The notes under the pieces are model-generated. The model was not told the DNA's origin. It worked only from the letters and a program-made list of their open reading frames with translations, and made no database searches. Shown in pieces: positions 1 through 64,000 of a stretch of 64,000 nt of DNA; positions within the stretch are counted from its first letter, which is position 1, and every line of letters begins with the position of its first letter. The position numbers and the translations under genes are program-made. The DNA is from Cyanophora paradoxa CCMP329. Taxonomy: Eukaryota; Plantae; Glaucophyta. Location: contig QPMI01000534.1 of assembly GCA_004431415.1 (NCBI GenBank), positions 1 to 64,000 of the forward strand, written 5' to 3'.

Positions 1-3000
1 TGGGGGAGCGGGGGGGCCTGGCGGGCCTTGAGCTGCCTTGCGCTGTCGAGGGCTGAAGAGGGGGCCGGGCCAGCGACCCCGAGGCCAACTTCTGCACGGC
101 GAGACATTGGCGCGAAACCCAAAATTTCCCTGCTCTAGATTGCTCTAAACTGCACTTCAGACGTGCTCAGTTTCGCGCCAATCGTTCGCTGTGCTCCGCT
201 AGAATCTCGGCTGGACATGTATGGCGTCTGGTCGATTTGCTGGATAAAATAATGGAAAGCGATTGGCGAGAAACTGAAGCGTTTAATACTAGCTAGTATG
301 CATCTTGATGCTAGAGTAAGGCTCAGTTTCGTGCGGATGCGGTACGAAATTTTCGTAGATGTATGGCCATACAAAAGCGACGAGGAAAAGGCCAGTTTCG
401 CGGCGAGCTAGCCGAGCTAGCAGCGCGCCCGGCCGCGTCTTATTGCCCCAGCGTTCGAGTCCCGGAAGGGCAGTTGGGGGAGCGGGGGGCCTTGAGCGGC
501 CTTGAGCTGCCTTGCGCTGTCGAGGGCTGAAGAGGGGGCCGGGGCGCAGCGACCCCCGAGGCCAACTTCTGCACGGCGAGACATTGGCGCGAAACCCAAA
601 ATTTCCCTGCTCTAGATTGCTCTAAACTGCACTTCAGACGTGCTCAGTTTCGCGCCAATCGTTCGCTGTGCTCCGCTAGAATCTCGGCTGGACATGTATG
701 GCGTCTGGTCGATTGGCTGGATAAAATAATGGAAAGCGATTGGCGAGAAACTGAAGCGTTTAATACTAGCTAGTATGCATCTTGATGCTAGAGTAAGGCT
801 CAGTTTCGTGCGGATGCGGTACGAAATTTTCGTAGATGTATGGCCATACAAAAGCGACGAGGAAAAGGCCAGTTTCGCGGCGAGCTAGCCGAGCTAGCAG
901 CGCGCCCGGCCGGCGTCTTATTGCCCCAGCGTTCGAGTCCCGGGAAGGGCAGTTGGGGGGAGCGGGGGGGCCTGGGCGGGCCTTGAGCTGCCTTGCGCTG
1001 TCGAGGGCTGAAGAGGGGGCCGGGGCGCAGCGACCCCCGAGGCCAACTTCTGCACGGCGAGACATTGGCGCGAAACCCAAAATTTCCCTGCTCTAGATTG
1101 CTCTAAACTGCACTTCAGACGTGCTCAGTTTCGCGCCAATCGTTCGCTGTGCTCCGCTAGAATCTCGGCTGGACATGTATGGCGTCTGGTCGATTTGGCT
1201 GGATAAAATAATGGAAAGCGATTGGCGAGAAACTGAAGCGTTTAATACTAGCTAGTATGCATCTTGATGCTAGAGTAAGGCTCAGTTTCGTGCGGATGCG
1301 GTACGAAATTTTCGTAGATGTATGGCCATACAAAGCGACGAGGAAAAGGCCAGTTTCGCGGCGAGCTAGCCGAGCTAGCAGCGCGCCCGGCCGGCGTCTT
1401 ATTGCCCAGCGTTCGAGTCCGGGAAGGGCAGTTGGGGGAGCGGGGGGCCTGGCGGGCCTTGAGCTGCCTTGCGCTGTCGAGGGCTGAAGAGGGGGCCGGG
1501 GCGCAGCGACCCCGAGGCCAACTTCTGCACGGCGAGACATTGGCGCGAAACCCAAAATTTCCCTGCTCTAGATTGCTCTAAACTGCACTTCAGACGTGCT
1601 CAGTTTCGCGCCAATCGTTCGCTGTGCTCCGCTAGAATCTCGGCTGGACATGTATGGCGTCTGGTCGATTTGGCTGGATAAAATAATGGAAAGCGATTGG
1701 CGAGAAACTGAAGCGTTTAATACTAGCTAGTATGCATCTTGATGCTAGAGTAAGGCTCAGTTTCGTGCGGATGCGGTACGAAATTTTCGTAGATGTATGG
1801 CCATACAAAAGCGACGAGGAAAAGGCCAGTTTCGCGGCGAGCTAGCCGAGCTAGCAGCGCGCCCGGCCGGCGTCTTATTGCCCCAGCGTTCGAGTCCCGG
1901 GAAGGGCAGTTGGGGGGAGCGGGGGGCCTGGGCGGGCCTTGAGCTGCCTTGCGCTGTCGAGGGCTGAAGAGGGGGCCGGGCGCAGCGACCCCGAGGCCAA
2001 CTTCTGCACGGCGAGACATTGGCGCGAAACCCAAAATTTCCCTGCTCTAGATTGCTCTAAACTGCACTTCAGACGTGCTCAGTTTCGCGCCAATCGTTCG
2101 CTGTGCTCCGCTAGAATCTCGGCTGGACATGTATGGCGTCTGGTCGATTTGGCTGGATAAAATAATGGAAAGCGATTGGCGAGAAACTGAAGCGTTTAAT
2201 ACTAGCTAGTATGCATCTTGATGCTAGAGTAAGGCTCAGTTTCGTGCGGATGCGGTACGAAATTTCGTAGATGTATGGCCATACAAAAGCGACGAGGAAA
2301 AGGCCAGTTTCGCGGCGAGCTAGCCGAGCTAGCAGCGCGCCCGGCCGGCGTCTTATTGCCCCAGCGTTCGAGTCCCGGGAAGGGCAGTTGGGGGAGCGGG
2401 GGGCCTGGGCGGGCCTTGAGCTGCCTTGCGCTGTCGAGGGCTGAAGAGGGGGCCGGGGCGCAGCGACCCCCGAGGCCAACTTCTGCACGGCGAGACATTG
2501 GCGCGAAACCCAAAATTTCCCTGCTCTAGATTGCTCTAAACTGCACTTCAGACGTGCTCAGTTTCGCGCCAATCGTTCGCTGTGCTCCGCTAGAATCTCG
2601 GCTGGACATGTATGGCGTCTGGTCGATTTGGCTGGATAAAATAATGGAAAGCGATTGGCGAGAAACTGAAGCGTTTAATACTAGCTAGTATGCATCTTGA
2701 TGCTAGAGTAAGGCTCAGTTTCGTGCGGATGCGGTACGAAATTTTCGTAGATGTATGGCCATACAAAAGCGACGAGGAAAAGGCCAGTTTCGCGGCGAGC
2801 TAGCCGAGCTAGCAGCGCGCCCGGCCGGCGTCTTATTGCCCCAGCGTTCGAGTCCCGGGAAGGGCAGTTGGGGGAGCGGGGGGCCTGGGCGGGCCTTGAG
2901 CTGCCTTGCGCTGTCGAGGGCTGAAGAGGGGGCCGGGGCGCAGCGACCCCCGAGGCCAACTTCTGCACGGCGAGACATTGGCGCGAAACCCAAAATTTCC

Positions 3001-6000
3001 CTGCTCTAGATTGCTCTAAACTGCACTTCAGACGTGCTCAGTTTCGCGCCAATCGTTCGCTGTGCTCCGCTAGAATCTCGGCTGGACATGTATGGCGTCT
3101 GGTCGATTTGGCTGGATAAAATAATGGAAAGCGATTGGCGAGAAACTGAAGCGTTTAATACTAGCTAGTATGCATCTTGATGCTAGAGTAAGGCTCAGTT
3201 TCGTGCGGATGCGGTACGAAATTTTCGTAGATGTATGGCCATACAAAAGCGACGAGGAAAAGGCCAGTTTCGCGGCGAGCTAGCCGAGCTAGCAGCGCGC
3301 CCGGCCGGCGTCTTATTGCCCCAGCGTTCGAGTCCCGGGAAGGGCAGTTGGGGGGAGCGGGGGGCCTGGGCGGGCCTTGAGCTGCCTTGCGCTGTCGAGG
3401 GCTGAAGAGGGGGCCGGGGCGCAGCGACCCCCGAGGCCAACTTCTGCACGGCGAGACATTGGCGCGAAACCCAAAATTTCCCTGCTCTAGATTGCTCTAA
3501 ACTGCACTTCAGACGTGCTCAGTTTCGCGCCAATCGTTCGCTGTGCTCCGCTAGAATCTCGGCTGGACATGTATGGCGTCTGGTCGATTTGGCTGGATAA
3601 AATAATGGAAAGCGATTGGCGAGAAACTGAAGCGTTTAATACTAGCTAGTATGCATCTTGATGCTAGAGTAAGGCTCAGTTTCGTGCGGATGCGGTACGA
3701 AATTTTCGTAGATGTATGGCCATACAAAAGCGACGAGGAAAAGGCCAGTTTCGCGGCGAGCTAGCCGAGCTAGCAGCGCGCCCGGCCGGCGTCTTATTGC
3801 CCCAGCGTTCGAGTCCCGGGAAGGGCAGTTGGGGGAGCGGGGGGCCTGGCGGGCCTTGAGCTGCCTTGCGCTGTCGAGGGCTGAAGAGGGGGCCGGGGCG
3901 CAGCGACCCCCGAGGCCAACTTCTGCACGGCGAGACATTGGCGCGAAACCCAAAATTTCCCTGCTCTAGATTGCTCTAAACTGCACTTCAGACGTGCTCA
4001 GTTTCGCGCCAATCGTTCGCTGTGCTCCGCTAGAATCTCGGCTGGACATGTATGGCGTCTGGTCGATTTGGCTGGATAAAATAATGGAAAGCGATTGGCG
4101 AGAAACTGAAGCGTTTAATACTAGCTAGTATGCATCTTGATGCTAGAGTAAGGCTCAGTTTCGTGCGGATGCGGTACGAAATTTTCGTAGATGTATGGCC
4201 ATACAAAAGCGACGAGGAAAAGGCCAGTTTCGCGGCGAGCTAGCCGAGCTAGCAGCGCGCCCGGCCGGCGTCTTATTGCCCCAGCGTTCGAGTCCCGGGA
4301 AGGGCAGTTGGGGGAGCGGGGGGCCTGGGCGGGCCTTGAGCTGCCTTGCGCTGTCGAGGGCTGAAGAGGGGGCCGGGGCGCAGCGACCCCCGAGGCCAAC
4401 TTCTGCACGGCGAGACATTGGCGCGAAACCCAAAATTTCCCTGCTCTAGATTGCTCTAAACTGCACTTCAGACGTGCTCAGTTTCGCGCCAATCGTTCGC
4501 TGTGCTCCGCTAGAATCTCGGCTGGACATGTATGGCGTCTGGTCGATTTGGCTGGATAAAATAATGGAAAGCGATTGGCGAGAAACTGAAGCGTTTAATA
4601 CTAGCTAGTATGCATCTTGATGCTAGAGTAAGGCTCAGTTTCGTGCGGATGCGGTACGAAATTTCGTAGATGTATGGCCATACAAAAGCGACGAGGAAAA
4701 GGCCAGTTTCGCGGCGAGCTAGCCGAGCTAGCAGCGCGCCCGGCCGGCGTCTTATTGCCCCAGCGTTCGAGTCCCGGGAAGGGCAGTTGGGGGAGCGGGG
4801 GGCCTGGGCGGGCCTTGAGCTGCCTTGCGCTGTCGAGGGCTGAAGAGGGGGCCGGGGCGCAGCGACCCCCGAGGCCAACTTCTGCACGGCGAGACATTGG
4901 CGCGAAACCCAAAATTTCCCTGCTCTAGATTGCTCTAAACTGCACTTCAGACGTGCTCAGTTTCGCGCCAATCGTTCGCTGTGCTCCGCTAGAATCTCGG
5001 CTGGACATGTATGGCGTCTGGTCGATTTGGCTGGATAAAATAATGGAAAGCGATTGGCGAGAAACTGAAGCGTTTAATACTAGCTAGTATGCATCTTGAT
5101 GCTAGAGTAAGGCTCAGTTTCGTGCGGATGCGGTACGAAATTTTCGTAGATGTATGGCCATACAAAAGCGACGAGGAAAAGGCCAGTTTCGCGGCGAGCT
5201 AGCCGAGCTAGCAGCGCGCCCGGCCGGCGTCTTATTGCCCCAGCGTTCGAGTCCCGGGAAGGGCAGTTGGGGGAGCGGGGGGCCTGGGCGGGCCTTGAGC
5301 TGCCTTGCGCTGTCGAGGGCTGAAGAGGGGGCCGGGGCGCAGCGACCCCCGAGGCCAACTTCTGCACGGCGAGACATTGGCGCGAAACCCAAAATTTCCC
5401 TGCTCTAGATTGCTCTAAACTGCACTTCAGACGTGCTCAGTTTCGCGCCAATCGTTCGCTGTGCTCCGCTAGAATCTCGGCTGGACATGTATGGCGTCTG
5501 GTCGATTTGGCTGGATAAAATAATGGAAAGCGATTGGCGAGAAACTGAAGCGTTTAATACTAGCTAGTATGCATCTTGATGCTAGAGTAAGGCTCAGTTT
5601 CGTGCGGATGCGGTACGAAATTTTCGTAGATGTATGGCCATACAAAAGCGACGAGGAAAAGGCCAGTTTCGCGGCGAGCTAGCCGAGCTAGCAGCGCGCC
5701 CGGCCGGCGTCTTATTGCCCCAGCGTTCGAGTCCGGGAAGGGCAGTTGGGGGGAGCGGGGGGCCTGGGCGGGCCTTGAGCTGCCTTGCGCTGTCGAGGGC
5801 TGAAGAGGGGCCGGGGCGCAGCGACCCCCGAGGCCAACTTCTGCACGGCGAGACATTGGCGCGAAACCCAAAATTTCCCTGCTCTAGATTGCTCTAAACT
5901 GCACTTCAGACGTGCTCAGTTTCGCGCCAATCGTTCGCTGTGCTCCGCTAGAATCTCGGCTGGACATGTATGGCGTCTGGTCGATTTGGCTGGATAAAAT

Positions 6001-9000
6001 AATGGAAAGCGATTGGCGAGAAACTGAAGCGTTTAATACTAGCTAGTATGCATCTTGATGCTAGAGTAAGGCTCAGTTTCGTGCGGATGCGGTACGAAAT
6101 TTTCGTAGATGTATGGCCATACAAAAGCGACGAGGAAAAGGCCAGTTTCGCGGCGAGCTAGCCGAGCTAGCAGCGCGCCCGGCCGGCGTCTTATTGCCCC
6201 AGCGTTCGAGTCCCGGGAAGGCAGTTGGGGGAGCGGGGGGCCTGGGCGGGCCTTGAGCTGCCTTGCGCTGTCGAGGGCTGAAGAGGGGCCGGGGCGCAGC
6301 GACCCCGAGGCCAACTTCTGCACGGCGAGACATTGGCGCGAAACCCAAAATTTCCCTGCTCTAGATTGCTCTAAACTGCACTTCAGACGTGCTCAGTTTC
6401 GCGCCAATCGTTCGCTGTGCTCCGCTAGAATCTCGGCTGGACATGTATGGCGTCTGGTCGATTTGGCTGGATAAAATAATGGAAAGCGATTGGCGAGAAA
6501 CTGAAGCGTTTAATACTAGCTAGTATGCATCTTGATGCTAGAGTAAGGCTCAGTTTCGTGCGGATGCGGTACGAAATTTTCGTAGATGTATGGCCATACA
6601 AAAGCGACGAGGAAAAGGCCAGTTTCGCGGCGAGCTAGCCGAGCTAGCAGCGCGCCCGGCCGGCGTCTTATTGCCCCAGCGTTCGAGTCCCGGGAAGGGC
6701 AGTTGGGGGAGCGGGGGGCCTGGGCGGGCCTTGAGCTGCCTTGCGCTGTCGAGGGCTGAAGAGGGGGCCGGGGCGCAGCGACCCCGAGGCCAACTTCTGC
6801 ACGGCGAGACATTGGCGCGAAACCCAAAATTTCCCTGCTCTAGATTGCTCTAAACTGCACTTCAGACGTGCTCAGTTTCGCGCCAATCGTTCGCTGTGCT
6901 CCGCTAGAATCTCGGCTGGACATGTATGGCGTCTGGTCGATTTGGCTGGATAAAATAATGGAAAGCGATTGGCGAGAAACTGAAGCGTTTAATACTAGCT
7001 AGTATGCATCTTGATGCTAGAGTAAGGCTCAGTTTCGTGCGGATGCGGTACGAAATTTTCGTAGATGTATGGCCATACAAAAGCGACGAGGAAAAGGCCA
7101 GTTTCGCGGCGAGCTAGCCGAGCTAGCAGCGCGCCCGGCCGGCGTCTTATTGCCCCAGCGTTCGAGTCCCGGGAAGGGCAGTTGGGGGAGCGGGGGGCCT
7201 GGGCGGGCCTTGAGCTGCCTTGCGCTGTCGAGGGCTGAAGAGGGGGCCGGGGCGCAGCGACCCCGAGGCCAACTTCTGCACGGCGAGACATTGGCGCGAA
7301 ACCCAAAATTCCCTGCTCTAGATTGCTCTAAACTGCACTTCAGACGTGCTCAGTTTCGCGCCAATCGTTCGCTGTGCTCCGCTAGAATCTCGGCTGGACA
7401 TGTATGGCGTCTGGTCGATTTGGCTGGATAAAATAATGGAAAGCGATTGGCGAGAAACTGAAGCGTTTAATACTAGCTAGTATGCATCTTGATGCTAGAG
7501 TAAGGCTCAGTTTCGTGCGGATGCGGTACGAAATTTTCGTAGATGTATGGCCATACAAAAGCGACGAGGAAAAGGCCAGTTTCGCGGCGAGCTAGCCGAG
7601 CTAGCAGCGCGCCCGGCCGGCGTCTTATTGCCCAGCGTTCGAGTCCCGGGAAGGGCAGTTGGGGGAGCGGGGGGGCCTGGGCGGGCCTTGAGCTGCCTTG
7701 CGCTGTCGAGGGCTGAAGAGGGGCCGGGGCGCAGCGACCCCGAGGCCAACTTCTGCACGGCGAGACATTGGCGCGAAACCCAAAATTTCCCTGCTCTAGA
7801 TTGCTCTAAACTGCACTTCAGACGTGCTCAGTTTCGCGCCAATCGTTCGCTGTGCTCCGCTAGAATCTCGGCTGGACATGTATGGCGTCTGGTCGATTTG
7901 GCTGGATAAAATAATGGAAAGCGATTGGCGAGAAACTGAAGCGTTTAATACTAGCTAGTATGCATCTTGATGCTAGAGTAAGGCTCAGTTTCGTGCGGAT
8001 GCGGTACGAAATTTTCGTAGATGTATGGCCATACAAAAGCGACGAGGAAAAGGCCAGTTTCGCGGCGAGCTAGCCGAGCTAGCAGCGCGCCCGGCCGGCG
8101 TCTTATTGCCCAGCGTTCGAGTCCCGGAAGGGCAGTTGGGGGAGCGGGGGGCCTGGGCGGGCCTTGAGCTGCCTTGCGCTGTCGAGGGCTGAAGAGGGGC
8201 CGGGGCGCAGCGACCCCCGAGGCCAACTTCTGCACGGCGAGACATTGGCGCGAAACCCAAAATTTCCCTGCTCTAGATTGCTCTAAACTGCACTTCAGAC
8301 GTGCTCAGTTTCGCGCCAATCGTTCGCTGTGCTCCGCTAGAATCTCGGCTGGACATGTATGGCGTCTGGTCGATTTGGCTGGATAAAATAATGGAAAGCG
8401 ATTGGCGAGAAACTGAAGCGTTTAATACTAGCTAGTATGCATCTTGATGCTAGAGTAAGGCTCAGTTTCGTGCGGATGCGGTACGAAATTTTCGTAGATG
8501 TATGGCCATACAAAAGCGACGAGGAAAAGGCCAGTTTCGCGGCGAGCTAGCCGAGCTAGCAGCGCGCCCGGCCGGCGTCTTATTGCCCAGCGTTCGAGTC
8601 CCGGAAGGGCAGTTGGGGGAGCGGGGGGCCTGGGCGGGCCTTGAGCTGCCTTGCGCTGTCGAGGGCTGAAGAGGGGGCCGGGGCGCAGCGACCCCGAGGC
8701 CAACTTCTGCACGGCGAGACATTGGCGCGAAACCCAAAATTTCCCTGCTCTAGATTGCTCTAAACTGCACTTCAGACGTGCTCAGTTTCGCGCCAATCGT
8801 TCGCTGTGCTCCGCTAGAATCTCGGCTGGACATGTATGGCGTCTGGTCGATTTGGCTGGATAAAATAATGGAAAGCGATTGGCGAGAAACTGAAGCGTTT
8901 AATACTAGCTAGTATGCATCTTGATGCTAGAGTAAGGCTCAGTTTCGTGCGGATGCGGTACGAAATTTTCGTAGATGTATGGCCATACAAAAGCGACGAG

Positions 9001-12000
9001 GAAAAGGCCAGTTTCGCGGCGAGCTAGCCGAGCTAGCAGCGCGCCCGGCCGGCGTCTTATTGCCCAGCGTTCGAGTCCCGGGAAGGGCAGTTGGGGGGAG
9101 CGGGGGGCCTGGGCGGGCCTTGAGCTGCCTTGCGCTGTCGAGGGCTGAAGAGGGGGCCGGGGCGCAGCGACCCCGAGGCCAACTTCTGCACGGCGAGACA
9201 TTGGCGCGAAACCCAAAATTTCCCTGCTCTAGATTGCTCTAAACTGCACTTCAGACGTGCTCAGTTTCGCGCCAATCGTTCGCTGTGCTCCGCTAGAATC
9301 TCGGCTGGACATGTATGGCGTCTGGTCGATTTGGCTGGATAAAATAATGGAAAGCGATTGGCGAGAAACTGAAGCGTTTAATACTAGCTAGTATGCATCT
9401 TGATGCTAGAGTAAGGCTCAGTTTCGTGCGGATGCGGTACGAAATTTTCGTAGATGTATGGCCATACAAAAGCGACGAGGAAAAGGCCAGTTTCGCGGCG
9501 AGCTAGCCGAGCTAGCAGCGCGCCCGGCCGGCGTCTTATTGCCCAGCGTTCGAGTCCCGGGAAGGGCAGTTGGGGGAGCGGGGGGCCTGGGCGGGCCTTG
9601 AGCTGCCTTGCGCTGTCGAGGGCTGAAGAGGGGGCCGGGGCGCAGCGACCCCGAGGCCAACTTCTGCACGGCGAGACATTGGCGCGAAACCCAAAATTTC
9701 CCTGCTCTAGATTGCTCTAAACTGCACTTCAGACGTGCTCAGTTTCGCGCCAATCGTTCGCTGTGCTCCGCTAGAATCTCGGCTGGACATGTATGGCGTC
9801 TGGTCGATTTGGCTGGATAAAATAATGGAAAGCGATTGGCGAGAAACTGAAGCGTTTAATACTAGCTAGTATGCATCTTGATGCTAGAGTAAGGCTCAGT
9901 TTCGTGCGGATGCGGTACGAAATTTTCGTAGATGTATGGCCATACAAAGCGACGAGGAAAAGGCCAGTTTCGCGGCGAGCTAGCCGAGCTAGCAGCGCGC
10001 CCGGCCGGCGTCTTATTGCCCCAGCGTTCGAGTCCGGGAAGGGCAGTTGGGGGAGCGGGGGGCCTGGGCGGGCCTTGAGCTGCCTTGCGCTGTCGAGGGC
10101 TGAAGAGGGGCCGGGGCGCAGCGACCCCCGAGGCCAACTTCTGCACGGCGAGACATTGGCGCGAAACCCAAAATTTCCCTGCTCTAGATTGCTCTAAACT
10201 GCACTTCAGACGTGCTCAGTTTCGCGCCAATCGTTCGCTGTGCTCCGCTAGAATCTCGGCTGGACATGTATGGCGTCTGGTCGATTTGGCTGGATAAAAT
10301 AATGGAAAGCGATTGGCGAGAAACTGAAGCGTTTAATACTAGCTAGTATGCATCTTGATGCTAGAGTAAGGCTCAGTTTCGTGCGGATGCGGTACGAAAT
10401 TTTCGTAGATGTATGGCCATACAAAAGCGACGAGGAAAAGGCCAGTTTCGCGGCGAGCTAGCCGAGCTAGCAGCGCGCCCGGCCGGCGTCTTATTGCCCC
10501 AGCGTTCGAGTCCCGGGAAGGGCAGTTGGGGGAGCGGGGGGCCTGGGCGGGCCTTGAGCTGCCTTGCGCTGTCGAGGGCTGAAGAGGGGGCCGGGCGCAG
10601 CGACCCCCGAGGCCAACTTCTGCACGGCGAGACATTGGCGCGAAACCCAAAATTTCCCTGCTCTAGATTGCTCTAAACTGCACTTCAGACGTGCTCAGTT
10701 TCGCGCCAATCGTTCGCTGTGCTCCGCTAGAATCTCGGCTGGACATGTATGGCGTCTGGTCGATTTGGCTGGATAAAATAATGGAAAGCGATTGGCGAGA
10801 AACTGAAGCGTTTAATACTAGCTAGTATGCATCTTGATGCTAGAGTAAGGCTCAGTTTCGTGCGGATGCGGTACGAAATTTTCGTAGATGTATGGCCATA
10901 CAAAAGCGACGAGGAAAAGGCCAGTTTCGCGGCGAGCTAGCCGAGCTAGCAGCGCGCCCGGCCGGCGTCTTATTGCCCAGCGTTCGAGTCCCGGGAAGGG
11001 CAGTTGGGGGAGCGGGGGGCCTGGGCGGGCCTTGAGCTGCCTTGCGCTGTCGAGGGCTGAAGAGGGGGCCGGGGCGCAGCGACCCCGAGGCCAACTTCTG
11101 CACGGCGAGACATTGGCGCGAAACCCAAAATTTCCCTGCTCTAGATTGCTCTAAACTGCACTTCAGACGTGCTCAGTTTCGCGCCAATCGTTCGCTGTGC
11201 TCCGCTAGAATCTCGGCTGGACATGTATGGCGTCTGGTCGATTTGGCTGGATAAAATAATGGAAAGCGATTGGCGAGAAACTGAAGCGTTTAATACTAGC
11301 TAGTATGCATCTTGATGCTAGAGTAAGGCTCAGTTTCGTGCGGATGCGGTACGAAATTTTCGTAGATGTATGGCCATACAAAAGCGACGAGGAAAAGGCC
11401 AGTTTCGCGGCGAGCTAGCCGAGCTAGCAGCGCGCCCGGCCGGCGTCTTATTGCCCCAGCGTTCGAGTCCCGGAAGGGCAGTTGGGGGAGCGGGGGGCCT
11501 GGGCGGGCCTTGAGCTGCCTTGCGCTGTCGAGGGCTGAAGAGGGGCCGGGGCGCAGCGACCCCCGAGGCCAACTTCTGCACGGCGAGACATTGGCGCGAA
11601 ACCCAAAATTTCCCTGCTCTAGATTGCTCTAAACTGCACTTCAGACGTGCTCAGTTTCGCGCCAATCGTTCGCTGTGCTCCGCTAGAATCTCGGCTGGAC
11701 ATGTATGGCGTCTGGTCGATTTGGCTGGATAAAATAATGGAAAGCGATTGGCGAGAAACTGAAGCGTTTAATACTAGCTAGTATGCATCTTGATGCTAGA
11801 GTAAGGCTCAGTTTCGTGCGGATGCGGTACGAAATTTTCGTAGATGTATGGCCATACAAAAGCGACGAGGAAAAGGCCAGTTTCGCGGCGAGCTAGCCGA
11901 GCTAGCAGCGCGCCCGGCCGGCGTCTTATTGCCCAGCGTTCGAGTCCCGGGAAGGGCAGTTGGGGGAGCGGGGGGCCTGGGCGGGCCTTGAGCTGCCTTG

Positions 12001-15000
12001 CGCTGTCGAGGGCTGAAGAGGGGCCGGGGCGCAGCGACCCCCGAGGCCAACTTCTGCACGGCGAGACATTGGCGCGAAACCCAAAATTTCCCTGCTCTAG
12101 ATTGCTCTAAACTGCACTTCAGACGTGCTCAGTTTCGCGCCAATCGTTCGCTGTGCTCCGCTAGAATTCGGCTGGACATGTATGGCGTCTGGTCGATTTG
12201 GCTGGATAAAATAATGGAAGCGATTGGCGAGAAACTGAAGCGTTTAATACTAGCTAGTATGCATCTTGATGCTAGAGTAAGGCTCAGTTTCGTGCGGATC
12301 CGGTACGAAATTTTCGTAGATGTATGGCCATACAAAAGCGACGAGGAAAAGGCCAGTTTCGCGGCGAGCTAGCCGAGCTAGCAGCGCGCCCGGCCGGCGT
12401 CTTATTGCCCAGCGTTCGAGTCCCGGAAGGGCAGTTGGGGGGAGCGGGGGGCCTGGGCGGGCCTTGAGCTGCCTTGCGCTGTCGAGGGCTGAAGAGGGGC
12501 CGGGGCGCAGCGACCCCGAGGCCAACTTCTGCACGGCGAGACATTGGCGCGAAACCAAAATTTCCCTGCTCTAGATTGCTCTAAACTGCACTTCAGACGT
12601 GCTCAGTTTCGCGCCAATCGTTCGCTGTGCTCCGCTAGAATCTCGGCTGGACATGTATGGCGTCTGGTCGATTTGGCTGGATAAAATAATGGAAGCGATT
12701 GGCGAGAAACTGAAGCGTTTAATACTAGCTAGTATGCATCTTGATGCTAGAATAAGGCTCAGTTTCGTGCGGATCGGTACGAAATTTCGTAGATGTATGG
12801 CCATACAAAGCGACGAGGAAAAGGCCAGTTTCGCGGCGAGCTAGCCGAGCTAGCAGCGCGCCCGGCCGGCGTCTTATTGCCCAGCGTTCGAGTCCCGGGA
12901 AGGCAGTTGGGGGAGCGGGGGGCCTGGCGGGCCTTGAGCTGCCTTGCGCTGTCGAGGGCTGAAGAGGGGCCGGGCGCAGCGACCCCCGAGGCCAACTTCT
13001 GCACGGCGAGACATTGGCGCGAAACCAAAATTTCCCTGCTCTAGATTGCTCTAAACTGCACTTCAGACGTGCTCAGTTTCGCGCCAATCGTTCGCTGTGC
13101 TCCGCTAGAATTCGGCTGGACATGTATGGCGTCTGTCGATTTGCTGGATAAAATAATGGAAGCGATTGGCGAGAAACTGAAGCGTTTAATACTAGCTAGT
13201 ATGCATCTTGATGCTAGAGTAAGCTCAGTTTCGTGCGGATCGGTACGAAATTTTCGTAGATGTATGGCCATACAAAGCGACGAGGAAAAGGCCAGTTTCG
13301 CGGCGAGCTAGCCGAGCTAGCAGCGCGCCCGGCCGGCGTCTTATTGCCCAGCGTTCGAGTCCCGGGAAGGGCAGTTGGGGGAGCGGGGGCCTGGGCGGGC
13401 CTTGAGCTGCCTTGCGCTGTCGAGGGCTGAAGAGGGGCCGGGGCGCAGCGACCCCGAGGCCAACTTCTGCACGGCGAGACATTGGCGCGAAACCAAAATT
13501 TCCCTGCTCTAGATTGCTCTAAACTGCACTTCGACGTGCTCAGTTTCGCGCCAATCGTTCGCTGTGCTCCGCTAGAATTCGGCTGGACATGTATGGCGTC
13601 TGGTCGATTTGGCTGGATAAAATAATGGAAGCGATTGGCGAGAAACTGAAGCGTTTAATACTAGCTAGTATGCATCTTGATGCTAGATAAGGCTCAGTTT
13701 CGTGCGGATCGGTACGAAATTTTCTAGATGTATGGCCATACAAAGCGACGAGGAAAGGCCAGTTTCGCGGCGAGCTAGCCGAGCTAGCAGCGCGCCCGGC
13801 CGGCGTCTTATTGCCCAGCGTTCGAGTCCCGGAAGGGCAGTTGGGGGAGCGGGGGGCCTGGGCGGCCTTGAGCTGCCTTGCGCTGTCGAGGGCTGAAGAG
13901 GGGCCGGGCGCAGCGACCCCCGAGGCCAACTTCTGCACGGCGAGACATTGGCGCGAAACCAAAATTTCCCTGCTCTAGATTGCTCTAAACTGCACTTCGA
14001 CGTGCTCAGTTTCGCGCCAATCGTTCGCTGTGCTCCGCTAGAATTCGGCTGGACATGTATGCGTCTGGTCGATTTGGCTGGATAAAATAATGGAAAGCGA
14101 TTGGCGAGAAACTGAAGCGTTTAATACTAGCTAGTATGCATCTTGATGCTAGAATAAGGCTCAGTTTCGTGCGGATCGGTACGAAATTTTCTAGATGTAT
14201 GGCCATACAAAGCGACGAGGAAAAGGCCAGTTTCGCGGCGAGCTAGCCGAGCTAGCAGCGCGCCGGCCGGCGTCTTATTGCTCCAGCGTTCGAGTCCCGG
14301 AAGGGCAGTTGGGGGAGCGGGGGGCCTGGGCGGGCCTTGAGCTGCCTTGCGCTGTCGAGGCTGAAGAGGGGCCGGGGCGCAGCGACCCCGAGGCCAACTT
14401 CTGCACGGCGAGACATTGGCGCGAAACCAAAATTTCCCTGCTCTAGATTGCTCTAAACTGCACTTCTGACGTGCTCAGTTTCGCGCCAATCGTTCGCTGT
14501 GCTCCGCTAGAATTCGGCTGGACATGTATGGCGTCTGGTCGATTTGGCTGGATAAAATAATGGAAGCGATTGGCGAGAAACTGAAGCGTTTAATACTAGC
14601 TAGTATGCATCTTGATGCTAGAATAAGGCTCAGTTTCGTGCGGATCGGTACGAAATTTTCTAGATGTATGGCCATACAAAGCGACGAGAAAAGGCCAGTT
14701 TCGCGGCGAGCTAGCCGAGCTAGCAGCGCGCCCGGCCGCGTCTTATTGCTCCAGCGTTCGAGTCCCGGAAGGCAGTTGGGGGAGCGGGGGGCCTGGGCGG
14801 CCTTGAGCTGCCTTGCGCTGTCGAGGGCTGAAGAGGGGCCGGGCGCAGCGACCCCGAGGCCAACTTCTGCACGGCGAGACATTGGCGCGAAACCAAAATT
14901 TCCCTGCTCTAGATTGCTCTAACTGCACTTCGACGTGCTCAGTTTCGCGCCAATCGTTCGCTGTGCTCCGCTAGAATTCGGCTGGACATGTATGGCGTCT

Positions 15001-15476
15001 GGTCGATTTGGCTGGATAAAATAATGGAAGCGATTGGCGAGAAACTGAAGCGTTTAATACTAGCTAGTATGCATCTTGATGCTAGATAAGGCTCAGTTTC
15101 GTGCGGATCCGGTACGAAATTTTCTAGATGTATGGCCATACAAAGCGACGAGGAAAAGGCCAGTTTCGCGGCGAGCTAGCCGAGCTAGCAGCGCGCCCGG
15201 CCGGCGTCTTATTGCTCCAGCGTTCGAGTCCCGGGAAGGGCAGTTGGGGGGAGCGGGGGGGCCTGGGCGGGCCTTGAGCTGCCTTGCGCTGTCGAGGGCT
15301 GAAGAGGGGGCCGGGGCGCAGCGACCCCCGAGGCCAACTTCTGCACGGCGAGACATTGGCGCGAAACCAAAAATTTCCCTGCTCTAGATTGCTCTAAACT
15401 GCACTTCTGACGTGCTCAGTTTCGCGCCAATCGTTCGCTGTGCTCCGCTAGAATTTCGGCTGGACATGTATGGCGT
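1..15476. repeat. ~480-bp tandem satellite array, ~32 copies, open at the left edge of the window
   Basis: The unit recurs with period ~478-480 (e.g. CTGCTCTAGATTGCTCTAAAC at 2521 and 3001). Copies up to ~12 kb differ almost only in homopolymer lengths. The array stops abruptly at ...GGACATGTATGGCG-TTTTTGGTG (~15476). Confidence 0.98.
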
Positions 15477-16163
15477 TTTTGGTGAATTACCGGCCACAGC
15501 CTCTAGTCTACTCCAGCACTGTGGGGGGCCACTGGGGGCGTATACAGGCAAGGTGGGGCATGATCGAACGGAATAATGTGGAATCATGAATTGTCGGATG
15601 GTCGGTCTGACTCTGTACCGGTCATCATCAATGCTTCATGGTCCTTCGAATTCTTCATTTCGACAAATCACGATCACGCTCAGCGTACTTAGCCTGCACG
15701 TGCCAGTGGTGCCACGGTGCAGTGGGTGCACCGTGCACGCCGGCGCGCGCCCCGCCCGGCCCCCGCGCGGGCCGCGCCGCCGCGCGCGGCGCCGCGCCGG
15801 GCCCCGGCCCCGGGCCCGCAGCGGCGGGCCACGCGTACGGCCGGCGGCCGCGGGCCCGCGGCCTTTCATGAGTTAGCCTGCAACCGTTGAACATGAACCG
15901 TTGAACTTATAATTAGCCTAGTAGGCTGCAAGTTACTTAAGTTATATTAAGTTATATCATAGTATAATTACTGCAAGGCTGGAGGGCCAGTGGAGGGCCA
16001 CTACTAGCCCACTAGTACAGTAGTAGTACTGGAGGCTGCAAGCCTGCAACTGCAAGCTTTAATTTAAGTTGCCTGCAAGTTGGCTGCAACTGCAGCTGCC
16101 TGCAAATTAGGCTGCAATTAAGCCCCGCAGCTGGCAACTTGTGGGCCGCCAAGTTGTGGCAAG

Positions 16164-19100
16164 CAGTGATGCTAAACTTTCACTTTCCAAACTTTCAACT
16201 TGAAAATTTTCATGTAAACAAGCCCACACTCACGTGTGGTAAGCCCTGCCAATGCATGCCTGCTATCTCAGCCTCCCTGTCTCAGAGAGTCTGTCTTAGC
16301 GTCAATGAGGCTAAGTGGGCAGCGCTCGGTAGGCGTAGACCTGGCCCTGCACCGTAGGCTGCACGCCGCTCCGGATCCGCCGCCTCTGTGCCGCAGTGCC
16401 CGGCGGCCTAGCCTGCGGGTCCGCCTCGCCCGAGCGTTCCGATCCTCTGCTCCGCCATGGCCCGCCCGCCAAGCATCCGGCCGCGAGCTGCCACCCTCCG
16501 CCCTGAGAGCCTCGCCGCCGCCCTTGGGGCCTCCGCTCCGTCCGCCAAGCCGTTGAGCCACGTCGCCAGGCCGCCGCGCTCCGAGGCTGCGCCCCACCCG
16601 GCGCGCCATGGCGCCCGGCGGCTGCCCCGAGCGCCTCCGCTCCGTCCGGCGAGCCGCGCCGCCGTCCCTGGCGCCTCCTCACCATCCACCAAGTCATGCC
16701 GCCAGGCCGCTGAGCTCCGAGGCTGAGCTCCGCCCGGCGAGCCAGGGCGCCCGGCCCGGCGGCGGCTGCGCGCCGCGCTTCCGCTCCAGGCCGTTGCAGC
16801 TCCTCGCCGCGCCTCTACATGTACATGTACACCGTTGAGCCGTGGGTTCTTAAGCTTGCGTGTGCGAAAGGTTGGGCTTTTTCGAAGCCCCCCCGGGCCG
16901 CCGCTCGCCGCCATATATTGGTCGGTGGAGCTTGAGCTCGAGGTGAGATCTAGAGGGGGAAAACAAATAGCTCGAGCTCGAGGCGAGACTCGAGCTCGAG
17001 GGGAGATCGATTGCGAGCTCGAGGTGAGAACTAGAGGGAAATATACATATATATACCTTTCCCTCCTAGATCTCACCTCGAGCTCGAGCTCGTGATCATT
17101 AAGGGGAGGAGCAAGGTTCCTGTGGCCAGGCGCATTTGGAGATCTTACGAATCTCTTGCAAAGTACCTCGAATGCATATAATATCAATGTGGAGGGCTGC
17201 AGAGGCGAGGGCGCACGGAAATATGTGCAGGCCAGTGCAGGATCGAAATTTTGGCGTCGGCTGGGTTCTTGTGCTCTTTCGCCCCCACAGTGCTTGCGCA
17301 AAGCTTGGAAAAGCTCTCAAATGAATTCTGTAGGGATGGGCATGCGTGAGGATGCGAGGGCGCGCGGAAAGATGCATATGGGCAGGTTCGTCAAGGATCG
17401 AATTTTCGGGGTCGGCTGGGTCCTCGCGGCCCGGCGCATCTGCAAAGCGCGTGGAAGGATTTGTCTACATCTCAAATGTTTATACTATTGTTCCGCGCAT
17501 GCGCCGCGGCGTGGGCGCGCGGAAAGATGTCCGGGCCTGTGCAGGATCGAATTTTCGCCGCCGGGTGCCTTCCTGCACTGTTCCGGCTCCGAAAAGCGGA
17601 TCGCTGGAGTGCGCAGGCCGTGCTATGTCTATGCGCGTGAGTACGCATCGATTGCGCGCGTCGCGGGACCGGGCGGGACCGGCTGGGTCAAAGTTTCCGC
17701 CGACTCTTCGCATTGCAGTGTCGGCGGCGCCCGAAATCGAGCTTGCAGCGGTGCGCGCGCCCTCGGCTCTCATTCTGTACCGCTCTGGGGCGTTCCTGGC
17801 GCGCTTTCGTCGCGGGACCGGGCGGGACCGGGTCCCACTTTTTCGGGTTTCGCGATCGAACCGGGGTATAAATACCGGAATCGATCCGCGAGAGAAATTC
17901 GATTTTCGCCCGACGTCCACGGGAGAGCGGTCGTCTTAGGGGAGCCGGGATCGAAATTGATTCGTGACAAGGCTGGACATGTCGGCATGCAAGCTGGAGA
18001 TTTGATCCATGAGAGAGAGTCGATAGAAAATTGCGTGATGTCATCGTTGAGGTAAGTGCGTGAATTGATTCAGGATGAGTTCGGGGCGTACAGGCGGGAC
18101 GGACGTAACCTGGAAGTTACAGGAATTTCGATCGCCGACCCGGATTTCCGACAAGCCCTGGGCCCCTGCGGGTCCCAAACATCGGGCGAAGCCTCTGCCG
18201 CCCTCTTCGCGTCCCCCTTTTTCATCGCGACCCGTCGCGGCTGTCAGTGGCCTGGCGGGGCAGGGAGGCTAGAGAGAATATAATGAGGGGAGGAGTGGTG
18301 CTGCCAATCATGATCAGCTAGCTGTAGTTGAGCTCGAGGCCCTAAGGAAATTGAGGGGAGATATTGTTGAGGGGAGGGGCGAGGTTCTCGCGGCCAGGCG
18401 CATGCGCAGAGCTTATAAATCGCTTAAACAGAATCTCGAATGCATGCAAGATCCATGTGCAGGGCTGAGGAGGCGAGGGCGCGCGGAAATACATGCAGGC
18501 CTGTCCAGGATCGAAAATTTGGCGTCGGCTGGGTTCTCGTGCTCTGTCGCGGCCACAGAGCTTGCGGAAGGCTTCGTTTAGAGCTCAAATGAATACTGTA
18601 GCGATGGGCATGCGTGAGGATGCGATGGGGCGCGGAAAGATGCACAGGTCCGTCCAGGATCGAATTTTCGGGGTCGGCTGGGTCCTCGCGGCCCGGCGCA
18701 AGTAGAGACCGTGCGAAAGGCTTCTTTTACATCTCAAATGCATATACTATTGATGCGCGCATGCGCCGTGGCCTGGGCGTGCGGAAAGATGGCCGGGGCT
18801 GTGGAGGATCGAATTTTTGCTGTCGGGTACCTTCCTGCACTGTTCCGGGTCCGAAAAGCGGATATTTGGAGTGCGCAGGCCTTGCTATGTCTATGCGCGC
18901 CCGTATGCATCGAATGCGCGCGCCGGGGGACCGGCCGGAACCGGCTGGATCAAAATTGTGGCCGACTCTTTGGACTGGAGCGTCGGCGGCGGCCGAAATC
19001 GAGCTTGCCGCAATGCGCGCGCTCTCGGCTGTCATTCTGACCGCTCTGGGGCGTCCCTGGCGCGCTTTCGTCGCGGGACCGGGTCCCACTTTTTGGGGTT

Positions 19101-19847
19101 TCGCGATCGAAGCGGGGTATAAATACCGGAATTGATCCGTGAGAGAAAATCGATTTTCGCGCGACACGATTTAGGGGAGCTAGGACTCCAGAAATAAATC
19201 AGTGGAGGTTGGCCGACTGTCAGTTCTACTGTGTCACGTCGGAGACCGTTCGCCTTCATTGCGGAGATTGCGAATCTGGACGCTCGGACCAATCGGACTC
19301 GAGTGGAAAAAAAATAGAACCGGTCGTTCACCATTGACATACGAAAGAGGCTTCGCCCGAAATTGGCAGGGCTAATTTTCAGTAAATTTTCACCTCCAAA
19401 ATGAGCAATGAAAACTTTCAATAAATTTGCAAGGGGGGTACCCTTGAAGAGGCCATTCTGGGGCGTTTCACGCCATAAACGAGGGTCAAATCCGTCGAAA
19501 TACGAGACTATGGAGGCCTGGACACATTCTGGCGGTCTCTGCTGGTGTCAAGAGACCAGATTATGCATTTCTCAGGAACCGTACCGTACCCCCCTCCCCA
19601 ACGTGAAAAGAACGGCAAAGATACATCTGCAGCTGCATGCACATCGTGCACTTGTAATACAAAGGTTGTCGATGACATCTTAACGCATATCGCTCGTGTC
19701 TAGAGGCTTCTCTGCAGAGAAACGTGTCACTTTCGCTGTGCAAGTAAACTTCGAATGGGTGAAAATATTTCAAGTTTGCTGAAAGTTTTCGAAAGTTTAC
19801 TGAAAATTTACAGGGCATTTTGGGATAATAAAATTTCAGCAACACTG
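16164..19847. mobile_element. Non-autonomous hAT-like DNA transposon (~3.68 kb)
   Basis: Imperfect TIRs: CAGTGATGCTAAAC on the left and CAGTGTTGCTGAAA on the right (reverse complement), with similarity extending to AAATTTTCA(T)GTAAAC. Exact 8-bp TSD GTGGCAAG at 16156-16163 and 19848-19855. No transposase recognisable inside. Confidence 0.8.
17103..19162 (+). repeat. Two diverged ~800-bp direct repeats (~17103-17910 and ~18372-19162) inside the hAT-like element
   Basis: Colinear shared blocks, e.g. GATGGGCATGCGTGAGGATGCG, GGATCGAATTTTCGGGGTCGGCTGGGTCCTCGCGGCCCGGCGCA and CGGGGTATAAATACCGGAAT. Each copy carries three AGGATCGAA(A/T)TTT-cored subunits ~150 bp apart. Confidence 0.9.
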
Positions 19848-19915
19848 GTGGCAAGCAGTGGCAAGCACTGGCAACTTGCCAAGTTGTGCCAAGCCTGCAA
19901 GTAAGGCTGCAACTT

Positions 19916-20166
19916 CCCTTTTTTAGCTACTGGAGAGCTGGAAATATTTAGTGGGCTGCATATTTATAGTACTAAAAGTTTTTGGGCGATGTACTAAATA
20001 TTTCCCGCCTGCTAAAGTCGAGAATTTGTAGGGGTAGTTCCGTCTCCGCCATACAAAAGCTTAAGCCCTGCGAATGCGGACCTACTAAAAATTTACCAGC
20101 TGCTAAAGTGGCAGTTTTGGCGAAGTACTAATTATTTTCCTGTACTAAATTAACTAGTTTTACAGT
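19916..20166. mobile_element. Possible truncated MITE (right end only)
   Basis: AT-rich, repeated TACTAAA/GCTAAAG motifs, and a TTTACAGTA terminus like the MITE at 52677-52964. No matching left end found. Confidence 0.35.
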
Positions 20167-20893
20167 ACTAGTATAGCCTGCAAGTTCGGGTCCTTGCGAT
20201 TGTACGGTTGTACCCGGTAAGTTGTAAGTTGTAAGTTAAACTTGTAACGGCTGGATCCAGGGACCAGGATCCTCCGAGTGTTCGCGGCTCCGAGTTAAGA
20301 TTATTTAGGATAGGGTTCGCGGTTTGGGGTACCGGTACTCTACTTATACACGTATCACTGCCGATTCACTGGTATCAGCCTGTCAATGCTGGGCCATTGC
20401 TAGCTGTCATCACTGTCATGATCAGCACCAGCGCCGATTCAGCGGAATGATCTTATCATGATCGATCATCGGATATCAGCGGCGATTCAGCGCCTGATCA
20501 TGATCAGGCGCGGTCCGGTCACACGACTCCGGTGTGGTCCCGTCACTCCGTACGTACGCGTGGCGCCGGCCGGCCGTCTGCCAGTGACCGCCACACGATC
20601 GCGGCCCGGCGGCCGGCCTGGCGCCGGCCGACGCGCGTGCGTCGCCGAGTCGATCACAAAAGTTGGTGCTGCTGCACTGCTGCAGCGCTGCATGCACTGC
20701 AGCTGCGGACTACGCGTACGAACGCATAAGCCGTGTGACGCGCCCCCAGATCTGGTCTAGATCTTTCGCGCGCGGCGCCGGCGCAGCCACGTGGAGCTCG
20801 CTCGCGCGGGTGTCGTCGGTGGTAGCAACCTAGGCCTTGTAAAGTGGTTTTCGCCAGTTCCGCAGCTATCGCACAGCGTCCATCGCATGCGCA

Positions 20894-23800
20894 ATGGGAG
20901 GATGTTGCAGCAGAGCGCCTGCAGTCCACGACGTCGACGCTCCAGCGCGCTCGCATGCACCTCGCAATCGGCCGCATGCGCGGCTGAACCCGGGCATCGC
21001 CAGCGGCGAATTCAAACCCATCGGGCTCGTTAACGTTGCTCCGGCGGCCCGGGTCGGAGCGAATCAAGGCCGGGACGCGCAGCCGGCTGCAACGTTAACA
21101 GCAATTGCAAAGGCGGACCGCGAGAATGTGCAAGTCCTGGCCGTCCACAGCGACCGCGAGGGCGGCGAGCCGCAGAAGGCAGTCTTGGACCTCGACGTCG
21201 ACACTGACAGCGTCGCCGACGTCGACCTTCGCTCTGGCATTTCCAGCGGCGAGCTGCTCCCAAAACCGCCGGCGCCCCCGACGCGGAAGGCAAGTCCTTC
21301 AATTCAATAAGTCACACATATAGATGCATTCTGAATCCATTCTCCCGCACCGTGGCACGCCGCGCGGCCGCTTTTACTTCTGTTTTCGGTGACATTCTAA
21401 ATTTGCGCATGCAGAAGTCGTTGCCCAAGTCCGCGTCTTTCGAATTCCAGGTCCGCCGCAAGCGCGCGGTCGCGGCCAGCTGCAACCCACCGCAAATTCT
21501 AGTTCTTGCGTTTGCGTTCGACGGTTCTGACACGGCCGCGGGGATTCGCGCGCGCCCACGCAGGAGCCCGAGCCGCCCCGCTTCGCGATCGACCAGAGCA
21601 AGGGCCTGCACCCCCGAATCAAGGCCCGCCACCCAACGCCCTGCCGCCCCAGTCGGCATCGATATCGGCTCTCGAATTTAAATTAAACTCTGGCGCCTGC
21701 GCAGGGCCTCCTCGAGGACGAGGACTACCTCGAGGGCGGCACCCTCGACCGCCTCAAGGCAACCAGCTACGCTCACCTCGACGTCCGCTCGCTCGCCCGG
21801 CCCCCCGCCGTGTCTAATTTATCGCACTTTTAATTAAGAGACTTGAGCTTAAGCTCATCCGATGGTCCGCGCGCGCGCAGGCGCAGGCGCACACGTACCT
21901 GGACTTCACGGGGGGCGGCCTGGCCTGCCAGAGCCAGCTCAAGCGCCTCTTCGACTTCCTGCAGAACCACGTCCTCGGCAACCCGCACAGCATGAGCCCC
22001 ACGTCCAACCTCGCCTCTTCCCTGTCCGCACCATCCGGATTCTATAGCCACAATATAAATGGCGCGATGGCCGCTCCTGAAAGCGCCCCGCGCGCCGCGC
22101 GACCGCAGCGAGGCGGACGCCCGGAAAGCCGTCCGAGTATTCTTCAATGTGCCTGACGTGCGGCCGGGCACCCCTTCAAAATTTAATCCATTATTGAAAT
22201 ATCATGGAGAGCTCTTCGGGATGCTAATTAATGGTTGGCGGTATACACGCGCAGGACTACGCGGTGGTCTTCACGCCGAACGCGTCGGGGGCGATGCGGA
22301 TCATCGCCGAGTGCTACGCCTTCGGCCCGGGAGTCCCCTTCCTTCTCTCCGCCGACAACCACAACTCCGTCGGCGGCATCCGCGAGGTCTGCTCTTCAGC
22401 ATCCCCGGCAATATTAATGACACGACGCCAGTCTTCGAATTTCGATATCACGCTGGCGTCCGAGCCGATTCCAAATTCTAATGCTTCGCGCCGCGTGCGC
22501 AGTTCGCGCGGGCGAAGGGATCGAGCGTCACGTACGTGCCGCTGGACGACGAGCTGTCCATGGACGAGGAGTTCTTGAAGGTGCGCTGCAACGCTTACGT
22601 ATACGATTAATTATATTTGAATACCGGCTCACGAGCACATGTTCATGGCTGTTAAATACGATTGCCGGCCGCATGCGAATTCTATGTTCTATATATCGTA
22701 CCTGTTATTATTATAAGCTTCCGCACGCCCCTCTTGTGCATCGCGAGTCCCCTGATGAATCCGCGACCCGCAGCGCGCCCTGCGGGAGAAGCCGGCGGGC
22801 CAGCACGGCCTCTTCGCGTACCCCGCGCAGTCGAACGTCAGCGGGGTAAAGCACCCGCTCGCCTACACCGCAGCCGCCCGCGAGGCCGGCTGGGACGTGC
22901 TCCTCGACGCCTCCGCCTTCGTGCCCACCAGCACCCTCGACGTCGCCAAGTGGCGCCCCGACTTCGTCGCCATGTCCTTCTACAAGGCAAGCTCCGGATC
23001 CTGCAAGGCTTGCACAAGCTTAAGGCGACGTCGACGTTGACGGCGGCTCCGCAGATGTTTGGGTTTCCCACGGGGATCGGCTGCCTGCTGCTGCGCCGCG
23101 AGGCGGCGAAGCGCCTGCCCAAGCCGTACTTCGCGGGCGGCACCGTCCTGCTCGTCACCCAGGCGACGGACTTCCACATCCTCGAGCCGAACCCCGACAG
23201 GCTCCACGCCGTCTACGAGGCGCGCCTTCACACATATTCTTTGTTGTTTGGCGGCCGCCTCACGTCCGATCCGGATCCCGGGCCGCACAGGACGGGACGA
23301 CGAGCTACCAGATGCTGCCGGGCGTGACCATTGGCCTCGACTTCCTCTCCCACCACCTCGCCGCCATCGACCACCGCGTGCGCCTTCCCTAAAGCTGCAC
23401 ATGTACTGCCTTCCGTTGCGCCGACCGAATTTTCCTGAACTTGCAGCTCTTCGCAATTCTGAAGCACGTGATGCCGGCGATGGCGGCGCTGCGGCACCCG
23501 CGCACGGGGCGGCCCCTCGTGAAGATATTCGGCCCGGGGCCGGACGCTGACCTGCGGGCGCGGCGGCGCGGGGCGACAATCGTCTTCAACCTCTTCGACG
23601 CGGAGGGCAGGGGCGTCTACTTCGGCCTCGTCGAGAAGCTCGCCGCCGAGCGCGGCATCTCCCTCCGCACCGGCTGCTTCTGCAACCCGGGTGCGCGAAA
23701 TTCGATTCTTCGCTGACGCGTTTTAATTTGGACGCGGGGGCAGGCTGCATGGAGAAGATCCTGGGGCTCAAGCGGGAGACCCTGCTGGCGATCGAGCAGC

Positions 23801-24216
23801 GGTGGAGGAGGGAGAAGGCGGCCGGGGCCGAGGGGCACCCCGACGTGTACACGCGGATCACGGACGGGCTGATCCCCGTCGAGGGCCAGGGCGCCGTCCG
23901 CGTCTCGTTCGGGATCACGAGGTGAGGCCCCGTGAGGGCCGCAGATTTAGATCTAGATCTAGAGCCAACCAACGATATCGAACCTCTCATGGCCATATCC
24001 TAGCCTCGAGCTCGAGCTCCTCCCGATTAATTCTGCGAGCCTCATGCACCTAACTTTGGGCGGCCCCGCGCGCGCAGCACGGCGCTGGACGCCTCCCGCC
24101 TCCTCCACTTCCTCGACGAATTCCTCGACGAGTCCTTCGTCGCCCGCGAGCGCCGCAAGCTCGAGTCCGGCGGCTCCGCCCCCGCGTACGCCTGCGCCGA
24201 CGGCAGCTGCTTCTAG
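20894..24216 (+). CDS. PLP-dependent class V aminotransferase, molybdenum-cofactor-sulfurase-like NifS-type domain only, with an N-terminal extension (multi-exon)
   Basis: Spliced exons read YLDFTGGGL...LGNPHS, VVFTPNASGAMRIIAECYAF, DNHNSVGGIRE, LFAYPAQSNVSG, VLLDASAF, SFYK/MFGFPTGIG (PLP Lys), YFAGGTV, RTGCFCNPG and VRVSFG. TAG at 24214-24216. Linkage of the MGGCCS first exon is inferred from in-frame GC/GT-AG junctions. Confidence 0.85.
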
Positions 24217-24911
24217 CTTCGGCCAAATTAAACTTCGTTCGTGTCACATGTACAGTGCTCTTCTCGCAATATTTCGCTCTAGACCTAGATCGAGCTTTAT
24301 AGCATTGGCGTGCTTGATAATAATTTTAATATTGTACGCGTATCGCATTATAGTTCGTAAGTATCTCTCGCTATCTACATATAGCTAGTTCTGCGATAGT
24401 GATACAAAACGTTTGCCCTGATATTTCTACTTATACCATAATATTTGTAATCTCTATGTCACAGTGTACCTTGAGTTCGCCGCTGCTATACTATAGCTAG
24501 TGCGCTGCAGCTGTCAGTTCTAGTTCTGGTCCTAACCTAGACTATAGTCACTAGCTATAGACAGCTGGGGCTAGCCCTATAGGTAATATTCAATCCTAAC
24601 TAGTTATATATACTTGGCTCGCAATTCTTTTCCGATGCACCTGGCCAGCTGCAGGCATGTGCAGCTGCAGGCTGAGTTAACGTTAACTTTGTAATTGATC
24701 ATGATATCCTTAGCCCGTCGAGTGAGGGTTCGCCCTGGTTCGCCCTGAGTGCAAAATTAAATCTGCCGACGACCTATAATTCTGAACTGGAGCATGCCCC
24801 GTCCAAGCCTCCTACCCGGCCCCCCGGCCCGCGAAAATATTCGACCAACGTGATAAAATTAGTATGCATGCGCACATGTGCAAGTACTGGCTCGAGACCA
24901 GAAAAGGACTT

Positions 24912-25770
24912 CTACCAGCCCATCTCGAAGAGGTCGTCCATGTACTCGAACTCGGCGAGAGGCTGCGACCGCGGCCGAGCCGGGCGCCGCCGTCAGCAGC
25001 AGCGCGCGCCCCAACAGGTGAACTAGAGAAACATGTACACGGGAAGAGGAAATTAAATTATTTAAAGCCGCCCCGGGCCGCATGCGCGCACCTGGCAGAC
25101 CTTGCAGGGGGTGCGCCCCACCAGCTCCGCCTCCTCTCTCGAGCCGAAGTGGACGAGGTCGGGGCGGAAGGGGAGGTAGTACTCGGGCTCGCCCGTCTGC
25201 AGGTCCCGCTCGTGCAGGTAGAAGCACGCGCCGATGTGGTGCGCGTACTCGTTCGGCGCGTCGACCGCCCAGCGAGTCTCGAAGTCGTTCGGATCTGGCT
25301 GGGGCCGCTGCTCGACCACGGGCGGGCGCTGTTGCGAGCGGGCCGGGCCCGGGGGCATCATGATTATCATTATAAAAGTATGACGTCTGTACATGTACAT
25401 CACAGTACATGTGAATGATTATGAAGCGCACCGACGGCGGCTTGATGTTGAGAGCCTCTATCCCTTCAACGGCGGACTCGTACGCCGCATAGTCGACGTC
25501 ACTTGCAATTGCACTGGCGCTCGCGGTTCGCCGCGGCTCGTGGGCGCTCGCGCCCCCCTGCGCGTGCGGAGGCGTTCGATTCGTGTTTAAAAATAAAGCT
25601 CCACATCGCTTGCACCTTGGAGAGCTCCGAACTTTGCGGCGCCGCGCGCGCGGTCGCCTTCAAACTTTCTGTGCGAGCGATCGAAGTAGAAGGGAGCGAG
25701 AGCGGCGCCGGGGCGCGCGCGCACCATCGGGGAGGCTGTGCTCCTGCACTGCGCGCTCGAGGACCGACAT
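24912..25770 (-). CDS. Small protein (5 exons) with a C-terminal Ada-type metal-binding motif
   Basis: In-frame spliced model: MSVLERAVQEHSLPD/ESLK...SK/GGASAH...KPPS/RPPVV...YAHHIGACFYLHERD...LVHFGSREEAELVGRTPCKVCQ/PLAEFEYMDDLFEMGW*. The segment FxSxEEAxxxGxxPCKxCxP matches the Ada metal-binding domain signature. Confidence 0.7.
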
Positions 25771-26057
25771 TTCCAGCAGGAAAGCAGCTAGATCGTATCA
25801 GATGGGGGAGCTTTTCAGAGGAGCCTCCTCCTAGAGGGAAGAAATTTTAAATATAAAGCTCATTTGAGATCATGATCAAGAGGGGAAATGCGGAGGAGCG
25901 CGCGGGAAGAGGAGCCAGGAATCAGAGAGAAGACCTAGAGGTGTGGAGGAGGGGTGGGCGGGGACTAGGGGGGAAGAGGGGGAGGGGCCCCTTCGCAGAC
26001 GCCCCGGGCCCTTGGAACGAGGCACGAAGGCGGGCGAGCTTTGCATTGTTACACCTA

Positions 26058-26503
26058 CAGCCGCTGAGCTACGCGCCGATACAGCAGCGACCTCCCCGGC
26101 CTCGCTGTAGCCGGCAGGCGCCGGCGCCGGCGAGACGCGAGTTTGCCCGGGCCGAGACGCGAGGGGAGACCACAGTGGAGCCGGCGCTCAGCCGCCGATA
26201 AAACGAGGGTCGATTGGGCGGGATCGGCTGCGGGGGTACCGCCGCCTGTCAGCCGGGCGGGGGTACGCGCGCGCGCCGGCGCACCCCGATGCCGCACGAG
26301 CCGTAGCTGCGCGGGGCGGGCAGTCGGGCCGCGCGGGACAAAGAGCGAGGCGGGGCGCAGTGGCGTACCCCAGTGCGGGGGGTACGGTGAGCTTGCGCTG
26401 GCCCCCGACCTGCTCGGCGGTGTGGGTACGGCAATCCGAGATTGGGGTGGCGGGGGTACGCGGCGCGGACCTTCATCGACATAACGCCCTCGTCCCAGCC
26501 CTG
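26058..26503 (-). pseudogene. Partial duplicate of the FKBP gene 3' end (last four exons, introns and 3' UTR)
   Basis: Homologous to ~31918-32400. Encodes GWDEGVMSMK/VGGQRKLTVPPALG/YGSCGIG. The last exon has a 1-bp and a ~20-bp deletion, and no 5' exons are present. Confidence 0.85.
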
Positions 26504-26592
26504 CGGGGAAGGCAGGGGGCCATTTGTATGTGAAGGCCGAGCGAGAGAGCGCAGGGAAGGCGGGGGGGGGGGGGGGGGGGTACCGGAGCCGG

Positions 26593-28651
26593 TCAGCCGC
26601 GGCGGGCGGCGAGAATCTCGTCCACGTGGGTCTGAAGCCCCGCCAGGCGCCCGTCCCACCGCCGCTTCAGGCTCGCGCGCGCCTTCACCTCGGGCCGCAG
26701 GCTCCGCAGCACCTGCGTGCATGCCCGGCGCTCGGTCGGCAGGGGCGGGGGCGAGGCGGCGCCGCAGCCGCAGCCGCCGGCCCTCCGCGCACCCTGTAGG
26801 GGCGCAGGGCGGCGCTCTCCGAGTCGTCGGGGTCGACCGCGGCGGCGACTTCGAGGCGCTCGAGGGCCGGCAGGGCGGCGATGGCCTCCGCCTCGGCCTC
26901 GGAGAGAGGCCGCGCGAGCACGAGGCCCAGGTCCGTCAGGGCGCGCCGCGGGCCCTCGCTCCGGAGGAAGTCGGCCACCTCCTCGGGGGCCGCCTGCAGC
27001 TCCGAGCCTGCGCCCCGGCGCCGGCAGTGAGCGGGGCGGGGCCCGAGGCCGGCCGGCGCCCCTCGCGCCGCTCACCGTGCGTGCCCCAACGGTTGAGGGC
27101 CCCCAGCCGCAGCCAGAGGCGTGCGAGGTTGGAGGGGCGGGCGAGGGCCCCCGCGAGGGAGCGGAGGAACTCGCCGGCGGCGGCGGGCTCGCGGCCGGCG
27201 TCGACGCGGAGGGCCGCCTCGCGGAGGCCCGCGAGCTCGCCCAGGGCCCCCACCTCGCCCGGCCCGAGCCCGAGCCCGCCCAGGGCCTCCCCAGCCTCCT
27301 CCTCCTCCTCCTCCTCCTCCTCTTCATCCTCCGCCGGCTCGAGCCGCGGGGGGCCCACGCGCAGCGTCTCGACCGCCTCCAGGCCCCGCATGCGGGCCAG
27401 GGCGCGCAGGCCGCCCCCGCCCACCTCGACCTCCCAGCGGCGCGCCCACCCCGAGCGCCGCGGGAAGTCTCCCCTGCGGCGGAGGCGGCGGGCGTCAGGA
27501 CGGCAGGGCGGGAGCGCGGGCAGGAGCGCGCACGCGTACAGCCCGATCCCCCAGTAGAAGGACAGGCTCTTGAGGCTCCTGCCGGCGCGGCCGCCGGCGA
27601 GGGCGGCGAGGCCCCTGCTGACTCCACTGGAGCGCTCGCCGGCGACGAGCAGGCGCTCGAGGTGCGCGAGGGGCGCGAGGGCGGCGAGCGCCTCGAAGCC
27701 GGCCTCCTCGGCCAGCGGGAGGGAGAGGGAGCTCAGGAGGGGGCACGCCGCGGCGATGGCCGCCGCCTCCTCCGCGCCGGCGCCGGCGCTGAGGCCGTTG
27801 AAGTAGAGGTCGAGGGAGCGCAGGGCGCCGAAGGGCGCCAGCGCCGCCCGCAGCTCGCCCGGCCCCGGCCACGGCAGCCGCGGCGGCGGCGGCCGCGGGC
27901 CGCCCCACTCGCCGAGGGCCAGCCAGTCGTGGCTAGGGTCGGACCGCTGCGACCAGGCCGCGGAGCTCAGGTGCCCCGCGATGCCGATGCTGAGGCCCTC
28001 AAGCGCGCTGGGCTCCCCTTCCGGCCGCTGCAGCGCCCGCAGCGCTCCGACCAGGAAGGAGCGCACGAGGTCCCCGTCGCGGCCGGGGTCTGGATCCGCG
28101 CAGATCCCGCTCCCCTCGTAGAGCTCCACGGACACCTCGCGCGGCTGCTGCGCGGCGCCGCCGCGGCGGCTGCAGCCGCGGGTGTAGGCGGCCAGGAGCT
28201 CGCACGCCGCTGCCACCGTGCGCCGGTTTCTCTCCGCTGCCGCTGCGCCGCTCTCCGCGGGCTGCGTGGCCGCTGCGCCGAGCGGTCCGTTGTAGAGCGG
28301 CGGTCCATACGCGTCGTTGTACACAGCGAGGCCCGCTGCCGCGGCGCCGGCCTTCAGCTCCATCCGCAGCTCGATGCGCGACCACCGCGTCTCCTCAACC
28401 ACGCGCCGCCATCGCCTATGATTCGACGCGTGAGCGGACGCTACGGCCACTGTAGTCTATGGCTACGCGAACCTGCACACGCTGCGCAGGGGCCAACTCG
28501 CCTGCACCCCAAGCGCCTTGAACACGCAGCTCACGACCGCGTCTGGCAGCACGCCGAAGGCGCTGTCGGCCTGCACGTCGTCCAGAGGCGCGGCGTCGCC
28601 TGGCGGGGCTTTGACCGCGCCCCCTTCCGACGGCGATGCAGCAGACGACAT
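26593..28651 (-). CDS. F-box / leucine-rich-repeat protein
   Basis: MSSAASP...FGVLPDAVVSCVFKALGVQASWPLRSVCR/RWRRVV is F-box-like. It is followed by LRSLDLYF, ACPLLSSLSLP, LAHLERLLV and SLKSLSF LRR-like units, ending ...EILAARRG* at 26593. Some internal junctions are uncertain. Confidence 0.7.
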
Positions 28652-28926
28652 AGGTCGTACTTGCAAGTTGTAAAATTCACTGCAGCTGAGTGAATTGTTG
28701 TCGACCGACCGTCGACGTCGGACATCGACTGGCAGGGCCTGGAATTTGGCTGGAAGCACTGCCCGGGTACAAGGCCACATGACCAACCTGAGCGGCCCCC
28801 ACAGCACTCGGCAACGGCCGCTAGCTCCCACCGCTCATCGTTGATCTGCTCCCACAGCACTCGGCAACGGCCGAGGTGCGTTGATCCCCGGGCGTTGATC
28901 CGCGAGAACACGCCGGCAACCACCGA

Positions 28927-31097
28927 ATGTCTCTCAAGCGCCAGCTCGAGAACGAGAACGAGACATCAGAGCTCGCGGAGAAAGAGGCCGCGCGTGTATG
29001 CTCGCCCCGATCGACGGACAGCGATGCCTCGGCGATTGACGACCCGGGCGCCAAGCGCCCCCGGCCAAGCGCCGGATCGAGTAGGTTAGGACGCGCCGAA
29101 TGCTGCGCGTCTCTGTCCGTGTCCGGCTGACCTCTCGGAGCTCAGCAGCGCAGCCGATCCGAGCGCTCACTCGGAGCTCAGCAGCGCAGCCGATCCGAGC
29201 GCTCACCCCGCCGCGGCCGACGCGGAAGCCGGAGGGGATGCGGGAGAGGGGGCGACGCTGCTCGGCCGGCTGCCAACCGAGCTGATCGAGCGCATCCTCT
29301 CGCTGCAAGACGCGGCCGCCGCGCGCCTGGTCTGCCGTCTGTGGCGCGCAGCGATCGAACAAGTCAGTTGGAGCACGATTGAAGTTAAACCGCGGCACGC
29401 GGAGACGCTGCATTCGCTCGCGGCTCAGTTGCAAGTGATCACGGATGATCATGATGGCCAGCGGAGCGATCGGCGGTGGATCCGCGTGGCGCCCGGCGCG
29501 ACCTTGTGCATAACGGTGAGGAAGAGCGTGCCAGTCGGCTGCCTGCGCCGATGCGCACCATGACGCGCCGCTTTGCCAGTACAAGGAGGGCGGCGAGTGG
29601 CTCCGGGCGGCCGTCTCCGTCTTGGAGGCGTGCACCGCCGCCTCCGGGCCTGTCGGCCTCGGCGACGTCTGCATCTTTATAATGAGAAGCGAGCCCGAGG
29701 ACACCAGCGCCCCGCCTTCCCGCCTCGCCGATCTGCTCGGCGCTCTCGTGCCGCGCCGCTCCGCCGAGGGCCCCGCGCTGCGCGAGCTGATGATCGTCGT
29801 CGGCTTCCCTTCCTTCGAGGACTTCTTCGCCGGGCTCGACCTCCGCCCCTCCCTCTTCCCGAATCTGAGGGCTCTTGATGTTTCTTGCGTGGGGGATCGC
29901 GCCGACAAGGCCGCCGTCGATGCCCTCGCCCGCGGCGCCCCCGGCCTGAAGTCGGTCCGCCCCCTCTCGCCGCGCCCGGCCCCGCGCCCGCCCGGGGTTC
30001 TCAGACGGGGCGGGGCGTAGCTGTGCATCTCAGTGGCGGGGCCGGGGGCCCTGGCTGGCCTGGCCGCCTTCGGCTCCCTGGAGGACCTCGTCGTATGGAC
30101 AGAGGATGCGGACGCCCCTCGCCTCGCCTCGCGTGACATCGACGCGGCGCCCCTGCTCGAGGGCCTCGCCTCCGGCCCCGCCGCGCGCTCCCTCAGAGAG
30201 TGAGCGGGCCGCCCCCTCCGCTCGCCGCGTGCACCGCTGAGCGCCGAGGCCCGCGCAGGCTCGAGCTCTACGGCGCGAGGCTCTCCCGGGCCGCCCTGCG
30301 CGCCCTGCCCCGCCTCGCCGCCCTCGAGCGGCTACAGGGCGAGCTCAAGGTCCGCCCCGGCCCCGCCCCCGCCCCCGCCTGCCGGCCCGACCGGCCGGGG
30401 CCGCAGCTCGCGCCGGACGTGGGGGGGAGGAGCTGGCGGCCCTCGGCTCCTGCCCCGCCCTCCGGAGCCTGGGGCCCCTCGCGCTGGGCGCCGGCGGTCG
30501 CCGGGACGGCGAGCTGCTCCTTGCGGCCCGCCTCGGCGGCCTCGCGGCGGCCGCTACGCAGTCCCCCTCCCTCGCCCTCGACCTGCGCGTCGGTGCGCGC
30601 CGCCGCCCCGGCCGCGCCTCGCGCGCCGCGTCTCACGCGGAGGCAGCTCTGCCGGCGCCGCCGGCGCTCACGGCGCTGGCCCGCGCCGCCCAGGGGCGCC
30701 TCGCCCTCGGAACGGAGGTCGACCTCGCGCCGGGCCGCCCCGCGGAGGCCGCCGCCGCGCTCGCCGCCGCGCTGGCGGCCGCCCTGCCCCGGCGCCTGCT
30801 TCTCGAGGCCCGCGTCGACGAGGCGGCGCTGGAGGGCGGCTGGCTGGACGGCCTCGCCGCCTTCGCCGCCTGCTCCGCCGGCGAGCTCAAGGTCCCCGCC
30901 CCCGCCGCCGCTGACCCCGCCTTCGTCGCTCAAGGCGAGCCCGCCCGCGGCCGCAGGCCCGGCTGCGCCTGGCGTGGAGTGTGTGGGGTCGGAAGGACGC
31001 GGCACAGGCGGCGGCGGCCCGGGCGCTCCAGGTCCCTTTGGAATGCATCAAAATTGATCGTGAGGCCTGTCGGAACTTCGAATTCGAATTCAGTTAG
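28927..31097 (+). CDS. F-box / leucine-rich-repeat protein
   Basis: LGRLPTELIERILSLQDAAAARLVCRLWRAAI (F-box) at ~29250-29355, then PALRELMI, FPNLRALDVS, APGLKS, FGSLEDLVV and LPRLAALERLQ. The 3' end is approximate (31057-31097). Confidence 0.7.
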
Positions 31098-32065
31098 CTA
31101 ATATGTCGTATTACATGTGTTTTTAAATCTAGATCTCTTCTGCGTCTCCGGGGTGGCGGATAATTTAAGTTACCTAGCTAAGTTACGTATACCTAGATTG
31201 TATAGGTCCGACGGTCCGTCCAGCGCTAGCCTCATCGAGGGGGCCCGGGGCGAGGCGGGCGGCCGCGGGAAGCCGGGCGGGACGCGCTTCTCGGCCACGA
31301 GGCGGCGGGCGCCCGCAGCGGACACGCGTACGCGTACGCTTAATTTATAAGCTGGCCATGGGCGGCCCCGCGGAGAGCGCCGCGGCGCTGCCGGCGCGTC
31401 AGGCCGCGAGGGAGCTCGAGGCAGCGGACGCGGGAGGGCGTGGCCACCTTAAGCTTGGGGCCCGCGCCGGCGAGGGCGAGGGCGGCGTCCGGGCCGGGGC
31501 CCGCGCGCCCGCCGCTGGAAGCGCTCGCGGACTCGGGAGCTTCCGCAGCGACGAGGCGTCCAGCTCGGGCTGCGGCGCGCGCGGGTGGGCCTGCGGGGGC
31601 CCGCGCGCGTGAGGCCGCTGCCATGATCATGAGCGAATTGTGGTCGACCGTCGGACTGGCAGGCCCCCGTACCGTACCGTACCTGGCCCCGACCCCCAGT
31701 GCTTATAATTAGTTTCCGTACGTATACCCGTCCGTTCAACGGTTTGGACGGAAAAGTTAACGTATATGCATATAAATTGCCCCCGTGATTCGCCCCAAGC
31801 TAAGGCCGCAGTGCCGCGGCATCCCGGCTGAATTGAAGGCAGCACCCCGGCTGCGTTCGAGGCGGACACCCTTTCAATATATAGTTACACGAGCTACCCG
31901 GCCCACCTCAGCAGCCGCAGCCGCTGAGCCGCGTGCTGTTATAGCAGCGCCCATCCCAGCCCTTCGGGGCTGGCTTGCCGGCACCGCGCGGCGGCAGGCG
32001 CCGGCGCCGGCGAGACGCGAGCCTGCCCGGGCCGCCCGGAGGGGAGGCCGAGGGGCCACCGGCGC

Positions 32066-33258
32066 TCAGCCGCCGATGGAGAGCAGCTCGACGTCGAAGA
32101 TGAGGGTCGAGTTGGGCGGGATCGGCTGCGGGGGTACCCCCGCCCGTCAGCCGGGCGGGGGTACGCGCGCGCGCACGGGCGCACCCCGATGCCGCGCGAG
32201 CCGTAGCTGTGCGAGGCGGGCCGTCAGGCGGGAGCGGGGGCAGCAGAAGGGGCGGGGTACGCACCCAAGCGCGGGGGGTACGGTGAGCTTGCGCTGGCCC
32301 CCGACCTGCTCGGCGGTGTGGGTACGGCAATCCGAGATTGGGGTGGCGGGGGTACGCGGCGCGGACCTTCATCGACATAACGCCCTCGTCCCAGCCCTGC
32401 ACGGGAAGAAAGGAGGTCAATGGAGACGGAGCAACGAAGACCGCACCCGCCCTCCCACCTTGATAACCTGCCGGGGCGTGGTTAGAGATACGAAACGAGG
32501 TTGCAGGCGGTTCGACAGAGCTCGAGGCGCCAGCGGACCATGCCGGTGCCGATCTTGAAGCTGAACGGACGGCCGCGGTCGCGAGACGAGTCGAAGACCT
32601 GAGGGCCCGGGGCCGTCAGAGTTGCGCGGGATAGAATTCGGCTGGGCGTTGGCGGAGAGGGCGCGAGCGCGCCTGGCCGTTCTCCAGGCGCCCGGTGTAG
32701 TGGACCTTCACCATCTGGCCCGCCTTGGGCTGCGCCCCGCTGCCCTGCGCGCCCCGGGCGTGAGCGCCGAGGCGCGGCCGGCAGAGGCGGGCGATCGGGC
32801 AGGCGCGTACCTCGACGATGTCGACGTACTTGAGGCCCGAGTCGGTCGTGACCTCAGCGCCGCCCTCCTCCGCGCGGACCCAGAAGCACGCGCGGGTCCC
32901 GGCGACCAACGCGGTGGCGAGGCCGAGGGCCGCACGGCGGGCGATCGGCTGCGGAAGGCATCGATTAGGCACTGCGATGCGAACGCACGGGGCCGGGGCA
33001 CGGATCGGCCTCGTCGAGCGCGCGCTGAACGGCGGACGTAGGGCGCCGCCTAGCGGACGCTGTACACGATCCAATCCCCTAGCTGCGCACCTGGCCGTGG
33101 AACTCGCACTTGTTCTCGCCTTCGGCACGGACGGCGAAGCGTGCGACGGCGGCGGGCTGCGGCACTCGTTTCGCCGGCGTCGGGCAGACGACGCCGCGCT
33201 CGCCGAGGAAGGCGGAGCGGGGAACGACGACCGGGGCCGCGACGACGAACGCTGCCAT
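32066..33258 (-). CDS. FKBP-type peptidyl-prolyl isomerase, plastid, probably thylakoid lumen
   Basis: Transit peptide MAAFVVAAPVVVPRSAFLG..., then an RRAALGLATALVAG...VRA twin-arginine-like signal. Domain exons: TTDSGLKYVDIVE/GSGAQPKAGQMVKVHYTGRLENGQ/VFDSSRDRGRPFSFKIGTGM/VIK/GWDEGVMSMK/VGGQRKLTVPPALG/YGSRGIG/PIPPNSTLIFDVELLSIGG*. Confidence 0.93.
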
Positions 33259-33382
33259 CTTTCGGAGGGGGGGTGGAGAACTGGGGGGGGGAAGGCGGTC
33301 GGGGGCTACACAAAGCAGAAGCGCAACGTCTCGGGCAACGTTGGTCTCGGGAACCAGCGACGACAGCCCGCCCGGCCGCTGG

Positions 33383-35113
33383 ATGGATTGCCTTCGCAGG
33401 CCTCGCAAGCGCACGGCCCTCCTGCCTGAAAGCAGCGCGCCCAGCCGAAGCTCGGAGGTGATTCCCAACTCGGACGAGGAGAGCACGCGCATGGGACTGG
33501 AGGGTGAGTGCAGCGACAACGACGAGGTCGATCAGACTACGGAGGAGCTGCTCATCCCGTCTCCACCGTTCGCTGTGGCTTGTTCCTCGAGCACCCGACC
33601 GGAGCCGACCGACCCCCCTCGGCCAAAGCCGGAGAACGAGCAGCTCTTCCAACGTGCCGATGAACTGCTTTGTGCCGCCCGCGAGGGTGATGTGGACAAG
33701 ATCCGGTAAGCGAGCCCTCCCTACAACCGTCACTCTCGTTAGAGGCCAACGGTACCGCCTGCGCAGCGATCTCTTCGCGCATGTCGGAACTGTCCTCATC
33801 AACGTGAAAGATAAGAACGGCAGGACTCCCCTGATGGAGGTGCACAGCGCTCAAGCGTTCGCCCATGTGCACATTCAACTCACCCGACCGCTCGCGCAGG
33901 CGGCACGGTGTAACCACGTTGAAGCAGTAAGGTATGCAATACCGACGTGCTGTGCTCCATGTAGCACATCGTGCACGCCCACTTTGTCCGCTCACGTGTT
34001 GCGTTCGTTCGCAGGCTGCTGAAGAACCTGGGCGTGGACCTCAACGACGTGAATGCGATCGGAATGACTGCTCTGATGGTTCGCACCTGGTTGCCGAGTC
34101 GCCCGACATCGCCCCTGGACTAACCGCGTAACGCGCAGGACGCCGCCGCCGCCGGCCACGACGATGTACTCGAGTGCGTTGGGCGCTCTTGAACCGCCTC
34201 CTCGCGCGTCTGATGGATTGCCGGAACGCGCGACAGAGTTCTCCTGGATCGGGACGCCCAGGTTTTGGAACGATCGGACAACCGCTGCAAGAGCCGCAAG
34301 CGGAAGCGGACGCACGACATGTTCATGAGCGGGCTCGAGTGGAGGTTTGCACCTCACTCCAGGACGGCGCGTTTGGACTCGCGGCGGCGCTGACCGCGCG
34401 GCAGGATATCGAGGCGAGCCGTCGACGTGAACAAGGGGGACCGCTGCCAGCGCACGGCGCTGCACTACGCCAGCTCGCACGGATTCCCCAGCAGCTGCCG
34501 GTGGGCCTCCCGCCCGCAGCGCGCCCGCGGCGGCCCCGCCGACGCGCCGGCAGGCTGCTGCTGGAGGCGGGGGCGGACCTCACGGCGCCGGACGTGCACG
34601 GGCGCACGGCGGCCTCGCTGGCGTGCAGCTACGGCCACGCCGACGTCTTCGCGGTGCGCGCCGCCGCGGTCGCCGCGGCCTTCTTCGAGCTGACGCGGCG
34701 CGCAGCTGCTGAGGGAGTTCGGGAGCAAGGTGCCGGTGTCGGGCCTGAGGCACCCGGAGAAGGACCTGTGCGTGATCAACGAGGGGCGGCAGCCGATCTA
34801 CTTCCGCATCAAGCGCATCCGCCCGCTCAGCCGCCTCATCGACGCCTACTGCCTGCGCCAGGCCGAGATCAACAAGGAGCACCCGCTCGGGCAGGTGCGC
34901 CGGCCCCGTCGAGCCCCCCGCGCCGCCCGATCGGGCCTGAGCGGCGGCGGCGGGGGCGCGCAGGTCGATTTCTGGTTCGCGGGCGTGCGGATGCTCCCGT
35001 TCCACAGCGTGGAGATGCTGCAGACGGGCGAGGAGTCGGACATCTACGTCACGGCGCCCGGCGAGGAGCCCCCGGCGCCGCACCCGGCCGCCGCCGCCTC
35101 CTCGTCCCTGTAG
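33383..35113 (+). CDS. Ankyrin-repeat protein with a C-terminal SUMO-like ubiquitin-fold domain
   Basis: Ankyrin motifs: LLCAAREGDVDKIR, NVKDKNGRTPLMEAARCNH, GMTALMDAAAAGH, QRTALHYASSHG and LLEAGADLTAPDVHGRTA. C-terminal IYFRIKRIRPLSRLIDAYCLRQ...VDFWFAGVRM resembles the SUMO core. Confidence 0.85.
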
Positions 35114-35491
35114 AGCCCAGGAGCCCTCCGAGGGCTCGGGCACGTAGGCAGGTCGCAGATCGCACGGGGCGCCGAGACGGCTGGCAGCAGGGTCCTTAGG
35201 AAGGGTAGCGACAACAGTAGCTTAGGCGTGAGCTCTTGATTTTGCAGTTTTTTCCTCTCTCTGGAGCAGTTAACGTTGCTCCTGAACTTCAGATCGGCCC
35301 TCCTGGCCCCCGGGCACAAGCACGAGATCTAGACGCCGACCGCTCGGCATCGGGCGCCGCTCAATGAATGAATGATAATGTACAGGTCCATTAAAGTACA
35401 AACATCGGGAAAGCGCAACCACACTGGTACTAAGCGTAAGCTACTCGCTATAGCTGGCGCTGAGCCAAGCCCGTGGGGGGTACCGGGACCC

Positions 35492-37132
35492 CTAGAGCGC
35501 GAAGGCGAAGATGTCCTCCAGCTTGAGCGAGCCGGGGGCGCCCGCCTCGCCGATCTCGGGGTACACGCCCGCGTCCGCCTCGCTGAAGTCCTGCGCGCCG
35601 TACCCCCCTCGAGCTCAGAGACCGGCCCCGGGTCCAAAGGTCGGGGTCGAGATTGAGATTTGATCCGGACCTGGTCGTGGGTGTAGTGCGTGTACGTGAT
35701 GCAGCACCGCATGCCGGCGGCTGGCGGGCGCCGCGCTCAGGAAAGGGCCGCGGGCGGGGTACGCGGATCACTCCGCGCGCACCCTTGGCCGCGAGGAGGC
35801 CGATGCGGGAGTCCTCGATGACGACGCAGCGCTCGGGGGGCACGCCGAGGCGCTTCTGGGCCTCCTGGTAGATGTCCGGGTTCGGCTGCGGGCGGGGCCG
35901 GATCGCGCCGCGCGTCGGACGGGGCGCGCGGCGCGGCACGGCGGCATCTAACGCCTTTGCGCGCGGTGCAATATATATGAGCTATAGCTAACGATTCTGG
36001 CGGCGAAAGCTTAGACTCTAACTCCAATCTAGCTCGGCGACTGCGCGGACCTTCTTCCGCTTGACGTCGTCGCCGGCGATCACGAACTCGAACATCTCCT
36101 TCCACTTCGTGCCCAGCACCTGCGATTCCGCGCTCGGATTGAGGTCTCGTCCGCTCTGGCCGGGCGGGCCCGGCCGGCCGGCACCTTGTCGAGGACGCCG
36201 TGGCAGGCCTTGCGGTTGGCGGCGCTGCAGACGCAGATGGGAATGCCGGCCGCCTTCGCCTCCTCGATCAGGCGTCGGATGCCCGGCCGCAGCGGCAGCT
36301 TCCCCTCCTCGATGATCTGCGCGCGCGCGCCGCGCCGAGGCGATCAGTCCCGCCCCCGGCGCTGCTCCTAAGCTCTGCGGCGGAGCGAGACGCACGCGGC
36401 CGTAGCAGTCGTTCTTGTACGAGTAGAGCTTGTCGATGAGCGCCTTCTTCTCCTCCTCCGAGTCGCCGCACGGCCAGCCCTCCTTGTTGAAGTACCACGT
36501 CATCTTCTCGCGCCCGCCGCCGACCGAGTTCTGCAGCACTGCGCGGCGCGTGCGTCAGCTAAGGGTGCGCGCGGCGGCTGCGGCTGCGCGGGGCGCGCAC
36601 TCCCGTAGAAGGGCTCGTCCCTGCCGGCGGCATTCATCAGCACGCCGCATTCAAAAGTGTGATCGAAGCGAGGCGCGGCGGGCCGCGGTGCGGTGCGCAC
36701 CAGTGCACGTCGACGCCGTTGTGCTCAAAGGACTCGTTGTAGGTCATGCGGTGGCCCTCCTCCGTCTGAAAGCCGCCCGCGAGTCGGCGCGAGCGCGACA
36801 CGTGCTTAGCTTTCAGCCTCGCCTACCTCCGCGATGACCCCGTCGCAGTCGAAGATGAGAGCGATGTCCTTGGCGAGGGCCACGACCGCGCCGTTGAAGC
36901 CAAAGCGCGCCGCCCGGGACGACGCCCCGCAAACGGGTGCCGATGCGACAAACGTGCGGCTGGGCCGGGCGGCCGCACCCAGGAAGCTGGACCGGAGGGG
37001 TTCGCGCGCGCGGCGCGCCGGTGCCGGCTCCGCGAGGGGCGCCGGGTCGCACGGCTGAGGCGCAAACGGGCGGCTCAGGGGAGCCCGGCCGAGCTGCGCG
37101 CTGGCGCCCGCGAGGCAGACGAACGACGCCAT
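35492..37132 (-). CDS. HAD-superfamily hydrolase, CbbY-like, plastid-targeted
   Basis: Transit peptide MASFVCLAG..., motif I LIFDCDGVIAE/TEEGHR, VGGGREKMTWYF, LRPGIRRLI, VCSAAN, AGDDVKRKK/PNPDIY, CVVIEDSRIGLLAAKG/AGMRC. TAG at 35492-35494. Confidence 0.88.
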
Positions 37133-37411
37133 ACTATTACTATCCGGGGGTACGGCCTCCCCGCTGTTCTTCCCCCCTTCTCAGAACGCGTATCCCGCCG
37201 GATCAGCCCTCGAATCAAGCGGCCTGCTCGTTCTCCGGTTCTCCCGTTCTCCCTGGTGCGCGGAACTGCCTGCTAGAGCTGAACAATCACCCACGACGAG
37301 CCGTGGCTCGCCCGATCAGAATCTGGGCCGCGCGCGAAAGTCGCTGTCTCTGATGTCCCGCCCGCAGTGCGCAGGGCTACCTCAGACCGGATTCAGGCCG
37401 TTTTGCAGGAG

Positions 37412-39831
<2,420 letters not shown>

Positions 39832-40272
39832 TGATCGGCCGCACCCGGATCGGTTTCGTCTCCCTCGCGGCCCGTTTCCTTTCGCTCGCTCTGCAAAGTT
39901 TTGTCGGCGGTACGCCCCGCTAGGTCCGTCCCTCGTTTGCTTGGACCTCGGGCGCCGTAGTGCTCTGTGAATGTGTCGTCTTATGTACTTCGCTTTTCCT
40001 TTCTTTAGCTTGGCTGTTTCCCCATGCATAGTATTCTGCGAGAGGCAGTTTTAAACTCGCAGGCTTTGACCCCACGCGGCCGGCCTAGGCCTTGATGCTT
40101 TCTTAAAGCGAGCTGCTGTTTCACGCTCTGTTTTTTCACGAGGCTTCTGTGGGCTGTATGTTCACATCATAATGAAGAGAGCGTATCGAAACAATGCGTG
40201 CGATCGCGAATGCGAATAAGCCTCCATAAAACAATAAGGGAGACGTATGTATGAGCAGCTTGACAGAGAAAT

Positions 40273-40645
40273 TTAGTTGAAACAAAGCAAATGCCGCAGT
40301 GCACTCGAATTCGAAGTCGAATTCGATGCCTTGAGAGAGTCCGGATCCAAGCTATAGCTAAGCCTTCAGGCTAAGCCTTCAGGAAGCCTGACTCAGTGAA
40401 GGTCTAAATTTGGAATCGCTGTCTACGTATATATATACGTATACATCTTGAGCTTGCTGGTATACGTATCTACATATCATAGTATGCAATCTAGTTGAAA
40501 CAAAGGAAATGCACTCGAATTTGAATTCGAATCTCACGAGGCCTTGAGAGGATCCAAGCTAAGCCCTCCGAGGCTCTGGAAGCCTTAATTCGAAGGATTA
40601 AATTTGGAATCGTTGTCTACATCTTGAGCTTGCTGATGTCTACAT
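40273..40645 (+). repeat. Diverged ~200-bp tandem duplication in AT-richer intergenic DNA
   Basis: TAGTTGAAACAAAG, GCACTCGAATT, GGATCCAAGCTA, AAATTTGGAATCG and ACATCTTGAGCTTGCTG each occur twice in the same order. Confidence 0.75.
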
Positions 40646-41082
40646 ACAATCCCAGCTAGTATCGATGACATTGTACAATATGGAATATCATACCAATCAC
40701 TTGTAGATCTTACAAATGCGCGTGACTCAGCCGCAGCGGTCAAGCCGGAGTCTGTACAGGAGTGGTCGCAGGAAAATTTGGAAAGGGGCATGAATACTAT
40801 GAAAATAGCCATGGACCGTTACCGAGTGACATGAATCTTAACCTACATCCTATTTAAAAATGATCTATACACAGCGAGCCTTATAGAGGGGGTGAGACAA
40901 TGACGCTCACTCTGCACTATACAATTCTGAAAAGCTGTGGGTAGAGCTGATCTTAAGGCAGTCAATGGTGCAAATATAAGAATCTGCCTGTCCGGCGGTC
41001 TGCCGGGCTACAACTACAGCTACAAAAGCAGCCTGGGCCTGCTCAAGCTTGATGCCCGATGAGGAGGGCAGGGTTTCGGGCA

Positions 41083-41169
41083 GGGCGGGGCCCGAGGCCT
41101 GGCCGGGCGGGGCCCGAGGCCTGGCCGGGCGGGGCCCGAGGCCTGGCCGGGCGGGGCCCGAGGCCTGGC
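41083..41169. repeat. 22-bp minisatellite, ~4 copies
   Basis: (GGGCGGGGCCCGAGGCCTGGCC)n lies immediately past the putative stop of the phytochrome-cyclase gene. Confidence 0.9.
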
Positions 41170-41174
41170 GCGGG

Positions 41175-44100
41175 CTACAGGGTGCTCGAGTTGCGGCGCC
41201 CGAAGAAGGCGGCGGCCGAGCTGCGCGCGGGGCGGCGAGCGCGGGGGCGGGGGCGGCGCGCGTGAGCGGCGGCCAAGGCAGAGGTGGAGGCGGAGGCGAC
41301 GGCGGCGGGTCCTCCCTTCCTCTCCCTGGGCCCGGCTCTCCCCTTTATAAAGGCAGGGGCGCACGCGACGGAGGAGCTCAGGCGACTGAGCGTCCGCGAG
41401 AGGATGGGGGAGAGGGGGGCGGGTGACTCGCCCCCCTCCTCCCCCTCCTCCCCCTCGCCCCCGCTCCCGGCCCCGGCCCCGTCCTCCCCGCTGAAGGCGC
41501 GCGGAGGTAAGAGGCCGCCGGGGAGTAGAGGGGCGGGGCGGGGCGGGGCGCACGTGGGGAGGCCCCGCCGGGGAAGGTTCGCCGGGTCGCACTTGCCCAC
41601 CTGCCCGCCCCGGGGCGCGGCTTCAGCTCGCACGCACGACTCAGATCAGAGTTCGCACCTCGCCCAGCAAGTAGAACGTGGTCATCGGGCCCTGCGCGCG
41701 CGCGCGGGCGGGCCGTCCGGTCAGCCGCGAGCCTGGCCGGGCGGGGCCGGGCGGGGCGGGGCGAGCGGGCGCGGGCGCGCCTTGCCCTTGACGTCGATCT
41801 GGCCGCGCGGCTCGAAGACGAAGGCGTCCCGCAGCCGCTCCCGCACCGCCCCGCTCACGTGGATCTGCACGCGGATCAAATCTAGATCTGGCTCGAGCTT
41901 GCGGCGCGGATGGAGCGGGGCGCGGGCGGACCATGCCGGGGGTGCCGTGGCTCTCCATGCGCGAGGCCTGAACGTACAAGGAGCTCAGAACAAGAAGCTT
42001 AGGGAGGAGGGGGAGGAGGGGGCGGGCCGTGTTGACGGTGTCGCCCCAGACGTCGTACACGAACTTCTTCACCCCGATGACCCCCTGCGCGCGTGCAGCG
42101 CACGCGCGCCCCTCGGGTGAGCGGAGGCCAGCGAGGCCGGCCGGCCGGCGAGCGGGCGGGCGGGCGTGCGGGCGGGCGGGAGGGCGCGGGAGCACCGCGA
42201 CGACGTCGCCGGTGTGCATCCCGACGCTGGCAATGGGCGGGCGGCTGGGTCACTTGTGTGGAAAAGGGGCAAGGGTAGAGGGGTGCAAGGTCAGGGTCTA
42301 GGTCTAGCCCAGGCGAGGACGAGGGTCCTGGGGGAGAGGCCAGGTCAAGGTCTAGGCCGGGCGGGTCTTGGGTCTTGGGCCGGGCGGGCGGCGGGTATGA
42401 GGCGAGAAAGGCAGGCCGCATGGTGAAGCTTAAGCGTGTGCCGCCGGAGTCCCGCTCTAGGTAGAATTCGAGAGCAAGGGATCTGGGCGCTCGGAGTTGG
42501 GCGGGCGGGGGTCTATGCGCGGACCGCATGGCGAAGCGGGTGCCGCCAAAGTGGCGCTGCTGCCGTATCGCCGCCATCATGTCCACCGCGAACTGCGGGG
42601 GCGAGGGCTCACGCGGGGAAGGAAGGACGAAGAAGGAGGCGGGCGGGCGGGCGCACGCGGGCCATGCGGGCGGTGGGCGCGGCGGGGTCCCCGCTGACCT
42701 CCTCCTCCGGCAGGCCGCTCGCCACCACTGCGAAAGGGGGCGGGCGGCTCGAGCCCGGGCGGCGCCAAGCGCGCAGCTCGGGTCGGAGCTCAGGCGGGGG
42801 CGCACTGTAGCAGTCGCCGATGGTCTTGATCTGGCGGGAGGGCGCGGGCGGGGACGCGCGCACGCACGCGTCAGACCGCGGGGCGGGCAGCGCAGCGCAG
42901 GGCGGGGCGGGACGCCGCCCTACTATCGCGCTAAAGGGCGGGGGCGGGGGGCGGGGCGGGGGGCGGGGGGCGGGGCGGACCTTCTCGAGGCGGTGCTTGT
43001 CGACGAGCGCGTCAAAGTCCTGCGGCCGGCCCGGCCCGGCCCGGGCGTGTCGGCGGGGGAGGGCCTCGCGGAGCGGCGGCTCGTCTTAAGGTTCGCTCGC
43101 GCAAAGGGGACCCCAGGCCCGGAGCTCTCTATCTGAGCTCGAGCGGGCGGGGGGCGGGGGCGGGGGGCGGACGGTGAAGACGGCGTTGAGGCGGTCGACG
43201 AGGTCCCCCGGGTCCATCCCCGACGCCAGCCGCGTGAACCTGTCCGCCCCCGCGCAGGGGGCCTTGTGTTAGCTCGCCGCCGCCTCCGCCCCGGGTTTAA
43301 GAGAGGGGGGCCCTCCCGGGGCCTTAGAGAGAAAGGCCTTAGCGCGGCCCAGGGCTTGGAGGAGGGAGGGGCGCCCCGGGGCCCATTCGTCGAGCCGGAG
43401 AGAGAGGCGGAGGCTGTACCCCCTGGGCTCGGCGGCGGCGAGGCCTAGGAACCCACTGGCGCCCCGCGGGATCGCGCAGCTGCAGCAGCGCACCCGACGA
43501 TGTCTGCGAAGAGGATGCAGACTGCGGGGCGGGGCGGGGCGCCCGCGTGAGCTCGAGCGGGGCAGGCGCCGGCTAATGATCGGCGGCTGGCGGCTCTCTC
43601 ATCACCGTTGCGGTGGAGGCGACTCTGGACGCCTGCGGATCGGATTGAGGCCGGTCAGGGCGCGGCGGCGAAGAAAGGGAAGGAGCGCTAGGGCAAGGCA
43701 AGGCCGGGGCCGGGTGCACGGTGCGTCTTCATCATCTCCCGCATGATCTGCGAGCGCGGGCGCCGATCGTACATAAACGGCAGGAGCACTGCCATACGCG
43801 CGGATGCGGGTGCGCATAAAAGGCCCCAATCGTGCATAAACGGCAGGAGGCGGCCGCGGAGGGATAAAGCCTAAGCCGGCTGAACCGATCGGGGGCGCGG
43901 TACCTTCGGGGGCAGGAGGTTGCAGAGGAGGAGGTCCCGGCTCTGCAGCTCCTCCTCGATGCTCCGCTTCGACGCCGCCTCCCCCTTGATCCGCGCCTGC
44001 CCGAGGGAGCGTTGAAGTGAGGGGCGCCCTGGGCAGGGGCGGGCCGCCGCCGCCGCCGCCGACGCGCCTCGAGGGCGCGGAGGGTCTTGAGGAAGGAGCG

Positions 44101-47100
44101 CGCCGCCGCCGCCTCGCCGGCGCCCCAGGGCCTGCCCGAGCGAGCGAGCTCGGCGCCAGGCGGGGCGGGGCGGGGCGGGGCGAAGCGAAAGCCCGCGCCT
44201 GCAGCGGCCGCGGACGGACTGGCGCCACGCGGCGAAGGAGCCCCGCGGCCGCAGCGCCTGCGCGCGCGCCCCTCAGCTGAGCGCTCGCGCGCCCCTCAGC
44301 TGAGCGGGCCTGGGCCTCGGGGCCGGAGGAGGAGCGGAGCTGGGCGGCGGTGTAGGGGAGCTCCTCCGAAGAGCCGCTCCACGCCACCTCGTGCGCCCAC
44401 TCTGCGCCGCGGCCCCGCCAACGTGACTCAGGGGCCCGGAGAGCAAGCTTGGCCCGCGGCCCGCAGTCGCTCGCGGACCGCGGCGGAACCATATGACGGC
44501 CGCGTCGCGCCGCCCGCTCAGGAACGCCACCAGAGCCCCGCTCGCCGCCGCCGCGTACTGGAGGGAGGTCAGGGGGATCGGAGGCGGGGGGAAGAGAGGG
44601 GGGGGGGGGGGGGGTGGGGGGGGGGGCGCCTTCTCGGCGGGGGGGTGGATGCGCTGCAGGCAGTCCCACGACGCCACGACGTCCATCTGATCGCGAACGA
44701 AGTTCGACCAAGGAAGCTTGGAGGGGCCCGCGGGGGTACGGCACCGCACCGTGCTGGCGGAGAGGGCGGGGAAGAGGGCGAGGCACTCGGCCTCGGAGGG
44801 GGTCTCCCCCCTGGGGGCCCCGGGTGAGCCACTCGGGCGGGCTGGCTGGGGCGCTCGGGCGGGGCTGCCCGCACGAGAGGCTGGCGCTGCCGCTGGCGAC
44901 GATGGCGCAGCCCGTCGCCTCCACCAGCTGCGCGCGCGCGGGGGGCGGGAGCGTCTGCGTCGGCCTCGAGCTGGATCGGAGGGGCGGGCTGGATCGGAGG
45001 GGCGGGCTGGATCAAGAGGAGAAGGACTAGCTGGATCTAGAAGAGTGGACGTCAGCAGATCCAGGAGAGCGGACGTCCCCGGGCCCGGTTGAAGGCGTTG
45101 GGGCCCAGGCGGCGGGGCGCGCTAGCGCTGGATCTAGTCTCTGCTGGATCTAGAAGAGTGGACGTCCAGCTAAGGTCCCGCCTGGAGCCGGAGGCGACTG
45201 GGGCGTCTGGGCGGCGGGGCGGGCGCGCACGCGGGAGACGTGCGAGTCGCGCTCCTGCAGGGCCGCCAGGAAGCGCCCCTCCGCCGCGCTGCGGATCAGC
45301 GCCGCCTGCGCGCGGGGCACATGAGCAGGAAGAAGAGAGGGCGGAGGGCGGGGGGGCGCGGGGGGGCCGGGCGGGCCTGCATGGCGGAGACGCGGGCCTC
45401 GCCTGCGCGCTCCTCGCGCTCCCGCGACGCCCGCAGCGCCACCGAGAGGCTGCCGGGGCCGGGGCCCCCGGCGTCAGTCACGGCGGGGAGAGAAGGGGGG
45501 CGGGAGGGGAGCGGCACCTGTGGGCGACGACGAGCACGGCGGAGCGGACCTCGAAGCCGACCCTAAGGGCGGGGAGGCAGGCGACGTAGGCGTCGTCAGG
45601 CGGATGCAGATGCAGAAATTGCGGGGGATGGCAAGGACGAGGAGGAGGACGAAGAGATGTTCGGGGGGGGGGGGGGGAAGGGCCTCGCTCACTCGCGCGG
45701 GGTGCGGTGGTGCCCGACGGCGAGGCCCCACAGCTCCTCACGGGCCACCCCCCGCGCCTCCGCCTCCTCCTCCGGTGTCGCCGCCGGGGGCGGCGGGGGC
45801 GCCCCGACGACGATGGCGGTCGTGAGGGAGGCCCGCGTGCTCATGTTCTGCAGGCGCAGGCGCGTCAGTCGGTGGAGCCGAGCCGAGCCGAGGGCGCGGC
45901 GCGGCGCGCCTGCATGTACGCCGCGTGGCACGCGTGCGGCGCCCGGAACTGCGGGGGAGGGGAGGGGAGGGGAGGGGAGGGGAGGGGAGGGGAGTGGTTA
46001 GGGGCACGAGCGGGGGCGGAGCCGGCGGAGGGGTACGGGGCCGCGCCTTGAGCCCGGCGGTCGCGGCGGCGAGGCGGGCATCGACGGCCTCCGGTACCAG
46101 CGCGGCCGGCCGCGACGCAGCGTCCACGATCATTCGCGACCTGGGGGGTACAGGCACAGACCGTCAGGGAGGGGGTACGCGAGCATTGGAGGAGCGAAGG
46201 GGGGTACGCGCCGCTCGCGGAGGAAGAGGGCGCGCATCTCCTCCGGGATGTCCGAGGCCGGGAAGTGTAGGTCGAGGTAGGAGTCGTACCCCGGATCGTT
46301 CAGGTACTCCCCCACCACGTGCCCGTGGCCGTCTCCCATGAACTTCTGCGGGCGATCGCGAACTCAGGCGGGGCTACCCCCCGCTTGGGGTTGGGAGGGG
46401 GGGGAGCAACCGCACGTAAATCATGACGCGGTCGTACCCCGAGATGCTGGCCATGGCGCGGGCGGCCGCCGCGCAGAGCTCCGCCTCGGGTCTGGCGATC
46501 GGCCCTTGGTTTCTCAGGGGGTACGAGGGAGGGGGCGGGCGGGGCGGCGCACAGGTCCCCGCGGAGCGCCTCTACCCCGGCGACGAGCCGCGCGGAAAGG
46601 TCAACGACGCTGTAGCCGGGGCCTTCGCGCTTGGCCCCTGCGGTCCGGATCCGGTCGGGCGCGGCTCGAATGGAATTAGATTCGGGGCGGGATCGGGTCG
46701 GGCGCACGCTCGCACTCCAGTATGACGTGGCCGCACCGGAGCGTTGGGAAAGCGTCCCAGCGGGTCAGCGTGCCTTGGACGGTGAACGCGAGGGGGAAGG
46801 GCGCGCTCGGCTGCGGCTGCCCCCGCGCCTCCGCGAAAGCCCGCACGTGAGACGCATCCTCCACGAGCTCGTCTATCTTCTTCCCGAGCAGGGCCGGCGC
46901 GGGACAGCCCAAGAGCTGCGCAAGCCGTTCGGCAACTTAAGCTTCCGTGTACGTACGTATACGCGGCGGCGCGGCGGAGCGGGCGGGAGGGCGGGCGGGA
47001 GGCGCGCCTCGACGTTGGCGGAGGCTCGCCGCACATACAAACCCTCGTCCAAACACAGGACGACCGCGAACGGTTGGATCTGCGGGGGGAGGGATCGGAT

Positions 47101-47300
47101 CGTGGGAGCGCTGGCGCGGACCGGAGGCTACGTATACCCGCGAATGTGACGCACTTTGTTTAATGTAAACGTGCCGAAGGGCAACTCCAGCACTACATCA
47201 CAAACGGGCTCCCCGGCTGAGGGAGGCATCGAACGACCGTCTGACGTGCTTTACGATGATTACAGGTGGTGTTCCGGCACTCGGCGCTGTTAGCTATGCT
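41175..47300 (-). CDS. Phytochrome (PAS-GAF-PHY) fused to a class III adenylyl cyclase; >30 exons; exact start and last exons uncertain
   Basis: In order: [10 protein letters not shown]...SANVE (PAS); [42 protein letters not shown] (GAF); [33 protein letters not shown] (PHY); [11 protein letters not shown] (linker); [58 protein letters not shown] (cyclase). The segments join in frame at GT/GC-AG junctions. Confidence 0.9.
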
Positions 47301-48150
47301 GCTCCAACAAGACTGGCTTTGCTTGGTAAGGTTTCTGAGTACCCCCCAAGTTGGCGCTGGCACCGCATGCGCATGCGCGCACGCGCTGCGTTCGACGCGA
47401 GTCGGTCATCTTGCAATTGGCATCCTGCGCGAGTTGAGTCGACGTTTCGGGCGCATGCGCAAGATGACATGTGCAAGGCCAAGCGCTAGCACACTCGCGC
47501 GCGCGTGCCCGAACTGATCATGACGCGCTAGCTTACTGGCCCATGCATATGGCCAGCGGCGCCAGCGAGCGCCGCGGCGGCGCCGCGCGCTAGCCTAGCT
47601 ACAGCCTCCACAGACCTAGACGACTCGAGAGCTCGGGGGATCATCGGATTCTGGTACGACATTGAAAGCTCAGCCGCAGTCTGTGCGCTGCCTGCACTAC
47701 CTCCTGCTGCAGCAGCTACAGTTTCAAAGAAATACTCTGGGTGAGATCCTATCTGAAATCTGGACAGCCTGTGCGCAGCTGGTGAACAGGGTCTAGCTGT
47801 GATAGCCTAGCTGCCACCTAGATGCCTAGGCCTACGCCTCAAGTACAAGTACGATTTGACAGATTGAGAGTGATTGAGAGATTTGTCGCTGCTGACATAC
47901 CGACATCACATTCAGAGAATACATGCAAAAGTGAAAGAAAACACAACACTACGACTGAACAGGAGAAAAAGCACCGCCGGCGATAATTGCGATGATACGG
48001 CGAAAAAAAGGGGAACTGACCATGTGCAATACGCAAACAAGGGGTTGAATAATGCATGAATAGTGGGACCTCGGCCACCTTCTGGGGGGGGGGGGGGGGG
48101 GGGGGGAGTGTGGCCGTGTCCGGCTGCCCGGGGCCGGGGACCGCCTGGGC

Positions 48151-50900
48151 TCACGGCCCTAGCTGTGCCTGGCGCTGCCACCGCTCAGGCGCAGGTGGGC
48201 TGCCGCGGCCGCCCGTCAGCTGGAGGGAGCAACGCGGAGGGGCGGGCGGGCGGGCGGGCGCACCGATGGCGGCGGAGAGGGCCGAGGCCTGCGCCTGGGC
48301 GGGCCCCTCGCGGGCGGAGACGGAGGGCTCGCCCACCGACGGTCCGGTGGAGGAGGTGTCCGAGTGGCTGCGGGCCGACGAGGGCGCGGCGAAGGCGCTC
48401 CGCGGGGAAGAGAGATTCGACAGGGAGCGGGTGCGGTCCGGGCTCAGCACGCCGCTGCAGCTGCCGAGCGAGAGGGCTACCGCCCGCTCCGCCGCCGTGG
48501 CGCTCGCGAAGACGCTCTGGAGGCCGGCGGCGCGGGTGGAGGGGGCGGCGGCGGGGATGCGGAGGGGGCCCGAGTGGCGCGCTCCGGCGCTCGCCGCGGC
48601 GTGGTGGGCGCGGCGCGCGGCCGACTCCTGCTGGGCCTTCGCGTTGAGCTTGTCGAGGTTGAGCGGGTTCAGCCCGCGCGGCCGCTTCCCCGAGAAGTCC
48701 GAGGTCCCGTTGCGGTTGGGCGAGGGCGGCGGGCCCGCTGCCCGCGCGGCGGCGCCGCTGCTGGGGCGCGCCGCCCCCGGAGCATGGCTCGGCACGTCGA
48801 TCGGCGTGGTCCGCTTGCGCGTCGGGCTCGTCAGCTCCGCCTCCCCTGTGCCGGGGCGGTCGCCCCGCATCATGCTGACCGGGTCGGGCGCCGGCGCCTT
48901 CGGGGACGGCCGGTCAGGCGCCGGGCGCGAAGGAGGCGGGGCGGGGCGGGGCGCACGCGGGTGTCGCGGCAGGCGACCTCGGCGGGGCTCTGCATCTGGA
49001 GGCGCCGGATCTCGCTCTCCTCCTCCTCGACCTCGAGGGCCTCCGACCCGCCGCAGAGGAGCGTGTGCGACGGCGCCTGCCCCCGCGGGGGCGAGACGTG
49101 CGCCCCGCTCTTGTACGCCAGCGGCCGGGCGCTCCCGCGCTGCGAGAAGCCCCCGAACGAGTCCTGCGGGATGACGCCCCTGCTCACCAGCTCCTGGTGC
49201 TGCGCCGCCAAGGCGTTTGAAAGGAAGGGAAAAGGAGCGCGGTCGCGGCGGCGGGGCGGGGCAGAGCGGGGCGGGGCGGGGCGGGCGGACCTGGCGCTCC
49301 AGGAGGCTTTCCATCTGCTGGAGCTCTTCTAACGAGTCGGAGCGCGCCAGCGGGTGCACGGCCGCGGAGAACGAAGCGCTGCCGGAAGCGCCGACGAGGG
49401 CCACGGGGGGGTGGATGTGGAGGGGCGAGATGGATGACGGGCGCGGGTCGCCCGAGCGCTCGCGCGGGTCGACGGAGGAGATGCGGCGCGGCGGAGCGAG
49501 GGGATCGATAGGGTCGCGGAGACGCTGCGCGCGCACGGTGAGAAAAAACGCGCGCCTCGGCGCGGCCAACGGCGTTGCGGCGCACCGGATCGAATCGCGA
49601 GAGGTCTGCGTCGTACGAGCAGGAGCGCGGAATCGCAGATTGGAGTGCGAAGACGTGTTCCCTGGCTTCGAGCACGGTTGGGGAGCAGCACCCGGCGCCC
49701 GCGCCGAACGACGCGGCGGCCGACTCCCGGCCACGCTCGGTTTGCACCGAGATACTGGAGCGCAGGAGCAGCCGCTTGGGCGAGTCTTCTTGCGATCCGT
49801 CGTCTACATCGGTCTGCGTCGTCGCGTCGCTGACCGTCTGCGGGGGGCAGTCAGCGCCCGCCAGCGGCACAACCGGCGGGGGGCGGCGGCAGACCTGCGA
49901 TGCCGCTCCGGCCATCTGCACGAGGACACCGCCCGGCGTTCTTCGCACGATGGGCCGCGCGTCAAGCGACTTCCGGAGGTCTGACGCGAAGTCGGCCGCT
50001 GTGGCAGGAAGGCCCGAGGCATCCGCCGGAACTTGCGATGCGAGCGAAGTCCGAAGGGAAGCCGTGCCAAGAGAGGAAGAGGAGAGGACGCCAGCACTTG
50101 ATGCAGAAGAGGAGCGCAGCTGAAGCATCGACACTGCATGGGCGGCAAGGCCCGAGTCACGGAGTGATTCGCAAACACAGCGAGCGAAGAGCGAACCATC
50201 AAGCGCGTCCCTCGCATCTCCGCGATCGACATGGTCTTCGAGTCGGCGCAGCGTGTCGAGACCCGACGTGCTCCGGCGTAGTTGAGTGAACGCCCCGAAG
50301 TTGACCTAGAGCAAGCGATTAGGCACAGACGGGAAGATGCGCGAAGCAGCGAGAAAGACCTTCACGGGACCCACAGAGATGCTAGGGTTCTTGCTCGCGC
50401 GAATCTCGCCGTGATGCCTTACCGGTGCTGATGTGGAGGATTAGCGATCAGGCAGAACAGGCTCGCCGTCGAGGGGGGCGAGTCGGATGGAGCGAATAGA
50501 GACGCAAACCTCTCTGCTGACCCCTTGCCGAGCGGGGAGTCGCGACATCCCGGCGGCGGGTGCTGTCTGGCGCGCTTGACTCGAGGGGGCTGTCCTCCCG
50601 CTTGACCCGTGAGGGGCTGGGCGTTGCGCGTCCAGTTCCAGCGGTGGAAAAAGACGCATACAACTTGTCGGTCGACACCCCCACGCTCACGCCGCGGCCG
50701 ATGCCGTGGTTGCCGCGGACGGGGTCGCCTCGCTTCATGTTTTTGCGCCGCCGCCTCGCTGCTCACCTGGGCGACCGGCGTGCTACTCGGCCATGGCCAT
50801 GGACGTCGCGGCGTGGAAGTCGATGCCGGCGGCCAGCTCCCTTGCCAGGTTGTTTCGGTGGAAAAGCTGCAGTGGCGGGGTACACCTTCCCGGATTGCCG
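48151..50900 (-). CDS. Hypothetical Ser/Pro/Ala-rich, probably disordered protein (multi-exon)
   Basis: Long open frames (49184-50134, 48151-49734, 48870-49211) switch frame at plausible short introns. No recognisable domain; both ends are uncertain. Confidence 0.5.
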
Positions 50901-51407
50901 AACCTGTGCCTGATATATCGATAGACAGTGATAGTACGTGCAATATTTAATGAGAATATGTATGTATACTGTGTCGCACTTAGATAATACCACGCTCAGT
51001 TAATTACCGCGGAAGCAAATTAATAACCGCGCCGAAATCTTGACGCACCGCAAATGGGGTCCGCAATATACTTTTGTACCGCGATATCGATCGCGATGAT
51101 TATCTGATGTTAAATAGCTTCATAAAGTACCCCACCCAATTACCTCACTATACATGCCTCAAAACTTTAAGATTATAACACGGTAATTTATTTTCGGGGG
51201 CGCGGCAGTGCGGCGGCACCCGCCACTGAGGGCCGCCAGGGCCAGCCCCGCGGCCCCGCCGGCGCCTGGGCCGCCGGACCGTCGGACGCGTACGCCGGCG
51301 CCGGCGGGCCGCGGCCCGCGGGCCGCGGCCCGCGCGCGGCCCGCGGCCCGCGGGCCGGGGCCCGGCCGGCCCGGCGCGGCCGCCGGCCGCGCGCGCGGCG
51401 CCGGCGC

Positions 51408-51799
51408 TAGGGTTGCCGTGTCCGATGTCCGCGGACATTGACATGTCCATGTCCGCGGACATGTCGTGTCAATGTCCGTGGGTCCGGGTGGACATGTCCG
51501 TGGACATTAGGGGGGATACCCCTCTAAACAGGCCAAAACGCGTGCAAATCATGTTTAAAACACTCTAGCAGAACACTGCAAACGTTAGCAGCATGTTTCT
51601 GGTACTCAGGAAGCGGCGGGGGGCAGCGGGGAGTCGCCGGGGGCCTCGCCCAAGCTGCCCCGCCACCTCACTTTTGGAATATAATTTAATTTAATTTAAT
51701 TTAATATTCAATGTCCGCGGACATGTCGGCGGACATGTCCGTGTCCGAATGTCCGTGTCCACCGGGTTGATTGACATGTCCATGGACACGGCAACCCTA
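51408..51799. mobile_element. hAT-family MITE (392 bp)
   Basis: Perfect 16-bp TIR TAGGGTTGCCGTGTCC / GGACACGGCAACCCTA. Exact 8-bp TSD GCCGGCGC at 51400-51407 and 51800-51807. Subterminal arrays of GGACA/TGTCC at both ends. Confidence 0.93.
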
Positions 51800-52521
51800 G
51801 CCGGCGCCGGCCGCGCGGCGGGCCGCGGCCCCGAGCCGGGCCCGCGGCGGCGGCCGGCGCCGCCGGGCCGCCGGCGGGCGGCGGCGGCCCGCGCCGGCGC
51901 CGCCCGCCGGGCCCGCGGGTCGCGGCCGCCGGGCGGCAGCGCCGGGGCCGGGGCCGGCCGCCGGGCGCCGGGCGCCGCCGGCGCCGCCGGCGCCGCCGGC
52001 GCCGCCCGCGGCCGCGCGGCGCGCGCCGGCGGCCGCGCGGCCGGCGGGCTGCGCGGCTCACACGGTGCCACAGTGCAGCCACACCCGCGCATCCGTGAAA
52101 AAGTGGATCGCAAGATTTTCAGGTTTGAATAATAAACGAACTGTAATAAACGAACTACTGGAGTCCGAAATTAGTGGAATCATGGAATGAGTCAATTGCA
52201 ACTTGCAAGTAAGATTTCGGTCGACTAATTTCGTCGTTACTTCGCTAATTAAATACAGCGTTCAGCTATAGTATAAAAAACTATATTTTCCCCAGTATTT
52301 TCCTGTTTTACGGTATTACTTGCATTTTACTGATTTATCGTGGCAGCGCTAGCTAGTACACTGGCAGTCTGGAACTGACTCATTTCGGAACTTCCGATTC
52401 AAGTTCCGAAGTTCCGAATTCGAACTGAAACGTTCGACTCGCGATTCGCCAATCGCGATTCGCGATATATCGATCGGCGAACTTCGAATTCCGGAAGTTT
52501 GAATTAACTTGCGATCGAATA

Positions 52522-54311
52522 ACTCCCGCCGTCTCCCGGAGTCCGAATTCCGGACTCCGGGAGGCGGCGGGAGCTACAAGCCTACAACTAGTAAGGTACT
52601 ACGGTAGTAGTAACTTACTGTACTAGTAAGTTACTCGCTCAGAATTGAGACCAGAGGCTGACTATTAGCTAGTACTTACTGTAAACGTACTAATATCCGC
52701 CAGCACTTTATTTCGCCAAAACTCGAAAATCCTATATGCGCCTGTCGAAAATTAGTCCGCCAACGTCTTGATTTCACCACCCCGAGACCCTCGCCAATGA
52801 GTCGCCAATGACTCGCCATAGACCGTGATGATAGACGGGACAGCCGCTTGTACCCCATTTTCCATACAAAGGCTCAATTCGCCAGCATCAAATATTCGCC
52901 AGCGCGAGGGTCTGTCGAATATAGTCGAAATTAAACGCTGGCGGATATTTGTACGTTTACAGTAACTGGCAGTGTCTGGCACTAACTGCTACTCTGCTAG
53001 TAATCCGGATCCCTGATTCCCTGGACCCTGGGCCCAGCTGGGCGGGAGGCTGGGCCGGCCCCGGCCCCCGGCCGGGGCCCGGGTGCCAGGGGCGGCGGGT
53101 GGGCCCTGGCTAAATGAGCGATATACTGCCGATAGTTTGCAGTGTAACTTTGCACACATGCCCCAAGAGCTCGAGGGTCGAGAGTCGAGACCGTTTCCGA
53201 CGTTCCGATCCCGCACCAGGCCATTGGTCGAGGCCACCCAGACAAATCCATGCAACTTGGAGTTTTCTGTTCGTGCGAGTTGCATCAACTTGCATGTATT
53301 GGTTGAGAGCACCGCCAATGAAAATTGGGCCGGGAAGAGCAATCGAGCATGAACTAGCGACTTGTCAAAGTTGTCAGCCCGTGAGTCCGTGACAGCCCCA
53401 TCCAATTGCATCCATATATATGCATCGATAAATCATCCAATTGCAAAAAGACGAGCCTCAGAGATTGTTTTGTTGTCTTTAATATCACTACCTACGGGGG
53501 GTTCGCCCCACCGTAGTCTCTCAAAAAAAAAAGAGATTGTTTTCGGAATTTGGAAAATCCGGATTGAAAATAAACGCAATCGTGCTGTTATTAGCACTCA
53601 GAAGAGCACGTGCTCCGTTAAAAAAAAAGTTATAATTATATTCAGCCAAGTAGAGTCTAACGTTAACTTTTTAGTAAGTTAACGTTGACTACTAGTACTA
53701 CTACTACTGTACTAGTAGTCCGACGGTCGTAGACTCGTAGTGGTACCGTTACTACCGACGTCTACCGTAGTGCTATTACTAGTAAGTTACTACTACCCTA
53801 ACTAATGTCGTATCTTAGACTCGTATGAGTGTGATTCGTATCGGCCTTTGGTACCCGGTAGACTCGGCGGTAGTATTCCGTCTACCGTCGACGTGCAGTC
53901 ACGTCGACTCACGTGCAGACTGTACCGGTACACGTGCAGTCTCGCGATCGGTCCAGTCACTCCACTGGCCAGTCATGATCACGAGTCCAGTGACTCCAGT
54001 ATCGGACAGACTGACTCTCAGTGACGCTACATGTACAGATAAGGATACATGTACAGTCTGACGCTGACCGTGACTGACAGTCAATGTGACTCACTGATGA
54101 TGATTCATGACAGACTGATGCAAAAATTGCAGCAAAATTCGGATCCGGAATCCGGATGTGCACCCGCGGGATTCGGCGGCTTCGGTCGCGAGTCCGCGGC
54201 CGGCGGCTCCGGCGGCGTCTGGCCGCTCCGGCGGGACTCCCGGGTCCGGGCCGGGTCCGGGTCCTCCGGGACTCCCGGCCGCGGACCGGGACTCCGGGAG
54301 ACGGCGGGAGT
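52522..54311. mobile_element. Possible TIR element bounded by 23-bp inverted repeats resembling Stowaway/Tc1-mariner ends
   Basis: ACTCCCGCCGTCTCCCGGAGTCC (52522-52544) is the exact reverse complement of 54289-54311. A third, one-mismatch right end lies at 52552-52573. No clean TSD. Confidence 0.5.
52677..52964. mobile_element. MITE (~288 bp) with TA ends, Tc1/mariner-like
   Basis: 28-bp inverted termini TACTGTAAACGTAC(T/A)AATATCCGCCAGC with one mismatch; repeated internal TCGCCA motifs; non-coding. Confidence 0.88.
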
Positions 54312-55670
54312 GTCCCGCAGTGCGCACGCCCCCATTGCCCCGCACGCGGGAGTAGTGCAACTTGGCCCTCAACTTGCCAAGTTGCAATTACCATCTTGGC
54401 AATTTGGCATGCGCAAGTTCGGAATCATCGTAACCAGTCCCGCGCGCGCGCCCACCCCTTGATCAACTCCTCCATCCTTAATGAGTCACGAGCCCTGCAA
54501 GCGTACTACGGTAATGTCCCGCAGTCCGCCGCCCGCCCTTGTCGCCGCTCCGCCCGTCCCTCCTCCCTTCGAATTCCCCCTTCGCCCCCTACCTCCTCCT
54601 CACCTACGCCCCAGGACACCGATTAAGTATAATCCGTGCCCTGTCGACGTCTTGTCGAGGTGAAGGTGGTGGCATAAGGAAGAGAGGAAGAAGGAGAGGG
54701 AGTGAGGGCAGCACTGCGGCAGCTGCAGGGGGGAGGGGGGAGGGGGGGGGCGGGTGGCAGCGGATACGGGGCGGGGTGGGGAGATCGAGGCGCGGGGATG
54801 ACAGAGTGGAGGGAGCGCGGGCAATTGCAAATAAAGCGAAAGACGGGGAGAGTTACAGCGAGGCGTGCGGCGAGCGGTCGGGCGGGGTCAGGAGGCGGGC
54901 CGGCGGGGGACTCCGGATCCGGGATCGGCCGACGCCGGATCCGGAGGGGCGGCCGAAGCCTGGCCATTGGGGATGATCGAAGTCAGGGGGGTGCCCGAAG
55001 CCGGGGTTGTGGCCGAAGCCGTGTGGTCTGCCGAGATCGGGGGGGCGGCCGAGGCGGGGGGGACGGCCGAGGGGCGGGGAGGGTCAGGATCGAGGGAGGG
55101 AGCGACTCAGTGACTCAGTGACGGTACTATATACGTATACGTACGAACGGTACCAGTACCGTAGCACTAAATTCGTACGAACGGTACCAGTATTATAATA
55201 TATATAGAACTCTGCTCCGTCACGCGTTGCAATTGTACGTTCATCGTCAACGTTAACTTGCAACTTTTCATGCAGTTGAATTTTTGCAAATCGACGTCGC
55301 CTGCAGCTGACTCAGCGACGTCGACTGGCCTGGTCTATCAGTGAATTAAATGGGGCCCGGGGGGCCGCGGGTGCGGGAGGGCTCGCCGGCCGCGGCGCCC
55401 CCCTGCTTGTGTATATATATAATATACATATATCGATCAAGAGGGAAATCGATCTAAATCGATCCGGATCCGATTGAAAGAGCTACATATATATAAATCG
55501 AGGGGGAATTCGAATACATAATCAGAGGGAAGTCGAAGATAGGGGATCCGAAAATCGCGTACGCGTCAACAAGAACCGCAGCCGCCGCAGTGATCCGGCC
55601 GCAGCTGCAGGAGCACGGAACTTTACGCGCTCTAGTACCCGAATTCGAAGATCGTCGGCGCGTGATCAAG

Positions 55671-58600
55671 ATGCTGGAGGGTAAGCCCGCTGAATGCACG
55701 CGAGACGCGCGCACTTGGCCCGCGGTCGGCGGCGTTTAATTTAGTTATCTCGCTTCGATGTAATTTCATGCTCAACATTCTAGATCCGCGCTTGAGCTTG
55801 CTTCGACGCGCGCGCGCTTGCGCTGCCATATACATACGCCTTCGTACGCGTGCATGCGCACGTGACGTCCGAAGCGTCATAGGCGCGGTCCTCGCTCCTT
55901 CTTGACCGCCAGCGGCTCCGCAGATTATGCGTCAGGCCGCGTCGGCGGTGGCTTCGGCACCGTCGCCCCTGCCCTGAAAATCGCGCGGAAGTCCGTTCAG
56001 GACATCCTCGAAGACATCAGGGTGCGTCGACGTTGGAATGCGCGCAATTTGTTAGAGCAGCGGAAGCAGCGCGCACACGACTCTCCCCACGCAGGCACCT
56101 GGCCCTCTGCAGCGCTCTCGTCAAGTGCGCGCGCGCGCGCCTTGACGTGAACGCTTTCGCTTTAATTTGCGCAGAAGCTCTAGCGTTCGAATCTTCTAGA
56201 TCTTTTTTGTTTACCAATACGCCGGGCGTGCGCAGCTGTTTCTCCCCGCTGTGCCAACTGGTGCGTGCGGATGCAGATGCCAACTACATATAGCCATATA
56301 TAGCTGCTCACTTGAAGGCAGCGCTGACTACAATCGAACCGCAGTGGCCCGCGGCGTTTTCTCCTACAAAGTGGGTGGAAAGACGACGGCCCTCGGCTCT
56401 TGCGGTGCGAATATTAATCGAAATCGATCATCCGATATATGTATACATACATGTACATATCTGATTGATTTCGGTCCTTGATTGACCCGGTCGAACTCGA
56501 AAATTGCAGAGAGGATTGCAGCCCTGTACCCGAATCTCTACGGAGCACCAGAGGTTGAGATCACGATGCACGAAGGCGCGGCGAAGCAGCTCCCCCCGGG
56601 GCCCTTGCGCGATCGCTTTCTATTGCGAATCCAGCGCCGACGCCGGCGCCGCATCGGCTGATCCTCGCGCGGGCATCGCCCCCCGCAGGCGACACGCCGG
56701 TGGAGGTCGGCGACTTGGCGCGCGTCGGCATCCTCTTCGAAGGGGGGCCCGCCCCGGGCACCCTCACCCTCGTCGCCGGGCTCTAGTGAGGACCTCCCAG
56801 CCCTGACACGGCCCGGCCCCTGGCCTATCTATCTCTAAGCCTGCGGCCCTCGCTTTTCATCGCCCTTCAGCCTGCTCACAGTCGAGCCCGTGCGTCGACG
56901 TCGCGATCGCGCGCAGCGACTTCCTCCTCTCCCGCAACGCCCTCTCGACGCTCGTCGCCTTCGAGAACGGCAGCTCCGGTGCGGTTTGCCTTGCCTCGCC
57001 TCGCCTCGCCTTGCCTTGCCTTCACAATATCGTGCGCGAGTGCAGGTCTCGTGGACGGGCGCTACCGCCCCGTGGATTACCCCGCGGTGCTTTTTGATAA
57101 AATTAGATCTATATTACCTCTAAATCTCTCCCGTCATGGAGTGAGCCCCGCCCGACGTCGACAGGTCCAGGCGTCGCGCAACATCGCCGGAATGGGTGTC
57201 TTCTCCACGGGGCGCGCAAAAGTGCGCGCTACAAAATAGTCGTATACCGTAACTTATATATATAATCATAAAACTGGACTCGCGGGGCGGTCTCGTCGGC
57301 CGGGTGTTCCAGTAATAGAATGAGTTGTAGAATGCGGACTATATATATATATTTTCTAATTACATAATCCCTCTGAGTATGCGAGCGCAGCTCGAGGGGG
57401 CAGACAAGCTCGAGAAGGCCCGCGCTACGTGCGAGCGCCTCGGGCTCACGGGTGCGCGCCGTGCAATGAAATTTCGCGATACAATTTCGCGATAATCTTC
57501 TCGATTTCGAATTCGGTCGACGTCCCAGGCCTCGTTCTGGTCGGGGGGGACGAGGCGGCCACCAACGCTGCCGCCCTCGCGCAGGCGAGTACGCCCCCGC
57601 TGCCGAATTCCGTTATCCGTTATCGGGTCCCGTGCATACTGTCGCCTCCCCCCCTACCTTCACCCCCGTCCCCCTCCCCCTCCCCCGCTCCTCTTCCCCC
57701 CCCCCCCCCCCCACCTCCCCTCCCCGCCCTGGCCTCCCCGCCCCTCCCCCCTCCTCGTCCTTCCCCCACCCTTTTAAATTTTGCGAACGATGGCGATATC
57801 TGTTTTCGCGGCTCACCGCACGCCTTGTCGCGTTTTGTGCAGCACTTCGCGGCCGGCGGCTGCCCGACCAAAGTCGTCGCTATTCCCAAGAGTGACCCCG
57901 CTTCTGCTCAGTCATATTCTGCTTCAATTCCGTCTCACGCGCTTCGAATACAATGCACAGCCATCGACGGCGACCTTCAGGGCGGCCCCCTCGAGGTTCG
58001 TCAGCGCTCGATCTGGCGTTCCCGAAAATTAATGAGGCCTCAATTATAGTCTGACGTTCTAATAAAGCCCTACATATATATTGGGGTGCCTTATGCTTCT
58101 AAGCCTTATAAGCTCAGCCTTGATTGCCTTCAACTCAAAAGTCCTCTAGATCTAAGCTTGTAATTAGCTTTGATTGCCTCGAATTATGCGCCTGGCGCAG
58201 GTGACGTTCGGGTTCGACACGGCGACGCGCGTCTACTCGTCCCTCATCGGAAACCTCGCCGCCGACGCCTACTCCGCCAAGAAGGTGCCCCCCGGCTTCG
58301 TTAAGTTGGAGGCCTCGAAATGGGCCCCGGCCCGCGCCGAGTCACAGAGAGTTTCTTAAGCTTGCTGTGACCGTGGGCTTCTCCAGATGTACCACTTCGT
58401 TCGGCTGATGGGGTGAGCCCCTCCAGACTTTGCTGGAGCTCGTAATTATAATATATTTACGCGCCGCGCGCGGGGCTGACGCGACGACCCCCGCTAAGGC
58501 GGGGCGCCTCACACGTCACACTGGAGTGCGCGCTTCAGGTCCGCCCGGCCCGGCCCGGCCCCGCGGCCCTCTACTAAGAGCGCGAGCGCGAGGGCGCCGG

Positions 58601-61600
58601 CCCGCTGATATCGATGTTATTCTATATGAATAAATATTGATGTTACTACATTATAACATCCGATCTGCCTCTGAATCGATATCGAACGCCGACGCGGACA
58701 GACGCACCCGTGCTGCGCGCTCATCGCGGAGGAGGTCGAGGCCAAGGCTATGACCCTGGACCGGGTGCGAGCTCGAGCTCGCGGCTCCAGAAGCTCGAGC
58801 ACTGGCTCGAGCATCAAGCCGGGCTCGCTGACGGGACGGGGCGGCAGGTGACGCAGGAGATCGCCGACGTGATCGAGGAGCGCGCCGCGCGCGGCATGCA
58901 GGCGCGCCCGCGACACCCCCGCGCCCGGCCCCGCTGCTTCCTCTGCTCGCATCGCCGCTACCGCTGCCTCGGGCCTCTGAGGTCTTCCGGGCCTGAGAAG
59001 CGCGGCCGCGCATGCGCAGTACGGGGTGATCGTGATGCCTGAGGCCGTCATCCAGTACATGCCCGAGTGCGCGAAATTCTTCGAATTCGGCCGCACGTGA
59101 ACGCCACTATAACGCCATTATATCTCCTGGATCTCGATATAAATTCTTTCCTGGATATATACACACCAAATCCGGCCGTCTGCCACGCGCGAAATTCCAG
59201 TGCGCTTCGGCCCAAATCCGGCCCGAGTGCGCTTCAAAAGGCTTGCGCGAAATTCCAATGCTGCGCTACCGCCACTTAAGCACGAGGGACACATAATTAA
59301 TATTATAAATAACAATAAATAACTTTTTGCAATCCCCTTTTGCGGATATCAATCGCGGAAGCGAGCCTTTCGCCGCTCTCGCTCTCGAAATTCTTCGGCT
59401 GCACGTCAACGCCCTAAAAGCGCCATTGTATCTCTCGCGAAACTCTTTCCTGGATAATAAACATATCCCGATCCCGGAGCTCGAGATTAGACCTGATCTT
59501 CTGCCACGCGCGCGCGCTTTTACTTTCGCAGTATGGCGGCGCTCCTCCGGGCCATTGGCGACGTCTTCGGTGCCGGTGCGCTTCTTAGAATTCGAATGAG
59601 AGGCCCTTCGAATTCGGACTCTGAATTCGGCCGGTGCAGGCGAGGCGGCGCCGGCGCTCTCGCCGCGCAGCCTGGCGGCCGGCCCCGGGCAGGGCAGCCG
59701 CGCCATGCGCCGCCGCGGCAGCGACCCGGACGGGTGCGACCCGCGGTCCCCCCTTTCTAGATCTGGAGCCCAAACAAACGCGTAATTCTCGCTCTTTTTA
59801 ACTTCCTCCTCTGCGCCCAGGCGGGACGCGGCGGCGGACGCGCTGGCGGCGCGGCTGCCGCCCGACCTGCTCCACACCTTCCACGCCGTCCTCCCCGACT
59901 TCGTGGTCCTCCGCCCCGCCCCGCCCCCCGCGCGCACCCCGCGAGAGCGATCGCGAGAGCGTCGTCCGCGTGTATCTATCCCAACTATCTCACTCGCTCG
60001 CTAGACATCGCTGGCCCGGCTCTAGATTTAGAAATGCTCGCGAAAACTTTGCATCCACCTCGAGCTCGCTTCTGCGAAATACGGCGAAGCTGCCGAATGA
60101 ACCCCGCGATCTTTTCTGATGCGTCGAATTCGCGCAGCGGGCGCAGCTGGTGGACCCGAGCATCCTGGACGCCCACGGCGAGATCCGGGTCCGCCCCACG
60201 ATCCAATCCCTGATCTAGAGGCCGGCGCCGCCTTCGAATTTCTTTGGGTTAACGTCGATTCGCGCTGGCGCTCACGATCGCGCTCGCGCTCGGCAGGTCA
60301 GCCGCATCGACAGCGACCGGCTCCTCATCCACACGGTACAACCGCCGCCCGGCCGGCGGCCGGGCCCGTGGGCGCTGAGGCGCCGGTACCGGTGTCCCGG
60401 CAGGTGGGGCGGGAGCTGGAGCGCCGCAAGAAGGCCGGCACTTACAAGGGCGACTTCCAGGCGGTGCGTGCGCGTGCTTATGTAAATTATGTTAGATTAG
60501 AACAGATTCTTTCCTTCCCTCGCTTTTATTTCCCTCCCTCCGTTTACTTGCAACCTCTCCGGTGCCGGGCGCCCCCCCGCGTCTCCGCGCCCCGCCCCGC
60601 CCCGCCCCGCCCCGCCCCGCCCCGCGCACTGCCTCCCTCGAATTCCAGCGCCCCCCGGGGCCGCGCGGCCTCCAGGCGCGGCCGACCGCGACCTCGAGTT
60701 CCGACCGCGTGCGCACGCGCAGACGCCCCACTTCCTGGGCTACGAGGGCCGCTGCGGTCCGCCCGCCCCCGGACCGCCTCCCCCGATTGTGATTCGGATC
60801 GTATTTGTGATTCGTTTGGGTCGCCCGGGCCGGGCCGCAGGGATGCCGTCCAACTTCGACGCGGACCTCTGCTACTCCCTCGCCTTCGCCGCGGGGGCCC
60901 TCCTCGAGGGAAACTTCTCCGGCCCGCCCCGCCCCGCCCCGCCCAGCCCTCCCGATCCCACCCTCGAGCTTTACCGGACCCTTCTCACCGCATTTCGCGG
61001 GCGGCTCGCAGGCGTCATGGCGACGGTGCGCGAGCGCGAAATCGCACGCCGCCCTCGGCCCCTCACTAGTTCTCACTCGGGCCTCGGCCTCGGGATCGGC
61101 CGCGCGCAGGTGCGGAACGTGGCGGCCGGAGTGGACGACTGGCGCCTCGGCGCCGTGCGCACCCGCCCGCCCCGCCGCCGCCTCGCCACGCGATCCATCG
61201 CCAAGGCCCCCGGGCCGGGGCGCGCACGTGCGCAGGTGCCGCTGACGTCGATGCTGGGGTTCGAGCACCGCCGCGGCCGCGACGTCCCCGCCATCCGGTG
61301 CGCCCCGGCTCTCGATCTAGCCTAGTAGATGCAGATTTAGATAGACATAAATTTCTGTTTATAATTCATATTAATAATTAGACTTGGGCGGCTCCAGGCC
61401 TGCTTCCTCGAGCACTCGCCATTTTCGCGCCACCTATTCCCTAGCACCGTTTTCGCGCCCCGTGCAACTTGCGCACACGCAGAGCTCGCGATCTGCGAAT
61501 AAGCTCGGCTTTATAGCTCGCTATAGAGCTCGCGGCCCGGCGCGATGTCGCGGCTGGATTCGAATTCGCGGCGCAGGAAGTCGGTGGTGGAGCTCGCGGG

Positions 61601-61861
61601 CCCCGCCTTCCGCGCCTTCGCCGCCCGCCGCGCCGCCTGGCGCCACGCCGAGGGCCTCCGCGACCCCGGTCCGCTTTCCCGCCGCGCCCCGCGGCTTTTT
61701 CGCGGCGTTTCGCTGCTTTTTCGCGGCGACGTCTGATGGCGCTTCGGATTGTTCGGGCAGGGGCGATCCAGTACTCGGGCCCGGCGGCGGAGTCGCCGAA
61801 CCTCAGCCTGCGCCTCCTGCACCCGCCCAAGGACGGCGGCGAGGCGCAGGCGCAGGCGTAG
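55671..61861 (+). CDS. Pyrophosphate-dependent phosphofructokinase (PFP, long-clade)-like protein, ~30 exons
   Basis: IAALYPNLYG, VGILFEGGPAPG, GLVLVGGDEAATNAA, IPK/TIDGDL, TFGFDTA, YHFVRLMG/RGASHVTLECALQ/THP, HFLGYEGRC/GMPSNFDA, VPLTSM, and GAIQYSGP...TAG at 61859-61861. The start ATG at 55671 is inferred. Confidence 0.9.
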
Positions 61862-62456
61862 AGGCTGGCGCTGGCGCTGGCGTAATGAAGAGCCCGAGTG
61901 CGCAGCCCGGGACCGATCGCGACTCTGCCTTATCGATATATATCGGGAAAAACCATGAACAGAACGGAAATTCGTCCATAGGTAGCGATTTCGCCTTACT
62001 TAGGGGTCCAGGCCTAGCCTAGTAGGGTGACGCTTCTTCTATATATATATTTGCTATAGATGTCGCAGTGCTTCTTAAGCTTGTCGACGTCTAGATCTGT
62101 GCAGTGCGAATTCAACTGTAAATATATATATGTGCGCTTGCCGCAGTGCTGGGGCATCTTGATCATCGGATCGTACGCGTGATTAGATCATCATATGCAT
62201 GGGACCCGGGAGTAAATTTACGGCGAAGGCGTCGACTACGTATACGCTCCTCGCAATCGCGCGTGGTTATGGAGTTCGAGCGAGCCGGAAACTAGTTTTC
62301 ATTCTCCTCCTCTGTCTAGTTCTCCTCTCGTCTCGAGCTCGAGCTCCCCTCCGATTCGAAATTCTAGATCTCCTCTTCGCGAGCTCCCCCTCCGTTGCAT
62401 CTGCACCTGCACCTGCATGCGCGTTTTTAAATATAAGCATGCATGCATACGCAGCC

Positions 62457-64000
62457 ATGGTCGAGCATCCCACCCTCGTCGACGTCGTGCCGGACGCCAT
62501 TCTGCTTCGCATCTTCGATCTCGTGCTCGACGCCGAGAGCCCGCCCGGACCCTTCACGCCCATCTCTGCGGTAATCGCCGCTCATTGAATTAAAGAGCAC
62601 TCAATGGCGCGAATTGAGCTTATCGCTGAAATGGGCGCGCGGGTTTCGCACGCGAATTCGAAGGTTTGCAGGCGATTTCGCGCCCTGCAGGGCGGGCACC
62701 GCAGAACGCTTGAAGTCTCGGAGGGGGCGATCGTCGCTTATTCTTCCCTGGCTCGGGCCTGCGCGCGGATGCCGAATCTGGAGCGCATCAGCCTCGTCGA
62801 CGGGTGCGCGCGCGATTTTCAGATCTAGACCTGCGCGTGATGCATTGGGTGTGAATTGGAAAATCATGCGCAGCTTGATTCTCAAAGGTTCGTGGCTCCG
62901 TATCTTGCTTGACTTCACCGCATGCGCACCTCATGATCACTCGCGATCGGCTCGCTTATATTACCGCGCGCTGATCACATGAAGATCAAGATTTCGATGA
63001 GCCGCCCTCGAGCTCCGAATATCCGCCGCCGTTCGCGTTCTCTCCTTACTCGGCCGCGGGCTCGACATCTGCAGCCGCCTCTAGCTCAGCCACAGCATCC
63101 GGCCACGAATACGCTGGTGCAATTTTATGCCTTGGGGGTCCGATCGCGATATTATGTGCGATGCTGATATATTCTAGATACCGGCAGTTCCGCCATCGGG
63201 ATCTCCCCTTGGCTGAGATGGCTCCGCGATGCAGTTGGGCGGCTTTTTGTCCGCAGCAGCGCTAGCTGCAGCGGAGTTGCAGACATACAGCAGCAGGCGC
63301 CGGCGCCCCTGCTGAAGGCTCTGACGGTAAGCGGATACACGCTCAGGCATTTCTTGGAGTCAGAGTACGGCGGATCGTGTACGATGACGAGCGCGGAAGA
63401 AGCCATCGTTCGATCCCGGTTGGAGGCATCGAAGCTGTGGACAAGCAAGTGCACCAACGCATCCCAGTATCCAAAGGTAGCTAGCTCAATATATGTAGCT
63501 GTATGCAACTATTCGAAGCACCGATTCGAATTTCTTCCTTACGATTGAGTTACTCTGGCTAGCTGAATTTAATTCGAATTCGAAACACATATATACATGC
63601 GTACGCGTAGATATCGCTATCGCTAATTATATAATCGAACACCGCTTGATATCGATCGCGATTATCGCAGATCCCCATCTTCTTCGCTTTGGCGCCTCTG
63701 CCCATCCGCCTCGACGTGCTCGAAGAGCTTCGACTGGTGCGCACTAGAGCAGCTGTGTAGCAATTCGTCATCTCAGAGTCTGACCTCTCTTGCAATTTAT
63801 TTCTTTTGTACCAGATCAACATAAATAACTGGGACTTTCTCGAGAGGTTCGAAGTCCCGTTCCTCGGGGGCCTCGTCCTGCCGCAGTGCGCGTCGCTGCG
63901 GACGCTGGAGGTCTCGGGGAAGGACTTGAGCAACAAGGCCATGTTCTCCCTCGCTGTATCTTTCAGCGGCCACCTGGCAGAGACCGTGCGGCGCCGCCGC
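62457..64000 (+). CDS. F-box / LRR-like protein, truncated by the window end
   Basis: MVEHPTLVDVVPDAILLRIFDLV...ISA/VCRRFRAL (F-box-like), then MPNLERISL, LDVLEELRL and CASLRTLEVS in later exons. Confidence 0.65.

What the first reader, a model, noticed from the sequence alone, without database searches (positions are those of the whole stretch)
41175..47300. Natural phytochrome-adenylyl cyclase fusion: candidate bilin-based light-switchable cAMP source hidden in >30 small exons
Seen: hand-splicing gives one continuous frame with the photosensory hallmarks [12 protein letters not shown] (~46416-46440), PASDIP (~46244-46261), the GAF CH motif (RAPHACH, exon 45910-45948), LWGL, tongue WSG and PRxSF (~44234-44248). 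Then, with no PAS repeat, histidine kinase or receiver, a ~60-aa helical linker leads into a cyclase domain (~43523-41659). Established: the GAF Cys-His is the bilin attachment site in plant and Cph1-type phytochromes. Archaeplastid phytochromes normally signal through PAS plus histidine-kinase(-related) modules, and the direct PHY-cyclase fusions I know are engineered optogenetic tools. Inference: this is a native light-regulated cyclase. I cannot confirm it is undescribed, and automated annotation could easily split or miss it.
Basis: partly seen in the sequence, partly recalled or inferred. Interest (0 to 1): 0.93.

Follow-up and report, generated by a model that had tools for sequence, protein, structure and literature searches.

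The report
Natural algal phytochrome-adenylyl cyclase fusion
The alga Cyanophora paradoxa expresses one many-exon gene that joins an intact pigment-binding light sensor (phytochrome) directly to an intact cAMP-making enzyme, a layout I found elsewhere only in laboratory-built optogenetic tools and which the public gene model truncates, although control by light has not been tested.

Summary
A minus-strand gene of Cyanophora paradoxa has 33 mapped coding exons (47229-41659) plus a probable low-complexity tail to 41175. They give at least 761 codons without a stop: PAS-GAF-PHY, one long helix ending in a cyclase transducer element, then a class III cyclase. Spliced contigs from two studies cross the PHY-cyclase boundary; one 2393-nt contig spans all domains, and contig offsets match the exon model to the base. 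The bilin pocket is intact (GAF Cys255-His256, DIP, PRxSF). The cyclase keeps both metal Asp, the ATP-specifying Lys/Asp and the Asn/Arg pair. The public model (tig00021037_g17417.t1) reads into intron 23 and loses the cyclase. No protein seen in my searches had this architecture. Best reading: a homodimeric light-switched adenylyl cyclase, a natural counterpart of engineered PaaC/IlaC/DdPAC (about 0.68). Bilin binding, photocycle, activity and the sign of regulation are untested. Novelty is not secured: a 2026 review's figure legend lists a cyclase domain among algal phytochromes, and the primary Rockwell/Duanmu papers were not available. The scan noted a different, dead-cyclase phytochrome and a phytochrome-phosphodiesterase elsewhere in this genome (unchecked).

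The parts
47230..47336 (-). 5' untranslated part of exon 1 (contig end, not a mapped start site)
   Evidence: contigs reach 47317-47336 in X1-X3; no RNA depth above 47360
47155..47229 (-). exon 1 coding part, ATG at 47229; holds Cys10, which aligns with the biliverdin Cys of bacteriophytochromes but 16 rather than 11 residues before IQP
46708..47079 (-). PAS domain (residues 25-116), exons 2-3
   Evidence: Pfam PAS_2 E 1e-4 on P0001; model pLDDT mostly above 85
45377..46637 (-). GAF domain (151-333) and GAF-PHY helix, exons 4-11, with a plant-type acidic loop insertion
   Evidence: Pfam GAF; aligns to Arabidopsis phyB
46244..46261 (-). PASDIP motif, Asp204
45925..45930 (-). Cys255-His256, the bilin attachment site of plant/Cph1 type (exon 8, 45948-45910)
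   Evidence: aligns with the Cys-His of phyB; no Cys at this column in 66 bacteriophytochromes
44068..45305 (-). PHY domain with tongue (WSG in exon 17; PRGSF 44248-44234), exons 12-19
   Evidence: Pfam PHY E 3e-30
43606..44131 (-). signalling helix (residues about 515-559, heptad pattern) running from PHY into the cyclase transducer element (LLxNLLP from residue 555 at 43930, then a short helix), exons 19-22
   Evidence: one continuous helix in the AlphaFold2 model; exon 20 hits the region upstream of bacterial cyclases; spacing to the first metal Asp is 33, as in 29 of 32 bacterial relatives
41659..43521 (-). class III nucleotidyl cyclase domain, exons 23-33: metal Asp588 (43504-43502) and Asp632 (42815-42813), specificity Lys628 (42827-42825) and Asp702 (42054-42052), transition-state Asn709 (42033-42031) and Arg713 (41961-41959)
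   Evidence: Pfam Guanylate_cyc above cut-off on exon 30; PDB adenylate cyclases; exon-by-exon colinear profile hits; same residues in 71-77 of 80 bacterial relatives
41175..41600 (-). probable low-complexity C-terminal tail to a TAG stop; likely holds further short introns (candidates 41553-41491 and 41261-41221)
   Evidence: open frame; GC3 0.89 and splice-site scores; no Pfam match; splicing not tested with reads
44928..45230 (-). intron 12 (303 nt), from which the public model takes a false 31-residue insert
43240..43493 (-). intron 23 (254 nt), into which the public model reads and ends, losing the cyclase
   Evidence: CT..AC joint skipping 254 nt in X1, X2, X3 and absent from the DNA-like run X8

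Best explanation
The gene encodes a soluble, one-component, light-switched adenylyl cyclase. Shown here: one spliced transcript, the domain order, and intact residue sets at both ends. Inferred from family knowledge: a bilin (probably phycocyanobilin, as reported for glaucophyte phytochromes) is bound to Cys255 and isomerises on light absorption; the PHY tongue refolds; the long PHY helix of the parallel dimer, a coiled coil continuous with the cyclase transducer element, shifts; this repositions the two cyclase domains, which form two shared active sites, and changes the rate of ATP to cAMP conversion. Whether light turns it on or off, and at which colours, cannot be read from the sequence. 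In the cell it would convert light colour or intensity directly into a cAMP signal without a kinase relay (inference).
For: Single spliced contig from 47336 to 41661 in X3 and PHY-to-cyclase contigs in X1 and X2, two studies. Pocket and tongue residues Arg168, Tyr172, Phe174, Tyr195, Asp204, Arg219, Arg250, Cys255, His256, Tyr259, His307, WxG and PRxSF all match phytochrome consensus. PAS-GAF-PHY fold, mean pLDDT 82.7, TM about 0.65-0.7 to solved phytochromes including the engineered cyclase fusion 6FHT. One helix links PHY to the transducer motif at the canonical spacing to the first metal Asp. All six catalytic positions are of adenylyl type. Etzl 2018 (PMC5995499) shows that this same design, a PHY helix fused into the transducer element, gives light-regulated cyclases, and that Lys at the specificity position gives adenylyl activity.
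Against: No biochemical test exists. The sensor is divergent (about 30% identical to its nearest relatives; weak PAS and GAF Pfam scores). In engineered fusions only 3 of 15 linker registers were light-regulated, so a fusion alone does not guarantee coupling. No orthologue was found in other algae, so conservation cannot vouch for function. The runs are RNA by guess only and contigs are assemblies, not single molecules.
Confidence: 0.68

Rival explanations
1. The protein is a real fusion and an active cyclase, but light has little or no control over it. The phytochrome part binds a bilin or tetrapyrrole as a ligand or metabolic sensor, or serves as a dimer scaffold, and the cyclase is set by other inputs such as bicarbonate, calcium or phosphorylation of the tail.
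For: Divergent sensor; coupling is register-sensitive in engineered fusions; a Ser/Pro/Glu-rich tail could carry regulation.
Against: Every photocycle residue checked, including the tongue, is retained despite 70% divergence elsewhere; the linker is a continuous helix into a transducer element.
Confidence: 0.17
2. The protein is a photoreceptor whose cyclase domain is weak or inactive as a homodimer and signals by heterodimerising with another cyclase, for example the dead-cyclase phytochrome noted elsewhere in this genome, or makes cGMP rather than cAMP.
For: The scan's notes report a phytochrome with a dead cyclase and many other cyclases in this genome (unchecked); class III cyclases often work as heterodimers (established knowledge).
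Against: All six catalytic positions are present in one chain, as in homodimeric bacterial enzymes, with Lys/Asp rather than the Glu/Cys of guanylyl cyclases.
Confidence: 0.11
3. Two adjacent genes, or a mis-assembly: a truncated phytochrome followed by a separate cyclase gene, much as the public annotation implies.
For: The public model ends just inside the cyclase; contigs are assemblies and could bridge neighbours.
Against: No stop in 761 codons; every intron from 19 to 23 is short (71-254 nt) with canonical ends; the same contig at constant depth carries the joints on both sides of the boundary in three runs from two studies; offsets match to the base; GC3 0.94.
Confidence: 0.04

Closest known systems
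Engineered phytochrome cyclases PaaC/PagC (Deinococcus BphP + Synechocystis Cya2, PDB 6FHT), IlaC and DdPAC
   Same: PAS-GAF-PHY joined by a helix and transducer element straight to a class III cyclase (PMC5995499; fold match).
   Different: Those are artificial, bind biliverdin at an N-terminal Cys and give 4- to 7-fold control of cAMP (PMC9614035). This one is natural and eukaryotic, has the GAF Cys of the plant/Cph1 type, a longer linker helix and a C-terminal tail.
Glaucophyte phytochrome sensors (GPS, e.g. CparGPS1)
   Same: Same organism; knotted PAS-GAF-PHY core with plant-like features (top PDB sequence hits are phyB/phyA).
   Different: GPS are described with one PAS and a His-retaining kinase domain (PMC4525182); this protein has neither. 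No GPS sequence was retrieved, so its place in the GPS clade was not tested.
Natural photoactivated cyclases: bPAC and Euglena PAC (BLUF), mPAC (flavin mononucleotide), cPAC of cyanobacteria (cyanobacteriochrome, phycocyanobilin), rhodopsin guanylyl cyclases
   Same: One polypeptide couples a light sensor to a class III cyclase.
   Different: None of those listed uses a full PAS-GAF-PHY phytochrome. cPAC is the only natural bilin one listed (blue/green, about 3-fold) and uses a stand-alone GAF sensor.
Algal phytochrome(s) drawn with an adenylate/guanylate cyclase domain in PMC13150293 Fig. 1 (after Rockwell 2014, Fortunato 2016, Rockwell and Lagarias 2020)
   Same: A phytochrome with a nucleotidyl cyclase domain is evidently on record in some alga.
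   Different: Lineage and layout are not given in the legend and the figure is not held. From memory only, unverified: an earlier survey showed a cyclase-homology domain in a prasinophyte or cryptophyte phytochrome with additional PAS or kinase modules. I found no report of a direct fusion or of measured activity.
Bacteriophytochrome diguanylate cyclases (PAS-GAF-PHY-GGDEF)
   Same: Natural direct fusion of the photosensory core to a nucleotide cyclase through a helix; common among the hits.
   Different: GGDEF makes c-di-GMP from GTP; bacterial; biliverdin-type Cys.

Membership tests
Canonical (knotted) phytochrome | PAS-GAF-PHY in this order | tested here: met
   Pfam PAS_2, GAF, PHY above cut-off; fold
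Canonical (knotted) phytochrome | Bilin-binding Cys (GAF Cys-His for plant/Cph1 type) | tested here: met
   Cys255-His256 aligns with phyB
Canonical (knotted) phytochrome | DIP motif, pocket Tyr/Arg/His residues, tongue WxG and PRxSF | tested here: met
Canonical (knotted) phytochrome | Covalent bilin adduct and reversible photocycle | not testable with these tools
   needs recombinant holoprotein
Class III adenylyl cyclase | Guanylate_cyc domain, complete and colinear | tested here: met
   exon-by-exon hits over profile positions 85-256; Pfam above cut-off on exon 30; joined domain not searched
Class III adenylyl cyclase | Two metal-binding Asp and the transition-state Asn/Arg | tested here: met
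   Asp588, Asp632, Asn709, Arg713
Class III adenylyl cyclase | ATP-specifying Lys and Asp (Glu and Cys in guanylyl cyclases) | tested here: met
   Lys628, Asp702
Class III adenylyl cyclase | Cyclase transducer element ahead of the catalytic domain | tested here: met
   motif at 555-561, spacing 33 as in 29 of 32 relatives; helix-break-helix in the model
Class III adenylyl cyclase | Makes cAMP from ATP | not testable with these tools
   needs an assay
Photoactivated adenylyl cyclase | Sensor and cyclase in one polypeptide | tested here: met
Photoactivated adenylyl cyclase | Activity changes with light | not testable with these tools
   needs an assay
Glaucophyte phytochrome sensor (GPS) as described | Single PAS plus His-retaining kinase domain after PHY | tested here: not met
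   no PAS, kinase or receiver between PHY and the stop; definition
Glaucophyte phytochrome sensor (GPS) as described | Photosensory core falls in the GPS clade | not tested
   no GPS sequence was retrieved
Canonical plant phytochrome | PAS-PAS repeat and kinase-related domain | tested here: not met

The most novel reading that the evidence does not exclude
This is the first natural full phytochrome (PAS-GAF-PHY) wired directly to an active adenylyl cyclase. It is a bilin-based, photoreversible cAMP source with an evolved linker and is undescribed because the gene model truncates it. With the phytochrome-phosphodiesterase noted elsewhere in the genome, it would form a light-colour-controlled cAMP circuit in glaucophytes.
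Probability: 0.4. Interest if true: 0.88.

Novelty: new variant of a known kind. Interest (0 to 1): 0.72.

Why it matters
Red-light control of cAMP has had to be engineered, and the tools reach only about 4- to 7-fold regulation against several hundred-fold for the natural blue-light bPAC (PMC9614035). A natural phytochrome-cyclase would show how evolution solved the linker problem and could be a better long-wavelength tool or design template. For algal biology it would give glaucophyte phytochrome signalling a direct second-messenger output, unlike the kinase or nuclear routes known in Archaeplastida, and a simple test (cyaA complementation under light). It also shows that the public Cyanophora models hide domain architectures.

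Tried and rejected
It was built in scratch only to check the frame and contig offsets, to align it with the public model P0001 and to read motif positions. Searches used single exons, unjoined genomic frames or P0001. So there is no full-length fold, no Pfam score for the whole cyclase domain and no homologue search with the cyclase half. Homologue searches with P0001 (whole, 470-622, 160-275) listed bacterial phytochromes with kinase, GGDEF/EAL, PAS or other outputs and none with PF00211; none of 354 other fetched proteins hit a cyclase profile. These searches are word- and length-limited and even missed plant and glaucophyte phytochromes, so the blank is weak. The 15 bacterial cyclase ORFs scanned carried no phytochrome part; the other loci were not scanned for one. 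The one metagenome hit was a phytochrome without cyclase. ESM Atlas gave only low-score leads (PHY, HNOBA/cyclase) and no PHY-cyclase cluster by shape. The frame holding exons 25-27 found nothing in PDB or Pfam because of in-frame intron sequence. An alternative exon-1 donor near 47136 was rejected by contig offsets. Rockwell 2014, Duanmu 2014, Rockwell and Lagarias 2017 and 2020 and Blain-Hartung 2018 are not held. The Cyanophora genome paper mentions neither phytochrome nor cyclase. Diurnal expression tables use other gene ids and were cut. The Atlas, Rfam and neighbouring-gene checks gave no functional context.

Full report
Observation. The region is a GC-rich, intron-dense gene on the minus strand. 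A model built from coordinates has 33 coding exons from ATG 47229 to 41659, 2283 nt, 761 codons, no stop; all acceptors are AG, donors are 22 GT and 11 GC, GC3 is 0.94. Median exon is 67 nt and median intron 74 nt. A further open frame runs from 41600 to a TAG at 41175 with GC3 0.89 and candidate short introns; it has no Pfam match and was not covered by the read test.

Transcript evidence. Ten public runs hold the stretch, all one organism. Three runs guessed to be RNA, from two studies, give contigs with CT..AC joints at the predicted introns; these joints are absent from the DNA-like run X8. The spliced length between six pairs of anchor positions equals the model to the base. The X3 contig (2393 nt) extends 592 nt below 43904, to 41661, so it covers PAS through the end of the cyclase; the X1 and X2 contigs extend 212 nt, to 42808, past the second metal Asp. 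Contigs are assemblies and the RNA label is a guess, but splicing itself shows RNA origin, and the two-gene reading has little left.

Identity and annotation. The exon-6 peptide matched one protein at 100%: EukProt EP00741 Cyanophora paradoxa tig00021037_g17417.t1, 669 aa. That model agrees with mine through residue 377, adds a 31-residue insert from intron 12, agrees again to the first cyclase strand, then reads into intron 23 and ends. Pfam sees only PAS_2, GAF and PHY in it. The contigs exclude both the insert and the read-through. So the fusion is invisible in the public protein set.

Sensor. The best PDB sequence matches are plant phyB and phyA (E 1e-43), just ahead of bacteriophytochromes, at about 30% identity. 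Cys255-His256 aligns with the chromophore site of phyB. Against 66 bacterial relatives the pocket and tongue positions (Arg168, Tyr172, Phe174, Tyr195, Asp204-Ile-Pro, Arg219, Arg250, His256, Tyr259, His307, WxG, PRxSF) match the consensus. Cys10 aligns with their invariant biliverdin Cys but at a different spacing, so a second attachment site is possible but weak. AlphaFold2 on P0001 1-622 gives mean pLDDT 82.7, with the false insert disordered, and matches solved PAS-GAF-PHY modules at TM about 0.65-0.7, including 6FHT. Phycocyanobilin is the reported chromophore of glaucophyte phytochromes, and their spectra are strongly tuned (PMC13150293), so the colour range cannot be assumed to be red/far-red.

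Linker. The last PHY helix continues without a break for 45 residues (model residues about 515-559) to an LLxNLLP motif, then breaks and forms a short helix. The segment has a heptad pattern (64-69% hydrophobic at a/d in the best registers), and the motif lies 33 residues before the first metal Asp, as in 29 of 32 bacterial cyclases where it could be measured. This is the position and form of the cyclase transducer element that Etzl 2018 included on purpose when fusing a phytochrome to a cyclase; there 3 of 15 registers were light-regulated, and one-residue changes inverted the sign (PMC5995499).

Cyclase. Exon 30 passes the Pfam Guanylate_cyc cut-off and matches adenylate cyclases in PDB. Scored one by one against a profile of 15 bacterial relatives, exons 23-33 fall in order over profile positions 85-256. 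The chain holds Asp588 and Asp632 (metal), Lys628 and Asp702 (adenine specificity) and Asn709 and Arg713 (transition state); Lys628, Asp702 and the Asn/Arg pair are shared with 71-77 of 80 bacterial relatives. The roles of these positions are established knowledge for class III cyclases; the Glu-to-Lys switch to adenylyl activity is also stated. All six in one chain fit a homodimer with two active sites.

Mechanism. Shown: one transcript, domain order, intact residue sets, helical continuity in a model. Inferred: bilin attachment, photoisomerisation, tongue refolding, a shift of the coiled coil and transducer element, and a change in cAMP synthesis. I put this at 0.68. Rivals are a light-independent cyclase (0.17), a weak or heterodimer-dependent or cGMP-making output (0.11) and two genes (0.04). 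The sign of regulation is unpredictable.

Comparison and novelty. It works like PaaC, IlaC and DdPAC, which are engineered and give 4- to 7-fold control; natural photoactivated cyclases on record use flavin, rhodopsin or cyanobacteriochrome sensors (PMC9614035; PMC12558739). Glaucophyte GPS are described with PAS plus histidine kinase (PMC4525182), which this protein lacks; that survey lists three Cyanophora phytochromes. No listed homologue carried PF00211, no other fetched protein hit a cyclase profile, and the Atlas and metagenome searches found no such fusion; these searches are of limited sensitivity. Against novelty, the Fig. 1 legend of PMC13150293 names an adenylate/guanylate cyclase among algal phytochrome domains, and a review states loosely that bacterial phytochromes signal through nucleotidyl cyclases (PMC8707292). 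The primary surveys could not be read. I therefore file it as a new variant of a known kind, with about even odds that the architecture has been drawn before, and found no report of measured activity.

Scan context. Unchecked notes report other Cyanophora phytochromes fused to a dead cyclase, a phosphodiesterase and a bHLH domain. They suggest a family expansion around cAMP but are leads only; none concerns this gene.

Limits. The joined protein was not searched or folded; it was used only in local scripts for frame, offset, motif and pairwise checks.

Noticed in passing
window 1-15476: Tandem array of a 479-bp unit, 32.5 copies, 98% identical, with steady GC skew; no Rfam match. Probably a satellite.
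   Followed up: partly
window 37849-39219 (+): Pieces of an EPSP synthase gene (Pfam E 6e-17), convergent with the phytochrome-cyclase gene.
   Followed up: no
window 48266 upward (+): A probable divergently transcribed gene begins about 1 kb from the phytochrome start; no Pfam match on the raw frames.
   Followed up: no
window 47200-47202 (-): Cys10 aligns with the invariant biliverdin-binding Cys of 66 bacteriophytochromes while the GAF Cys is also present; a two-Cys photocycle or dual chromophore use is possible.
   Followed up: partly
window 41659-47229 (-): One third of the splice donors are GC (11 of 33) with a strong GYRCGC-like consensus, a likely cause of poor gene models in this genome.
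   Followed up: partly
window 41079-41175: 22-bp unit repeated 4.4 times directly after the putative stop codon.
   Followed up: no
window 42229-42554: Low-depth contigs in all three RNA-like runs cover intron 28 unspliced (depth 2-4 against 12-39 for the spliced form): some intron retention or pre-mRNA inside the cyclase domain.
   Followed up: no
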